This document shows, in pieces, positions 1 through 64,000 of a stretch of DNA of 64,000 nt. The position numbers were made by a program, and so were the translations under genes. Under the pieces are notes generated by a model that was not told the DNA's origin, made no database searches, and saw only the letters and a program-made list of their open reading frames with translations. Within the stretch, counting starts at the first letter, position 1; every line of letters starts with the position of its first letter. Source of the stretch: Candidatus Heimdallarchaeota archaeon (lineage in GTDB: Archaea; Asgardarchaeota; Wukongarchaeia; Wukongarchaeales; JBHIFL01); assembly GCA_046761065.1 (NCBI GenBank), contig JBHIFL010000001.1:111026-175025 (forward strand), written 5' to 3'.

Positions 1-1
1 C

Positions 2-493
2 CAAGGGAGTTGGGAGAATCAGTGGATCCCTCATGAACATGATGTCATCTTTACTGATCCAAAATTAGCTATGGCCTGTGGAAATTTATGTCCCTGTGGC
101 CAAAAGTTAACTATTGGTGTTTTACAACGGGTTGAAGAATTAGCAGACCGTGAAATGGGTTATATCCCTCTGAATATAATTCCATTCAAAACTGTGATTC
201 CTCTTATGGAGATTATCTCAAAGACAACTCATGCAGGACTGTTTTCAAAACTTTTATGGGATAAATATGTAAGATTGACCCGAACGTTCGGAAATGAGCT
301 TAATGTCTTATTGTCAGTCCCATATGAATCACTCCGAGTCACAGCGGGCAACAAGCTAAGTGAAGCGATCCTTAGAGTCCGAGAAGGGCGTATTACCATC
401 TCTCCTGGGTTCGATGGAGTGTATGGTACACTCAATATTCTTTCTAATACAGAACTCGCACAAGACTCAAAAAAATCGAGTCAAAAGAGCTAG
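2..493 (+). CDS. Endonuclease Q family (PHP-domain) protein, C-terminal part; 5'-truncated by the window edge
   Basis: The frame is open from base 2. It carries CPCGQKLTIGVLQRVEELADR, FGNELNVLL and ISPGFDGVYG, motifs typical of the EndoQ/TIGR00375 C-terminus. Confidence 0.8.
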   Translation, partial: QGSWENQWIPHEHDVIFTDPKLAMACGNLCPCGQKLTIGVLQRVEELADREMGYIPLNIIPFKTVIPLMEIISKTTHAGLFSKLLWDKYVRLTRTFGNELNVLLSVPYESLRVTAGNKLSEAILRVREGRITISPGFDGVYGTLNILSNTELAQDSKKSSQKS

Positions 494-593
494 TATTCAC
501 TTCATACATAAGAATTAAGTCGGAAGAAACAAAACATGATAGATGATTTAGTGTTCTTATTGAACCGCAAGACCATTTCCTGTCTATTGTATA

Positions 594-2111
594 TTATTTA
601 CTTGGACTTCGAAAATCCTTGAAATAATGATCTTCAGTCATACCGGTGATTCTTTTAAAATATTGGTCTGGCTCGATCCCTGCTATTATCATTGCTAGTT
701 CTTTTTTCTTGTCAATGCCACTTCGTCTTGTGATCATGATTTTCTGAGCTGCCGGTGAACCAGCTCCATGTAATGCTTCAGGTAATCCTGCTCCAATCGC
801 CATATTCTCAATAAGCCGGAACATCCGAATCTTATCCTCGGTCCGAACTCCTTCTTTGGCACCTAAGGCCCACTCCATATATTTCCCGACATTAAGATTC
901 TTGTAGTCCTGTTCAGATGGGAGGGTGATAATGAGCCCGCCTGCGACATCCTGTGCAAGACGCATCCACTCATAGGTTGACCTTGTGATATTCAACTTCA
1001 CAACGTTGGCTAGCAATGGATGTGGGACGTAAGCGCCGGATGGGGTCTGGTAACCTTCATAGGAGCATGCTAACGAGCACGACCAGCAGGTTTCTGCAAG
1101 ATGTACCATTTCCGCAATCGTATTACGAATATTTGATGCCTTCTCGACGCCATGCGCCTCAGCGATCCATTGTGCCGCACCTGTCACCACATCGGCCAAA
1201 CCCACTTTACATCCTCCGTAGTTCTGCCGATGATAGCCAGCAAATGTCTCTACGAGCTCTGTGGAGAAGTCGGCCTCACCACACATGAAGACACGATCCC
1301 AAGGAATGAAGACATCGTCAAAGATAATAAGGGCTTCCCCGCCAACGATACCGTACTTAGCATTCCCAGCATCAACTTCACACTCGAGCCGTCTTGTATC
1401 ATTTGTTTGGCGCCCAAAGATCAAGGTTACCCCCTCCGTGTCAATAGGAACCGCATAAGAGATGGCAAAATCCTTGTCATCTGGGCCCATGGTGCGGGTC
1501 GGCATGGCGATGATTTCATGGGAATTGACTGTACCGGTGATGTGGGCTTTTGCACCACGAACGATGATCCCATCCTCTCGTTTTTCGGTTACATGGACGT
1601 AGACGTCTGGGTTTGGCTGCTGATGTGGGCGAAGACTACGATCCCCCTTCGTATCGGACATCGCGCCTGCAGGCATTAAATCGTTCGTTTGCACGTATTT
1701 CACATATTCTTTAACCCGCTCATGATAATTGGTACTCCCAGATTTACGATCAATGTCATAGGAGACGACATAAAGTGCGTTCAGGGCATCAAGCCCTACG
1801 CAACGTTGCCAACAGGTCCCAGTTTTCTGACCAAGCAGCCGCATCATTCGAACTTTATTCACGAGATCTTGGTGTGATTGATGGATGTGAACGAACCGGT
1901 TTACCCGCTCTTCGGTTAGGTGGCTGACTGCCGTCATAATAGTTTGGTATTCTGGTTCATGGGCCAACTCGTAGGTCATCGCGGCAGCATTCACATGAGG
2001 TTTGAAAAGCGGAAAATCCACAACACTCTCAACCCGCTCCCCTAAAGCGTAAACTTTAGGATTCAGTTTACGTAAGCTCTCGGTATATTCTTTCCCAGTC
2101 ATTAGCATCAA
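594..2111 (-). CDS. abfD: 4-hydroxybutyryl-CoA dehydratase (AbfD / 4-hydroxyphenylacetate 3-hydroxylase superfamily)
   Basis: Fe-S ligand motifs GTCWQRCVG and HRQNYGGCK are present, with DTKGDRS, GAKAHITG and LHGAGSPAAQ. Confidence 0.85.
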   Translation of the reverse strand: MMLMTGKEYTESLRKLNPKVYALGERVESVVDFPLFKPHVNAAAMTYELAHEPEYQTIMTAVSHLTEERVNRFVHIHQSHQDLVNKVRMMRLLGQKTGTCWQRCVGLDALNALYVVSYDIDRKSGSTNYHERVKEYVKYVQTNDLMPAGAMSDTKGDRSLRPHQQPNPDVYVHVTEKREDGIIVRGAKAHITGTVNSHEIIAMPTRTMGPDDKDFAISYAVPIDTEGVTLIFGRQTNDTRRLECEVDAGNAKYGIVGGEALIIFDDVFIPWDRVFMCGEADFSTELVETFAGYHRQNYGGCKVGLADVVTGAAQWIAEAHGVEKASNIRNTIAEMVHLAETCWSCSLACSYEGYQTPSGAYVPHPLLANVVKLNITRSTYEWMRLAQDVAGGLIITLPSEQDYKNLNVGKYMEWALGAKEGVRTEDKIRMFRLIENMAIGAGLPEALHGAGSPAAQKIMITRRSGIDKKKELAMIIAGIEPDQYFKRITGMTEDHYFKDFRSPSK

Positions 2112-2381
2112 AGGACACCATAGTCCTTATGAGAGGATGATAGCTTAAAGCTTCTGCTTTGAGGAAGACTTAAATAGGAATAAACGGATGTAGAACTTAT
2201 AAATGACTTAAAAAGGCGAGAAAAAAGCACTTAAGGGTCGGAATAATACACAATAACGCTGTTGGTCGAATCGGAACCATTGCTCAAGTTACAGAAGAGC
2301 TCTTAATGAAAAACTTAAAGAGTGTTAACAAAGGGTAATTCCTAGATAGAACAATAACACCACCGAATACAGGAGATAAGC

Positions 2382-2753
2382 ATGAACGAGAAAGAACCTG
2401 AATTACAACCAGCTTTGAAGATCAAAATTTCGTCGCTACCAGATCTTCTTCGTATGATTGCCTCGACTGCACTCCCAGAACAGTCGCCCACCTTATTGTC
2501 ATTTCAGGTAGGCTCAAACAAATGGATTCTTGCGTCTTTAATACTATTACCCGCGTGGTATCAGTTAAGAAGCCTCCCAATCCTTGTCTATATAGAGCGA
2601 GAGGAACCTCCTGAGGGACCGTTCTTTCGATATAGAGCCACTGAAAAAGAAGAGGAAGAAATCGGGTTCTGTCACTCTACGAAAGACTCAAGCTATGGCT
2701 ATATACCGATCATCCACCTCGCGGAAGTCCCTGAGGTTTTCTGGATCGAATAA
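2382..2753 (+). CDS. Conserved archaeal hypothetical protein ('cren protein'-like)
   Basis: 123 aa ORF with an AGGAGA ribosome-binding site. IKISSLPDLLRMIAS...IPIIHL resembles a small TACK/Asgard family. Confidence 0.55.
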   Translation: MNEKEPELQPALKIKISSLPDLLRMIASTALPEQSPTLLSFQVGSNKWILASLILLPAWYQLRSLPILVYIEREEPPEGPFFRYRATEKEEEEIGFCHSTKDSSYGYIPIIHLAEVPEVFWIE

Positions 2754-2805
2754 GTTGCGATAAGAGGACTAAGATCGTTTTTAGTTAACGTAGGGACTCA
2801 GAAAC

Positions 2806-3798
2806 CTAGTAATTGGACTGATCTGCGGCATGCCAGCTCCGAAAGAGGATTAGGAGGAACAATAAGGCATTCAATGTGACCAAACTACTTTTTTCAAAAT
2901 TGCTACGCCGAAGCAGTTCGAGAAGGATGAAGGGTAGAACAAGCAAAAGACTCACGAGATTCGTCCCAGAAAAAAATCTTTGTCCCAAGCCTTTTACTGT
3001 CCGAATTAGAAAAGTCAGAATTCCAAAACCCAATCCCAAACCTTGAAAAAGCCGCAAATAGAAAGGAATCTGCCAATCGCCTTGGATGAAGAGAGCTTCA
3101 GTGCCAATAAAGATCCCCAAAGAAATAATGGTTATAAAATTCGTAGGAATCTCGACATAGCGGTCTATTTGCGCGGCCCCCTCATAGATCAAGTAGAGAA
3201 ATCCACCAATAGCTGCCGCGGAGGCTAAATTTACGCCTGAGGTGTAGATTTTGTCAATATTATTTAACCAAAGGGTACCAAGATAGGTCAGCAAAGTCCT
3301 TAGAAACGCCCGATAGGATACGATTAGGAGGAGGGGAATTGGAGACAACAAAAGTGTAAGAAACACCCGAAGTTTCGGTGTCGCTTTTTCTTCCATTTCC
3401 TCTTCATGGGACTTAAAGAGGAGGCTATAAAGGAACCAGCCGGAGAAGATGGCGAGGAAAGAGGAGAAGAGTGGAAGGATAAAAAAACAAAGGGCCAATA
3501 CAAAGTTAAATGTATAAAAAATACGAATGACTGTGGGCATTCGAGCGATGGTTTCCCCAGCGAAGCTGTACGTGTCAGCTAAGCGATACCGGTGAATAAT
3601 AGTGAAAGCAAACCATGGAAAGAGTAAAAAAAGTGGTCCAATAACTTTTGCAATGAGTATTTCTATAGTAGGATTTGAAACAAGAACAATATCCAGATCT
3701 GGAAGGGCAACCCAAAATAAGCCAAAAAAATAGACCGGTAATAATATGGCTTGGAGTAAAACGATCAGTCGACCAATGAGCAATTCCATGCGTTCCAA
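2806..3798 (-). CDS. Polytopic membrane protein, unknown function
   Basis: 330 aa with about 9-10 hydrophobic segments, downstream of and co-oriented with the ABC genes. Confidence 0.7.
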   Translation of the reverse strand: MERMELLIGRLIVLLQAILLPVYFFGLFWVALPDLDIVLVSNPTIEILIAKVIGPLFLLFPWFAFTIIHRYRLADTYSFAGETIARMPTVIRIFYTFNFVLALCFFILPLFSSFLAIFSGWFLYSLLFKSHEEEMEEKATPKLRVFLTLLLSPIPLLLIVSYRAFLRTLLTYLGTLWLNNIDKIYTSGVNLASAAAIGGFLYLIYEGAAQIDRYVEIPTNFITIISLGIFIGTEALFIQGDWQIPFYLRLFQGLGLGFGILTFLIRTVKGLGQRFFSGTNLVSLLLVLPFILLELLRRSNFEKSSLVTLNALLFLLILFRSWHAADQSNY

Positions 3799-3890
3799 AT
3801 TTATCCCTCAACTAGTAAATCTAAACTCTCCTATAAAAAAAGAGAGGAATCATTTGAATTACTAGTTGGTGGAAATCAATTGTTCTATTT

Positions 3891-4595
3891 TTAGCTTATG
3901 CTAGTGATTGAGCCATCCTTCATATATGCAACCCGATCAGCATAGTTCTTAGGCCATTCTTCATTATGAGTTACGACTACTAAGGTGGTTTTCTTTTCTT
4001 CTTGGAGCCTTTTTAGAAGTTTGAAAATTTCATTCCCGATTTTCGAGTCAAGGTTGCCGGTCGGTTCATCCGCAAAAACCACCTTTGGGTTATTGATCAG
4101 TGCACGAGCAATTGCGGCCCTTTGCTGTTCCCCTCCTGAGAGATGGGTAGGCCGATGGTCCTTGCGTGACAATAAATCAACGGCTCGAAGGAGTTCAATG
4201 GCTCGATCTTCGCGTTCTTTAGCTTTGATGCTGCTAACCGGCCATAATGGGGCTTCGACGTTTTCAATAGCCGTAAGATCGTCTAATAAATTATAGTCTT
4301 GAAAAATAAAACCGAGCTTTTCGCGTCTCATCTTGGGAAAATCCCGTTCAGTTACTTGGGCAGTATCCATTCCATCAAAGATGACACGCCCACTAGAGGG
4401 TTGATCAAGGCCACTAAGCACATTAAGGAGTGAGGTTTTGCCACAACCACTAGGACCGACTATAAAAAACATCTCGCCATTCTTGATTTCGAGAGACACG
4501 TTTTTGACTGCTTGGATTACGGTTCGCCCTTTTCGGTATTCCTTATAAACTTCTTTCGCAACGATTATCGAATCTAACGACATCTTACTCACCAC
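3891..4595 (-). CDS. ABC transporter ATP-binding protein (LolD/MacB-like)
   Basis: Walker A GPSGCGKT, signature LSGGEQQR, Walker B VFADEPTGNLD, H-loop VVTH. Confidence 0.95.
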   Translation of the reverse strand: MVSKMSLDSIIVAKEVYKEYRKGRTVIQAVKNVSLEIKNGEMFFIVGPSGCGKTSLLNVLSGLDQPSSGRVIFDGMDTAQVTERDFPKMRREKLGFIFQDYNLLDDLTAIENVEAPLWPVSSIKAKEREDRAIELLRAVDLLSRKDHRPTHLSGGEQQRAAIARALINNPKVVFADEPTGNLDSKIGNEIFKLLKRLQEEKKTTLVVVTHNEEWPKNYADRVAYMKDGSITSIS

Positions 4596-4603
4596 ACATG
4601 TTG

Positions 4604-5146
4604 TTAGAGCGCCTGCATGGCGATCATCGGTTTAACCCGTAGGGCACGGTTATTGGCAAGAAGAACTCCAGGAAGCTGGAGCAAGATGATGATAATGAAC
4701 GTATTAATCATGATATCCCGAGTAAAGTAAAGGTTTTTCACAAGGACAGCTTGAGCCAATGCTTCAGGATCTTCCAAGCCGAAGATGTAGTAACTCATGC
4801 CCAACAGATGGATATCAAGTTCAATCAACAAAAAGAATCCTACAAAGGATAAAAAGAGAATTTCGCCCACAATACGGGTCCATACGTTGCGATTTGACCA
4901 GCCTATAGCCTTCAAGGTGGCAATTTCCTTCTTTCGGAAGGTAGTGAGGATGAGACCATACATAGTCGATAATATCATGCCCCCACACACAGTAACCAGC
5001 AAAAGCACATAATTTCCTGGGTCTTTTTCGAGTTGCTTGAAAGAGGTCGCTATAGAGAGAGCAAGCATCGAATACACGATAATAAACCCAAAGAAACGTC
5101 GTTTATTACGAGTTGCAATACGCCAAGATTTGAAGAAGATTCCCAA
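4604..5146 (-). CDS. FtsX-like ABC permease (minimal, about 4 TM)
   Basis: RKKEIATLKAIGWS and the C-terminal RALRVKPMIAM are FtsX-family motifs; the gene is adjacent to the ATPase. Confidence 0.85.
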   Translation of the reverse strand: MGIFFKSWRIATRNKRRFFGFIIVYSMLALSIATSFKQLEKDPGNYVLLLVTVCGGMILSTMYGLILTTFRKKEIATLKAIGWSNRNVWTRIVGEILFLSFVGFFLLIELDIHLLGMSYYIFGLEDPEALAQAVLVKNLYFTRDIMINTFIIIILLQLPGVLLANNRALRVKPMIAMQAL

Positions 5147-5392
5147 AATAACCTCCTCCGCATTCTAGATATCTTGTAATTCTCTTTTAAAAAAGGTTCC
5201 TTAAATACGTTTCAGATTTATCAACAACCCCATACGAGGAATGCAATTAAATATGATGAATAGAGAAGAGTTCCCATCACAAGAAAAGGGTAGCTTAAAA
5301 GTACCCAGCGGTACCACTCACGTGTTATCAGCGCTTATATCTTTTTATACAAGAATTGCAATTTATCAATAACACATTTGTGGGACTACAGC

Positions 5393-5998
5393 ATGCTCCA
5401 TAGTGTGTATGTATATGGTCAAGATGGGAACTGTATTTATGTAAAGAATTTTAGTGAGGAAAAAATCGACAAGGATCTACTAACGGGATTTTTTTCAGCC
5501 CTTCACATGTTTAGCTCCCAATTTGGGGAAAAATTAGAATTCATTCAAACTGACAAACGCACCTTTGTGTATGATCAGGCTGCCGGCCTCATTTTTGTTG
5601 CATGTGTAGCTAATAATGCAGACATACGAGCAGTCAGAAATCGGTTAATAGAGCTTAAGGACTCTGTCTTGCAGCGTATACGCAGGGGCCGTCAGGTATG
5701 GGGCAGAGAAGCTAGGACCATTAATGGAACTATTCATGATTCGCTCATCAAAAAGATCATGGAACCTCAGAGTATCCCCCTCAAGCCATCAGCTAAAGAA
5801 AAATACAAACCCGTTGCTCGACCGGTGTATGGGGCTTTACACACCACAGAAAATAGCGCCCTTTCCTATTTGTTTTTCAAAGGTGTCGCTTCACTTCATG
5901 ATTTGATTGAGTATCTCCATTGTTCTGAGGAAGAAGCAACTTCCATTATCCAAAGCTTGCGGCAAAAAAAACTTGTAGAACCGGCCTATAAGGGTTAG
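5393..5998 (+). CDS. Longin/roadblock-like domain protein with C-terminal winged helix
   Basis: The N-terminus MLHSVYVYGQDGNCIY...DLLTGFFSALHMFS follows the Asgard longin-like pattern. The C-terminus ASLHDLIEYLHCSEEEATSIIQSLRQKKLV is wHTH-like. ATG 5393 is preferred over the ORF-track start at 5378. Confidence 0.7.
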   Translation: MLHSVYVYGQDGNCIYVKNFSEEKIDKDLLTGFFSALHMFSSQFGEKLEFIQTDKRTFVYDQAAGLIFVACVANNADIRAVRNRLIELKDSVLQRIRRGRQVWGREARTINGTIHDSLIKKIMEPQSIPLKPSAKEKYKPVARPVYGALHTTENSALSYLFFKGVASLHDLIEYLHCSEEEATSIIQSLRQKKLVEPAYKG

Positions 5999-6238
5999 AA
6001 CCCAGGTTGTTATACGTGGCTACATTACAGAATCGATCTCTCTATTTTTGACTCATTTCCACACTCCTCTGCTATTTTAAATGAGGTGATGTCTAAATAA
6101 GTTAAAAGGTAAACCTCACGCTTCATTTTAACATTTATGGCTTCTAATGAAATGAAAATACAACAAAAATTAAACAAGGAAATATTCTTTCCTATTGAGA
6201 GTTTGTTCAGAGTTCAGGCTTAGGAACACCAACTAACT

Positions 6239-8026
6239 ATGACGAATAAAAGGGTGATTGTTTTGAATGAAGAACTGCGCGAAATGTATCTTATGGCGTT
6301 GAAAGAAAACCCTACGGTTTTTGATAGATTTGTATCTAGAGGCGATGTACGAGATCCGGTGGATATCTCCAATCCCCGAATCGAAGCTGAAAGGATCACT
6401 TCTCGCGCGATTCGCTCAGTCTCCTATGATCGAACCCCAAGATATGTGCCGATCGTGGGAACTGCAGGGTCAGGAAAAACCCATTTTTATTGGGTGTTAA
6501 AAGATAAACAAATTGACCTACCAGACGTTGACTATGAGACGGTTTATGTTCCGAGCCCTCCTGCACCTGTGAGGATGCTTTTACATATTTACATATGTGT
6601 GATGGATGAAATTGGTTTAGATATCTTAAAAACCGTTTCAGAACGTCTTGTAACGGCATATGGAGGGAAAAAAAAACGTTTCAAATTGTTTGGACCTGAA
6701 ATGGAGGAGATCATTGGAAGGGCGATACGTTGGTATCCAGGTGTTAGTGCAGATGTAGTTCGAGCGCTGATCATGTATCAAATGGCTCCAAAAGAAATAA
6801 AAACGATTGCAGAGTGGTGGCTTCTTGGAGAAACGCTTAGTGAGGAAGAGATGGAAATTTTAGGAGTGTCTCATATAATAGAAGAGGATGATATGTGTCT
6901 TGCCACCCTTAAATTATTAGCCGAGAACATTGATCAGCCGATCATCCTTTATTTTGATGAGCTTGAAATCCCATATCGAACATTTGGTGATGAAGCTGAA
7001 ATCCGACTTTTTGAAACCATTAAACGCCTTTACAACGAGGTACGGTCCATAATAGTTGTCACCGCCTGTTTATCCGATGTATGGGAGCGCATCCTTGATC
7101 TCGCAGATCCTGCGACGAAAACACGGATGGAACAAACTGCAAATCTAGTTCCCTTCGCCGTAGAAGACATTAAACAATTCTATATCGCGGCGCAGCAGGT
7201 TTTTTGGGATGCTCAAAATTTAAATCCCCCCGAAGATCTCTTTTTCCCCTTAGAGGAAGACATTTTCCCACAAATCCACAAGGCATCTGAGGGAAATCCC
7301 CGAGAAGCGATACGACTAATTCGTGATGCATTGGATAGTATATTATTTGAAAGACCATTGCCACCTTCACTTATTAGTACAGAAGTTGTTCCTAAACTAC
7401 GACCACCGCCTCTCTTTGTAGAAGCAGATATCCCGAAAGCAGAAGCAACCCTAATAAAAAGACCGGAATCGATTCCTGAGGAAGAAATTATCGCAGTGGA
7501 TGTCAACCCAGGCAGTATAGGGGGAAGTGCGATGGCCTCCATATTGACGGTAGCAAAAAACCTTGGGCAAGAAAAACGGATTAAAGTTGAAATGGAGTTT
7601 GTGTTTGAGGCTGCAGGAAAACGACGCAAACTAACTGGAGTGATCAAATCCGGGAGTGAGCCGCCTATAGGAATCGAAGTTCCTTCCTGTAAGACCTTTA
7701 GTCGAAGCGGAGGAGTCGCGGCTTATTATTCAGCAAGACGCCTTAATGAAGCACTGGAGACAAACACCATTGCGAGAGGTTGTCTAATCGTCCCTAAGGG
7801 AACAAGTGGCAATAAATATAACCAAATCGTAAGTTCGATGAGAGAAAAGGCGTTAGTCATCGAACTTTCACAGAATGAAGCTGAAGCCCTTATTCGGAAA
7901 GCTCGGACGCATCCTATCGAACAAATTTTTCCCCTTATCAAATTATTTTTCCCCAAATACGAAAGACTTCCTGAAAAATCCATGCAAGAGACCGAAGAAC
8001 CCTTTAAAACGGTTGGAAACTCGTAA
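6239..8026 (+). CDS. AAA+/P-loop ATPase with uncharacterised C-terminal alpha/beta domain
   Basis: Walker A GTAGSGKT, Walker B ILYFDE, sensor-2-like SEGNPREAIR, then a Pro-rich linker and a ~170 aa C-terminal domain. Confidence 0.8.
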   Translation: MTNKRVIVLNEELREMYLMALKENPTVFDRFVSRGDVRDPVDISNPRIEAERITSRAIRSVSYDRTPRYVPIVGTAGSGKTHFYWVLKDKQIDLPDVDYETVYVPSPPAPVRMLLHIYICVMDEIGLDILKTVSERLVTAYGGKKKRFKLFGPEMEEIIGRAIRWYPGVSADVVRALIMYQMAPKEIKTIAEWWLLGETLSEEEMEILGVSHIIEEDDMCLATLKLLAENIDQPIILYFDELEIPYRTFGDEAEIRLFETIKRLYNEVRSIIVVTACLSDVWERILDLADPATKTRMEQTANLVPFAVEDIKQFYIAAQQVFWDAQNLNPPEDLFFPLEEDIFPQIHKASEGNPREAIRLIRDALDSILFERPLPPSLISTEVVPKLRPPPLFVEADIPKAEATLIKRPESIPEEEIIAVDVNPGSIGGSAMASILTVAKNLGQEKRIKVEMEFVFEAAGKRRKLTGVIKSGSEPPIGIEVPSCKTFSRSGGVAAYYSARRLNEALETNTIARGCLIVPKGTSGNKYNQIVSSMREKALVIELSQNEAEALIRKARTHPIEQIFPLIKLFFPKYERLPEKSMQETEEPFKTVGNS

Positions 8027-8038
8027 TGAGGTGATAAT

Positions 8039-8533
8039 TTGTTAGTAGGTGTCATTGCAGATACTCATGATAACTTGATGAAACTAGACGATGCCTTGAA
8101 AATTTTTAATGAACGAAATGTCACCCTTGTAGTTCATGGCGGTGATATTATTGCTCCCTTCGCTGTCCCCCCGCTAGCACAGCTTAATTGTAAAGTAATC
8201 GCGACATTTGGTAATAATGATGGTGAGCGGGCGGGATTAAGCCGTAAATTTGCGGAAATCAATGGGGTTGTACAAGAACAACCAGTGGTGGAGACCACTG
8301 AAGGAAATGCCATCTGTATTGTTCATGGTGATCATCTGAATCTTCTAAATACCGTTTTAGTATCTGGGCAATTCGACCTTGTTGTATCAGGACACACTCA
8401 TCGACCAAAAACAGAACTTGTGGGTAGAACTCTGCATGTAAATCCGGGGGAGTGCGGCGGGTGGCTGACAGGCCGTTCAACAATTGCTCTTGCAGATCTA
8501 GAAGATAAAACCGCTGAAGTCATTGATATATGA
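8039..8533 (+). CDS. Metallophosphoesterase, YfcE/MJ0936 family
   Basis: Motifs ADTH, HGGD, GNND, HG, GHTH and NPGE; GAGGTGA ribosome-binding site. Confidence 0.92.
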   Translation: MLVGVIADTHDNLMKLDDALKIFNERNVTLVVHGGDIIAPFAVPPLAQLNCKVIATFGNNDGERAGLSRKFAEINGVVQEQPVVETTEGNAICIVHGDHLNLLNTVLVSGQFDLVVSGHTHRPKTELVGRTLHVNPGECGGWLTGRSTIALADLEDKTAEVIDI

Positions 8534-8940
8534 ATAATCAAGGACAATTCGAAGTCAGAACAACCCCCGAAATTCACTGATTTTGTGGAGTTAAATCGAG
8601 TATATTTCAAGATTGACGAGCGATGCGATAATGGGAAAATGTGGCTATTTCAAATTCATTAGATTTTTAGAATTACAACCCAATAAAAGATATTACGAGG
8701 ATAAAGTAGATTGAGACGATCCCAACCAATGTCCAGTTACCTTCTTCTGCATCAAATACGGGATTAATGAGGTAAATAGTTGTTTAAAACCTTTTTTCGA
8801 TAAAAAAAGCTGGTAACCGCTTAGATTACAACATTTGCCTTTATTCAGAAATTTATTTAAGTTATCCCCCCACAAACGGTGCTTTTAATCCTTTTATATG
8901 CTATGATAATATCTTACTTGAAACAAAAGGAGCTAGAATT

Positions 8941-10155
8941 GTGGCTGCAAAAGATGTCCACGTCCTTATAGTGGTCCCGCAAGGAACCCAAAGTAAAAGG
9001 ATCTTAGCTGGATTAATGAAGGTTTTGCCCGTGATCGCAGAACAATTTAACGTGTCTTTTACGATAGATTGTATCTATCGAGACGAATCTCTCCCAGTAG
9101 TTCAGGTTATCAGATCTATTTCAAAAATGCAAAGCTCAAAGGTGCGTATAGGCAAAAGATACTGCCTTAAAGAGCAACCAGAACCTGATGATGCTTATAA
9201 AAACGCATCTCTTGTGGTAGTAGGAACACCAGCAAATACTGAGGCACCATATGTGGTAGAAGCACTCATCAGGTATACTCCTGTGGTTCTTTTAGGAGGA
9301 GCAAGTCGAGAAAAGCTTCCAGACCTAGTTAAATCAGAGATTGTGAAGAAAAACCTCTCGAAGAGGGATTCGGACTATATCTATGAAGAAATCAGAAAAT
9401 GGGTGAAATCCCCCTTTTTCTTTATGCCTATAAGTGGTTCGAGCGGTTTCAAATCCTTATCTGTAGATGTAGATACTTACAAAGAGAACAAAATTATTCA
9501 GACGCTGAGCTGCAATAGTACCGCTTTAGCAATGTTTGCAGAAGTACTCGGAAAATTAGGGTTGAACTATATCAATGGGAATATTATTCGGCGAGGACTT
9601 GATCCCCATGTATCGGGGAAAACACCTCCACCAGGGTCTATCGAGTTTGGATCGTTCGGACACCAAGGTCAGGATGCAATGTCTGTATTAAGAAATATAC
9701 CCATGGAAATAACGGCCTCAAGGTCAGGATCAAACACACGTACACACATTATGCAGCTTGAATGCTTTTTCGAAAAAACAATCTCTATTAGTAAAATAAT
9801 AGCTGAACTCGAAAACACACGTGGCATTTTGGTGATTCCAAGTAAGTATCAAGGCCGAGAATACAAAAATACTGGCATCCAACTCGAACTCGTTGCTGAT
9901 GATGCAGCAGATAACCCTCGACCTTGGAATTCGGTGTTCGAGTTAATAATTTCTGACCAGATCCTTGAACTAGCAATTCCAAATCAACAGGAAAAAGCTT
10001 TTTCATTTTTCCTAACAATTGAGCAACAGTCTATTGCAGTCCCTAATAGCATCTCTGCAATACTTTACCAACTCGGCTTTCGTTGTGATTTTATGAAAAC
10101 GATACATCACGCTTTGGGGGTTTTGACATCACTTAAGCGTACCATTGAAAACTGA
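8941..10155 (+). CDS. Divergent archaeal (type II) GAPDH-like oxidoreductase
   Basis: SCNSTAL (cf. SCNTTGL, catalytic Cys), IIRRGLDP (cf. RRAADP), HQGQDA (cf. HHGPDV) and QQSIAVPNSISAI (cf. QESIVVPENIDAI). The Gly-rich NAD(P) loop is degenerate. Confidence 0.7.
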   Translation: MAAKDVHVLIVVPQGTQSKRILAGLMKVLPVIAEQFNVSFTIDCIYRDESLPVVQVIRSISKMQSSKVRIGKRYCLKEQPEPDDAYKNASLVVVGTPANTEAPYVVEALIRYTPVVLLGGASREKLPDLVKSEIVKKNLSKRDSDYIYEEIRKWVKSPFFFMPISGSSGFKSLSVDVDTYKENKIIQTLSCNSTALAMFAEVLGKLGLNYINGNIIRRGLDPHVSGKTPPPGSIEFGSFGHQGQDAMSVLRNIPMEITASRSGSNTRTHIMQLECFFEKTISISKIIAELENTRGILVIPSKYQGREYKNTGIQLELVADDAADNPRPWNSVFELIISDQILELAIPNQQEKAFSFFLTIEQQSIAVPNSISAILYQLGFRCDFMKTIHHALGVLTSLKRTIEN

Positions 10156-10314
10156 AAAATCACTTACCCTGAGTGATTAAGATAAGTATGAAGAATAACA
10201 GATCATTTAAAAAATACTCTGAAATCGCTGAAATCATATGAACTGATTGGTATTTAAAGCATTTTGATCGAAAATCCTCAGATTGGTGAGATACAAGTAT
10301 ACGGGGGAATATTA

Positions 10315-11430
10315 ATGCCTAATTTCATGCTACAAGAGATCAAGGAACAGCCAGCAATCCTTCGCCACTTAACAAAGCAAAATAACACTATTATGGATAT
10401 TGCAGATCAAATTGGGACAATAAATCGGATTTATTTAACTGGTTGTGGCGATCCGTATTTTGCTGCCCTGACAAGTCGCTATTATATTGAAAAGGCGACG
10501 AAGATACCAACTATTGCCCTACCGAGTATGGATTTCCGTTGGGTACGAAATGACCTCCCCGTTCGCTCCTTAGTGGTCGCATCAAGTGTCAGTGGGAGAA
10601 CAAAACGCACGATTGAGGCCTTAAAAGCCTCCAAAGAAGCCGGAGCGATAACAGTAGGCATCACGGATAATGCTGAGAGCCCGTTAACCACTTATTGTGA
10701 TTTTGTTATAGAAACTGAGACGAGCCCTCCCGAAACCCTTAATCGACATGAATACGCAGGATATCAGTACGTAGTACCCCAAACGAAAACTTATACCGCT
10801 GTTATGTTTGTTCAAATGGCATTGGGATTCGCTCTTAATGCTGGAACTCGTGAAAAAACCCCTTTTTTCAATCACTTTTTGAAAGAAACTGCAAAGGCGA
10901 TTCAAACAGTTGTCAAACGTCTAGAAGCACCCTGCAAAGAGCTGGGAACAAGATATTCGGAGAAAAGCCAGTTTGTGATTCTCGGCTCGGGTCCTTATTT
11001 CGGACTAGCAAAATATGGAGCAGCTAAATTTCTCGAGTATGCCATTCCAAGTTATAGTCAGTGTCTTGAAGAGTTTAATCATCAAGAAATCTTTTTAGCA
11101 AATGATCGGTGGCTCATTGTTTTCATAGCACCTGATTATTTTTCGCTTCATCGCACACGAGAGCTGGCACCTTTGTACGGTAAGCTGGGAGCAAGATCCC
11201 TTACTCTCGAACCAGCACTAAACCCTTTCAGTGAAAATATAGATTTTATCATAGTTGGTACATATCCAGAAGTCATCAACCCTTTCACCTATGTAGTACC
11301 GCTCCAGCTACTAGCATTCTTCATTGTCAAAGCAAAAGAGTTAGATGTAGACGAATGGTGTGGAGGCAAACGTACAACACAAATTGTTGAGCTTAGTATA
11401 CAAACTATAAGGAATTCGGAAATCATTTAA
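10315..11430 (+). CDS. Double-SIS-domain sugar-phosphate isomerase/deaminase (GlmS/AgaS/FrlB family, no glutaminase domain)
   Basis: MLQEIKEQP, TGCGD, SVSGRT, AKFLE, EEFNH and VVPLQLLA. ATG 10315 is preferred over the ORF-track start at 10264. Confidence 0.85.
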   Translation: MPNFMLQEIKEQPAILRHLTKQNNTIMDIADQIGTINRIYLTGCGDPYFAALTSRYYIEKATKIPTIALPSMDFRWVRNDLPVRSLVVASSVSGRTKRTIEALKASKEAGAITVGITDNAESPLTTYCDFVIETETSPPETLNRHEYAGYQYVVPQTKTYTAVMFVQMALGFALNAGTREKTPFFNHFLKETAKAIQTVVKRLEAPCKELGTRYSEKSQFVILGSGPYFGLAKYGAAKFLEYAIPSYSQCLEEFNHQEIFLANDRWLIVFIAPDYFSLHRTRELAPLYGKLGARSLTLEPALNPFSENIDFIIVGTYPEVINPFTYVVPLQLLAFFIVKAKELDVDEWCGGKRTTQIVELSIQTIRNSEII

Positions 11431-11492
11431 CGGAAATAGAATACCTTGTTTGATAATAAAGGGTGTAAAAGAGAACTGAGTCGGCGAACCAA

Positions 11493-12410
11493 TTGGATCC
11501 CATCTCCGTAGCTATGTTCGAAGGGTTGTATATTTGTTGTCAGCAGAGTTCGCAAGTCAGTTTTTTTAACTCACCTTGGTTCGCACATCGTAAAGGCCTA
11601 GCCATTGATATTTATAATGGGTACTTTGGGACAGAAGCACTTTCACCGGTCAATGGAACAGTCTTCGCCATTCGACGCTTTCAATCTCCGAAGTCAAAAT
11701 ATTTCGAGAGCAGTCCTTGGGAATGGGCTATGCTCCTCAATCCTTTCGATAACGAGTCTGTTTGCTTCAAACTCCTTCATGTAGAACCGATCGTTGAAGA
11801 AGGGGAAGAAGTTAAGATTGGAACTCCAATTGGCAAATACATTCGAAATGGCTATTTTGAACCTTGGACAGGCCCACATGTTCATCTGGAGATACGTCGC
11901 AAAAAACCCTCACTAAATACAATGTATCGAGCTTCTGGAGCCTTACATTTCGAATCTCTGATCGAACCTGAAGCAGATCTTGATCCTGCACAAGAGCTGG
12001 TAGGTCAAGTACAGCAAGTAGACACCCATTTCATTTCAGTAGAGTTTGGAAGAGAAGTAAAACATAGCTGGACGGGCTTTTCAGCGAAAGTTAGATCAAA
12101 TTTATGCCTTATTGATGGAGGCTTTGTGTACTATAATGGGTTTGGGGGGATCTTGGGAAATACAAGAAAATTCTTTCTAGGAGCCCCAATTACCATTGAA
12201 TCTCGTATTATTGGTTATATTATGCGAATAATCGGTCCAAAAAGAGCCATTGCTCAGTTTTTACGGATTTGGATAAGTGTGAACAACAAACGTGTGATGG
12301 GACTCTCTCTTGGCACATCATTTGTAACAAAGCAATTGAAAATAGTAGATCGAAACCTGAATCAGCTTGACCTTAAGGAAGGCGATGAAGTAACTATTAA
12401 AATTTTATGA
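11493..12410 (+). CDS. M23-peptidase-like (duplicated hybrid fold) archaeal protein
   Basis: H...AID motif (AHRKGLAIDIY), SPVNGTV, LLHVEP...GEEVKIGTPIG and the HxH motif GPHVHLEIR; no signal peptide. Confidence 0.65.
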   Translation: MDPISVAMFEGLYICCQQSSQVSFFNSPWFAHRKGLAIDIYNGYFGTEALSPVNGTVFAIRRFQSPKSKYFESSPWEWAMLLNPFDNESVCFKLLHVEPIVEEGEEVKIGTPIGKYIRNGYFEPWTGPHVHLEIRRKKPSLNTMYRASGALHFESLIEPEADLDPAQELVGQVQQVDTHFISVEFGREVKHSWTGFSAKVRSNLCLIDGGFVYYNGFGGILGNTRKFFLGAPITIESRIIGYIMRIIGPKRAIAQFLRIWISVNNKRVMGLSLGTSFVTKQLKIVDRNLNQLDLKEGDEVTIKIL

Positions 12411-12458
12411 AGTGTTTTTTTAACCAAAACTCAACATCACAAGTGTTGGTTAAGAATA

Positions 12459-13490
12459 ATGACATCAATAGCAACCCTTGGAAGTCATTCGGCACTTCAG
12501 ATCCTTAAAGGAGCAAAAGATGAAGGGTTAAAGACAGTTCTCGTGTGTACAAATGATCGAAAGCCCTTTTATAATCGTTTCAACCTCGTGGATCATTATG
12601 TGATGGTGGATCAGTTCTCAGAGATCAGTCATAAAGAAATTCAGCAACACCTAATAGAACTCGATTCTGTGCTTGTACCTCATGGCACACTCATCTCGAA
12701 TGTGTCCTTAGATACAATTGAACAATTAGCAGTGCCTTTTTTTGGTAACAAACATATACTGCGGTGGGAAGCGGATCGAAATCTGAAACATGAGCTTATG
12801 AAATTGGCGGGAATGAAGGTCCCCCAAATTTTTCAGACACCAGAAGAGATAGATCGCCCAGTAATCGTCAAATTCCCCGGAGCCGAGGGGGGACGGGGAT
12901 ATTTCCTCGCTAAAGACTCCAAAGATTTCTCTAAAAAAATTCAAACCATGATAACCCGGAATTTAGTGAATAAACCCGCTTTAAAAGATGTTTTTATTCA
13001 AGAATACGTTTTTGGCATCGCCGCATATCCACATTTTTTCTATTCCCCTCTTTTAGGTCGTACCGAACTTCTGGGAATAGATCGTAGGTATGAAAGCGAT
13101 GTGGATGGGCTTGGGCGTATTCCTGCCGAGCAACAACTAGAGATGACGCCACTTCCAACTTACAGTGTGATTGGGAACATCCCTCTTGTACTGCGAGAAT
13201 CCCTAGTTCAACATTTATTTGAAATTGGTGAGAGTTTCGTGGAGGCTGCCCGTCAAAAGGTACCTCCCGGAATGATAGGAGCATTCTGCATTGAGGGAGT
13301 TTATAACCAGAAAAATCAATTTATCCCCTTTGAATTTAGTGCACGAATTGTAGCTGGGACTAATCTATTTATCGATGGCAGCCCCTACTCCCAGTTGTAC
13401 TTTAATGAACCGATGAGCATGGGAAAACGCATTGCACGAGAAATAAAAATAGCTGCCGAGCAGAAAGTACTCGATCAAATAATTACCTAG
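12459..13490 (+). CDS. purP: Formate--phosphoribosylaminoimidazolecarboxamide ligase PurP
   Basis: IATLGSHSALQILKGAKDEG, ATP-grasp VKFPGAEGGRGYF, DRRYES and FEFSARIVAGTN. Confidence 0.93.
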   Translation: MTSIATLGSHSALQILKGAKDEGLKTVLVCTNDRKPFYNRFNLVDHYVMVDQFSEISHKEIQQHLIELDSVLVPHGTLISNVSLDTIEQLAVPFFGNKHILRWEADRNLKHELMKLAGMKVPQIFQTPEEIDRPVIVKFPGAEGGRGYFLAKDSKDFSKKIQTMITRNLVNKPALKDVFIQEYVFGIAAYPHFFYSPLLGRTELLGIDRRYESDVDGLGRIPAEQQLEMTPLPTYSVIGNIPLVLRESLVQHLFEIGESFVEAARQKVPPGMIGAFCIEGVYNQKNQFIPFEFSARIVAGTNLFIDGSPYSQLYFNEPMSMGKRIAREIKIAAEQKVLDQIIT

Positions 13491-14600
13491 GTGAGAGTGA
13501 TGATAGATCACGATGAAATTGAGACCACACTCGACGATTATAACGTAGCGGAAATCCATATCGGCTGTCTGGGTAGTCATTCCGCTCTGGAAATTGCTTA
13601 TGGAGCCCATGCAATTGGGTTGAAAACCGTGGTGGTGTGTCAACGGGGCCGTGAGAAGACGTATACGCGTTATTTTTCGAATCTTTTTGATGAAATACTC
13701 GTGTTGGAGAAGTTCACTGAGATTTGTAATCCTGAAATAATTGATCAGCTCCAAGAATTGAACACGATTTTTGTCCCAAACCGCTCCTTTTCTGTGTATG
13801 TTGGATATGACAATATTGAGAAGCAATTTCTTATTCCTCTCTTTGGAACGCGGAGTCTTTTACGCGCTGAAGAACGTGATACCCCAAAAGGTCAGTATTA
13901 CCTCCTCAAAAAAGCCGGCTTAAGGTATCCAAAACTATTCACCTCACCGGATGATATTGATCGGCTAGTCATGGTCAAACTGCCGCACGCCAAAAGACGT
14001 GTTGAACGTGGATTTTTTACTGTGGCATCTCCGGAAGAATTTGATAGCAAGTCCAAAGATCTCTTGGCCGAAGGAATCATTAAAGAAGAGGATCTACGTA
14101 AGGCTCGCATTGAGGAGTTCGTTATTGGGGCACTTTTCAATTTGGATTATTTTTATGGGCCGACAACGGGAGAAGTGGAGTTTCTAGGTGCAGAACAACG
14201 GATTGAATCGGATATTGAGGGTTTTTTGCATATGACCGCAGCGGAACAAATGGCAATTTCTATGACGCCACACATTATTCCGGTTGGCCATCGAGGAGTG
14301 ACTGTACGGGAATCCCTATTAGAAAAGGTCTTCGTCCTCGGGGAAAAATTCCGTGTCACAACGGAAAAAGAGCATCCTCCCGGGATAATTGGCCCATTTG
14401 CCCTTCAAGGGGTTTTTGATAAAGATACCGAATTCTGGACATTTGATGTGTCCCTTCGGGTCCCAGGGGCGCCAATCCTACTAACGACTAGCCCCTATAC
14501 GCTCTACAAGCATGGGACGCAGCTCAGTGTGGGTCGGAGGATTGCCATGGAGATTCATACCGCAATAGCACAGAACAAATTAATAAGGTGCTTAACCTAG
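13491..14600 (+). CDS. PurP-like ATP-grasp paralog
   Basis: GSHSALEI, VPNRSF, ERGFF, GPFALQG, FDVSLRVPG and GRRIAMEI. It starts directly after the purP stop (start may be ATG 13500). Confidence 0.9.
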   Translation: MRVMIDHDEIETTLDDYNVAEIHIGCLGSHSALEIAYGAHAIGLKTVVVCQRGREKTYTRYFSNLFDEILVLEKFTEICNPEIIDQLQELNTIFVPNRSFSVYVGYDNIEKQFLIPLFGTRSLLRAEERDTPKGQYYLLKKAGLRYPKLFTSPDDIDRLVMVKLPHAKRRVERGFFTVASPEEFDSKSKDLLAEGIIKEEDLRKARIEEFVIGALFNLDYFYGPTTGEVEFLGAEQRIESDIEGFLHMTAAEQMAISMTPHIIPVGHRGVTVRESLLEKVFVLGEKFRVTTEKEHPPGIIGPFALQGVFDKDTEFWTFDVSLRVPGAPILLTTSPYTLYKHGTQLSVGRRIAMEIHTAIAQNKLIRCLT

Positions 14601-14692
14601 TGGGGGAGACCAAAACTGAAAAATCTTGTCACTGAGTGGGATACTCTACGGATAACCTATCCGTAACAAGAAACTTATGTGAGGATCTAAAG

Positions 14693-15472
14693 ATGCAAGG
14701 GTTTTCTGACAATATAGCAAAAGTGGCCGAAGATAATCGATCCCCGCTGGTTTTTGCGCTCGACCCATCGGCCCGATTCGCTGGGAATTTTAATCGAAAA
14801 ACGGCGATCCAAGCCAATCTTCTCAAAAAAAGCTTAGATCTAATTGAAGAAACAAGTGATCTTCTCGCCGCTGTGAAAATCAATAGACACCTCATCCTGC
14901 CCTTAGGGCTCTATGGGGGGATCCTAGAGATCCTTGATCGAGTGAAGGAGGCGGGTCTCCCAAGTATTGCGGACGCGAAGATCAATGACATAGGTAACAC
15001 TAATCGGTGGATTGTAACCCACTATTTGGATGCAGGGTTTGATGCGGTCATTGCTAACCCATTCGTAGGGTGGAAAGGAGGTTTGGATGCCGTTTTTGAA
15101 GAAGCCAATGAGCGGGACAAAGGCGTCATCCTGCTTGTTTACATGTCTCATCCCGCCGCGCCTGAAGGGTACGGAAGAATGACTCTAGATGACCAGGGGA
15201 AACGGCTCTTCTATATGGTCTTTGCAGAAAAAGCCCTTGAATGGGGCGCTTCCGGAGTCGTTGTTGGAGCTACCCATCTTGCAATCTTAGAAGAGATTCA
15301 TAAAACCCTTGGAGAGAAAATCCCTATTTTCGCGCCAGGAGTAGGCGTTCAAGGCGGAGATCCCCGGCTAGCCCAAGAAGCAGGAGCTAAATACTTCATA
15401 GTTGGTCGGACTATCTTCGAATCGGCTAAACCCCGGGAAACAATAAAGCAAATTCTTACATCGCTGAGATGA
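14693..15472 (+). CDS. pyrF: Orotidine-5'-phosphate decarboxylase
   Basis: ALD, AVK, DAKINDIGNT (DxKxxD), GVVVGAT, PGVGVQGG and IVGRTI. ATG 14693 is preferred over the ORF-track start at 14636. Confidence 0.93.
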   Translation: MQGFSDNIAKVAEDNRSPLVFALDPSARFAGNFNRKTAIQANLLKKSLDLIEETSDLLAAVKINRHLILPLGLYGGILEILDRVKEAGLPSIADAKINDIGNTNRWIVTHYLDAGFDAVIANPFVGWKGGLDAVFEEANERDKGVILLVYMSHPAAPEGYGRMTLDDQGKRLFYMVFAEKALEWGASGVVVGATHLAILEEIHKTLGEKIPIFAPGVGVQGGDPRLAQEAGAKYFIVGRTIFESAKPRETIKQILTSLR

Positions 15473-15498
15473 TGCCTAATTTCACTTTGGGGAATTTG

Positions 15499-16515
15499 TC
15501 AAAAAAAACCATGGGAATTATCTGTTAAGTGATTATTTTTTAGTTGCCAGATTTCAATAAACTTCTCCTTTTTGTGTTTTTTTTCGACAAGCGAGACTGT
15601 TCCTTCCCGTTCTAACTTTCTCAAGTGTACGTGCGCGGTGTGTGCGTCGATTAGAGAACGATAAGGCTCTCCCCAGTCAATGTTGAGGGATGTGTCAATG
15701 TGCTGCTGAACAGTTTCAGTGGAGGCAGCCCCTTCAAGCAGCGCATCTAGAACGATTTCTTCCACATGGTGTTGCGATTCCAATGCCAAGCGGATCATAT
15801 CCTTGAAATCGCTTCCCACAAAAGCGGCATCATGACTCGGACAAAAAAGATCAATTTTTGCTTTCAATAGGAGTTGAAGCGCTTGTTCTCTTTTTTTCAA
15901 ATCCCCTGTGGCATCAAAATAATAGCTATAGGGATTCTCCGGATAGATTTGCACTTCATCTCCCGCAAACATCGCTTGATCCTCTAAACAATAGAAGAAC
16001 ATATGCGCAGCTGAATGGCCACCTGTCGACCGTAGGAGGACTGTCTTTCCCCCTAAATCAAATTTCTCATCCCCTCTGACTACATGCAAGGATTTTTCGT
16101 CTACCCCTTTCATTTTTGAAAACACATCTGTCCCTAGGGCTAACTTCACCCGTTGCATTTTACCAAGCATGAAATTGCGATCCAAGAGGGATTTCACAGG
16201 ATCGAGAAGTGCTTCGCGGCCTTCTTCATGAATGACGAATTTCGCATTGGGAAACTCATTAGCAAAATCCTGACATCCTCCGATATGATCAGGGTGTTCA
16301 TGCGTGAGAAAAATGTAATCTACATTGTTAGCATTATACCCATAACTCTTGAGGACTTTATGAACCTGAGTAGCGAAGCGGCCGGAGGGCAATCCTGTAT
16401 CAATGATCCCAACTTTATCCCCAACAACGATATAAGTCCCGATAATCTCGCCTCTTGGCCCATAATGGTCAATGATTCGATAAATTCCCGGCACAATTTC
16501 ACTTGTTATGGACAT
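15499..16515 (-). CDS. MBL-fold metallohydrolase with C-terminal winged helix
   Basis: IIDTG, THEHPDHIGG (HxHxDH), GGHS, AGD and PSH; C-terminal AHVHLRKLEREGTV. Confidence 0.9.
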   Translation of the reverse strand: MSITSEIVPGIYRIIDHYGPRGEIIGTYIVVGDKVGIIDTGLPSGRFATQVHKVLKSYGYNANNVDYIFLTHEHPDHIGGCQDFANEFPNAKFVIHEEGREALLDPVKSLLDRNFMLGKMQRVKLALGTDVFSKMKGVDEKSLHVVRGDEKFDLGGKTVLLRSTGGHSAAHMFFYCLEDQAMFAGDEVQIYPENPYSYYFDATGDLKKREQALQLLLKAKIDLFCPSHDAAFVGSDFKDMIRLALESQHHVEEIVLDALLEGAASTETVQQHIDTSLNIDWGEPYRSLIDAHTAHVHLRKLEREGTVSLVEKKHKKEKFIEIWQLKNNHLTDNSHGFF

Positions 16516-16853
16516 ATGATCACTCCATCACTTTGTTCATTAATTCACAGATACTTCAGTTCTTAGCCAGTTCGATTTTTCAAATGTACAAAATCATTAA
16601 TCCTCACAATTGATCTTAAAGTGTTTACTGCTCATACGGCTTATTCTTCGTGAACATTATTGGAACAACTGATAAGTCTATGCTCACATTGCTCTTCAAT
16701 ATTGTTCTAGAGATTTAATCTCATCCTTGAAATATTATAATAAAGAGATTTCGGATTTTCCCACGCCATACCCATTGTAAGTGGGAAAAATTAATTATTT
16801 AACATAAAGATGGGTTTTTTCCTTTTTTTCAATAAAATTGATACGTCATCAAT

Positions 16854-17024
16854 CTATTTATTCTTACTTTGAAAATGAATGGCGATGCTAGCCTTTTCTG
16901 GGCCCATATTTTTCAGATATTTAGTTTCATGCCCGTATTTCTTTCGTTGAATGTGAAACACTAGCGGTTCATCGTTATTTATATAATTTTCCAGTATTGA
17001 TCTTATTTCGTGGAATTGCAGCAT
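16854..17024 (-). CDS. Possible 56-aa small protein (below the ORF-track cutoff)
   Basis: Manual translation gives MLQFHEIRSILENYINNDEPLVFHIQRKKYGHETKYLKNMGPEKASIAIHFQSKNK*, with AAAGGG immediately before the ATG. No recognisable family. Confidence 0.25.
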   Translation of the reverse strand: MLQFHEIRSILENYINNDEPLVFHIQRKKYGHETKYLKNMGPEKASIAIHFQSKNK

Positions 17025-17976
17025 CCCTTTATAGAAGTTATTTTCAATGGTTACCGGTTCGATTTTTCAATCCACTTCCTGAAAAAGGAAGAATTGGATG
17101 GAGTTTATTCTTTAAGCGGTTCTAATTTGATATGACTAGTTGAAACTTACGAACAAGCTCTTTGTGCTGGTTATGTATACTGTGATTTCTGTTACATGTG
17201 CCATCACAACGATTTTCCCGTTGGATCCGATTGCTCATCTTTAATGGTGCTTGTAAAGTAGCTGGCTATGGCTGCTAGCCATGTCGGATAATTCATGCCA
17301 GTTAAGCTTTATTTTTAGCCATTATGAGAATTTCTTCTATAATATATTTTCAAAAACTTATCAAGAATGTTATATAGGTCTTGAAGTCGTCCCAAGCCTT
17401 ATATCCGCTTAAAATTTGGGATAGAAGTGTCTATATATTTACAGCTCAATTATTTTTTCTGTTAATAAATTTGTTTCTCAACAATTCTGAATTTTTAGTA
17501 AGATATTATTTTACAGATTAAAATGAGAATTTATTCCCTTAACCATAGTTGCATCATTCATTTAAGTTCTACTACATAGTGGGTAAAAAGCCGTGGAAAA
17601 CTCAAATATAATGGTTCAATAAGAATTACTATTCTCCAAAAGAACTGCTTTACTTCTTGAAGATGAGTAATTGAAAGTGGATTCCTATCGAATGGCAGTC
17701 TATCTAATTATTTATGAAGGTTGTGGGGGTAGGAAAGTTTAAATAATTTAACAGTTCAACTTTTTGTTCAGTTAAAAAAAAATTGATCTTCACACAGTTT
17801 TAAAGATCAGATGGAGGAATTCCTGCCCCTTAGAAGGGAGCACTAATCCCCCATTTTCCATTACCATCTTGTACATCCGTGGAGATGGTTCTTGGGTTCA
17901 TGAAAAGATCCATGCAGGACTCTAATACAGAACTGCGCCAAGAGATCTTTTTGCTTCCTTCTGTGGTGGTGATCTG

Positions 17977-18768
17977 ATGATTGATGCAGTAATTCTTGCG
18001 GCTGGATATGGATCCCGATTGAGCACGCATATTAACACCTTACCCAAACCGCTCGCTCCACTGCATGGAACTCCCTTAATTGAATGGGTTTTGAATTCGC
18101 TCGAGAATATGACCTACTCAATTCGACATGTTGTTGTGGTCACGGGACACCGCTGTAAAGTACTGATCGCGCATTTAATGGCAATTCAAGCAAATTATGA
18201 GTTTAAAATTGTTCCTGCGATCAGTCACCAGTTCTGGAAAGGAAATGGTTCCTCTTTATGCGCCGCTGAGAAATATATCGGAAAAGACCCTTTTTTACTC
18301 CTAATGGGGGATCACATCGTAGAACCAGCTATCATTAAAGCAGCGCTTTGTTCTAGGAATAAGGCTTATGCAGATGTGGCTTTATGCACCGATAGATCGC
18401 CTTTCTTTTCCAACCGAGAGCATGATCGGCCGACAAAAGTGCTCTTAGATGACAATTCACAAATGATCGATATTGGCAAACGAATCCCAATATGGAACTG
18501 CATCGATACGGGGGTCTTCCTTATGACCCGCAACATCTTTAACGCCCTCCATTCTCTCAATATGGAAAAATTAACAATCACAGAAGGAGTTAAACATTTA
18601 ATCCGCACGAATTACCCAGTCATTGGAGTGGACGTTTCTGGGATGTTCTGGTCAGATGTTGACACGTATCAAGACTTAATTCGTACTGAAGAGGCTCTTC
18701 AGGAAGCGTTCTGGGGGGGCTCCCAGTCCAGCTATCGAGAGGAGGAAGTTGTACTAGGGGAGGAATAA
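17977..18768 (+). CDS. NTP transferase, CTP:inositol-1-phosphate cytidylyltransferase (IPCT)-like
   Basis: AVILAAGYGSRL, PKPL, KGNGSSL, FLLLMGDHI, IDTGVF and WSDVDT; the adjacent CDP-alcohol phosphotransferase supports the call. Confidence 0.8.
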   Translation: MIDAVILAAGYGSRLSTHINTLPKPLAPLHGTPLIEWVLNSLENMTYSIRHVVVVTGHRCKVLIAHLMAIQANYEFKIVPAISHQFWKGNGSSLCAAEKYIGKDPFLLLMGDHIVEPAIIKAALCSRNKAYADVALCTDRSPFFSNREHDRPTKVLLDDNSQMIDIGKRIPIWNCIDTGVFLMTRNIFNALHSLNMEKLTITEGVKHLIRTNYPVIGVDVSGMFWSDVDTYQDLIRTEEALQEAFWGGSQSSYREEEVVLGEE

Positions 18769-18776
18769 ACCCCATA

Positions 18777-18890
18777 ATGGACGCCCTTATATTAGATATT
18801 GTGTATACCATCGCGATCAGTGCCATCTTTGTGTTGGGTGGGGTGCACATTCTGTACACGGCTCTGGTAACAGAAGAAGAACAAACATAA
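18777..18890 (+). CDS. 37-aa single-TM small protein (not in the ORF track)
   Basis: MDALILDIVYTIAISAIFVLGGVHILYTALVTEEEQT*. A GGAGG site lies about 12 nt upstream and the ATG is 8 nt after the IPCT-like stop. Confidence 0.55.
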   Translation: MDALILDIVYTIAISAIFVLGGVHILYTALVTEEEQT

Positions 18891-19003
18891 GAAGTGCTTA
18901 GAGAAGGATACGAGGAAGGATTACCGGAATTAAATGGTTCATTAGTTTGATGCCACGTAAAAAGTTAAGTAAACTGTAAGTCCAGAGGAGGTTTGAATAT
19001 TTC

Positions 19004-19702
19004 ATGGGATCCCCAACGCCAACGAGAAAAGAAGGAGATGGGTTCGTCTCCCGTTATCTAAATAGACGACTCTCTTTTCCGATCACTCGTGTCCTTTTAC
19101 GGGTTGCCCCAAATATTTCCCCGAATACGGTTTCATTCGTCAGCTTTATTATAGGGATTGTCGGAGCGTTGCTATTTAGCATGGAAATTGGGGTCCTTGG
19201 AGGAATTGCAGTTCAGCTTTCAAGCGTCCTCGATGGTTGTGACGGCGAAATTGCCCGAATTAAGGGTAGATCCTCTCGGTTTGGTGCGTTTTTTGATTCC
19301 ATCTTGGACCGTTATGTTGATAGTCTTGTTATTATGGGACTTGTCGTCTATTGTTTTAAATCACTCAATGGGCATCGCATTTTTGATCTTGTTCGAATAA
19401 ATGAATTGTTAATTTTGGTGGTCAGCGTTTTTACGTTGATAGGAACCTTTCAGGTGAGCTACTCCGCAGCAAAAGGGCAAGTCAATTTCGCCCGAGACTT
19501 TTCACGGACTTTACAAGGAAGAGATTTCCGTCTTTTTGTTATTTTCCTAAGTGGTCTTGTTAGCCCTCTGGACGCGAGTTTTATTTTCTTAGTCCTGTTA
19601 ATCCTTGCGGCGTTAACGAACGTTTCAGTGGTTTGGAGGATGGTAGTGGCTTCCGATTGGGAAAAACAAACCCGAGAAACAAGGAGGAAGAAAATCAAGT
19701 GA
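19004..19702 (+). CDS. CDP-alcohol phosphotransferase, di-myo-inositol-phosphate-phosphate synthase (DIPPS)-like
   Basis: Signature LDGCDGEIAR...G...DSILDR; N-terminal KEGDGFVSRYLNRRLS as in DIPPS; GRDFRLF. Confidence 0.8.
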   Translation: MGSPTPTRKEGDGFVSRYLNRRLSFPITRVLLRVAPNISPNTVSFVSFIIGIVGALLFSMEIGVLGGIAVQLSSVLDGCDGEIARIKGRSSRFGAFFDSILDRYVDSLVIMGLVVYCFKSLNGHRIFDLVRINELLILVVSVFTLIGTFQVSYSAAKGQVNFARDFSRTLQGRDFRLFVIFLSGLVSPLDASFIFLVLLILAALTNVSVVWRMVVASDWEKQTRETRRKKIK

Positions 19703-20508
19703 AACTGGGAGCAACAAGCTTCATCAACTTTAACAAGTCCATAAAAGATTTTTTGGCGATATTAGCAGCTCAAAACCTGCAATATGTCGAATTGAAATGT
19801 GATTGGCGCGTGTGTGATCCTGAAGTTCTTGTGCCAAGCGCAATTAAGGAATGGCAAGAATTTTTACAATCTTATGGACTCCAGCCGGCGCTCCATGCGT
19901 GTTTCATTGATCTTAATCTGGCCAGTTTGAGCGAACTTATTAGAACAGCGTCAATCAAACGGGTGACCAAGTGTATCCAGATGGCTTCCGAACTTGGGGC
20001 TTCCTATGTCACCATTCATCCGGGGAAATTAAGTCGAGACTATCCCCGCTCCCTATTCCCGAAGGCGTTCGGGTTAGCATTAGGATCGATCCAGAAACTC
20101 CTTCCAGCTTGTGAGGAGCAAAATGTGCTGCTCGCATTGGAAAACGCCCCAAATGGACCCGATCAAGGAGTTCTTACTGATACGAAAACAATGAAGACGT
20201 GCCTTGAGATGATGGATTCCCATGCGATAAGGATCGTAGTGGATATTGGGCATGCCCATACCCATGGCTTGGATCCGTTGCTTTTTTTACATTCCTTGGC
20301 CCCCCATGTCTGTGCGGTTCACATTCACAATAATGATGGGCAAACGGATTCTCACAAACCCTTAGGTGAGGGGACCCTGAACTATCGGCCCATCCTTAAA
20401 GAACTGGTCACAATGCATATCGATGGGCCGATCCTCATAGAAATGCACCAAGTGGAGGATATACTGGCTAGTCGGGATTATCTGAGGAGAAATGGGATTC
20501 AACCATAG
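19699..20508 (+). CDS. Sugar phosphate isomerase/epimerase (xylose-isomerase-like TIM barrel)
   Basis: DLNLAS, TIHPG, LALEN, DIGHAH, HIHNNDG..DSH..LGEG and IE. The GTG start overlaps the upstream TGA (GTGA). Confidence 0.85.
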   Translation: MKLGATSFINFNKSIKDFLAILAAQNLQYVELKCDWRVCDPEVLVPSAIKEWQEFLQSYGLQPALHACFIDLNLASLSELIRTASIKRVTKCIQMASELGASYVTIHPGKLSRDYPRSLFPKAFGLALGSIQKLLPACEEQNVLLALENAPNGPDQGVLTDTKTMKTCLEMMDSHAIRIVVDIGHAHTHGLDPLLFLHSLAPHVCAVHIHNNDGQTDSHKPLGEGTLNYRPILKELVTMHIDGPILIEMHQVEDILASRDYLRRNGIQP

Positions 20509-20724
20509 CGATGAAGTTGCTAACGCTTCGACTCTTTTTTGAAGTTAAAGGGGAGACTGATAAGTCACGAATGAGCAACCCGCATCCGCCAGCCGGAAAT
20601 TCGAACCCCAGTTTCCTCCCATCTCTTCTTGGAGGTTGATCTAAGATTTCAAGTTCGATATCTATATTTGGAGATATTTAAAAAGGGAGTTTTGAAAATT
20701 AAATACTGATGGTGATGGGTCTAG

Positions 20725-21279
20725 GTGGATGAGATGTCAGATGTTACAATTATTGAAGACCCAGCAGCTTCTATGCTGTTAGAACCCATTAAGATGAAGA
20801 TATTAGATCTGCTCAACAAGAAAGAAATGACAATATCCGAGATCTCCCGTGAATTAAAAACAAATAAAGCAAAAATTTCTTACCATATGAAATTATTGCG
20901 GAAAGCAGGTTTAGTGGTCATTTCGCTCGAAGAAGAACGCAAGGGAATGCATTACAAATACTTTCGAGCCGTACACAAAGTGTTGATCCCAGATATCCGC
21001 TCAACCCTCAATGAAGAGAAGAAATTCGCGATGCTTTCCCCCATTAAAACCTTTATTGAGGGCTACTTAGCTGGAGCTGGACTGATTCCCGATTTTAAAA
21101 CCCGGGAACGGCTTTTTGAGGCTGTTTCCGAAGAGATTCTAGCCATCACAAGCAATTTTTCTTCTGAAACTGAAAAAGTGAATGACAGCGATGAAATTCG
21201 TCGGAAGATTTATGCTACCGCTGTCAAAAATGTTCTCAACCAGGAGGACTTTGTTTCAAAACTTAAGAGAGCTTTCTGA
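20725..21279 (+). CDS. ArsR-family winged-helix transcriptional regulator
   Basis: PIKMKILDLL...MTISEISREL...ISYHMKLLRKAGLV...KYF. Confidence 0.88.
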   Translation: MDEMSDVTIIEDPAASMLLEPIKMKILDLLNKKEMTISEISRELKTNKAKISYHMKLLRKAGLVVISLEEERKGMHYKYFRAVHKVLIPDIRSTLNEEKKFAMLSPIKTFIEGYLAGAGLIPDFKTRERLFEAVSEEILAITSNFSSETEKVNDSDEIRRKIYATAVKNVLNQEDFVSKLKRAF

Positions 21280-21897
21280 AATAAAATGAGATTTTTCTCT
21301 CCGTTGACTTTTAACCATATGACACGCGATTAATCCAATATAAGGTTAAAGTCTTGGGGAGTGCTAGATTGATTATAGTCAACCAATTGAGAATCCTTAC
21401 CCGGTTTGACATAGGAATTGGACGAACTCGGATTAGGCTAGGTCATCCTCATAGAACCTTTAAAGTTAATTAGCTCTTCAAAATCATTCTAAAACCGCTA
21501 ATACTTCCAAAAAATAATTCATCAGTTGGATCTTGTATTTTTCCGCGCAACCGCCGTAATAAGCGGCAAGATGTAACCACATAACATGAAGGTGGTTTCT
21601 ATCCTTTTTCCAATAGGGAAAATATGCCACCAATCTATTTATGATTCGCTTGAGAGGTTAAGAACCGTGTTCACTTTCTAAGCTCTCTCTGAGCCAACTT
21701 ATTTAAAACAATCCTATAACTTATGGGTTTCAAAAAGCAATAATCTAATTATACCAGTCCCTATCTCCCATACCTCAAAAAAGACAATACCAGTCAAGCC
21801 ATCTGCATCTTGATTCTTTATAATATCTCTAATGTTCCTCTGAAAATACTTTAATCTTGAGCGGATTCCTTAAAATTAGGCGATTCAGGAGATTTGT

Positions 21898-23229
21898 TTG
21901 ATGCGATCCGTCACGGACCAAGGGAATTTACAATTGAAAGAACATACTACCCGTCTAGACAAGTTTTTAAAGAAAGAAGTCTCGCCTGATGTTGAAGTGC
22001 CTCGGAAAGTAGAGGATGAGGATGTTTCTATTATTGTTGTGGCAGATATTCATGCAGGGTTAAATTTTGATTTTAAGATCGATCCTGATACGGGGATCTC
22101 AGAGAGAGCCCGGGATTTCCACCATAATTTTGTGAGAGCAGCCCAATATGCAATCGAACACAAATCAAGATTATTTGTAGTTTTAGGTGACCTATTTGAA
22201 CGGGCTCATGTAAGCCCAACGTTTAGAGAATGGATTCGGAGCGGTATTATCGAGCCCCTTGGAGAAGCAGGAGTGGAGATCTGGCTGGTTGCAGGAAATC
22301 ATGAACAGCCAAAAAGCCCAGCCCGTGGTACTTCCATTCAAGATTTTCGGGGATACCCTCACGTCAAAGTCTTTATGGAAGCCACTGAAGAGCGCTTGGA
22401 AATTGAAGAGAAGTCGATTGGCGTCTTAATTATCCCTTATCTTCATCCAGAACAGGTCATAAGACTCACACAGAAAGATACCTCACAAAAAGTTTCTATT
22501 GAACAGCAATTTCAATTAGGACAGAGGATCCTTCAAGATCAGATCTTAAAAAAAGCTGAATCGCTTCAGACCGATTTCAAAGCGCTGTTTGCACATTATT
22601 ATATAGAAGGGGCAAAACTGCGTGAAACAAGGTATCTAACAGTATTGCCAAGTGAATTCAAATTTACTTTAGATATGATTCCAAACAACTTAGATCTAGC
22701 CATTTTCGGGCATGTGCATTTACATCAAGTTGTAGGAAAGCGGGGTTCAACAGAAATACTCTATCCAGGAGCCATCGAACGTATTGATTGGGGTGAAAGA
22801 AAAGACAAGAAAGGGTTCCTCATCATAAAACCTTTTGCCCCACAGAAATGGGAATTCATCGAATTGCCGACTCGTGAAATGGTTAAGATATCCGTTCAAG
22901 TACTTATGGGAACTGAAGATCCAACAGCAGTAATTTTGGCAAAAATCCCCCAGAATATCACAGGAAAAATGATACGGTTAGAAATTGAGTCGGGAGAGGG
23001 GATCCAGGAGAAAATTCTCGAGTCTAAAATCGAGGAGAAGCTCAAGGGAGCTTTTCATTATGAAATCCGAATAACAGAACTACATACAGAGAAAATTGCT
23101 CCTGTTAGCTTCACGATGGATCCTTTCAAATTATTTGATGAATTTATCAACCTTAACTACAATAACCATTCAAAAAAGGAACAGATCCTCCAAATTGGAA
23201 GACAATTGATGGCGGAGGTTTTCCAATGA
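21898..23229 (+). CDS. mre11: Mre11/SbcD nuclease
   Basis: Phosphoesterase motifs ADIH, GDLF, GNHE, GHVH, YPGAIERIDWGE; first gene of the operon. Confidence 0.9.
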   Translation: MMRSVTDQGNLQLKEHTTRLDKFLKKEVSPDVEVPRKVEDEDVSIIVVADIHAGLNFDFKIDPDTGISERARDFHHNFVRAAQYAIEHKSRLFVVLGDLFERAHVSPTFREWIRSGIIEPLGEAGVEIWLVAGNHEQPKSPARGTSIQDFRGYPHVKVFMEATEERLEIEEKSIGVLIIPYLHPEQVIRLTQKDTSQKVSIEQQFQLGQRILQDQILKKAESLQTDFKALFAHYYIEGAKLRETRYLTVLPSEFKFTLDMIPNNLDLAIFGHVHLHQVVGKRGSTEILYPGAIERIDWGERKDKKGFLIIKPFAPQKWEFIELPTREMVKISVQVLMGTEDPTAVILAKIPQNITGKMIRLEIESGEGIQEKILESKIEEKLKGAFHYEIRITELHTEKIAPVSFTMDPFKLFDEFINLNYNNHSKKEQILQIGRQLMAEVFQ

Positions 23230-25634
23230 CCCTCCTAGCTCAGTCCGAGACTCAAGACGAGAGATTAATGGAAGGATTTGTGATTAATAAGATCGAGATG
23301 TACAAGTTCATGAGATATCGCCAAAAAACGACAATACCCTTCACGTATCAATTTACTGTGATTTGTGGCCAAACAGGTCATGGGAAGACTACGATCTTAG
23401 ATGCGATCACATTTGCTCTGTACCGGCGAACAAGCCGTACGGATCTTAAGGGGGTCAATATCGAAGATATATGCGATTATTCAGGATATACTAAGATTAC
23501 ATTTAGTCACAAGGGGAGCACCTACTCAGTTAAGAGAGGGCGAGATCGCACTGGAAAATCTACCCTTACTTTAGAACAAGATGGACAGCGGATTGCAGGA
23601 ACCATCCCTGAACTGGATGCAAAAATCGAAGCCATTATCGGATTAGATTATTTGGGGTTCAGGAACTCTACTTTCATCCGCCAAGATGAGATGAAGTCTT
23701 TAGGATCGGAGATCGGTTCTAAACGTTTGGAAATTTTCCAAAAACTCTTCAGATTAGAACTATTCGAGAAAGCCCAGAGTTTAGCAGATCAAAATCAAAG
23801 AATAACGCGTGAACATATTTCGAAGCTCCAAGGAATGATTGAATCTGAGAAACAGCAGATCCTAAAACTATCAGAACTGAGGAAAGAGAAAATAAATTTG
23901 GAACAAGAAATGCAGACAATCCGTCCCCAATTAAATGCGATAACTATTAAACTGAACACGACCGAAACACGTCGGATAGAGCTTCAGAAAAAACATGATG
24001 AATTTATTAAACTAAGAGGACTGAGTGGAGAACGGGAAGAAGAAATTAACCAATTAGTGAAGAGGCTTGAAACCACTGAAAAATCACAAGACCAAATAAA
24101 ACACCTCCAAACTCAAATTGAAGATCTTGAAAAAGAAACATACGATTATGAATCACTTTTTGATCAAGTAAAAACTCTTAGTATACGCCTTACCGAACAA
24201 GCGCAAAAATATAAGTCCCTTCTGGAACAGAAAACCCAGTATGAACAGAACGCTAGCGATTTAACAAAAAAATATGAGGAAAGCATGATTAATCTCAGTA
24301 AAAGGCTTTCTAAGCATGAAAACCGAGTATTAGATCTAAAAAAAACAGTTATTGATAAAGATACCGCCTTTGAAATCCTCAGAACCGAAGGAATGCTCAA
24401 TGAACGAATTTCACGAATAGAAAAAGAAATTAATTGGTTATCAGACAATATAAGTTTAGTCCAAGCATTAAAAAAAGAACAATTGCAAGCCAAATCTCAA
24501 TTAAGTGAGATTCAAACAAAAACGCAACTGATCAATCAAGATTCATTTGTTTTATCAGAAATACAAACCCAGATTACTCAACTGAAAAAGGATCTTGATA
24601 AAATAGAAGCCGAATATGCACAAGAATTATTGCATATTCAAAACAAAATTAGAGAAAAGAATGAGGCCATCAAAACTCTTGGGTATCAAGAGGAAGATTG
24701 GGTAAACCTTCATAAACTTGAGCAAGTTATGAAAGAAAAAAGAGTCAAAAGAGGAGTCTTGGAAAAAAAACGCAATGAGCTCAAAAAGCTAGGAGATCAA
24801 GCCGCACTCGTTGTTGCCTTAACACAGGAGCTCCAACAAAAACGTCATAATTTTAACCAGATAAAAGATAACATAGAAATTTTGCAACCATTTGAGATGG
24901 AATTTAAGCAGATTCAAGAAATGATATTAACCCTGTATGACCAAAAAGAAAAAATACAGACAGAAGTCGCTGAAAAAACCGGGATGTTAAAAAAAATAAC
25001 CGACAACATCGTGAGTTTGGAAGAACTTGCAGGGATTATCCAAGAGAAAGAAGCTCAACTTACAGAATTGCAATCCACAGCAGAAATTTTTACGATTCTA
25101 AAAGAAAATGTGTTTCATAAGATTGGCGTCCCAATGTACGCAATCCAGCAACTCCTTCCCCAGTTAAGCCGCGAAGCCTCCATGAATCTCAGCGATCTAA
25201 CCGATAAGCGATTCACTCAAATGAAACTCACAACATATGATGAGGGAGGCTCTTATGGAATTAAAATTGAGGTTGCAGGCGCAGCGAATCGTTGGATGGA
25301 TGTTCAAGAATTTAGTGGCGGGGAGAAGACTCAGATTAACGGTGCATTACGCTTGGCCATTGCAAAAGAACTCGCAAGAATGCCACAAATCGGTAAAACC
25401 TATGGCCAGATGCGTACCCTGTTTATTGACGAAGGCGATCTCGGGTCCCTAGACACTGAAATCAGCCGAACATTATTTATCAAAAAACTATTTGAACAAG
25501 GGAAGTTTTTCAGAAAGGTTACCCTGATAACACATCTAACAGACCTAATTGAATTGTTTCCTGGAAAAATAAGAGTCTATATGACCCCTACAGGAGAATC
25601 TCGCGTTGATATTGGGGAGGCGTCGGAGAAATGA
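23226..25634 (+). CDS. rad50: Rad50/SbcC SMC-like ATPase (no zinc hook)
   Basis: Walker A GQTGHGKT, Q-loop FIRQDE, long coiled coil, signature FSGGE, Walker B/D-loop LFIDEGDLGSLD and ITH; ATGA overlap with mre11. Confidence 0.9.
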   Translation: MTLLAQSETQDERLMEGFVINKIEMYKFMRYRQKTTIPFTYQFTVICGQTGHGKTTILDAITFALYRRTSRTDLKGVNIEDICDYSGYTKITFSHKGSTYSVKRGRDRTGKSTLTLEQDGQRIAGTIPELDAKIEAIIGLDYLGFRNSTFIRQDEMKSLGSEIGSKRLEIFQKLFRLELFEKAQSLADQNQRITREHISKLQGMIESEKQQILKLSELRKEKINLEQEMQTIRPQLNAITIKLNTTETRRIELQKKHDEFIKLRGLSGEREEEINQLVKRLETTEKSQDQIKHLQTQIEDLEKETYDYESLFDQVKTLSIRLTEQAQKYKSLLEQKTQYEQNASDLTKKYEESMINLSKRLSKHENRVLDLKKTVIDKDTAFEILRTEGMLNERISRIEKEINWLSDNISLVQALKKEQLQAKSQLSEIQTKTQLINQDSFVLSEIQTQITQLKKDLDKIEAEYAQELLHIQNKIREKNEAIKTLGYQEEDWVNLHKLEQVMKEKRVKRGVLEKKRNELKKLGDQAALVVALTQELQQKRHNFNQIKDNIEILQPFEMEFKQIQEMILTLYDQKEKIQTEVAEKTGMLKKITDNIVSLEELAGIIQEKEAQLTELQSTAEIFTILKENVFHKIGVPMYAIQQLLPQLSREASMNLSDLTDKRFTQMKLTTYDEGGSYGIKIEVAGAANRWMDVQEFSGGEKTQINGALRLAIAKELARMPQIGKTYGQMRTLFIDEGDLGSLDTEISRTLFIKKLFEQGKFFRKVTLITHLTDLIELFPGKIRVYMTPTGESRVDIGEASEK

Positions 25635-26704
25635 GTATACCCACTTATTCCAACTCGTACGACTTAAAAGAAAAGATGCAACATGTCCTTAATTTACTCA
25701 GTGAATATTCGGGAATAATTCAGGAGGGGGCTCCAGGTATAGCAGAAAAGTTCCAGATCCATGAGTTCGAATTGAGTGATCAATCTCCTCCAGATTTAGT
25801 AGCTGTAGACGGTTCATATTCTTTCATTCTGAATGTATCAAGCGTTTGGATCGTTATATTGCGAATTGGGGCACTACTTTACGAATTCAAAGAAAATTCG
25901 AGCCAGATTGGATATGTGCTTAAGGAAAGTTACTTTGAGGACAAACCAGAGGTTGTAGCTTCTTACCGGGAAATTGTAAAAAAACAGTCAGCGCTGCATC
26001 AAGAACTCTTTAAAATCTCATTAGCAACTGGAAGAAAAGCGCATCAAACCATTGCAGATGGTTTAAGACGATTGGCAGAACATAATCTTGCACATAAACT
26101 AGCAGGACAAATGCGGGACACAATCATAGCTTTAGATGGCTCCCTCACTACCCAACCCTTACCACCGTTTCAAGATGCTATGCAAGAACTGATAACAAAT
26201 TGCAAACAAAATAATAACACTCTTATTGGAGTTTCTAAGGATTCCAAGACTCATGCCTTCAGATCGTTCATGACAGATGAAGAATTGCTGCGAAAGGCGG
26301 TACCCGATCGAGGATTAGCATTCGTCCGAGCACCTCAATCGTTTGAGCAGAATTACACCCCTCCTCTCTATGGGGACGTCTATTTCGCTCACCTTTCGCC
26401 TAGTGCCCCAAAATGGTTTCGAATCGATCTGGGAACTAATAAAGAAACCCCTACAGAAGTTTTTTCGAATTTAGCTCACTATGCGCGATCTGAAATCTGC
26501 CCTGGATATATTTTTCCGTTAATAGAAGCACATCGTTATGTGGTAGCCGTCCGACACTTCCATCAAGTCTATGAAGAGTTAGTCTTTGAACTTGGGCCCC
26601 AATATGGGTTGAAACCAGATGATATTGTTCTAGCGCGAACAAATATTGAAGGGAGGCGATATGGCGCGTTTCATGAATTCTTAGACAGGATCAGCCGTAG
26701 ATAA
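25631..26704 (+). CDS. nurA: NurA 5'-3' nuclease
   Basis: VAVDGS, IALDGSL, GVSKDS and GYIFPLIEAH; operon position between rad50 and herA. Confidence 0.88.
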   Translation: MSIPTYSNSYDLKEKMQHVLNLLSEYSGIIQEGAPGIAEKFQIHEFELSDQSPPDLVAVDGSYSFILNVSSVWIVILRIGALLYEFKENSSQIGYVLKESYFEDKPEVVASYREIVKKQSALHQELFKISLATGRKAHQTIADGLRRLAEHNLAHKLAGQMRDTIIALDGSLTTQPLPPFQDAMQELITNCKQNNNTLIGVSKDSKTHAFRSFMTDEELLRKAVPDRGLAFVRAPQSFEQNYTPPLYGDVYFAHLSPSAPKWFRIDLGTNKETPTEVFSNLAHYARSEICPGYIFPLIEAHRYVVAVRHFHQVYEELVFELGPQYGLKPDDIVLARTNIEGRRYGAFHEFLDRISRR

Positions 26705-26724
26705 GAAAATGGAGGAGGAATTCA

Positions 26725-28299
26725 ATGAAAATTGGTGAAGTGGTTGCAGCTTCAGTTCTTAAAGGAATTGATGTTAAGCTTAGCCTTGAAAATCCCGAAG
26801 AAACAAATGTCGGCTTTCCTATAATCATTGAAGGAGAATACTACGATTTCTACTGTGTTATCGAGGATGTATATCTCCCAGAAAACAATATGATTGAACG
26901 GCTGGCAGATTCCAAAGTGGGTAAGTCGATAATACCTATGACGGCTCCCGGAATTCATGAAGGGTACAGTGGGCGGATGTTTTACGCCAAAGCGACTTTA
27001 CAAAGTATTCAGCTTATTGATAAGAAAACCGAGCGTTTAATCGATCCTGAAACAATCCCCCCATATTTTTCCAAGGTTCGGAAGGCAACCCAAGAAGATG
27101 TAGAGAAGATTTATGCAGCTACGCCTACGAGCATGCATATCGGAACACTTCGAGGAGTCCCCGACTTTACAATCCCTATTGATTTCGAAAAACTCACCGA
27201 AATGCCCTTTGGGTTGTTCGGTAGAACCGGAGTAGGGAAAAGTATTCTAAATAAAATTCTTAGTAATTGCATCCTTACAAGAGATATCGCAAGCCTGTTT
27301 ATCTTTGATATGCACACCGAGTATGGTCTCTACTCTCGAACCGACAATACACCCGGACTGAAGTTCTTCTATCCAGACAAGGTTGAGCTTTTCACTTTGG
27401 ATCCTACCTCCAACAAGGAGGCAAAGCCGTTCATTATTGACCCTATGGCGATCCAACCAGGTGACTTGATCGTTGCTTTCCAAGACCTTACTGACCGGAT
27501 GATTGATGCAATCTACGAAATCGATCAAAGAAAGCACGGAATGGATTTAATCACTGCAATCGAGAATGCGACCACGGATGCTTTCGCAAGGATTGCGCCG
27601 AGTACTTTACGAGGTCTTCAAGGGCGAACACAAAGACTCCACCGCTTTGCATTCGTAAGACCACTCCCAGCAGGGACTAGAGACACGTTTGATCAGTTGG
27701 TGGAGTATATCAAGCATGGAAAATCCATTGTATTAGACTATGGAACCTTTGGTACCGATTCCATGGCGTATCTATTTGTGGGGAACCTCATTTCACGGCG
27801 ACTCTATAATCTCTATATTGAAGATCAAAGCCTTCCCCGATTAGTTTTGCAAATAGAAGAAGCTCATAAATTTTTAGATCCCCGAGTCGCGTCATATACC
27901 ATCATGGACCGGTTAGCCAGAGAGATGCGAAAATTCAATCTTGTCTTAATGTTAATTGACCAAAGACCAAGTCGTATTGATGAAGAAGTCCGCTCTCAAC
28001 TTGCAAATCGATTAATTCTGTCACTCAAAGAACCCCGAGACATCAGTGATGCCCTAGCAGGAGTCCCAAACGCTACCGTTTGGGCCAAGATCATTGGGGC
28101 AATTCCTCCACGAACCGTATTAGTACAAGGGGACGCTATCCAGGTTCCAACCCTAATTGAAATAATGGAGTACTCCCCAACCTCGATGAAAGCACTGATT
28201 GACCAATATATAACCGCGGAAGAGTCTGAACGACTAACTGAGCAAGATATTAAAAAGATGGTGGAAAAAGCCAAAGATCTTTTTCAGCCATCCGAATAA
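26725..28299 (+). CDS. herA: HerA helicase/translocase
   Basis: N-terminal HAS-barrel-like region, Walker A GRTGVGKS, DMHTEYG, IEEAHKF, REMRKF and DQRPS. Confidence 0.9.
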   Translation: MKIGEVVAASVLKGIDVKLSLENPEETNVGFPIIIEGEYYDFYCVIEDVYLPENNMIERLADSKVGKSIIPMTAPGIHEGYSGRMFYAKATLQSIQLIDKKTERLIDPETIPPYFSKVRKATQEDVEKIYAATPTSMHIGTLRGVPDFTIPIDFEKLTEMPFGLFGRTGVGKSILNKILSNCILTRDIASLFIFDMHTEYGLYSRTDNTPGLKFFYPDKVELFTLDPTSNKEAKPFIIDPMAIQPGDLIVAFQDLTDRMIDAIYEIDQRKHGMDLITAIENATTDAFARIAPSTLRGLQGRTQRLHRFAFVRPLPAGTRDTFDQLVEYIKHGKSIVLDYGTFGTDSMAYLFVGNLISRRLYNLYIEDQSLPRLVLQIEEAHKFLDPRVASYTIMDRLAREMRKFNLVLMLIDQRPSRIDEEVRSQLANRLILSLKEPRDISDALAGVPNATVWAKIIGAIPPRTVLVQGDAIQVPTLIEIMEYSPTSMKALIDQYITAEESERLTEQDIKKMVEKAKDLFQPSE

Positions 28300-28480
28300 G
28301 TTATTGTGTTGAGTTGTGCATTTTATGGGTATAACTTAGCTTTTGGATCAGTATCTACTCTTTTAAAACAGCTAACACCTAAGATATAGGGGTATCTTAT
28401 ATTCTCACTTAATTTCTATTGGAGTTTAAAAATCCCTAGATCGACTAAGGTCTGACTGAAAGAGGAGACTGAAAGTAAAG

Positions 28481-28957
28481 GTCAAGACCCCACTCCTAAA
28501 AGATGTGGAATTGTGATGGTGATAGCAACGCAAGATCAAAACCTTACTGAAAGCAAAATTGGATACTTTACAGGTATTATTGACGGTGAGGGGTGTCTCA
28601 CAATTACAAAGGTAAAAAAACAAGAATTATCTGAGTGGTTTTCGCAATATACCCATCCATCAACTCACGGAGGGCCTGAACACTTGAAAAAAATGAGGAA
28701 ATCTACCAAGAGATTCTAAAAATAAATGAAATACTTAAACCTTGTCTCTATTCAATTCCAATTTAACAGAACATTCCATATCAGGCTACAAGCACGGTGT
28801 GGTGTACGCCAGAGTCTTGTCCTCTTTGACAGACCCACTAAATACCATGTTCTTCCGTGGGGATACTTGATGTGATTTGCCGAAAGGTACTCAACTCTAA
28901 CAGGAAGACTATCGAAAATGTAATCGTAATTCCTCCCCCTACTTAACTAGGAGATTT
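28481..28957 (+). mobile_element. Degenerate IS200/IS605-type (IscB/HEARO omegaRNA-like) non-autonomous element
   Basis: The 5' end is GTCAAGACC-CCACTCCTAAAAGATGTGG-AATTG (GTCAA plus hairpin). An omegaRNA-3'-like segment TTGCCGAAAGGTACTCAACTCTAACAGGA lies at ~28877-28905. A far-end-like AATTCCTCCCCCTACTTAACTAGGAGATTT lies at 28928-28957. No IscB ORF is present. Confidence 0.45.
28513..28719 (+). pseudogene. LAGLIDADG homing endonuclease N-terminal fragment, frameshifted
   Basis: IGYFTGIIDGEGCLTI is a LAGLIDADG motif. Shifting frame in the A7 run at 28614-28620 continues as KNKNYLSGFRNIP and then stops. Confidence 0.7.
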
Positions 28958-28984
28958 TAAGTAGAGGTAGAAGGTGATAATATA

Positions 28985-30196
28985 TTGGATCATCTTATGG
29001 ATCAAAAGCTATTTTCGGGCGTAACCCGACGTTTAGCAATTGCCTCACAACAAATATTCCCTAAATCTGCGTTTAATTTTGGGTGCGCCCCAAAAATCCT
29101 TGTTGCAGGTGAAGAACGACTTATCGCACTAGATATGGGGTATCAGATTATTTCTGATTATGCTGATGCTGACAAGCCACTTCGCTTTCTAATTTCAGGG
29201 GTACCTTATTGCGGGAAAACTTCTCTTGGCCATGATTTCGCATGGTATGCCATGGCACAAGCTGTAAATAGTACGGGTGATACCCCAGTAGTCCTTTATG
29301 AAAGCGCATTTGAACGTTCTCCTATTTCATTAGCCCGTTCACTTGTCCGAAAAACAACAAAGGAAGCTGAAATTCCTTTCAAGACCTCCTTGGATGTATT
29401 GATCTCAAAGCTTGTGGAAGCCACAGGAAAAAGGAAACACCTCATCTTCCTGGATGATCTCTATAGTAGACATGTCGAGTTCGTTAATGAGCTATTAATG
29501 AGTGTAGAAGATTCAGATCTTGATATATTCCTCTCGGCGATGCCGGATTTGGAACGAACATTGAAAAATAGGTATAACCACACATATCTACGCCAGATCA
29601 GCAAATGCAAAGTGGTCCTTCCTGATTTCGATGTGATCCACCTTGCAGCTATTATTAAACAAGAAGCCGCGGATTTATTTGATGTGCCACTCACAACTGA
29701 ACAAGCATTATTTTTTGCCGAAGTTGATCAAGTTTTGACAGCAAAGTTACCGGTGAGTTACGGAACAGATCGCCCTTTTATTACAATTCTTGGCCAACTT
29801 GCAAACTACAAGGGACGCGTCCTTTGTGGGAATGCTTGTAGAGAAATTACACAAAATACCGCGATCTATGATGACTTTTTAACCGTTTTCGACCTATCTA
29901 ATGATGCAGCTCGACTTCTAGAAAAGGTTCTTGCATATTTTAAATTCGGCAATGAAGCAAGTAAATGCTTTGTTGACAAAGCAGACATTTTCTGGTACTT
30001 CGAAGAACTTTTAGAAGGCATCCAGATTCCTAGCTTAGATACACAGCAACGATTCAACGAATTGATGGGTGAATTAGAAGAAGTGGGATCCCTCCTTCCA
30101 GCCGAACATTTAAACTGGAAATACTTTTGTTTTTGTGATATTGAAGATGCCTTATGGGTTTTAAAATCTTCAATAACCCGTTTTTACAATCCTTAA
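28985..30196 (+). CDS. Divergent Cdc6/Orc1-like AAA+ ATPase
   Basis: FNFGCAPKILVAGEERL (cf. Cdc6 N-terminus), Walker A SGVPYCGKTS, Walker B IFLDDL, KVVLPDFDVIHLAAIIKQ (cf. IxFPPYxxxxLxxIL) and a wHTH-like C-terminus; 403 aa. Confidence 0.6.
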   Translation: MDHLMDQKLFSGVTRRLAIASQQIFPKSAFNFGCAPKILVAGEERLIALDMGYQIISDYADADKPLRFLISGVPYCGKTSLGHDFAWYAMAQAVNSTGDTPVVLYESAFERSPISLARSLVRKTTKEAEIPFKTSLDVLISKLVEATGKRKHLIFLDDLYSRHVEFVNELLMSVEDSDLDIFLSAMPDLERTLKNRYNHTYLRQISKCKVVLPDFDVIHLAAIIKQEAADLFDVPLTTEQALFFAEVDQVLTAKLPVSYGTDRPFITILGQLANYKGRVLCGNACREITQNTAIYDDFLTVFDLSNDAARLLEKVLAYFKFGNEASKCFVDKADIFWYFEELLEGIQIPSLDTQQRFNELMGELEEVGSLLPAEHLNWKYFCFCDIEDALWVLKSSITRFYNP

Positions 30197-30279
30197 TTGT
30201 TAGTTACCATTTAATTCGATGAAAACATCAAATAAGATTCTTTCAGAAAAAAAAGTTAAAATAATGTATATTTTCGAGC

Positions 30280-31227
30280 CTATGGGTCCTCGATTCCGGT
30301 CTGTCTAATTGCAAACACTGCTTCCCCTTCGGCCAAGAGCGGACTGTCAACAATTCTCGCGATTCTTCGATCCCCTTTTGATTTGCGCAAGTAGATCCTG
30401 GTAGTGGCTGCATGACCGACAATGTGACCACCAATCGGAGCGAGAGGATCCCCAAATAGAATATCAGGGCGACTCATGACTTGATTCGTAACAACAAGGG
30501 CGACATTGTGAATCTCAGCCAAAGCTAAAAGTTGGTGGATGTGCTTATTTAGTTTCTGTTGCCGTTCACTTAATGTTCCCCTCCCAACGTATTCCGCTCG
30601 AAAGTGACTTGTAAGGGAATCAACGATGACAAGTTTGATGTTATTGTCTTTCACAAGCTTTTCGGCCTGTTCTGCTAATAACATCTGATGATCACTGTTG
30701 TACGCTCGGGCTACACTCATAGTATCAAGAATAGCTTTTGCATCTCCCCCGAAGCGCTCACACATATGAATGATTCGTTCAGGACGAAATGTCCCCTCTG
30801 TGTCGATATAACAAGTATTTCCTCCAAGTCCCCCTTCTTCTGGAGGAGAATGCACCGTTACGCAGAGTTGGTGAGCAAGTTGGGTCTTTCCTGTACGATA
30901 CTCTCCAAAAAACTCGCAAATAGATTTTGTCTCGATACCTCCGTCCAAGAGGTTATCCAGATTTGAACAACCAGTGGTGATCCGCCCTATGTTCCGTCGT
31001 TCTTCCAGCATCTGAGTCCCAGATTTGAACCCAACTTGAAGTTTCCCCCTTGCTGCTTCGATGATCTTTTCGGCAGTTGTTTCCCCAACGCTGACGGCAG
31101 CAGCTAGTTCTTTCACGGTGGTTACGGCAATTGACTCGATGGTTTCAAGTCCCGCTTCCCGGAGTCGATTTACAGTTGCTGGGCCCACACCAGGTAGGTC
31201 TTCTAATTCAATAGTCAAGAATCTCAC
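30280..31227 (-). CDS. radA: DNA repair and recombination protein RadA
   Basis: Hh[56 protein letters not shown] and IGGHIVGH. Confidence 0.97.
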
Positions 31228-31464
31228 TTACCATAAATAAAAGGAGAATCCCAATTTATATATCTACAGAGAGGGTGATTTAACTAAAAAAATCATTTAA
31301 TCTTATCTTTTGGATTATAAAGGATTAAAAAAAGGCATTGATTTGATTTCATTAGATGAGTTGCATTTTACTGATTTCAATGTGAACTTGGAGACAAGTT
31401 GTCACCTAGTTCGTTAGTCGTTTAACTCGAATGGAACCCTCGAAGAGTTTTGGGTCAGCTCAGA

Positions 31465-34257
31465 TTATAAGTCAGCTTTAGGTTTTGCGTCTTGCACGGC
31501 CTTCATGAGGAGTTCTTTAGCTTTAACAAGCATATCATCAAATTGGCTAACATCGGGTCCCCCTCCTTGCGCAATTTGACCACGTCCTCCGGCTCTACCT
31601 CCAACGATTTGAGCAAGCTTATTCAATATTTCACTAATTTGTATGTTGATTTTACCGACGGCTCCAACTAAAGTCACGCGATCTCGTTTCGCTGCTAAGA
31701 CAATGACCACCCGTTCTCGTTTCTCAAGGACTTTTTTCGCGACCTCTATCATTTCCTCGGGGAGAAGATCTCTTTCATTGACTACGATAGCAATATCATT
31801 GACCATGGTTGCCGAAGCTAAAAGACTTGGCGCTATTTGTTCAGCCATTTGTTGTCGTAATGCTTCTATCTGTTTTTTCTGCCCTTTCCATTCATTAAAA
31901 AATCGTTTTACCGTACGAGGTAATGCCATCTTCGGGACACTTACATACCCCGCCGCTTCTTCTAGGACCTTTTCGAGCTGCTGGATCTTTTCAACCGCCT
32001 TTATGCCTGCCGAAAAGGTCAAGCGGGCCACTCCATCTTGGATACGTTCGGTATTTTCTATCTTAATATACCCAAGCTCCCCCGAAGACAGGGGATAAAG
32101 GCCCCCACAGGCCTCAACGTCCCACCCTTCTACTGTACAGATCCGAAGTTCTTTTCCAGGGACTGCACCCCCCTGGTAGATAGTAAACCCATAGCGCCGC
32201 TCCGCCTCATTGCGGTCCAACCATTCCACGGAGATGGGGCGATTTTCCATTACAATACGGTTTGCTTCAAGTTCGATTTGGCGCATTTGCTCAGGGATAA
32301 TGCGTTCATAGTGTGAAATATCTAATCTGGCCCGTTCAGGAGTTTTGTCGGCGCCTACTTGCCAAACATGGTTCCCAAGAACATGTCTAGCAGCAGAATT
32401 CACAATGTGAGTCGCGGCATGGTGACGCATCAATGCAATTCGGCGGTCCCAATCAATGATACCGTGAACAGTCTCACCTTTCATGAAGGGAGGACGCTGT
32501 TCAAGCCCATGAACTATCGTACCAGCAACTGTGAAGACTGCTGTTACTCGGATCCCATTCAAAGATCCAGTGTCATAGGCTTGCCCCCCTCCCTCAGGAT
32601 AGAATGCTGTTTTATCGAGTACCACATAATTATCGATGAGTTTAACAATTTGAGCATCGAATTCTTGCCGATATTGGCCATTTGGAACCGTATAATACAG
32701 TTTTTGCGGCGGCGGACATCCCTCAACAGCGTGTTCCAACCTTTGGTCGATCGGTTGTTCTATGCTTTCAGGTATGTGCTGTTTTTGTTCAACCGCCTGA
32801 GCCACCCTTGCCCAGAAATCTCCACAGATTTCAATTGGTTTTCCTTTGTTCGATCCAATTTCTTGGACCATTTCTGGAGGGATACCTTGTGAGACATAGA
32901 GAGTTACCAATTCGTCACATGATAGAGAGGGTTGCGATTCTAATTTCCTACTGACATACTGCGCCCCTTTCTTAATGGTCACTCTGTACCGGTTTTCTTC
33001 GACACGGAAAATCTCCTTTATGATCGATCGTCCGTTTTCGACTCCCGGATAACTACCTTTCAAATACTCTAAATGCTTAAATAATAGCTCTATAAGGTCG
33101 ATTTCGAAGTTGTAAATCTTAGCTAGGGTGATTGATCGTCGTAAAACATTGCGTAAATTATAACCCCCACCCACATTGGAAGGAATTGCGCCATCTGCCA
33201 AAGCAAAGACAAGAGTCCTAGTATGATCAGCAATTGCGTATAGAGCCTCAATAGGTCCAAGCCGTCTATTGAACTCCTCAAAGTCTATATTCATCAACTT
33301 CACAATTTTGCGTCGCTCATCTTCGATATTTACGGTCTCATCCACATTTAATAGTCCTGAAAGTGGACTGTAATGATTTAAAAAGTCCCAATCAACTTCT
33401 ACTCCACTTTCTGCGATTAACCAGTCGAGAACCGGCCCAAAGGTTGCTTCATAGATGGTTGGAGTTCCTTGTGTAATCCAAGCTACTCGTTCAATCCCCC
33501 ACCCGACATCGATTACCTGCATGTCCATCTGTCTAAATTGTGAGCCATTCAAAAGCTCATACTGCATAAACACATTATTCACAATCTCTAGGCCTCGAGC
33601 AAAAGCCTCTAAAGTCGGACCGAAGTTTCCTCCGCCTAACCAGAAGGAACTGACATACGTAATTTCCTCAGGAGCAAGCTTCAACTCCTCGGTTAAGAAC
33701 TTCCAGTTCAGTTCGATGCAACGATCCATCCAATAACCTCCCTCCAGCCCCTCTCCATAAAACGCATGTTGTCCTCCCATAATGAATGAGGTCATATGGC
33801 GTCCAGTCTTCCCGATGTTGTCTAAATCATTAAACTCCCCTCCAAACCGTATACACGGCTGAGGAACCACCAATGGATTTGCAGGAGGAGGAACAACCTT
33901 CTTAAGGACCCAAGGTTGGAAGTCCGCAATTGATGCGATTGTAAACTCCATGTCCTCCCGCCACCGGGAGACCACGGGGTATGCGGTTAGTATTGTATGG
34001 TCATGTCGCTCGAAAAAAGTTGTCCACTTTTTGATCGTTTGATGGAAATCCCATCCTCCCGCCAAGGTTTTCCCAATGAATTGATAACTCCCAACACATG
34101 CGGTCTCCCCACAGACGGGACGATCTGGGTCAAGAGTCCAGAAACCATGTCCACAAACAGGACACTTTTTCCAAGTAAAATCTAGTTCTTTGAATAATTC
34201 GACAATGTAATACTTCTTATCTCTGAATTTGGTAGCTAATTCTTGTTTTAAACTCAT
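31465..34257 (-). CDS. alaS: Alanine--tRNA ligase (archaeal type)
   Basis: N-terminal CPVC, YPVVSRWR, TIASIADFQP, PPANPL, IADHTR, FYPEGGGQ, editing HHAATH, IYQGG and C-terminal GGRGQIAQGGG. Confidence 0.96.
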   Translation of the reverse strand: MSLKQELATKFRDKKYYIVELFKELDFTWKKCPVCGHGFWTLDPDRPVCGETACVGSYQFIGKTLAGGWDFHQTIKKWTTFFERHDHTILTAYPVVSRWREDMEFTIASIADFQPWVLKKVVPPPANPLVVPQPCIRFGGEFNDLDNIGKTGRHMTSFIMGGQHAFYGEGLEGGYWMDRCIELNWKFLTEELKLAPEEITYVSSFWLGGGNFGPTLEAFARGLEIVNNVFMQYELLNGSQFRQMDMQVIDVGWGIERVAWITQGTPTIYEATFGPVLDWLIAESGVEVDWDFLNHYSPLSGLLNVDETVNIEDERRKIVKLMNIDFEEFNRRLGPIEALYAIADHTRTLVFALADGAIPSNVGGGYNLRNVLRRSITLAKIYNFEIDLIELLFKHLEYLKGSYPGVENGRSIIKEIFRVEENRYRVTIKKGAQYVSRKLESQPSLSCDELVTLYVSQGIPPEMVQEIGSNKGKPIEICGDFWARVAQAVEQKQHIPESIEQPIDQRLEHAVEGCPPPQKLYYTVPNGQYRQEFDAQIVKLIDNYVVLDKTAFYPEGGGQAYDTGSLNGIRVTAVFTVAGTIVHGLEQRPPFMKGETVHGIIDWDRRIALMRHHAATHIVNSAARHVLGNHVWQVGADKTPERARLDISHYERIIPEQMRQIELEANRIVMENRPISVEWLDRNEAERRYGFTIYQGGAVPGKELRICTVEGWDVEACGGLYPLSSGELGYIKIENTERIQDGVARLTFSAGIKAVEKIQQLEKVLEEAAGYVSVPKMALPRTVKRFFNEWKGQKKQIEALRQQMAEQIAPSLLASATMVNDIAIVVNERDLLPEEMIEVAKKVLEKRERVVIVLAAKRDRVTLVGAVGKINIQISEILNKLAQIVGGRAGGRGQIAQGGGPDVSQFDDMLVKAKELLMKAVQDAKPKADL

Positions 34258-35087
34258 TGGCTATCCCTTTCCATCGTTTTCGTTATGAGAAAAGAGATTT
34301 ACAGAAACATTTGATATCCCCAAACCCTATGCTTTGTTACCCCAATAAGAACTTAAGGTATCCGCCCTACCAATTTATTAGAGAATACTTAATCACTTTA
34401 GAAAGCACTTGAATATACCCAAATCTTTTGTTTGTGGCATTTCATATCTCCAATAAAAATATAAAATAAAGGACTATTCCCCTTGTGACATGAACCTCGA
34501 TTCTAATGTGTAACATGCAATAAGAGTAACCGTTGACTTCGCCACGTTTACCTTCCCCTTTCATCTTTTCGAGGGCATTTCTCACCAGCTTGCAAGCTGT
34601 TGGAATTTCAGGCACTGCAATGCTATAGAATATAAGTTGTCCAACTTGCCTTGACTACTTTTTTTGCTTTCATGGAGTCTGAGATGCTGCGACGTAGTAC
34701 TCCCACTGTTAAGATAACTTATGTGGTGTTTGAGAATTGTACAAATTTCCTTAATGACCATTATGATATAGGTGTTAGAAATGAAGGGATTTGAAAACAA
34801 CTGCAATTGCCCTTGCCTTCCAAGGTTAATAACCTCTTCGCACACTTAGATATGACTTCTATTGCCAAATGGACGTTTGACTTTCTCTTCTTTTCTAGAT
34901 TGTTTTAAGTCGATTGAGGATTTATTGAAAATCTGATTCAAGACCAGTGAAGCATATCTGGTTAGCAAAATAACTACCTATTTTAATAATTGGAGCTTAT
35001 AACTGTCACGTAATTGATACTTCTGCACTAGATAAATTGCCTCCAACCTCATAAATTATTATATTCCCTACAATATAAATTTTGTAT

Positions 35088-35141
35088 GAGCGATTCATCT
35101 TCCTGCATTTGCAGGGAGTCTTTTCGCCAATTTTTGATAAA
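35088..35141 (-). mobile_element. Isolated IS200/IS605 left-end hairpin
   Basis: The minus strand reads TTTAT-CAAAAATTGGCGAAAAGA-CTCCCTGC-AAAT-GCAGGAAG-ATGAATCGC. It has the same GGCGA..GAC..hairpin..ATGAATCG frame as the left ends at 50666 and 58047. Confidence 0.6.
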
Positions 35142-35223
35142 AAAACATTAAGACCTACACCTATGTAGAATTCTTCAGGAAGTTAGGAATAATCAAAAAC
35201 TGCTAGAACTCCATGTAGCTTAT

Positions 35224-36648
35224 ATGATGACAACACAAACTTTGCAGGGGACTTTCTTGTCGACCTATTTACCTATGAAGGATGATCTTAATACTATTCA
35301 AGATGATCAACTCCCAAATTGGTTTGTTTTAAAGAAATTTCGGAATTTGGAAATAGATATCAATTTATGGGCGGATTATGCCAATAGCCGAGTAGATAAA
35401 TTCATTCGAGAAAATATCTGGTCTGCTGCTTCAGATGATCCAGAAAAGGAGAAACAAGAAGCCGCAGGGCACCTTTTGTTACGGTTAGCCGCCTCTACGA
35501 ATCCACGACTTGCGTCATGGCTTGTGGAAAAAGAAGGGGATTTGTTTTCTTACCGGTATAGAAATGCAAGTTTGAAGGAAAAACTAAAAATCGCCAAGGT
35601 ATTATTTGGTTCCCCCCATGTGAAAACAATAAAAGAGCTGGAACTCGATTTTGGAAAAGATATTATAGCGCGCTTTGATCTAGATCGTCAAATAAAATAT
35701 AAGAGCAAAAGATATGAAAAGGTATTAACGAAAACAGGAAAACCCGCAATTCGCGCTGTCTCCGAAATCCAAGTTCTTCCTCCAAAAGATGGAACGCATG
35801 TAGCATTCTATTTTTCAACTGTTCCAGATGTGATTAGTGAGCGGAAAACACTTCTTTACCTTGGCTGGGCGATTGCTCCTATGTTTGTTTTTCACCTAAG
35901 TATCAAACGGGCTTTTGAAGCTCAACTTCAGGAAAAAATTGAAGAATCCGATGAAAGATTAAAACTCGATAAGCGTGTGGCAAACTTAGCGAATCGCCTT
36001 GCCAAAAAAATGGAAGATGTAGTCAGTATTCCAAAGCAACTCGATCTAGAAGAAGACTTATCAGACACACGCTTATACAAACGTTATGATTTATTTCCTT
36101 TATGTTCGCGGGATCTGATTTCAATATTACTAGGAAAGGGCCATCTCTCGCACCACAAGAACCTCCAACTTGGGTTTTACTTGAAAGCTCTTGAGATGCC
36201 TTTGGACGAACAGATGTGGTTCTGGTATGAAAATTCGATTGATAATGTAGGTCTATCCTTTGAAGAGTATGAACGGAAAGTGGGCTATCTAATCCGTCAT
36301 ATCTATGGACTTGAAGGGCGAAAAATAGATTATCACGCACCAAAATGTGAGACAATATTTAAACGATACTATTGCCCCTTTATACATCGCTCCCTCGAAA
36401 ATATCGAGGTATTAGTTCGCGAAAACTTGGATTTTAGTCCGAAGGCTCTGACAGAAAAAGGATCGACTCTGTCCAAAATTCAGGAACTCTCTGCCACCCG
36501 CCAAGCAAGAGCCGCGTGCTCTTTACTATTCGAACTCAAGTTTGGCCGAAAAGTCTCCATCTGGCACCCCATTCAATACGCACGAGAAGCAATGTTGATT
36601 CAGAAGACCTTGTCTGAAAAGAATAAAATAAAAAAACATAAAGATTGA
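35224..36648 (+). CDS. priL: DNA primase large subunit, eukaryote-like (PRIM2/p58 type)
   Basis: GHLLLRLA...WLVEKEGDLFSYRY and four Fe-S cysteines (FPLC, APKC, YCPF, AAC); LSH....QLGFYLK, HIYGLEG and HPIQY; adjacent to priS. Confidence 0.88.
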   Translation: MMTTQTLQGTFLSTYLPMKDDLNTIQDDQLPNWFVLKKFRNLEIDINLWADYANSRVDKFIRENIWSAASDDPEKEKQEAAGHLLLRLAASTNPRLASWLVEKEGDLFSYRYRNASLKEKLKIAKVLFGSPHVKTIKELELDFGKDIIARFDLDRQIKYKSKRYEKVLTKTGKPAIRAVSEIQVLPPKDGTHVAFYFSTVPDVISERKTLLYLGWAIAPMFVFHLSIKRAFEAQLQEKIEESDERLKLDKRVANLANRLAKKMEDVVSIPKQLDLEEDLSDTRLYKRYDLFPLCSRDLISILLGKGHLSHHKNLQLGFYLKALEMPLDEQMWFWYENSIDNVGLSFEEYERKVGYLIRHIYGLEGRKIDYHAPKCETIFKRYYCPFIHRSLENIEVLVRENLDFSPKALTEKGSTLSKIQELSATRQARAACSLLFELKFGRKVSIWHPIQYAREAMLIQKTLSEKNKIKKHKD

Positions 36649-36834
36649 ATCCAAAGAAATGAATCTATTCTGAAAAACCCATTAATGCTCACTACACAGG
36701 GTTTTCCTCCACACCAGGAATATTTGGTTGTAGCTACATGCTTCGCTCTCGAAAAATTAGATGTTCCCCTCAACTATCATCTTAGTACGCTTCGCAACCC
36801 ATTAAAAGCCTGTCTAAAACATGTGAGGACTTAA

Positions 36835-37818
36835 ATGATGAGTAAACCTTGGAAACCCTCCCTTGAGCTTTTAGGTAGATACTATCGCGAAGTTTTTCAA
36901 CCGGATCAACTCGTCTCACTCGTCGGTCTAGCAGATTTCCGACAACGCGAATTTGGGTTTCTCTTGGCAGATAATGTCTTTATACGAAATATCTCTTTTA
37001 AAACACCTTCAGCCATCAAAGAGTTTATGAGCACCCGCGTCCCCCTTCAGGCCCATGTGGGGGGGGTCTATGACAAACCTCCTTCGAAAGAAAACCCCAT
37101 ATCGCAAACTGGTTGGAAGTATCGTGAACTAGTGTTTGATATTGATCTAAACGAATATGATGCAGTTCGTATATGTGGCTGTCGTGGCTCAGAAACCTAT
37201 TGTGATGAATGTTGGAGCTTGATAAATGATGCGATGCTTTTCCTTGATGATACCTTTCGAATGGATTTCGGGTTTAAGCAGTTAATATGGCTTTTTTCTG
37301 GTCGAAGAGGAGTCCATCTGTGGATTGGTGATGATGAAGCAAAATTTCTGAACCAAGAGGTCAGAGCTGCGATAATCAACTATCTTACAATGATTCGAGG
37401 CGATGAGTATCCTTTTAATGTAGAACAACTCCCGTATTATGGAAAACTGCTCGGTGCAAGAATCATCGAGTTCATCGCGACTCCATATATCCGTCATGCC
37501 TCCCTCGAAGAACTTCAAGCCCAAGGGTTTCGAAAAAACGAAGCCCAGGCGTTAAAAGAAAGTATAGTGAATAAACGCATTCGAAGGGAGAGTTTTGCCC
37601 AGACTCTTCCGACGGACGTCGAACCCGGTAAATTGCTTCACCAAGCGATCCGTATGAGATACCCCCGCATCGATCGCTCTGTGACACTTGATACACGTCA
37701 TTTGCTTAGAATGGTTGGATCCATTCATGATAATACTGGTAAAATGTGCTGCATCATCAAAGATATTGCCAATTTCACGCCGGATATGGCTCCAACTATT
37801 TGGAACCTGCTTCAATAG
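36835..37818 (+). CDS. priS: DNA primase small subunit, eukaryote-like (PRIM1 type)
   Basis: REFGF, RELVFDID, Zn site CGC....CDEC, FSGRRGVH, YPRID and HLLR..GSIH..TG. Confidence 0.93.
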   Translation: MMSKPWKPSLELLGRYYREVFQPDQLVSLVGLADFRQREFGFLLADNVFIRNISFKTPSAIKEFMSTRVPLQAHVGGVYDKPPSKENPISQTGWKYRELVFDIDLNEYDAVRICGCRGSETYCDECWSLINDAMLFLDDTFRMDFGFKQLIWLFSGRRGVHLWIGDDEAKFLNQEVRAAIINYLTMIRGDEYPFNVEQLPYYGKLLGARIIEFIATPYIRHASLEELQAQGFRKNEAQALKESIVNKRIRRESFAQTLPTDVEPGKLLHQAIRMRYPRIDRSVTLDTRHLLRMVGSIHDNTGKMCCIIKDIANFTPDMAPTIWNLLQ

Positions 37819-37921
37819 TTCCCCAAAAATGAAATTTATCAGAAGCCGTTACATACTTAATACGATAAAACCTGCTTCAATGAAGTCTTTCATTCATGAT
37901 TAAGTTCTCTCTGAGAATAAG

Positions 37922-38100
37922 TGGCGGGCCTGGTGGGATTTCCAAAGGAAAGACAATCTTTCGCTATTATTTGAACCCACGACAGCCAGCTTTCTCCTTT
38001 TATGGCAAAGAGCCAAAAATGGCCCCAAATAGGAGGCTGACGCTCTATCTAGCTCTTAGTTCTTAAATGAACGAAGAAATCCATGCTGAGCTACAGGCCC
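37922..38100 (-). tRNA. tRNA-Arg(CCT) with three introns
   Basis: Removing ~38049-38080 (D-loop, 32 nt), 37992-38029 (37/38, 38 nt) and ~37940-37970 (T-loop, 31 nt) gives GGGCCTGTAGCTCAGCATGGATAGAGCGTCAGCCTCCTAAGCTGGCTGTCGTGGGTTCAAATCCCACCAGGCCCGCCA. Confidence 0.9.
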
Positions 38101-38429
38101 AACTTTTCTCTTGGTGTTCCGGGGGATAGCAGAGAGCATTATCTATCTCATGTGAAACCTTATATCAAGTTATTTATTCTTGTGCTTAGTTAGTGCAAAA
38201 AATCAATAGTAAACCAGATTTAACCCTATGATTTATTGGGAATGAATTCTAATGGTTAACAGTTGATGGTTTCCAAAAAAAGGGAAAAATTATTCAAAAG
38301 TTTTAATCAATTTTCTGAACTTCCTTCTGCAGTTTAATTGAAGATATGTGCCCCATAAACTACGTTCGTGCATAATTTGTTTGTTAAATAAGGGGAAGTG
38401 GGAATTATATCCCAGTCGGGGTGAGCATC

Positions 38430-40409
38430 CTAGTTCTCGTAATCTTCGTTAGCGATGACTATGAATGGACGCATCATTTCATTGTCTTCGTGATCGAGGA
38501 TGTGGCAGTGCCAAACGTATCCTGGGCCTTCAGTGGCATCAAATGGATAGTCAGGGCTTCCATCGATGGGTGCAAAGCGCACTCGAATGACAGTGACCTG
38601 CCTAGGGTGAGCCTGAATGGTATCCTTCCAACCCTGCTCGTTCGGTGGTGCTTCCATCGGCATTCCCATCAAGTAGGGTTCAATGGGCAACTCATTTGGT
38701 GTATAACTCAGTGGAAATGGTGGCTCGCACGGTGCATTAAGCTCGATCCAATCATCCCAGTACTCTTCGGCATCAATCCATTGCCGACTGATGAGCTGGA
38801 ACTGAACCAGGTGCAAGTGGATTGGGTGTGTGTCCTCTGTAGGATTAACGATTACCCACTCTTCTGTTGAACCGAGCTTAGGCAGTTCAGTTATATCAGC
38901 AGCCCATTTTTGACCGTTTAGGAGGACCTCCAAGGGTTCGTCAGCCGAACTCATGACTTCGACCAATGGCAATATTCTCTCCTCACTAATCTCCTCTGGC
39001 AATGTGGGCCACTCATCAGTAAGGAGATTGTTAAGCGGATCTTGTAGCGGTTTTGACGCAAATCCTGCACTATCAGTTACTGTGAATTGCATTATTTGTC
39101 CTACTGTCTTTGGATCAGCTGGGTTACCACCTGGTGCGCCACCTTTGAATGGTGCATCGGCAGTGTTTGTAAGTATCACTTTGGTTCCTGTTTCTAAGCC
39201 TGAAAAGTCAACCAAAATGTCCGCCCTTTCACCAGGTGCGATAGTAAGCGCTTCTAGCCCATATACTGCTGATTTCAGGTAGCCACCATCACTCCCAATC
39301 TGTGTGAATGGTATGAGATCGCCATATCCTAATGGATTCCCCATTGAATCTTCACCGTCTTTTTCATAGAAGCTGAGCGTGTAGAAGCGTGCGTTTGACC
39401 CGTCCAAAAGACGGAGTCGGTACTGTCCCTTGTCCACGTTCAAATTTGGCCAGACCTTGCCATTAACCATTATTGTATTGCCAAAGAATTCAGGCTGCCA
39501 GTATGGGTGAACATCAGGGTTATTGCCGTCACTAGGGAAATACATTGAGCCGTCCTCCAGAAATATACGATCTTGAATCACGAGGGGTATCTCATATTTT
39601 CCAGAGGGCAGTAATGGAGCAACTTCGTCGGTGGGGTCTCGTAGGAGGTAGAAACCGGCAAGTCCCGACATAACATTCAGGCGGGTGATGCCCAAGGCAT
39701 GGTCGTGATACCACAGGGTTGTCGGCGGTTGCTCGTTCGGGTATACAAAGACGGCAGTATTGCCACCTTTAGCGCGTCTAGCTGTGTTGTACGTTGGACC
39801 GTGTTTCCCATTGATAGTGAACCAAGCATCTGGGTGACCGTCGGAGGTCGACTGGACTTCGCCTCCATGTAAGTGGGGGATTAGTGGAACTGGCCTTTGA
39901 GCTTCTGGATAACCTGGTGGGAAGAGGGGAGCTTCGACTGGATATTCTGGCATTGGGAAGTTATTGGGGTTCGCCCAGTGAAGAGTTGGGTCAATCGCAA
40001 ACATATGCGAAGACCAAATCCTGTTTTGCCAGTTCACGTAAGAGGGGATGCCTCTAACTGCTTCGAAGGTAGGTCCTGGCGAATTTCGGACAAAGCCTAA
40101 CCGGGTTCCTGTTACCGCATCTTTGGCTATACCTCCATAACCCCAAACCACTGTGGTCGGGTATCCGGGAGGTAAAATCTGCTGCTTGAAACTTTGCATA
40201 ACAACGGTGTACTCATGTCGTATCACTTCACTGCCTCTGCCTTTAATCACTCTTGGAACATATTCTGGCGGTGGACCAGCTAGTTGATTCACATACTTAG
40301 GAATAGTCTTCGGATCCAAAAAAACCGAGGCATCGGCTGAAGCTGGTGATGCTAGTACAAACACGAAGATTATGAGTAAACCAAGACTAAGGTTCTTTGT
40401 GTTGTGCAT
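38430..40409 (-). CDS. Secreted multicopper oxidase (CotA/bilirubin oxidase-like)
   Basis: Signal peptide and all four copper motifs: HLHG, WYHDH, HPIHLH and HCHILDHEDNEM. Confidence 0.95.
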   Translation of the reverse strand: MHNTKNLSLGLLIIFVFVLASPASADASVFLDPKTIPKYVNQLAGPPPEYVPRVIKGRGSEVIRHEYTVVMQSFKQQILPPGYPTTVVWGYGGIAKDAVTGTRLGFVRNSPGPTFEAVRGIPSYVNWQNRIWSSHMFAIDPTLHWANPNNFPMPEYPVEAPLFPPGYPEAQRPVPLIPHLHGGEVQSTSDGHPDAWFTINGKHGPTYNTARRAKGGNTAVFVYPNEQPPTTLWYHDHALGITRLNVMSGLAGFYLLRDPTDEVAPLLPSGKYEIPLVIQDRIFLEDGSMYFPSDGNNPDVHPYWQPEFFGNTIMVNGKVWPNLNVDKGQYRLRLLDGSNARFYTLSFYEKDGEDSMGNPLGYGDLIPFTQIGSDGGYLKSAVYGLEALTIAPGERADILVDFSGLETGTKVILTNTADAPFKGGAPGGNPADPKTVGQIMQFTVTDSAGFASKPLQDPLNNLLTDEWPTLPEEISEERILPLVEVMSSADEPLEVLLNGQKWAADITELPKLGSTEEWVIVNPTEDTHPIHLHLVQFQLISRQWIDAEEYWDDWIELNAPCEPPFPLSYTPNELPIEPYLMGMPMEAPPNEQGWKDTIQAHPRQVTVIRVRFAPIDGSPDYPFDATEGPGYVWHCHILDHEDNEMMRPFIVIANEDYEN

Positions 40410-40539
40410 TTTTTATACCTCAATTTTTTGTATAGTTTGTGATAATGTGAGATATTGTCCTTTTATGTTGGATAGTTTCTTTTTAGTTAGTTAATTTCCA
40501 TTTGGCTATTGGGTGTACCTTACATTTCGAAGGCAATTA

Positions 40540-40659
40540 TTCTCCAAAAAGTAGGATCCACAAGGATCTACGAGAGAACCTCCAAATAGGATGCTATTGC
40601 TCTGTCTGGTTCATAGTCCAGTTAAATGAACTAAGGAATCCATGCTGAGTTACAGATCC
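40540..40659 (-). pseudogene. Degenerate copy of the 5' half of tRNA-Arg(CCT), including two introns (att-like repeat)
   Basis: 40583-40659 aligns with 38025-38100 (CCAAATAGGA.GCT..GCTCT.TCT.G.TC.TAGT.C..TTAAATGAAC.AAG.AATCCATGCTGAG.TACAG..CC). Similarity stops at the 3' boundary of the anticodon intron. Confidence 0.8.
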
Positions 40660-40744
40660 TGTTCTCCTTTTTTTATGGAACATTAGAAATAGTACCATCT
40701 TGAATGCAAGACCAAAAATAAACCTAATGTAAAATTATAGTTGT

Positions 40745-42088
40745 TTATGATAGTGTTTTGAGCACATCTTCAAAAATGTTTAGACCTATTGTTAGCTCAT
40801 CCTCATTGATAATCAACGGGGGAACGATTCGAATAAGGGATTTCCCTGCCGGGAGCACGACAAGCCCTCGTTTGAATAGAGACTTAGTCATTTCGCTCTG
40901 TTCTTCTTTTGCAGGCTCCTTTGTTTTTTTATCTTTTACAAATTCAATACCAATCATAAGGCCTTTGCCCCGGACATCACCAACAATCTCATAGTCCTCT
41001 TTCCACTCATTAAGGCGTTTGAGAGCGATTTCACCCATGCGTGCAGCATTTTCGACAAGCCGCTCTTCTTCGATAATCGCAAGGGTGGTTAACGCCGCTG
41101 CACATGCTAGCATGTTTCCACCATAGGTATTGGCATGAGCTCCCTGAACCTCAAAGTTATAGTCTTCTCGCATCACAGTAGCACCCAGTGGGATCCCGTT
41201 GGCAATAGCTTTCGCGATTGTCACTACATCAGGAGCGACACCATAATGTTCAATTCCAAACATCTTACCTGTCCGCCCTATTCCCGCTTGGATTTCATCT
41301 GAAACAAATGCGATACCATGGCGCTTACAAGTAGTTGCAAGGTCTTGGATAAACTCGTCAGGAGGAGTTACATATCCCCCTTCACCTTGAATTGGTTCGA
41401 TAAAGAGAGCGGCTACGTCAGAAGCTGGAAGGAGGGTTTCAAACAAGACTTCTTCTAAGAATTTTCCACACCAAACTCCACAATCGGGGTATTTAAGCTT
41501 GTACGGACAACGATAGCAGTATGCATAAGGAATATGAACTACTCCTGGCATAATCGGCATATACAGCTGGCGGTGAACGGGTTTACTGGCTGTTAAGGCT
41601 AAAGAACCCATGGTGCGGCCATGGAACCCCCCGATTGTACTGATAAAAAAAGGGCGCTTTAATGCCCGTTTTGTGGCTTTGATTGCCGCTTCATTTGCTT
41701 CCGTTCCAGAATTTGATAAGAAAACTCGCTTTCCAAAAGTACCTGGGGTAATTTCTGCTAATTTCTCAGCAAGTTCTACTTGACGGGGATTGTAGTAATC
41801 TTGACCAGCTGCATGCACTAGGGCTTTTGCTTGTTCATATATCGTCTCGGTGTATCGCGGGTGATTATATCCAATGTTTGCTACAGCGATTCCTGCCGCA
41901 AAATCCAAAAACACATTCCCATCGACATCTTCGAGATAAACTCCATCGCCACTTGTAAATACAACGGGGAATACTTTGGTTGATGTGGCGAGTGCCTTCG
42001 TGTCCCGTTCTACAACCCTTTTAGCAATTGGCCCCGGAATTTCGGTAACAAGTTTCGGTTCTTTTTCGATCTTTGACATTAATATCAC
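40745..42088 (-). CDS. Class III PLP aminotransferase (acetylornithine/4-aminobutyrate family)
   Basis: DVDGNVFLDF, SNSGTEANEAA, FHGRT, EPIQGEGG, DEIQAGIGRTG and the PLP lysine in TIAKAIANG. Confidence 0.93.
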   Translation of the reverse strand: MILMSKIEKEPKLVTEIPGPIAKRVVERDTKALATSTKVFPVVFTSGDGVYLEDVDGNVFLDFAAGIAVANIGYNHPRYTETIYEQAKALVHAAGQDYYNPRQVELAEKLAEITPGTFGKRVFLSNSGTEANEAAIKATKRALKRPFFISTIGGFHGRTMGSLALTASKPVHRQLYMPIMPGVVHIPYAYCYRCPYKLKYPDCGVWCGKFLEEVLFETLLPASDVAALFIEPIQGEGGYVTPPDEFIQDLATTCKRHGIAFVSDEIQAGIGRTGKMFGIEHYGVAPDVVTIAKAIANGIPLGATVMREDYNFEVQGAHANTYGGNMLACAAALTTLAIIEEERLVENAARMGEIALKRLNEWKEDYEIVGDVRGKGLMIGIEFVKDKKTKEPAKEEQSEMTKSLFKRGLVVLPAGKSLIRIVPPLIINEDELTIGLNIFEDVLKTLS

Positions 42089-42605
42089 TCCTGCTTTTTA
42101 CTTCTTGTTGCATAAAAGCCCCTGAGTGAGGGATTCGCATCCAAACTGTCGAGTGTATATCTTTTCACATTGGACTCGTTATAAAACGAATGATTCATCT
42201 TCATCCCACGAATATTCCATCTCGACAGGGCCAGGAAGTGTGTCTGGCTGTCCTGCGAGTGTTGCCAAAGCAAATAGGCAGCAAAGTTCTAGATTCATGG
42301 CAGGAAAAGTGTCAAATATAAGAGGGGAGACAAGAGGAATAACTCATAGATAGGGGGATTGTATTCTTTTTAATATTTGTGGGAGAATACACCGCTGCTT
42401 AGAGTGTGGTAAATCCAACGAGGGTAAAGATAGCTGGACCTCTTCATATATCTATGGATATCCTCCTTTCTTTCCTCCCCCAACCGTTCCTATGGTATAA
42501 CTCTGCACCCAAAATTTGTCCTGAATTCTTCTCTTAATTCCAAGATCTATATTTCCTCGGATTTCCCCGTCCACCACACAACAATTACAAAAACAACGAT
42601 AGGAA

Positions 42606-42635
42606 AAGCTTCGTCCCTAGGACGGAGTAGTTCAC
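42606..42635 (+). mobile_element. Isolated IS200/IS605 (TnpB-type) right-end hairpin
   Basis: AAG-CTTCGTCC-CTA-GGACGGAG-TAGTTCAC; the terminal GGAGTAGTTCAC is identical to 50919-50930. Confidence 0.65.
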
Positions 42636-42744
42636 TACTTATCATGGAGTAAGAAGCTGTGCTTGGTGGAAAGTGCTGCATCTTGTATATTAATTGCCTA
42701 AAGAAAAAAAGAACAGCCTAGATAGTCTTTAATCTTAAGGTTAG

Positions 42745-42905
42745 CGGGCCCAGCGGGATTTCCAAAGGAAAGGCCTGCTTTCTCTTCTTTGAACCCGTGA
42801 CCCCCAGCTTTTTACCACCAATAACAGCATTTAGGTGTCCGCAAGCTGGTGCTCTAGACGACCCATCTTTTGAAGGGGGTTCTATCCAAACTGAGCTATG
42901 GGCCC
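42745..42905 (-). tRNA. tRNA-Arg(GCG) with three introns
   Basis: Removing ~42857-42884 (D-arm, 28 nt), 42810-42838 (37/38, 29 nt) and ~42762-42790 (T-loop, 29 nt) gives GGGCCCATAGCTCAGTTTGGATAGAGCACCAGCTTGCGGAGCTGGGGGTCACGGGTTCAAATCCCGCTGGGCCCG. CCA is not encoded. Confidence 0.9.
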
Positions 42906-42927
42906 AATGATTTGACTTGGGATTCGG

Positions 42928-42946
42928 TTTAAATGCTTAAAGTTTT
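42928..42946 (-). promoter_or_regulatory. Putative BRE/TATA promoter of tRNA-Arg(GCG)
   Basis: The minus strand reads AAAAACTTTAAGCATTTAAA, 23-40 nt upstream of the tRNA 5' end. Confidence 0.4.
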
Positions 42947-43268
42947 TGGGTTGTAGAGAAGAATTCAATGGCAACCTTGTATCAAGCTCTATAAAAATAT
43001 TTATTCTTTTTTGATTGAAAATCAATTAGCAATAGGCTTTATATTTGGAAAAATGGCAAGAGTAAAGACATATTTCGACAAATCAAAGTCTTGCCTTTCT
43101 ATAACACAGCTCTCTTGGTTTCCACCTAATCATAAGTAGCTATTTCCAATTCACCATACTGTTCTCACCATTCTTCTAATAAATGAATGGGGAAAGCTTC
43201 TTAATTAAGAAAGCAATTTCTTAGTAAAAAAATCTATGCTGAGGGGTTGAGAGCCGACGATGATATTA

Positions 43269-44684
43269 TCATTTCTCAGGGAATTCTTTGGTTAATGGGA
43301 GGTTCCGCCAAGCCCAAACTGCTGTGGCGGCAAAAATCATGATTTCAGCCACCAGAGAGGACAGAAAGAATATTCCTATTGGTTCTGTGTACAAAGGGCT
43401 TGGAGGCGGATTAATATAAACTTTGCCATTGGATACTTCCAAATAAGAATACCCTCTCGTGTGTACGGACACGGTGGGGGTAACCCATCCACGAAACATC
43501 CCTGTTGTATCGATTGTACCGAAATAGGTTCCATTGACCTCTGCCGTCATGGTAACATTACTTTTAATTTGTTCTGTTTTCTTTAATCCAAAGATTGGGG
43601 GATCTTCACTATTTAGACGTTCAATGACCGTCCCATTCTGATCCGTTATAATTATTGTACCTGTTATATTTGTCCCATAATCAATCGTGGTACTAGTGTT
43701 ATTTCCTAAGACATCCACAACAAAGTCTCTATAAGTAATAACTCCCGATAGTTTTGCTAACCATTCCATTATGTTTTTTAGGAAGACGGCTGTGTCCCCG
43801 AAGGCGCTTTGTAGGTCGAATCGGGATTCACCGGATTCAGCCGTTGTGTTCTCATAAGTTACAAATGTAGTGTTGACTATCGCAGAAGATCCTACTCCAA
43901 CAAGTCTCGCGCCAAGAGAAGTTTCCATAGCGACTCCTAAAATAACATCGGATCCGGTTATGTTGCTATTTTCCCGTGTTGTAGTGGTCGGTGCGCCCCA
44001 CATGAAAGCGTGAAGATCAACCGAGACATTTTGGAAAGAGATTGGGGGTTGCCACGGTTGTATCTCGGTTGAATTAATTCGAATGTTTTGGCCATAGAAC
44101 CCAACTTCTCGAACATTGGCAGTCAGAGGGATTGAATCAAATATCGTGACACGCGCCAGAACCTCGGAGTTGTTATAATGAGTAACCGGGTCAATAACGG
44201 TATTGTTCTCAAAGGCGAGACCGAACGGCTTTGTAAGTTCGTCTATATTCGTCTTATTGAAGCGAGATGGCATGATTAAAAGACTGCCATTGGTGTGTAG
44301 AAACTCTGTTATCGCTTCAATCTCACTATCTGAGCCAGAAGTGAAATTCAGTGTTGGGCCAGCAAGAACTAAAACATCCTGATCCTCGAGAACTCTTTCT
44401 GTTATCGTTTTAGTATTATTTTCAACTGTATAGGTGCTATTGAGATATTTCCAGAATCCAGCTAACTGCGATTCATTATATTCCGGTTCATGAAAGAGGT
44501 CAAATAAGATTTTTGTTTCGTTTTTTGGACGGAGCCCATTTTCAGATTCATCTTGAGGCGTAAGTACGCCATGCTTTATAAGAAGTGGGCTACCTCCTTT
44601 TCGATATGGCGCCGCATCAACAAATCCCACAAGAAAATAAGAAGAGAGGAGGATAAATAATAGGACCAATTTGGATGCTTTCAT
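43269..44684 (-). CDS. Wbp1/OST48 (DDOST)-like type I membrane protein with GIFT domain
   Basis: Signal peptide, a GIFT-like domain (ILFDLFH, DVLVLAGP, EFLHTNGSLLI), NTVIDP, GARLVGVGS, EWLAKLSGVI, TRGYSYLE...VYINP and one C-terminal TM helix; many NxS/T sequons. Confidence 0.7.
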   Translation of the reverse strand: MKASKLVLLFILLSSYFLVGFVDAAPYRKGGSPLLIKHGVLTPQDESENGLRPKNETKILFDLFHEPEYNESQLAGFWKYLNSTYTVENNTKTITERVLEDQDVLVLAGPTLNFTSGSDSEIEAITEFLHTNGSLLIMPSRFNKTNIDELTKPFGLAFENNTVIDPVTHYNNSEVLARVTIFDSIPLTANVREVGFYGQNIRINSTEIQPWQPPISFQNVSVDLHAFMWGAPTTTTRENSNITGSDVILGVAMETSLGARLVGVGSSAIVNTTFVTYENTTAESGESRFDLQSAFGDTAVFLKNIMEWLAKLSGVITYRDFVVDVLGNNTSTTIDYGTNITGTIIITDQNGTVIERLNSEDPPIFGLKKTEQIKSNVTMTAEVNGTYFGTIDTTGMFRGWVTPTVSVHTRGYSYLEVSNGKVYINPPPSPLYTEPIGIFFLSSLVAEIMIFAATAVWAWRNLPLTKEFPEK

Positions 44685-44830
44685 GATAATCTTCTCAAAC
44701 GACCTCGAACCCTATTACCCAAATTTAAATCGATCGATTATTCAATTAGTGACTTGCAAGGTTGTGAAGCTGTAAATATTTAAACTAGTATAAAACTTCC
44801 CCAGCCATCGAATTCTGGGGGGCTGCGTTA

Positions 44831-45394
44831 TTGACACCAAAAGTTTCTTCTAAGCGAATTGTGGAAGGACTAAGCTCAATATTAGAGTTACGAGGGTATA
44901 ATATTCTTGAAACCCAAGAACAGGAAGAAGGAATCGACATTATAGCCGAAATAAAAGGGAAATCGGGAAAAAAAGAACGATTATTAACCTACATACCGGA
45001 AAAAGAGGTAGTTGGCGTTAAAATAATTCGAGATATCATAAAAAGGGTGGAAGAAGAAGGATTTGCAAGAGTTCTCATCTCCGCAAAAGAAAAATTTACC
45101 CCCTACGCCAAGAGAGAAGCGGATGAAGCCCAAATCGAGTTACTTGCTGGTCCGTTCCCCCTCTTTGATATTTTTGCTCATGAGTTGGTTCCCGATCATA
45201 AGTTTGCAACCAAAGAAGAGATTGAAAAATTACAACGAAAATTCGGTGTCAAACTATCTCAGTTGCCAAAAATCTCTGTCAATGATCCCGTTGCTCGAAC
45301 TCTGGGGGCTCGGGTCGGGGATGTGCTCCGAATTACCCGGGAAAGCGAAACCTCAAAGATATCAGGGGTCTATCGAGTTGTTATAGAGGATTAG
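44831..45394 (+). CDS. rpoH: RNA polymerase subunit Rpo5/RpoH with eukaryote-like Rpb5 N-terminal domain
   Basis: C-terminal HELVPDH, QLPKI..NDPVAR.LG...GDV.RITRESET....YRVV; N-terminal ~110 aa containing VGVKIIR...FTPYAK. Confidence 0.92.
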   Translation: MTPKVSSKRIVEGLSSILELRGYNILETQEQEEGIDIIAEIKGKSGKKERLLTYIPEKEVVGVKIIRDIIKRVEEEGFARVLISAKEKFTPYAKREADEAQIELLAGPFPLFDIFAHELVPDHKFATKEEIEKLQRKFGVKLSQLPKISVNDPVARTLGARVGDVLRITRESETSKISGVYRVVIED

Positions 45395-45538
45395 AATAAT
45401 AATAGACACGAAAGATAAATGAATAGCACTCTTTACTCTAATACGAGGTTTGAGGGTTTCTGTTGAAGCCTTTAAGATTCGGGGCTCTTCCCAATTTCAG
45501 AGGTCACTATCTTGTTTTAACCCTGAGTGATCAAAAGG

Positions 45539-46531
45539 TCATCGCGAAACGAAATGTTCATACCCTGTTGGGTCGAGCTCTTCGTCACCCAGGAGGATTT
45601 TCCGCTCCCTTATCACTTCGCCAATTTGGGTGACCTTACTTCCCAATTCTTGGAAAACACCTGTAATCATGTCAGTCATTTTTGCATGGATGGTGAATAC
45701 TAGCTCGTACTCTTCTCCCCCATACAAAACGAGCTGTTCGGGATTTAGTTTATTGATTTTTGCAAACTTTCTTACTGACTCTGGTATTGGGAGGTGGTGG
45801 ACTCTTATTCCTACTTGACTTGCCTCAGCTAATTCGAAAAGGGATCTGACTAACCCATCACTACTATCAATACAAGCAGTAGCTATGCCACTCCTCCCAA
45901 GGGCAATCCCTTCCCGGACTCGTGCTTTGGGAGTAGTCACAGATCGAACAAGCGTCCTTTTTAACTCAACAGGTGCCGATAGGTCATTTACTGCAATTTT
46001 TAATCCTGCTCCGGTAAGAAATTCTCCAGTTAAAAATACTTTGTCTCCAACCTTCGCCCCACTTCGCGTCATTACATTTTGTGGACAAGCCACACCAAAT
46101 GTTACTCCCGAAATAATAGTATCCCTAGATTCGGATAAGTCGCCTCCGAGATAACGCATACCATATTCCGCCGCCCCTTCGCGCATACCACGCACAAGTT
46201 CGAGGACATCTCTTAATCGGGTTTTCGGTGGGACACCTATTGAGGAGATGAAACCTCTTGGCTTCACACCTTTTGCTCCTAGGTCACTTACAGCCATTAT
46301 CACTGTCTTCCGCCCTCCTTGCCGCAGGGTCATCTTAATATTGGTTGGAATATCAGTTGGCCAGAATAGCGTGTCAATATTTACAACAAGTAACGAATCC
46401 TGTTCAAGAAGGATGCCAACGGCATCATCATTGCCCACTAAAACATCGCTATTATCTATTTCTTTCAAAATCATCCGGATTAAGCCTTTTTCGCCTATTT
46501 TAGAAATAGGATCGTGTTTACCCTTGATCAT
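45539..46531 (-). CDS. thiL: Thiamine-monophosphate kinase
   Basis: IGEKGLI, NDDA, SDLGAKG, GGD, RSGAKVGD, IDSSDGL and GGEEYELVFT. Confidence 0.93.
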   Translation of the reverse strand: MIKGKHDPISKIGEKGLIRMILKEIDNSDVLVGNDDAVGILLEQDSLLVVNIDTLFWPTDIPTNIKMTLRQGGRKTVIMAVSDLGAKGVKPRGFISSIGVPPKTRLRDVLELVRGMREGAAEYGMRYLGGDLSESRDTIISGVTFGVACPQNVMTRSGAKVGDKVFLTGEFLTGAGLKIAVNDLSAPVELKRTLVRSVTTPKARVREGIALGRSGIATACIDSSDGLVRSLFELAEASQVGIRVHHLPIPESVRKFAKINKLNPEQLVLYGGEEYELVFTIHAKMTDMITGVFQELGSKVTQIGEVIRERKILLGDEELDPTGYEHFVSR

Positions 46532-46877
46532 ACTTACACCGTCATGGGTCGTGATTTGCGTTTCTCCGTAAACGAGTTAAAAATCTATAAAGACATGAGC
46601 TTCATGATAGAGCAAATGACCGTTAGACTCATGTTTTAAATGATTTAAAACTTATAAAAAAGTTCACTGATTTTATATGAGTTTCACAAAAAAGTTCATC
46701 GCATCTCATGGAAATCTTCTTATTATAAAGTTTCCTGTCTCTTGAAACAACTTGTATAGAGAAATTGCTTACATAGTGAGTTATCTCCTCTTGTGAGAAG
46801 CATCGGAACCATCATGACTAGGAAGATAGAATCCATCATTCCCACGAGAGCTCGCCAAGAAAAAAGAGTGGGTCAGT

Positions 46878-48119
46878 TTGGACAAAAACCATGTAGATTT
46901 GACTAACAACTCCAGACCTCCACGCGTTTATTTCGGTGTTAATGGCATAGGAGCGGGCCATATCAAACGATCTTTGCATATTGCTCATGAACTCACTAAG
47001 AAAGGAATTGAACTTTCTTTTAGCACATACAACGATCCTGCACTCATTAATCTAATCCAATTAGACGGTTTTCATGTCGCAAAAGTCCCTCCAATAGTGT
47101 GGGTAGATAGAAAAGATGGCACAATAGATGTGAAGCGATCTATTGTACGGTTTCCGCTCATTGTCATTACTTTGATAAAGCAAATTGTCGCTGAGGTCAG
47201 ACATCTCTTGCAATTTGAACCCGACCTAGTTGTGTCTGATGCACGATTTTCAACAATCGTTGCCGCCAAAATTCTACGGCGCCCAGTTATCCTGCTAAAC
47301 CATGTCTATCGAGTTCCGCTCCCTAAGAAGGGAGCGATGTGGGGGAGAATCCGGCCTCTAAAAGAAGCGTATGAAACGTTTCTGAATTTTATCCTGTTTT
47401 TCTTATGGCAACGAGCGAATTGCCATTTGGTTCCAGACTTACCACCCCCATGCTTTCTTGCAACAGAGACCCTTCATCTACCCGCCTCGTTTCTTGGTCG
47501 ACTGCGGTTCATTGGGGCGATCATGCCTGCTAACCCCCAATACTCCAATCAAAACGCCCAGAAAGGAGACGGGAGACCGCATGTGTTTGTAGTCATTGGA
47601 GGGACCGCCTTTGCACGAAAACAAATGACCCAAGTAGTGCATGAGATTGTTAGTGCACTTCCAGATTTCAACTTTACAATCACCTTGGGCGATCCATCTC
47701 GAAGAAATTATGAGAAACGTGAAGAAGAGGGCGCAAGAATAGTGGAACTCTTCGGCTGGATTGATGATCCTCATATGTATTACCAGAAATGTGATGTGAT
47801 AATAGCTAGACCAGGTCACAATACAGTCACCGAAGCATTACTCCATGGCAAACCCATGTTATTGCTCCCTATTAAAAATCACTTAGAATACATTTCTATC
47901 GCCAAAAAAATCGAAGAGATGGGTATAGGAATTCAATTACTCGAAGGAAAAATCTCTATCGAGAAGGTAAAGACCGCATTGCAAATACTTCTTTCCCCTA
48001 AATGCAAAACTCGGAGCAAAAGACTTGGTATTTGGGCACGAAAATATAATGGACGAAATATTGTGGTCTGTGAAATCTTGAGGTATATTACCACTTTAAA
48101 ACAGTTTAAACGCCGGTAA
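46878..48119 (+). CDS. GT-B glycosyltransferase (GT28/MurG/MJ1255-like)
   Basis: GVNGIGAGHIKR, PDLVVSD, IGG and IARPGHNTVTEALLHGKP...H.E. Confidence 0.88.
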   Translation: MDKNHVDLTNNSRPPRVYFGVNGIGAGHIKRSLHIAHELTKKGIELSFSTYNDPALINLIQLDGFHVAKVPPIVWVDRKDGTIDVKRSIVRFPLIVITLIKQIVAEVRHLLQFEPDLVVSDARFSTIVAAKILRRPVILLNHVYRVPLPKKGAMWGRIRPLKEAYETFLNFILFFLWQRANCHLVPDLPPPCFLATETLHLPASFLGRLRFIGAIMPANPQYSNQNAQKGDGRPHVFVVIGGTAFARKQMTQVVHEIVSALPDFNFTITLGDPSRRNYEKREEEGARIVELFGWIDDPHMYYQKCDVIIARPGHNTVTEALLHGKPMLLLPIKNHLEYISIAKKIEEMGIGIQLLEGKISIEKVKTALQILLSPKCKTRSKRLGIWARKYNGRNIVVCEILRYITTLKQFKRR

Positions 48120-48221
48120 CTAATCATTTGGGTGATCAACAAGCCGGTCCTACATCTGTAAAAAAAGATCTGGATATTATTGATCATATAACTTAAAATT
48201 CAGCAAAAAAAGATGTAAAAA

Positions 48222-48348
48222 TGGTGGGCGGGCCCGGATTTCCATGAGATTGCCAATAGACAAGTCCCTGTTGAACCGGGGACCTCCACCTATCTTAGAT
48301 CAGTGATCTTGTAAGGGTGGCGTCATAACCGGGCTAGACCACCCGCCC
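48222..48348 (-). tRNA. tRNA-Val(TAC) with two introns
   Basis: Removing 48292-48309 (37/38, 18 nt) and ~48240-48270 (T-loop, 31 nt) gives GGGCGGGTGGTCTAGCCCGGTTATGACGCCACCCTTACAAGGTGGAGGTCCCCGGTTCAAATCCGGGCCCGCCCACCA. Confidence 0.92.
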
Positions 48349-48473
48349 ATGCTTCTACTTTTTTGTTTTTAGAGGGAAATCTACTCTAGAACCTTTGATC
48401 ATACTATCTCTTTTGTGATAAGTGAACTAATATCACTATGATCAGTTGACTTTAATCTTTATCGATGAAATAA

Positions 48474-48730
48474 ATGATCTAGTCCGTCATTAGTAATGGA
48501 GCTTCCTCCATCGCTCTCTGAGATCCTTTCTGTGCGACGTTCCCTGTGGGGGATCGGGACGGGTTTATGGCTGTCCTCTGTCGTAGGATATACCCAAGAG
48601 ACCTGTTCAGAATATTCTGCGCGCCATTCAAGTCGGCTTTATAGACGAACCCACTGGCACATGTGAACTGCCTCTTGGTTCGTTGGTCGTTAGTGCCACA
48701 TCGATGGCATATTTGTGAGGGTGGAAGCTT
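48474..48730 (-). pseudogene. tnpB: TnpB C-terminal remnant (Zn finger and RuvC-III) with decayed right end
   Basis: SQICHRCG...FTCASGFVYKADLNGAQNILNR, followed by right-end-like GAAGCTCCATTACTAATGACGGACTAGATCAT. Confidence 0.8.
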
Positions 48731-48825
48731 CATAGGCTTCATAAGATCTAAAGAATGCCACTTACACGTCTTAAGCAATTGTAAAATACCTTATTTTCTG
48801 ACAGCATTAAGGAATATTTCAGGAA

Positions 48826-50361
48826 CTAAACAAGTGTTATCTCAAACTTGCAGCGGTCATGCCCCGTCCCGTGACATTCAAGCTCGCGGGCAACCACATC
48901 TCGCTCCGTCAATAAATCCACCCTTCCCCCAATATACCCTGCTTGAAAATCGCAGAAAAGTTCGCCTTGCCCGAAGTTTGGCAGACCGGACGCGTGTGCG
49001 CATCCTGTAATGCTAAGATACGCTTTTTTCTTATACGCCCTAACTACTCGAGCTGAAGCATGCTGCCGCGAAAGGATCAAGTTAGGGTGGGCCAGATATG
49101 AACTGACCACGTTGACAGCGTCTTTTAAGGTCAACGGCCACTCTTTTTTCATATCAGTCATTGTTTTCCAAATAAGCTCTTTCCCGGGACCAAAGACACC
49201 TAATTCAAATCCTGCTGAATATAATAAGGTTCCACAAAATGGATCAATCCATTTCAGGGCAGTAAAGGGCTGTTGGAGCACCCCAATATGACAGTAGTCG
49301 CCAATCTTTTTCCGTATCCGTTTTTTCATAAAAATCGAGTCTTCCATCTGCTTTGCAATTCGGAGTTGGATCGCTTCTTGAAACGTTAGTCGTCGCTCCC
49401 TCGGGTCTTCTTCGCGCTGCTCGTGGGCAGATGGTTGGAGATCCTCCGGTTGCTCTGCTGTCTCCACTAGAAAATCACAATGCCGTGCACCTACACCCCA
49501 ACATTCCTGCTCTTCTACACGTACAAATCGTCCCAACAAGACTTCAATCATGCCTGCGATTTGTCCAGCTAACTGATAATCAACAGGTTCGCCTATACCC
49601 GGAATGCCCGCAGAAAACGCCGACCCATAAATTCTCACAAGAGCACTCATTGAATTTAGTTCCATTAATTCTGCGCTTTCAGTTATATAAGTTGGAAATC
49701 GTTCAGGTTGAGAATAAAGAGCGACGATTCCTTTCATAATCTCCTCAAACCGCTTCGGCGCGCGATACTCTGAACTGATTCGAGGATTTGCACTAATGCA
49801 AAGAGAAGGACCTGCCCCATACATGCCCAGTTCTTTACCCACTCGATAAAGCAGGTGTCGGATGAGTGGATCTAGGGCTAGTAACGAAAGGGTACTCTGT
49901 TGCAATATCCCGAGATGACAGTAGTCTCCGATATCTTCTCGGATTAGTTCCTGCCTAGTGATGGAATTAAGCGTATTCATTGTAATCTGGAGCATACTTT
50001 CCTTCTTCCGCTCATGGACTCCCTCACGGAGCGTACCTCGGGCGATGAGTGTTTCCCAGAGTTGGGTTTTTATGTCATCTTCCTCAATGGACCCATACAA
50101 CATTCTCTTGTCGTCGATTAAAACGGTCGGGAGGGTTTTAATATCGTATTTTTCACCCACTTGTGGCTGTTCTTCTAAATCCACGGTTAATACATGAATA
50201 GAATCGCCCATCGCAGATCCCACTACTCTATGAACGATACGGTCAACCTCGGGACACCTGTAACATTTTTTACTTGTGAACAATACTATCCGTACAGGAT
50301 CTACAGTTCGGGCGGTCAATTTCGTGGATTCCTCGGAGATTAAATAATTCAAATTACACAC
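48826..50361 (-). CDS. Thioredoxin-V4R-V4R fusion protein
   Basis: Trx CYRC and cis-Pro TLPT. Two internal repeats of IR..IGDYCH.G.LQQ...DP...LLY..G.ELG end in the V4R motifs ECWGVGARHCDF and ECHGTGHDRCKF. Confidence 0.85.
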   Translation of the reverse strand: MCNLNYLISEESTKLTARTVDPVRIVLFTSKKCYRCPEVDRIVHRVVGSAMGDSIHVLTVDLEEQPQVGEKYDIKTLPTVLIDDKRMLYGSIEEDDIKTQLWETLIARGTLREGVHERKKESMLQITMNTLNSITRQELIREDIGDYCHLGILQQSTLSLLALDPLIRHLLYRVGKELGMYGAGPSLCISANPRISSEYRAPKRFEEIMKGIVALYSQPERFPTYITESAELMELNSMSALVRIYGSAFSAGIPGIGEPVDYQLAGQIAGMIEVLLGRFVRVEEQECWGVGARHCDFLVETAEQPEDLQPSAHEQREEDPRERRLTFQEAIQLRIAKQMEDSIFMKKRIRKKIGDYCHIGVLQQPFTALKWIDPFCGTLLYSAGFELGVFGPGKELIWKTMTDMKKEWPLTLKDAVNVVSSYLAHPNLILSRQHASARVVRAYKKKAYLSITGCAHASGLPNFGQGELFCDFQAGYIGGRVDLLTERDVVARELECHGTGHDRCKFEITLV

Positions 50362-50665
50362 CTTTCTCTACAATTAAGTTATAATAGAATTTTGATTTGG
50401 ATGAAAATGCCCCACGGGAGGGTATTCGCCAAAGATCACCCAAAAATTCTTGACTCTTCAAGCGTTCGAACCCACAACACACTGTTGAAATTAAGGAATT
50501 TAACCTCCCTTCTTTATGGGCAGAAACATCATTAAAGACGCCATTTGGAGGAAGAAAAGCGAACTACTTTTATATGACACCTCGCAGAAGACACCGCTAT
50601 ATGATTTAAAAGATAGATAAATAGAACAGGATTGATTTATCGAAAAAGATCTTTATAAGACACAT

Positions 50666-50930
50666 TTGCTGAAAATGGCAAGGAGACGCCGGCATACTCG
50701 GGGAGATGAATCGTCCACGCAGGATTTAAATCGTTGTGAGCAAAACAATTTGCGAAGATGGGGCAATGGAACTAGAGCTAAAAAGGGTTATAAATCCGCC
50801 AAGGGACTTCGGAACCCGTGTGGGCAGGACGTAGGGGACGCATGGATCGCCCAGTGCAAATCCGACTGCCAACGGTAGTCGGATGGTAATCTTCGCCCGA
50901 AGTCCCGGCCGGCAGGGTGGAGTAGTTCAC
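50666..50930 (+). mobile_element. Non-autonomous IS200/IS605 element (PATE-like) with omegaRNA-like core, copy A
   Basis: Left end GAAAATGGCAAGGAGAC...GATGAATCG; right end GAAGTCCCGGCCGGCAGGGTGGAGTAGTTCAC. About 85% identical (manual count) to the reverse complement of 57780-58047. Confidence 0.8.
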
Positions 50931-51235
50931 GTACAGTTTCAATTGAACGCCAAAGCCATAGATAATGAACTTCTCGACGAAGAATGGATGATCATTCTGG
51001 GATTGGATACTAGGAACAACAAGATGAACATAACGATCTTGAATGCTTCCCTTTTACTATAATTGTGGAAATAATTGAAAAGCATCGGAAAAGGAAACAC
51101 TGACATGATTAAATGGGAGGGTAGAATAATTTCCTCCCACGAAGCGATGTCTCATAGCTAGACCTGAATTTTCTACCTAGATGGGTCCAAGCGACCCCCA
51201 GCAATTTTACTGAAAATCATTCTTATAATCTACCT

Positions 51236-51763
51236 ATGAAAGAAATAGAAATGGTGACTGTCGCATTGTCTTTAGCTTATATGCTTTCACACGGGTTATT
51301 GTACATATTAATTGGGACGGGTTATCTTTTTCTCATCATGCTTACGTTGAGTCCCCGCGTTTGGGGGTACCAGGATTATTCGGATGCCATCAAAGCGAAA
51401 GTTCCGCCTCAAACACAAAAAGAAAGGGTGTTCGCAAGGATTGTCGGAGTGCCATGGGTGGTGTTCATGTTCGGATTTCCACTCGTTTCAACGTACTTGT
51501 TGAAAGCCCAGCTTGGGGGAGAAATAACCTTTGAAATGGCGTTTCTCAATGTCTTCATCCTCAGTTGCTTCTTAGTGATCGGTGACTTGGTGATCCTCGA
51601 CTGGCTCCTCATCAGTCAAATTACCCCATGCTTCGTCATAATCCCAGGAACGGAGGTGGAAGATTACAAGGATTTTTCCCACCACTACAAAGCCCACGCG
51701 AAGGCCACGATCCCGTTGCTTTTCCTGTGTGTCGTATACGCGGCAATCGTGGTATATATTTAA
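51236..51763 (+). CDS. Membrane protein, unknown function
   Basis: 175 aa, about 4 TM segments; conserved-looking DLVILDWL...P.F.IIPGT...Y....HH. Confidence 0.7.
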   Translation: MKEIEMVTVALSLAYMLSHGLLYILIGTGYLFLIMLTLSPRVWGYQDYSDAIKAKVPPQTQKERVFARIVGVPWVVFMFGFPLVSTYLLKAQLGGEITFEMAFLNVFILSCFLVIGDLVILDWLLISQITPCFVIIPGTEVEDYKDFSHHYKAHAKATIPLLFLCVVYAAIVVYI

Positions 51764-52031
51764 TGGAAGGTCTCTCAGACCTGTGAGCCATCCATCTTCG
51801 CTCAGTAAACGCTTCGCACGTCCTCCTTTGTTGAAACATCATTCGATGAGCATTAGAGACCGTTAATTGGTTTTATTTTTCAAACTGATAAATGAGCGAA
51901 TAGAACTAATAGACTGAGTGCTGGACTACGTGTTCCAATTGCTGGGCTCGACCAGTGAATGATAGGAATCCATCATAGCAAAAGGGGCTAGCCGGGCGGA
52001 TATTGACCCCGTATATAGCCTCCAGGTCAAT

Positions 52032-52907
52032 TCACATTTGTTGGCGAACAACCATGAGTTTGCGTATGGTCCAAAAGAAGAGAGTGGTAGCAGCCGCAAA
52101 AATGAGAATCCACAGGATAAAGTGCGTATCCAGCCCGGTCTCCGCAATCGTCCGCCTTTCAAAGCTTCCCAGAACGTCTGACCACCAATATGAGAAACTG
52201 AAGATATCTATGATTGTGTGGCCAATCATGCCCGGGATGAGCGAGCCAGACGCATAGACCAGAATCCCCAACAATGCACTTATGGCAAAGATATGAAAGA
52301 GAATGGGTGGAGCCCATGCCTGATGAAGATGGGCAACGAGGAAAAATAGCGAAACAATCGTGATCCCTACTCCCGGACCATAACGCTTCTCCAAGGGAAC
52401 CTGCCCGTATCCGCGAAACCCAGTCTCCTCACAGATACCGGCCACCAACGAAGCCATGACAATGGTTAACCAGGCCACCCATAGCGGCATCGCATCAAAA
52501 TTGTACGTGGCGGTAAATGCATCCGCGGGAAACTCACGGAGTCGGAAGGTCAGCACCAAGCCTGATTGCACAACAACTACAAAGAGTAGCACTGCCACCA
52601 AGCCCCATTTCCAAACGGCCGGTGATAATGTTGTCGCACGAAAACTCTCGCTCCTAGCCTTTGTCGTGGCCTTGGGCCACCGCCCCCAGCTTCCACTGAA
52701 GTACTTCCAATATACCCATAGAACGCCACCCATAACGACGATCGACCAGAGCCCTGGGAGGAGGGCCGCAATTACGACCCAACCATAAACACCGATCGTA
52801 TTGACGATAAACCCCAATACTATGGCCTGGATCACGATAGGTAGGCTTTGCCAAAATCGAATAAATGCAGTATCTGAAGACTGCGTCTTCATATCTAAAT
52901 CAGTCAT
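52032..52907 (-). CDS. CPBP (CAAX/Abi) intramembrane metalloprotease
   Basis: EETGFRG, FLVAH and GMIGHTIID. ATG 52907 (after AGGAGA) is preferred over the ORF-track start at 52985. Confidence 0.88.
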   Translation of the reverse strand: MTDLDMKTQSSDTAFIRFWQSLPIVIQAIVLGFIVNTIGVYGWVVIAALLPGLWSIVVMGGVLWVYWKYFSGSWGRWPKATTKARSESFRATTLSPAVWKWGLVAVLLFVVVVQSGLVLTFRLREFPADAFTATYNFDAMPLWVAWLTIVMASLVAGICEETGFRGYGQVPLEKRYGPGVGITIVSLFFLVAHLHQAWAPPILFHIFAISALLGILVYASGSLIPGMIGHTIIDIFSFSYWWSDVLGSFERRTIAETGLDTHFILWILIFAAATTLFFWTIRKLMVVRQQM

Positions 52908-53192
52908 CGTCAGTTCTCCTTTTTGACTTTCTTTGGGTATTACCGAATGAAATCCAAAGTCCCGAATTAGAAGGAAAGTGGACATTTTCGAGTTCTTTCA
53001 CGAAGGAAGTTTGGTGGGTAATACGGTAGGTATTTAGATCTGGAGTCAACCGCGGAGGTGACCCGGCGATTCCTAATAACTGGTGGCACTCCTTTCTGGA
53101 GCGTTGAAAATAGCCCGTTGCATATCATGTGGGAAAGATCTTGTAAGGTGTGAGATCCAACCAAGGGGAATGTGAATCAGCACTGAGTTGTC

Positions 53193-54017
53193 TTATGGTT
53201 GCATCAATTCAGCAGGATAATCGGGGTAGATTTTGCCGGTACTGGCATATCGATAGAGGGCGGCCGTTAAAACCCCGTTAGCTGCCGAATAAATGACGAG
53301 TAAGAGCATCCAATAAACTAACGCGACAATGATTCCCACGGCCAATCCGGTCATAGGATACAAGACGTAGCCACCTATTGGAAACACGAGTCCAAGAAAC
53401 CCAAAGAGGAGGAATAGCAGGCCCATTCCAAAGCGACCAACGAACGCTTCCCCCCAGGTCTTGGAAATGACATCCTTGCTACGTCCAATCGATTTGAGAA
53501 CCGATACATTTTCAAAGAGGATGATGGGGACGACAAAGAAAGTAACAATGCCCCAAGCCCATTCAAAGAGCTGGCTTAAAAGGCGCATTCGCTTTCGGAA
53601 GGCGCGAAAAACTAAGCCAACAGTGCCACTGATCAGCGCCCAGACGAAGAGGTGCGGCAATTTTTTACTGGCAATCCTAAAGCCATCTCCAAGTGTCGGA
53701 TCGCCGCCCTCAAGCCGCACACGAGCACACCCAATCACGGCAGCATTAAAATACACAATCACAAAGGTCATCGCGACGTAGGCGAGAAAGTAGACAAGAA
53801 GGAGGAAGAGCTGACTGACTTCTTCGGATCGAAGGAGGAACAACTGACTGGTTTCTTCGAAGACGTAGAATAAAAGGCCAGGAATAAAGATCAGCCCAAA
53901 AACTAAGACCGAAAAGATCCCAGAGAGAATCGGTAGCAATAAAATTTCTTTGTCTTTGTTAAGGACCTCTAGGCTGATTTTCGCTAATTGCCAGCCGCGC
54001 CCAATACGCCCCATCAC
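53193..54017 (-). CDS. DUF6159-like membrane protein
   Basis: GWQLAKISLEVL..DKE.L..P, FNAA, W.I.TFFVVP.I..E, KTWGE and AALYRYA. Confidence 0.7.
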   Translation of the reverse strand: MMGRIGRGWQLAKISLEVLNKDKEILLLPILSGIFSVLVFGLIFIPGLLFYVFEETSQLFLLRSEEVSQLFLLLVYFLAYVAMTFVIVYFNAAVIGCARVRLEGGDPTLGDGFRIASKKLPHLFVWALISGTVGLVFRAFRKRMRLLSQLFEWAWGIVTFFVVPIILFENVSVLKSIGRSKDVISKTWGEAFVGRFGMGLLFLLFGFLGLVFPIGGYVLYPMTGLAVGIIVALVYWMLLLVIYSAANGVLTAALYRYASTGKIYPDYPAELMQP

Positions 54018-54125
54018 ATATCCGCCCGATTAAAAAATGGAGAGGGTGGTTTATAAATTTTCTCCTTAAATTTGCGTGCCCCGAAATCCTCCACCCCTCT
54101 ACATAAATGAAATATGTGTGTCCAC

Positions 54126-54541
54126 TCATGCACTTTCTTTGCCTGGGTGTAAGATTGTGCCAACGATCAGATTCGACAAGAGGTAGGTCAGCAAGACATA
54201 GGGCCACATATACCCCGCGAAGATGTTCCACCCGATCAGAATTTCCTCGACCGGCCGCCTGATAGCGAGACTACCTCCCCATTCAAAAAGCAAGGTCAAG
54301 CCCAACCACAAAAGCCCAACATGCATCAAGTCGTGAGTGTCATACGCCTTGACAAAGCGGAGTAAAAAATAGGCGAACCCGAAAATATACACAATTCTGG
54401 TGGACATTCCGATTTGATGAGCTGTTAGACCCCCCATCTCGGTTCATAGAGGAGGTTCATAAGGACAAAGAAATTCAATCCCGAAACTAAGATTTCCATC
54501 AACCAAACGCGAACCGCCGTCTTCAATAAAGGAACGTTCAT
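54126..54541 (-). pseudogene. Membrane protein interrupted by a frameshift in a G6 run
   Basis: ATG 54541 (after AGGTGA) encodes MNVPLLKTAVRVWLME...LYEPRWG. The reading continues in another frame as LTAHQIG...GLLWLGLTLLFE. Confidence 0.6.
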
Positions 54542-54625
54542 AATTGCCTCAACTCACCTGAAGCCAGTTATCTTTTTGGATGGAACTTCAGTCACATGCC
54601 TTTTTGTAATGAAGGCGTAGGTAAG

Positions 54626-54955
54626 CTAATCCCCTTGACTTTGGAGAGCATAGGGCTCGAACATCAGAATGTACGTATCTTCCACACTTTTCGGACAATG
54701 TTCAACCCCTTTAGGGATCACGGTCAGTTCCCCTTCCCGTAACGTCAAATCGGGATCATCTTTTAACTGAATTATCAACTCTCCTCTTAGCACATAAAAC
54801 AGTTCATCTTCATTGGTATGGTGGTGCCAATGGTATTCCCCTCGGCACAAGGCCAATCGAACCACTTGATCATTCACGCGCGTTACTTCAATAGGGTCCC
54901 AAGGTCTATCTGCTATTTCAGTTATTTTCTGCTCTAGAATAATCTTATGAATCAT
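54626..54955 (-). CDS. Cupin domain protein
   Basis: GEYHWHHHTNEDELFYVLRG and IPKGVEHCP; ATG 54955 is preferred over the ORF-track start at 55108. Confidence 0.9.
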   Translation of the reverse strand: MIHKIILEQKITEIADRPWDPIEVTRVNDQVVRLALCRGEYHWHHHTNEDELFYVLRGELIIQLKDDPDLTLREGELTVIPKGVEHCPKSVEDTYILMFEPYALQSQGD

Positions 54956-55027
54956 AAGCAGTAAATTTTGAGGGGCATTTATATCGGTTGCTGTGAACAG
55001 GCTGTCACTGAAATGAGTTGAAACACA

Positions 55028-55228
55028 ATGTCGACTCCACACAGTCAGATAGTCATGATGGAAAAATGGGATAAACAAGCTCTTCTTATGGCAACTAAAC
55101 AGATTCAAAAAGATACACGACGGCTTAAAAAGGAACAGGTCTCCACTCGAACCATTGTGAAGCTTACGGAGAATGTAAGACTTCTAGCATCAGTTTTAGA
55201 AGTCATCGTAAGTCAGACAATTTATTGA
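55028..55228 (+). CDS. Small hypothetical protein
   Basis: 66 aa amphipathic ORF divergent from the cupin gene; no motif. Confidence 0.35.
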   Translation: MSTPHSQIVMMEKWDKQALLMATKQIQKDTRRLKKEQVSTRTIVKLTENVRLLASVLEVIVSQTIY

Positions 55229-55499
55229 TGAGGTGGGTTCGTAAAATACGAGAGATCTATTTCTGTGGCTCACTGAAGGATCTGTTTTCAAAATAGTTAC
55301 TTTATTCTCGATTAAAATAGATCCTCCCTATTTTCGATTTTTCGGTATGCTAGCATTGACATCTTCTTCCATTAAGATAATTTTCTGCCACAAAGTTTCA
55401 ATTCAATAGGAATGCGATATAATCCATTGGTACTAAAATAGTTGAATTTAACACCAAGATCTACTTAAATGAAATACTGCACCCGAACAAAATCAGACA

Positions 55500-55880
55500 G
55501 TGGCTACCTTGCAGTTCCAAAAGAAATCACGAAAGAAGCGTCCTAGAGGGAAGATAATTCGAACGATCGCGCGCGAGCGAATGATGTGGCTTTTCAATTT
55601 ACTTGATGGCGTTGTCGCAGACCAACCAGACCTTAAGCAAAGGTACGCGGATCTCGCGCGTAAGCTAACGATGAAATCTAGAACCCGTCTCCCACGGGCA
55701 TGGCGTTACAGGATTTGTCGTCGATGTAAAAGGGTACTCCAACCCGGAATAAACTGCCGAGTCAGGACACGGGGAAAAAGGGAGAAACATGTGAGTTTAA
55801 CCTGTTTGGAATGTGGCTGGATTACTCGGTATGTTATTTCAGCGAAAAATCGAACTCAACGTTTCAGGGATTCCCCTTAA
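55500..55880 (+). CDS. rnp4: RNase P protein component 4 (Rpp21)
   Basis: IARERM..LF, RY...A, ICRRC...L.PG...RVR and TCLECG...RY. Confidence 0.92.
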   Translation: MATLQFQKKSRKKRPRGKIIRTIARERMMWLFNLLDGVVADQPDLKQRYADLARKLTMKSRTRLPRAWRYRICRRCKRVLQPGINCRVRTRGKREKHVSLTCLECGWITRYVISAKNRTQRFRDSP

Positions 55881-56246
55881 GTTAGGTTTCAAAGGCCTAC
55901 GAGATATCAGAATATATTTGAACAGAATTCTAATAAGAAATAATCTCATTGATAAATTTCGCAAATGTAAATCGATTAGTTTGTCAGAGTAAACCCACTG
56001 GATATGAACCTTGGGAAACCATGTTATTTCCTGAAAGAAAGTGTTTTTATCTTTTTTAGCGATATTTTTTTAGGAAACAAGCAAAGAAGATGGAAAAGTT
56101 CTAAAATCATCCGATATGGAGAGAAGAACGGGCTAAAAACAATACTACTCTTTATTCAATGATATGTGAGCAATTTTAGTAAGGTTTTTATCTCGTAGAA
56201 CTTTAAACGCGTATGAGACTAAATGGAATGAAGCGCGGGAAGAAAA

Positions 56247-56705
56247 ATGCCAACAGCATTTGATGTGCCACCCGAAAACCTGATAAATGCGATTGCAGAA
56301 GAGCTCAAAAAAATGGATCAGATCAAACCACCACCATGGGCCCCATTTGTGAAGACGGGAGTACATAAAGAACGTCCCCCTACACAGGATGATTGGTGGT
56401 ATCTCCGAACAGCTGCGATTTTGCGAAAACTGTACGTTGAAGGGGGTCCCATAGGAGTTTATCGGGTCGCAAAAAAATTTGGGGGGACTAAGAAATTTCG
56501 ATCACGGAAGGTAAAGGTATTTGCAAAAGGAAGTCGAAATATTATTCGTACAATCTTCCACCAATTAGAAAGAACCGGTCTCGTTACAATTAGAGAAGGA
56601 CGAGGCAGAGTTCTTTCAGATACTGGTATTTCATTTATTGATAAAATTGCAACAAAATTGAAAAAGAGTCTTGAAAAAGAGATTCCTGACCTTATGAAAT
56701 ACTAG
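56247..56705 (+). CDS. rps19e: 30S ribosomal protein S19e
   Basis: PPPWAPFVKTGVHKERPP..DDWWYLR.A.ILRKLY, GSRNIIR and GR.L. Confidence 0.97.
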   Translation: MPTAFDVPPENLINAIAEELKKMDQIKPPPWAPFVKTGVHKERPPTQDDWWYLRTAAILRKLYVEGGPIGVYRVAKKFGGTKKFRSRKVKVFAKGSRNIIRTIFHQLERTGLVTIREGRGRVLSDTGISFIDKIATKLKKSLEKEIPDLMKY

Positions 56706-56744
56706 AAGAGAAACAAGCTAATAAATAACACAAAATTTCGAAAA

Positions 56745-57098
56745 ATGATAAACGGAGGAAAAAGGTTGTCTGACGACTCAGAGTTAGAAAAAATACGAGC
56801 TAAGAAACTCCAAGAGTTACAGCAACAAGCACTAGAGGAACAAAGACGGGAACAGCTTAAAGCAGAAATAGAAGCCCAAAAAAATACGATTTTGAGCCAA
56901 ATCCTGACCACGGAAGCAAGACAAAGACTCGCTAACGTCAAAATGATCCGACCAGAACTTGCAGAGTCGATTGAGCTTCAATTAATTCAACTGGCCCAAT
57001 CCGGTCGACTAAATTCCAAAGTCACAGATCAACAACTTAAAAGAACACTGAAACAGATCTCCCAGCGAAAGCGAGAAGGGAAGATCTCCTTCAGATAA
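56745..57098 (+). CDS. PDCD5/TFAR19-family DNA-binding protein
   Basis: DSELEKIRAKKLQEL and ILTTEARQRLANVKMIRPELAESIELQLIQLAQSG; usual position after rps19e. Confidence 0.93.
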   Translation: MINGGKRLSDDSELEKIRAKKLQELQQQALEEQRREQLKAEIEAQKNTILSQILTTEARQRLANVKMIRPELAESIELQLIQLAQSGRLNSKVTDQQLKRTLKQISQRKREGKISFR

Positions 57099-57245
57099 GT
57101 TCTTGATCGACTAAAAAAAGGGTTCTTATCTTTCCATTTGGTGGAGTTGGAAAGGGAGCGGAGTGAAAAGTTACGAGTAAAATTTTATTAACTCTATGCT
57201 TGAGCAGAAAGAGAGATCTGCAGATCATCTTTTTTTTAATCTAGG

Positions 57246-57674
57246 CTATGTTTTAGTAATAACCCAGATTACAAAGTAGATGGTGACAAAGGCAACAAGT
57301 TCGAAGACCCCTGTTCGATAGGTAAAAGGAATCACATCAAGGAGTTTGAAGATTCGAAGGAATTCTGGGGCCACTCCGAGATAAATGCCATAAAATAGAA
57401 TTGCTGTGACGAGAGTGGACAGGGCGAACTGACGGATTGTCAACATGTCAACCAGTTCTTTTTCGGTGAGAGTCTTGGCAAAATTTATGATAATTGCTCC
57501 CAAGAAGAAGGCGGCCGCTAAGGGGATTCCAAAAATCCATACAAATTGAGTTGTATTGGCTCCGTAGAAGAAATAAAGCTGATATATGACGGGAAGTTGA
57601 AGAAATACTCCAATAGCCAATCCGAGAATAATATACCCACGGTTAATTGCAACGTAATATGAAATACGTGACAT
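57246..57674 (-). CDS. 4-TM membrane protein, unknown function
   Basis: 142 aa hydrophobic ORF preceded by GAGG. Confidence 0.65.
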   Translation of the reverse strand: MSRISYYVAINRGYIILGLAIGVFLQLPVIYQLYFFYGANTTQFVWIFGIPLAAAFFLGAIIINFAKTLTEKELVDMLTIRQFALSTLVTAILFYGIYLGVAPEFLRIFKLLDVIPFTYRTGVFELVAFVTIYFVIWVITKT

Positions 57675-57779
57675 CGTGAACCCTCAATACCTCAGGCGGT
57701 TTACTCAAGTTGAATCTATACTCCCTCGTATCAGCCTTTCGATGTTTCCCTTTTCCTTGAATATATTGATCATACCCAG

Positions 57780-58047
57780 TTGACTACCCCACCCTGTTGG
57801 CCGGGACTTCGGGCGAAGATTACCGTCCGACAACCGTTAGCAGTTGGATTCGCCCCCGGGAGACCCACGCATCCCCCTACATCCTGCCCGCACGGGTTCA
57901 GAAGTCCCTTGGCGGATTTATACCCCTATTCAGCTCTAGTTCCGTTGCTCCATCTTCATAAATTATTTTGCTCATAATGATGTAAATCCTGTGTAGGCGA
58001 TTCACCTCCCCGAGTGCGCCGGTGTCTCCTCGCCATTTTCAGAGAAA
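57780..58047 (-). mobile_element. Non-autonomous IS200/IS605 element (PATE-like) with omegaRNA-like core, copy B
   Basis: The minus strand reads GAAAATGGCGAGGAGAC...GGTGAATCG ... GAAGTCCCGGCCAACAGGGTGGGGTAGTCAA; inverted copy of 50666-50930. Confidence 0.8.
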
Positions 58048-58385
58048 GTCTGTCTACACATAAGGCCTGTTTGTACCACATTAAACCTTTTACGGGGGTA
58101 CTGGAGTGAGTTGGAGCCTCTAAAACAAAATATCTATGAGTTTCTGGGATCATTGCATTTGAGGGGTGGTGATAGGGGAGCATGGGGTTAGGATCATCCA
58201 AGGCGTTCTATATAGGGAGGATCTGAGTCCATATGGGGTCCTAAACCGTTATTGGGGCACAGAAGCAATCTAGAGTCGCCTTTGCCGAACGATTGCGATT
58301 TTCTGTGTCTACCGTGTCTGATGGGAAGAATGGTGGAACATGATGTTAGGAGATAAAAGGGAAAACTGCACCCCTTGTAGGGTGG

Positions 58386-59237
58386 GTGGGAGTGAGGAGA
58401 AGGCAGATTAGAGATGATATTCAAAAATTAACAATACAGGCATTTATGAGCCCTAAAAATCAGAGATCTTTGGAAAATATTATTTTGCAATTAAAGATGA
58501 TGTATCCCTTCAATAGTTCAACCAACACGGCTTGTCCAAGTGGGATTGGATTATTCAGCTGTAGGTCTTTCGAAACGAGGGGGATATTACCCAAAATAAT
58601 AAGTGTCTTCGTCGTATTGCTAATATTGGAGGGATTTAACGTGGAAGTGGTGGATCTGAACAAAACGACTAAGGTTGACGCCTTAATAAATATCTTGACG
58701 AATGTTGAAGGGAGGATGAGGGATCGGGAGGATGCAGCTAATGAACTGGGGAGATTAGGAGATAGAAAAGCGGTCTCTCCGCTCCTTTATACACTCCAAG
58801 AGGAAAATAGCTATCTTCGTACAATCATCGTGAAGGCCCTTGGGCTTCTCCGGGATGCGCGAGCCCTCAACGCTCTCCTCCAGGCAATGCAGGATGACAA
58901 CCGGACGGTTCGAAGAGCCACAGCCACCGCCCTTGGAAAACTTCAGGATGGGAGAGCCGTTCCCGTCCTCTTACAAGCCCTTCATGATAAAGACTGGGAA
59001 GTTCAACAACATGCCGCCGAAGCTCTTGAAGCGATTGGAGACCCAGCAGTCGTTCCACTCATCGAGAGGCTCCAAGATGAATCCAAATATGTTCGCAGGG
59101 CCGCTGCGAGGGTACTCGGCGCGATCGCTGATCAAAAAGCGATCGAACCCCTGAAACAGGCATTGAACGATGAAGATCGCGATGTTCGGATAGTAGCCAA
59201 GAAATCCTTAGATAAAATCTGGAAAAAACCCGGATGA
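58386..59237 (+). CDS. HEAT (PBS-lyase/HEAT_2) repeat protein
   Basis: About six repeats of R..AA.ALG.L.D..A...L...L.D. The true start is probably the GTG near 58641, after GGAGG. Confidence 0.88.
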   Translation: MGVRRRQIRDDIQKLTIQAFMSPKNQRSLENIILQLKMMYPFNSSTNTACPSGIGLFSCRSFETRGILPKIISVFVVLLILEGFNVEVVDLNKTTKVDALINILTNVEGRMRDREDAANELGRLGDRKAVSPLLYTLQEENSYLRTIIVKALGLLRDARALNALLQAMQDDNRTVRRATATALGKLQDGRAVPVLLQALHDKDWEVQQHAAEALEAIGDPAVVPLIERLQDESKYVRRAAARVLGAIADQKAIEPLKQALNDEDRDVRIVAKKSLDKIWKKPG

Positions 59238-59374
59238 CTCAGAAAGACGGGAAAACGTAGAGGAGACAACCGAGCGCCGGTTTAGGGGCGCAATTACTTG
59301 CAGGAAGTGATCCAGAAAGCGGCGAATAATCTGAAGTAGCAATCCATCATTTTTGTTGTGAGGTCCGTGTAACA

Positions 59375-59744
59375 GCACACATTCTCCACTTCACCGATGA
59401 TTATGGCATTTGCATACTGCAAACTTCATGTGGACGCATTGAAGTGTGGATTCCGCCTAGCACAATTGGTATTCCTCTTTTTCTATAAAGATTAGAAATC
59501 TCGTACGCCCAAGTGATGTTTTCTGTGAAGCAGTTAAACCTACTAAATCAGCCTTTTGAAATTTAAAAGGTGTAAAATTTTCATCTGCAATTTCTACTGT
59601 CCAACTATGAGGTGTTAGTGCTGCAATTATCCCTAGCCCTAATGGTTGAAAGCGAGAGTTTGGATTCACCGTTAACCCTACTCGACCGGGATTGACCGAG
59701 TATATCAGTAGTAATTTCTTTACTATTTTTCCCTCTGTCTCCAT
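59375..59744 (-). pseudogene. B12-binding radical SAM protein, N-terminal remnant
   Basis: QPLGLGIIAALTP...DEN...DLVGLT, then frameshifted AYEISNLYRKRGIPIVLGGIH.S..P.E and YANAIIIGEVE. The radical SAM domain is absent. Confidence 0.8.
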
Positions 59745-59834
59745 AGGTCCGATAGAGTGGTGAAAGATCAATAACTAGAATTTTTAGTTTCATTTAAATC
59801 CCAAAATCATATATATTGCGATGAAGGTGATTTA

Positions 59835-60230
59835 ATGCCCAAAAAGTGTGCTTGGTGTAAAGAACCTTGTCAAGAAGTTATTCTTGGTGAGTTTACCTTC
59901 AGAGGAACAACATTTCATGCGGATTTCTGTAGTTTAGATCACGTAGAGGAAACCCGTCAATTTCTTAAATTCGCAGAAACCCACTTATTGCATTTTTTCT
60001 TCGGTCTAATTGTACCAGGGATCCTTGGAATCATCCTTGTCGCCAGTAATCTAAGTAGTTTGGGGGTGTTTACCATATTCGCAGGTATTGGAATCACAAG
60101 CATAATCTTCCCGTTTGCTACATCCCAAACCAATGACTTGCTTGGTTTCAGAAAGGCTATTATTCTTGTTCGACTCCTAGGCATCATTATAATAGGCTTG
60201 GGAATCCTTTTCGGCATTAAGATGAGCTAG
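59835..60230 (+). CDS. Small membrane protein with N-terminal TRASH-like Cys motif
   Basis: CAWC...FCS..H followed by 3 TM helices; AGGTGA ribosome-binding site. Confidence 0.65.
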   Translation: MPKKCAWCKEPCQEVILGEFTFRGTTFHADFCSLDHVEETRQFLKFAETHLLHFFFGLIVPGILGIILVASNLSSLGVFTIFAGIGITSIIFPFATSQTNDLLGFRKAIILVRLLGIIIIGLGILFGIKMS

Positions 60231-60776
60231 AACTGTGAATTGGATAGGTTAATACGCTTCTGTTTCGAATTTCTCTTCATTAGCCGAAAAAACAACACCG
60301 CTTTAACTTCGTGAGAATCTTTGAATGGAGTCTATGTGTACTCTACGCATCAACAGGGTATTGGGAAGGGTACACCAATCGCTATAGGAGAAATACCGCA
60401 GGTAATATCTGGATAGGTTCCAATACTCAGGTCAGATCTCCGTATTCGTGCCTTATCTCGTAACAGCATCTATAATCGTATCTTAGAAGTGTAACCTCAG
60501 TTGATCTAGGGCTTTCAACGGTGTTAGGTTTATTTTAAAGCAAACAGAGAATCGATAACATTGGAACTGAGTTTGTGAATAGCTGCCGACCCTAGAAAGA
60601 ATATCATCTTTTTATATAATGGGTATTTGAAAATGCCTAGCTTGTTATTGGTGAATTCTCCTCACAAACAACAGTTTTGGATTTAAAGAGTAGAAATAGC
60701 CGCAAACACCTCTTTTTTGAGAGGGAGGAAACACATTAGTATGAGGTATAACCGCTAAAAGAACTGGTGGACTCGA

Positions 60777-62081
60777 ATGAATCCGAATGTTCTGGTCGAT
60801 CTTGGAATTATCGTTGCGATAGCCTATCTAGTCTCAAAACTATTTCAGAGGGTGGGAGTGCCACAAGTTATTGGGTTTATGCTAGTTGGAATCATTTTAG
60901 GAAGATCCGGCTTTTATTTTATCACCAAAGGGATGTTGCTAAGCCTCCAACCCTTTGTTGATTTGGCCTTGGGGTTTATCGGCTTTAATATTGGGCGAGA
61001 GATGGAACTATCCCTGCTTCGGCGTGGAAGTAGGGAAATTATGGTTATTTTAATGTTTGAAACCCTATTAGCCTTTACATTCGTCTTCTTAGGCTTCTAT
61101 GCTTATTTTGGAGATCGCCCAACTGCCTTGCTGTTCGGAGCCCTAGCAGCAGCCACCGCGCCCGCGGCAACAGTGGATGTGATCTGGGAATATCGCGCCC
61201 GAGGAGTATTGACGCAGACGTTACTGTTCATTCTGGCGCTGGATGATATCATCGGGGTGATCCTGACCCGATTAATGATCGCATATACGGAAGCCACCCT
61301 CACCACCGGAGCGATATCATTTGCGCGGATTGGCCTACTCGCATTAGGGGAAATTGGCGGCTCGTTAGCATTAGGAGTGATCCTAGGTTGGCTAGTCTCC
61401 AATATCGTGCGAATCAAGCATAAGAAAGGCGAGATCATTGTTCTAGCCACTGCAAGTGTACTCCTATGCACCGGATTGGCGGAAATGTGCGAATTATCCC
61501 CGATCTTAGCTAATATCACCTTTGGAGCGGCGTTGGCGAACCTGTCCGAGGAAGCAAATCACTCATTTGAGGAAGTTGAAGAAACTGCAACCCCCATCTA
61601 TGTTCTGTTCTTCGTGTTGATTGGCGCGAGCCTGGATCTGTCCATCATAGGAGCGGTGTTAGGTATTAGTATGATGTATGTCGTCCTAAGATCCGTCGGA
61701 AAATTTGGCGGCGTACTCATCGGAGGAAGAATGGTAAAAGCTGCGCCCGTGGTCCAAAAGAATCTGGGACTGTGTCTCTGGTCCCAAGCGGGAGTCACAT
61801 TAGGACTCGCAATGGTAATTTACTCCGAGTTTCCAGTTTTGGGAGCCGCCGGGCAAGAATTGGCAGAATTAATAATCGGGGTCATAGCGGTGTCCACCCT
61901 CATCGTGCAAATCCTTGGCCCGTCTGGCGTGAAATTGGCGATAAAACGCGCAGGAGAGATTGGCCAAGACCCCAGTAGGCCAATTCACCCACCTCACCGG
62001 CCTGTACGACGTCGGGAAATCGTGCCCCCTGGAGACCTTCCTTACTGTGAGATTCCGAGTGATGAATCCGATGCCACGTGA
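60777..62081 (+). CDS. Cation:proton antiporter (CPA family)
   Basis: About 12 TM segments; VPQVIGFMLVGIILG, ATAPAAT, LALDD, FFVLIGA, R..GK and QAGV.LGLA. Confidence 0.9.
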   Translation: MNPNVLVDLGIIVAIAYLVSKLFQRVGVPQVIGFMLVGIILGRSGFYFITKGMLLSLQPFVDLALGFIGFNIGREMELSLLRRGSREIMVILMFETLLAFTFVFLGFYAYFGDRPTALLFGALAAATAPAATVDVIWEYRARGVLTQTLLFILALDDIIGVILTRLMIAYTEATLTTGAISFARIGLLALGEIGGSLALGVILGWLVSNIVRIKHKKGEIIVLATASVLLCTGLAEMCELSPILANITFGAALANLSEEANHSFEEVEETATPIYVLFFVLIGASLDLSIIGAVLGISMMYVVLRSVGKFGGVLIGGRMVKAAPVVQKNLGLCLWSQAGVTLGLAMVIYSEFPVLGAAGQELAELIIGVIAVSTLIVQILGPSGVKLAIKRAGEIGQDPSRPIHPPHRPVRRREIVPPGDLPYCEIPSDESDAT

Positions 62082-62727
62082 TGATTTGGGCGATGCCACG
62101 TACAGTCGATCTTCGAACAGGGCGGGGATGGCTGTTATGGTCCCTTACGTGCAGTCACTGTGTGCACCGCATCACTCTGTAAAGGAACACCCAGACAATC
62201 CAGATTTGCAGTTCTTGCAAGTAACGGATGTTCGGGCTTCGCGCCCCAAGGAGTGATCAAAGAAAGTAGTTCCGGATCACGGATGTGCGTGTATTCTCCA
62301 TCCATACGAGAGCTTAGGATAGTTTGAAAAACGTTAAACCTCAAGTCTCTGCCGTTTGGCGTATTGGAATGACCTTGATGGAAGAATGCCACGAGTATAC
62401 CTGTTTCACGAATGTATAGTTGGTGTCACGAATGTTAGAAGCGGCTTAAATCAATAAAAACTTCATCCTCCAGTTTTTGCAGTGTAATCCTTCTTAACTG
62501 ATCTCCCAACCATGGTGCGGGGGGACGTTCCATGGATCACAAATGTGCCATGCCTCCGTGGGGACACTTGTACGACTAGGAATCTCCAACCAGTTGATTT
62601 CATCTTAATCCCAGAAGGCATAGCTGGTTTTCTTCTCGCGACACTCCTCTTAACGCTAATTCCTATGTGACAATGAAATGAGGCAAGAGAGGTTAATTTG
62701 CCAATCACTCTAACCTATAAATCACCC

Positions 62728-63177
62728 TCAACCTATCGATTCAAGATTAATTACTTCGATATTCATTCTATTTGCATACTGTAATATGAATTTATCCGAT
62801 GTGACGAGTGGGAATGCGTATTTCCGAGCGGTTGCTACGTGAAATGCGTCAAAAAAGTGAAGTTTTCTTGGGCCCCCATACAGACTGTAGTATTTCAGTG
62901 CACTGATTGAGATGCCAAGAGTAGAATTCATGCATTTGTGTTTTATTGCAGCTAGATCTCCTAAAATCCTTATAATTTGCGAATTTGTTGTTCCCTGGGA
63001 CTTATAGGCAGTTATAATGTCCATATACAATTCTGGGGATCCTATGAGCGTTATTTGGTCAGTATTTGCTTTCTCGATAAGTATGGCTGAATGATCCGCC
63101 AAGGCATTGTCTGCCAAATAGGCGATGAGAACATCCGCATCGATCAGAACCTTTGTTTCAAGGGTTTTCATGTGCAA
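62728..63177 (-). CDS. vapC: VapC-like PIN domain toxin
   Basis: LIDADVLIA and FFDAFHVATA......VTSD; overlaps the antitoxin stop. Confidence 0.85.
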   Translation of the reverse strand: MHMKTLETKVLIDADVLIAYLADNALADHSAILIEKANTDQITLIGSPELYMDIITAYKSQGTTNSQIIRILGDLAAIKHKCMNSTLGISISALKYYSLYGGPRKLHFFDAFHVATARKYAFPLVTSDKFILQYANRMNIEVINLESIG

Positions 63178-63391
63178 GCGCCTTCAGATATTTTTCTTGA
63201 TCTTCTTCGATCTCTTCTATGGATTTTTCGAGTCGATATTTTCCCCTCAAGCTGTCAACAGGCGGTATAGGCACCAATCGGATTTCTCCCTCGAAAAGTT
63301 CCACCAAGAAGCGATTAGTTTTTATTTTATCTCGGATTTCTTTTGGAATTACTATTCTACCCTTATTATTATACTCAACTACATGACTCAT
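63158..63391 (-). CDS. vapB: AbrB/MazE-like antitoxin
   Basis: NNKGRIVIPKEIRDKI...IRLVP; directly upstream of the PIN toxin. Confidence 0.85.
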   Translation of the reverse strand: MSHVVEYNNKGRIVIPKEIRDKIKTNRFLVELFEGEIRLVPIPPVDSLRGKYRLEKSIEEIEEDQEKYLKALAHENP

Positions 63392-63479
63392 TTTACAACA
63401 TAATTAGTTTTTTCCCACCCAAAATAATATTTTCCCATATATGTAATATATTTCCCAATTCAATAATTCCAAGCAACTT

Positions 63480-63604
63480 GAAGTTGCAGTTCGGTGCGGT
63501 AGACGCTTCTCGAGCACTTGAGGCGCTATCCCTCCGTGGTACCGCTCGTGCGCCTTGACCCCCCTTCGAAAGTGGAACACGGCTTCTATGGTCGGTGGTT
63601 TCAC
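63480..63604 (+). mobile_element. GC-rich structured segment ending like an IS200/IS605 right end
   Basis: Stem TTGAGGCGC/GCGCCTTGA and terminal CACGGCTTCTATGGTCGGTGGTTTCAC, set in AT-rich flanks. Confidence 0.35.
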
Positions 63605-63640
63605 GCACTAAAAAGCTAAAAAATTATGAGGGACTTTATT

Positions 63641-63932
63641 ATGAAATATAATCCAATTCCGTTCTTACTCGAAGCAACTCAACCATGGATCACATATAAT
63701 GTGTTCAAGAACCTCATTTCTGAACACACTAATGCAAAACTCCTATTGAAAGCTAAAAAAGCAATGATGGACGCCCCCTGCTTCAAGAATCGATAAAAAT
63801 CGCCCTTAACTGGGAAATATACAGTTAAAGCGTCACAACGATGTTACTCATCCCATTCACCGGCTCAAATTATTAGTTGAACTGGGAGATGATCAAAAAG
63901 ATCCAAGGATTCCAAAATCCTCCGATTTGTAA
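63641..63932 (+). pseudogene. Decayed N-terminus of an alpha/alpha-toroid (terpene cyclase/prenyltransferase-like) protein
   Basis: MKYNPIPFLLEATQPWITYNVFKNL...*, then in another frame LKRHNDVTHPIHRLKLLVELG....DP*. Confidence 0.45.
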
Positions 63933-64000
63933 TACATTGAGGTTAAATAGCTTGTTGCCCTAAAAGTTGAACCGTGGGAACGCATCTATAGCGATATTTT

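Follow-up and report, generated by a model that had tools for sequence, protein, structure and literature searches.

Two inverted, protein-less mini-elements of tnpB-only IS200/IS605 descent in a Heimdall-type archaeon, most likely decaying omegaRNA relics

This study focused on two short, inverted copies of one sequence, called A and B, in a stretch of 64,000 nucleotides (the window), and the question they raise is whether they are working guide-RNA genes or what is left of such genes. Both belong to an Asgard archaeon of the Heimdall type, which comes from a hydrothermal-vent metagenome. A preliminary description had taken the copies for stand-alone omegaRNA cassettes that gain a new guide at each insertion and arm a TnpB in trans. 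The present analysis favours another reading, to which we give a probability of about 0.74: both are protein-less, PATE/MITE-type deletion derivatives of a tnpB-only IS200/IS605 (IS1341-like) element, and most likely decaying relics.

Extent of the copies and their full-length relative

The inverted pair of about 265 bp and about 85% identity reported earlier is real. Alignment of both copies with 16 others of the family, together with the inverted repeat itself and, for B, a pairwise alignment, placed A at 50669..50930 (+ strand, 262 bp) and B at 57779..58042 (- strand, 264 bp), within 3-5 nt of the limits first given, and a gapped alignment of the two shows 85.5% identity over 262 nt. A repeat search of the window returned them as two pairs of inverted arms, 50662-50837/57874-58049 (176 nt, 86%) and 50856-50926/57783-57853 (71 nt, 89%). 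Of the end motifs noticed previously, TGGCGAGAAGAC ... GATGAATCG on the left and GGGGTAGTTCAC on the right (in B, GTAGTCAAC) both proved to be conserved family-wide, and profile searches matched A and B at the left end (E 4e-31 for A, at C1:161688-161803, and 4e-32 for B) and at the right end (E 3e-40 and 2e-37). The terminal sequence is GTAGTTCAC in A and GTAGTCAAC in B, each abutting unrelated flanking DNA, and neither copy has a target-site duplication. They share no ORF, as had been claimed: A has a 70-aa sense ORF starting from TTG, and B an antisense ORF of 65 aa and another that runs out of the element. Coding remnants consist of the tnpB start with four codons and a frame-broken C-terminal stretch, other ORFs being short and non-conserved. 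Rfam scans of the elements, at gathering and E-value thresholds, assigned them to no family, the sole match being a chance one to MALAT1.

The same contig carries, 868 bp upstream of the window, an intact, tnpB-only copy of 1365 bp (C1:108794-110158; L006:241-1605). Its left and right ends are homologous to those of A and B. The view that these two are protein-less and derived from IS200/IS605 is supported. The encoded TnpB (C1:108891-110150) is 419 aa long with OrfB_IS605 and Cas12f1-like TNB domains, and the catalytic residues D198, E289 and D371 are conserved, so that a related tnpB with an intact D/E/D triad, as the trans-acting proposal supposed, does exist in the genome. Each mini-element consists of two parts brought together by a deletion that runs from codon 5 of tnpB as far as its RuvC-III codons. 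One part is the left end, comprising a sub-terminal hairpin, the TTTAAAT box and the start of tnpB with four further codons. The other is the terminal ~150 bp, where the full-length element has its omegaRNA scaffold, overlapping the tnpB 3' end and the right end. A single deletion junction is common to A, B and two further copies (C115 and C195), which all align end to end and sit at unrelated loci, and a truncated fifth copy (C87), which aligns in part, has the same junction and unrelated flanks. Because the identical junction recurs at unrelated loci, the element was probably mobilised in its mini form and appears to have spread as a unit. Altogether the genome holds 16 covariance-model matches and one intact cognate tnpB. 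In a third, solo left-end remnant of the same family within the window (35025..35142, - strand; left-end HMM E 7e-18), the TAM reads TTTAT and the start of tnpB is mutated; its right end is absent, with no covariance-model match nearby. An exact-pattern scan of GTDB species genomes for the right-end core gave one unrelated match, in high-GC coding sequence of a Blastomonas MAG, and a DNA search of 40 relatives yielded nothing useful because the lineage is isolated.

Within A, the left end with its TnpA-type sub-terminal hairpin region occupies 50669..50716 (+), within the match of the left-end HMM. As read from alignments, the family consensus forms an 8-bp hairpin at either end (CTCC....GGAG). 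On the same kind of reading, the left-end hairpin CTCCCTGC-GAAA-GCGGGGAG has shrunk to ~4 bp in A and B, and the right-end stem 4 carries 2-3 mismatches in both. The TTTAAAT box is kept in A at 50725..50731 (+), and B has the TATA-like TTTACAT, one mismatch away, at 57980..57986 (-). With up to two substitutions this box is found at the same position in most of 18 aligned left ends, and in the full-length copy it stands ~39 nt 5' of the tnpB ATG; it is probably the archaeal TATA box of a tnpB promoter, and TBP genes are present in the host. The tnpB start remnant (ATG plus four codons; 50766..50778, +), whose counterpart in the full-length copy is ATGTATCTGGTGC, runs to the deletion junction, beyond which A picks up again at the RuvC-III (DVNGAINIL) codons. 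At the junction lies TTATAAAT (50788..50795, +), which a comparison of copies restricts to the A/B lineage, the same position reading CTATCAAAT in C115 and C195 and GCGATCAACAT in the full-length copy. It is the motif given earlier as TATAAATCC, correctly placed in both copies, and is possibly a second, putative TATA box. The omegaRNA scaffold homologue of A (50791..50930, +) is terminated by the transposon-end motif TTCAC and has a G+C content of 61%, against 42% for the genome; that of B spans 57779..57920 (-), with the end motif mutated to TCAAC.

Scaffold fold, target sites and guides

A covariance model (R1) of 18 copies, 10 of which adjoin tnpB, matched A with 112.6 bits (E 7e-29) and B with 103.6 bits (E 2e-26), each over the full model length. 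The 3' ~140 nt of both have their homologue in an intact tnpB locus of this genome, at its 3' end, which codes for the omegaRNA, and its right end; on this point the earlier reading is supported. The family fold comprises four stems and 41 pairs, with 89.1% of cells paired versus 31-51% when the partners are slid, and both-sided changes occur in 21 of the pairs, a figure reached by none of 500 shuffles. Some 14% of cells are G-U, which makes the structure specific to the tnpB-sense strand. The nested pairings put forward in the preliminary description exist in A (32/32) and in B (30/32), and correspond to the MFE fold of A, but they are not the conserved structure of the family, in which they pair 65% of cells compared with 89% for the four-stem fold.

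Against this fold, A has eight and B seven non-standard consensus pairs out of 41, and C115, C5a and L044 have none; the same genome thus holds a pristine copy, C115 (41/41 pairs), and the eroded A and B. Consensus pairs have been lost without compensation since A and B split: the two differ at 11 places in paired columns, not one of these differences is compensatory, and seven pairs have gone in one or the other copy. Between C115 and L044, all eight differences in paired columns preserve pairing. The scaffolds of A and B are 68-69% identical to that of the full-length copy, the corresponding figure for C115 and C195 being 85-86%, and at most 79% identical to any other member. Their canonical folds have energies of -15 (A) and -23 (B) kcal/mol versus MFEs of -58 and -53, and measured against shuffled sequences the MFE of A is low (z = -2.4) and that of B about average (z = -0.06). 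B does retain folding into four local domains, with a summed energy of -46.9 kcal/mol versus -51 to -60 in intact copies, and the fact that both copies exceed 100 bits on the covariance model may be a sign against full decay.

The right end is sharp in 18 copies, GTAGTTCAC being followed by unrelated sequence, and TTAT stands directly before CT(G/C)AAA in 11 of 12 left-end flanks as the family TAM. Where the family has TTTAT, flank alignment gives ATTTG for A (50664..50668, +) and TTTCT for B (58043..58047, -). A leftward extension of the A/B homology by 12-17 nt (AGACA.A.TTT, with TTAT further upstream) was rejected as not significant (1150 of 2000 shuffles). That each copy adjoins a different flank was confirmed, the sequence 3' of the right end being unrelated in all 16 copies. 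The would-be guide of A, GTACAGTTTCAATTGAACGC (50931..50950, +), adjoins TTCAC and had been predicted correctly; the one proposed for B was a base out, since ...GTAGTCAAC still belongs to the element and its flank begins with TGGGTATG, so that the would-be guide adjoining the right end is TGGGTATGATCAATATATTC (57759..57778, -). A search of the whole genome for guide targets (16 nt, up to two mismatches) found chance-level matches, none of them adjoining TTAT. With no guide having a second genomic target, the notion of a working guide repertoire finds no support, and all that a copy could conceivably target is its own empty site. A search of sequencing runs for the locus gave four metagenome DNA runs, all belonging to a single hydrothermal-vent study that is probably where this DNA originated, and no RNA run. 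Contigs of these four runs, in which rare variants are invisible, were aligned to 50000-58600 and contained both elements, with no empty-site allele or joint among them.

A cognate TnpA with matching ends was not found in the genome, the assembly of which is 91% complete. There are three Y1 matches, one intact (C19) and two cut by contig ends. The C19 tnpA-tnpB element was dismissed as the source of TnpA, its ends being unlike those of the A/B family, as was the C92 element, which has a dissimilar right end.

Guide genes, remodelled RNAs or relics

Going by published work, an active mini-element would be excised by a Y1 TnpA acting in trans and inserted 3' of TTAT. Its left-end promoter would then drive a scaffold transcript that reads into the flank, and this scaffold-flank RNA would be loaded onto the TnpB of the full-length copy. 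The complex would cut the empty site of TTAT plus flank that remains after excision, and recombination would restore the element, a form of selfish homing. That A and B are themselves working genes of this kind, supplying read-through transcripts with flank-derived guides to TnpB or a nuclease-dead relative and so forming a dispersed repertoire, is in our estimation unlikely, although several observations suit it: the strong scaffold homology, the TTTAAAT box kept 5' of the scaffold, the intact TnpB on the same contig, the 16 scaffold matches per intact cognate tnpB, the reported coding of omegaRNAs by PATEs (PMC10055086) and the use in trans of standalone omegaRNAs with compatible effectors, established for OMEGA systems by a 2021 study as far as its summary in PMC10691335 conveys it. 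It is hard to reconcile with scaffolds that share no more than ~68% identity with the one belonging to the single intact TnpB, with canonical folds so far above the MFEs, or with guides that have no second TAM-flanked target. Since 7-8 of 41 pairs are lost uncompensated and the TAM and left-end hairpin are degenerate, A and B are most likely old, diverged, decaying relics rather than working guide genes.

A and B fit the nested long-hairpin fold better (32 and 30 of 32 pairs) than do their relatives (21-24), and this could reflect remodelling instead of decay. On that account the copies have been exapted, with TTATAAAT as a new TATA box, as a TnpB-independent small RNA or a mobile promoter for downstream genes. 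One helix, GGGACUUC / GAAGUCCC, shows two both-sided changes relative to the family consensus (pairs 22-130 and 23-129), A and B are unlike in only four of the 64 columns of the nested fold despite 14.5% divergence overall, the MFE of A is low against shuffles, TTATAAAT is confined to these two copies, and both right ends point at downstream gene starts, 51236 (+) and 57674 (-). However, the perfect fit of A is circular, the nested fold having been taken from that copy; for B, a single close relative, keeping 30 of 32 pairs has p ~0.04 by a rough binomial estimate, and the MFE is no lower than in shuffles; family-wide, the fold has only 65% of its cells paired and weak covariation; and both copies would face genes one time in four by chance. 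We regard this account as very improbable, and a wider version, in which the A/B sub-lineage is a new nested-hairpin RNA with a junction TATA that is either a variant omegaRNA for an unassembled TnpB or a TnpB-independent sRNA or mobile promoter, as only slightly less so. The inverted arrangement, with the copies flanking 50931-57778, might also recall a composite transposon or an inversion cassette that moves or flips the 6.85-kb segment between them. Such an arrangement offers no outer pair of left and right ends, however, and IS200/IS605 transposition needs both on one strand (PMC10055086, PMC3119063); moreover, nothing out of the ordinary is found among the enclosed genes (Rce1-like, DUF6159 and unannotated ORFs), the G+C content of 43.5% is genome-like and only one orientation is seen in contigs from the four runs, all of which leaves this explanation scarcely credible.

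Comparison with known systems

The idea of stand-alone or PATE-borne omegaRNAs is not new (PMC10055086, PMC10691335), and the present case opens no new question. It does provide a clean, well-bounded example, in an Asgard archaeon, of a TnpB insertion sequence cut down to a probable promoter and a guide-RNA scaffold between its ends, and it yields a four-stem omegaRNA model, backed by covariation, for a TnpB family whose range takes in Asgard, Thermococcus, Geoglobus and Caldicellulosiruptor genomes. A further lesson is caution in surveys that score 'orphan omegaRNAs' as functional guide repertoires, as some mini-elements are probably not live guide genes.

Gene-less PATEs encoding omegaRNAs have already been published, and the IS605-family PATE-like elements of Geobacillus stearothermophilus (Meers et al. 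2023, PMC10055086) resemble A and B in being non-autonomous and protein-less, in having ends of the full-element type and an omegaRNA, and in needing TnpA and TnpB in trans. In contrast to them, A and B reside in an Asgard archaeon and have a tnpB-only parent, their family has a defined junction that retains the putative tnpB promoter and the tnpB start, the present copies are far more diverged (72-89%) with no cognate TnpA found, and the two in the window are structurally eroded. With the standalone omegaRNAs of the OMEGA study, as summarised in PMC10691335, they share an effector-less scaffold, an effector locus elsewhere in the genome and a different guide at each copy, but the trans activity in that summary was shown in other systems, and A and B have scaffolds well diverged from that of the intact TnpB. 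The closest archaeal parallels are the PATEs of Haloquadratum walsbyi and Natronomonas (HqIRS families), which arise from IS1341-type (tnpB) elements through core deletion, and of which HqIRS71 keeps some of the sequence coding for the TnpB C-terminus (PMC3119063). They share with the A/B family a lack of inverted terminal repeats and target duplications, heterogeneous sequences and insertion beside a short target oligonucleotide, a position at which A and B themselves deviate. They belong to another host phylum, whereas the A/B family is marked by the terminal motifs TTAT and TTCAC, and the study that described them predates the discovery of omegaRNA and assigned them no RNA role.

An inverted pair of gene-less elements and their probable parent

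The two gene-less elements of about 263 bp, A (50669-50930, + strand) and B (57779-58042, - strand), were delimited by alignment with all related copies. On the right, similarity among 18 copies ends exactly after GTAGTTCAC, for which B has GTAGTCAAC, and on the left the multi-copy alignment ends before CT(G/C)AAA(A/T)TGGCG. The inverted pair seen in the preliminary description was borne out: a repeat search recovered two arms, 50662-50837/57874-58049 at 86% and 50856-50926/57783-57853 at 89%, a gapped alignment gave 85.5% identity over 262 nt, and the two share no ORF. Neither belongs to an Rfam family. Immediately outside the canonical left-end start, at 50651-50668 and 58043-58064, both have AGACA.A.TTT, and in both a TTAT lies 13-17 nt upstream of that start, hints that their common ancestor used the upstream TTAT to move, taking the flank along. 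This leftward similarity was not significant against shuffles, and a shift of the left boundary to the upstream TTAT is without statistical support.

The ends of A and B are homologous to those of an intact, full-length tnpB-only IS of 1365 bp on the same contig (C1:108794-110158; L006:241-1605). It ends 868 bp before the window begins, the window being C1:111026-175025. Its TnpB (419 aa) has OrfB_IS605 and Cas12f1-like TNB domains and resembles solved TnpB and Cas12f structures, and nine homologues at 55-70% identity share its RuvC residues D198, E289 and D371. It is the sole intact cognate tnpB in the assembly (4.4 Mb, 234 contigs, 91% complete), which also encodes a TBP. In a homologue search, the closest named relatives of this TnpB belonged to Asgard archaea of the Heimdall, Odin and Hod types; no close relative of the genome itself was found among the genomes compared, just two of which are from the same order. 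DNA of the locus is present in hydrothermal-vent metagenome runs; four of these, all belonging to a single study, gave contigs in which A and B are both unchanged.

In 11 of 12 left-end flanks TTAT (mostly TTTAT) directly precedes the element, the 3' end of which is TTCAC; the target is not duplicated. IS200/IS605 elements have this arrangement of transposon-adjacent motif (TAM) and end motif (PMC10055086, PMC3119063). The TAM deviates in A (ATTTG), B (TTTCT) and the full-length copy (TTTTT). No transposase with ends matching the family was found in this 91%-complete assembly.

In the mini-elements the left end continues through a conserved TTTAAAT box into the start of tnpB (ATG plus four codons), jumps to the RuvC-III codons (DVNGAINIL) and runs onward to the right end. 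This junction is common over the whole length to A, B, C115:7028-7291 and C195:1348-1610, and in part to a 5'-truncated copy on C87. Since all of these lie at unrelated loci, we infer that the deletion arose once and that the mini-element itself was then mobilised.

A four-stem omegaRNA fold across the family

The last ~140 nt, a homologue of the omegaRNA (here, the scaffold), are conserved among the 18 copies, some of them in this genome and the others in metagenomic or Asgard contigs retrieved through TnpB homologues. Scaffold G+C is 61%, against 42% for the genome. Single-sequence folds of most copies converge on four stems: stem 1 (GCUUCU..AUCC-loop-GGAU.GGAAGU), stem 2 (GGGCG-loop-CGCCC), stem 3 (GCGAA closing an inner hairpin) and stem 4, which adjoins the 3' end. 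On a structure-blind MAFFT alignment the 41 pairs of this fold are 89.1% paired, compared with 31-51% when partners are slid, and 21 of them have changes on both sides, values reached in none of 500 shuffles. G-U pairs fill roughly one cell in seven, which assigns the structure to the tnpB-sense strand, in keeping with an RNA. The nested fold put forward in the preliminary description did not hold as the family structure (65% paired, weak covariation) and is instead the minimum free energy (MFE) fold of A; a covariance model, also proposed there, was built, and the two-sided changes support the four stems.

The model has 16 matches in this genome and finds others in 15 of 150 further genomes sampled from the phylum; most of these sit at the 3' end of a complete tnpB gene, and a few have a C-terminal tnpB remnant only. 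In two other genomes (L053, G049:C64; L055, G010:C289) just ~40-58 aa of such a remnant lie upstream, so other Asgard genomes probably also carry comparable gene-less copies. Further derivatives in this genome include a divergent mini-element of ~290 bp (C1:3898-4185), a degraded full-length copy (C1:93982-95355) and a micro-mini of ~138 bp (L049; G000:C5:52850-52987, - strand), in which ~75 nt of left end join the last ~70 nt of the right end with nothing between, leaving only stem 4 and some of stem 3. There are also solo ends, one of them inside the window (35025-35142, - strand). This one has a TTTAT TAM, the hairpin and a TTTATAT box, its tnpB start is mutated (ATT TAT CTA GTG), and neither a right end nor a tnpB remnant follows.

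Probable erosion, or less likely remodelling, of A and B

The scaffolds of A and B score 112.6 and 103.6 bits with the covariance model, compared with 138-153 bits for C115, C195, C5a (another family copy) and the full-length copy. Eight of 41 consensus pairs are broken in A and seven in B, and none in C115, C5a or a further copy, L044. Forced into the canonical four-stem fold, A and B reach just -15 and -23 kcal/mol, where their MFEs are -58 and -53; when each domain is folded separately, B comes out near normal and A weak. None of the 11 differences between A and B in paired columns is compensatory (seven pairs are missing from one of the two, and a further four are broken in both), whereas all eight such differences between C115 and L044 keep pairing. 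The scaffolds of A and B share 68-69% identity with that of the full-length copy, and those of C115 and C195 85-86%. Within the A/B pair the scaffold and the left end are equally conserved (85.5% each), and within the C115/C195 pair the scaffold is ahead (94% versus 85%). The left-end hairpin also appears, from our reading of the alignment, to be shortened in A and B. From these low scores, uncompensated losses, weak energies and divergence, we read A and B as old, eroding copies under relaxed constraint.

The A/B lineage might instead have been remodelled or exapted toward the nested fold, which it fits unusually well: the pairs are kept in 32 of 32 cases in A and 30 of 32 in B, and relatives keep 21-24 of 32. 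In this lineage GGGACUUC/GAAGUCCC arises from two changes on both sides, and a TTATAAAT specific to the lineage stands at the junction in A and in B. Against this, the nested fold was derived from A itself, and B is one close relative with an MFE no better than shuffles (z = -0.06), which leaves remodelling or exaptation with a low probability. With A and B read as eroding, the best candidate in the genome for a live standalone omegaRNA is, judged by its sequence, the best-preserved mini-element, C115 (L003:1501-1764; G000:C115:7028-7291, - strand), which lies outside the window, keeps 41/41 consensus pairs, has TTTAT as its TAM and shares 86% scaffold identity with the intact element.

Flanks, neighbours and relation to known elements

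A different flanking guide at each insertion had been predicted, and the flanks of all 16 copies are indeed distinct; the dispersed guide repertoire envisaged with it found no support, as no guide of the 16 has a second genomic match next to TTAT. The sole conceivable target is thus a copy's own empty site, and selfish homing by such targeting has been shown for IS605 elements (PMC10055086). The flanks do not look like a host-directed guide repertoire.

Both elements lie in divergent intergenic regions. The right end of A faces the start of the next gene at 51236 (+), 306 nt off (50931-51236), and that of B a start at 57674 (-), 105 nt off (57674-57778); neither gene has a Pfam family. There is no oligo-T run close after either right end, so that read-through into these genes is conceivable. 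At 48479-48778 (-), 1.9 kb from A and directly downstream of a 511-aa thioredoxin and V4R gene (48826-50361), a 99-aa ORF has a Cas12f1-like TNB domain (E 9e-9) and is the C-terminal fragment of a different tnpB. A 42-nt direct repeat (GCGGGCC..GGGATTTCCAAAGGAAAG..) at 37924-37965 and 42744-42785 (+), with 81% identity and 4.8 kb between copies, is unrelated to the mini-elements.

The concept of a stand-alone omegaRNA cassette in the preliminary description was right in kind and is not new; in A and B the function has probably been lost, and on sequence grounds they probably no longer act as guide genes. Non-autonomous, protein-less deletion derivatives (PATEs) are known in archaea, where they arise by core deletion from IS1341-type elements, one of them keeping part of the tnpB C-terminal region (PMC3119063), and PATE-like minimal elements reported to encode omegaRNAs have been identified in G. 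stearothermophilus (PMC10055086). Standalone omegaRNAs are also reported to act in trans (PMC10691335). A and B are further members of this known kind, omegaRNA-bearing PATEs.
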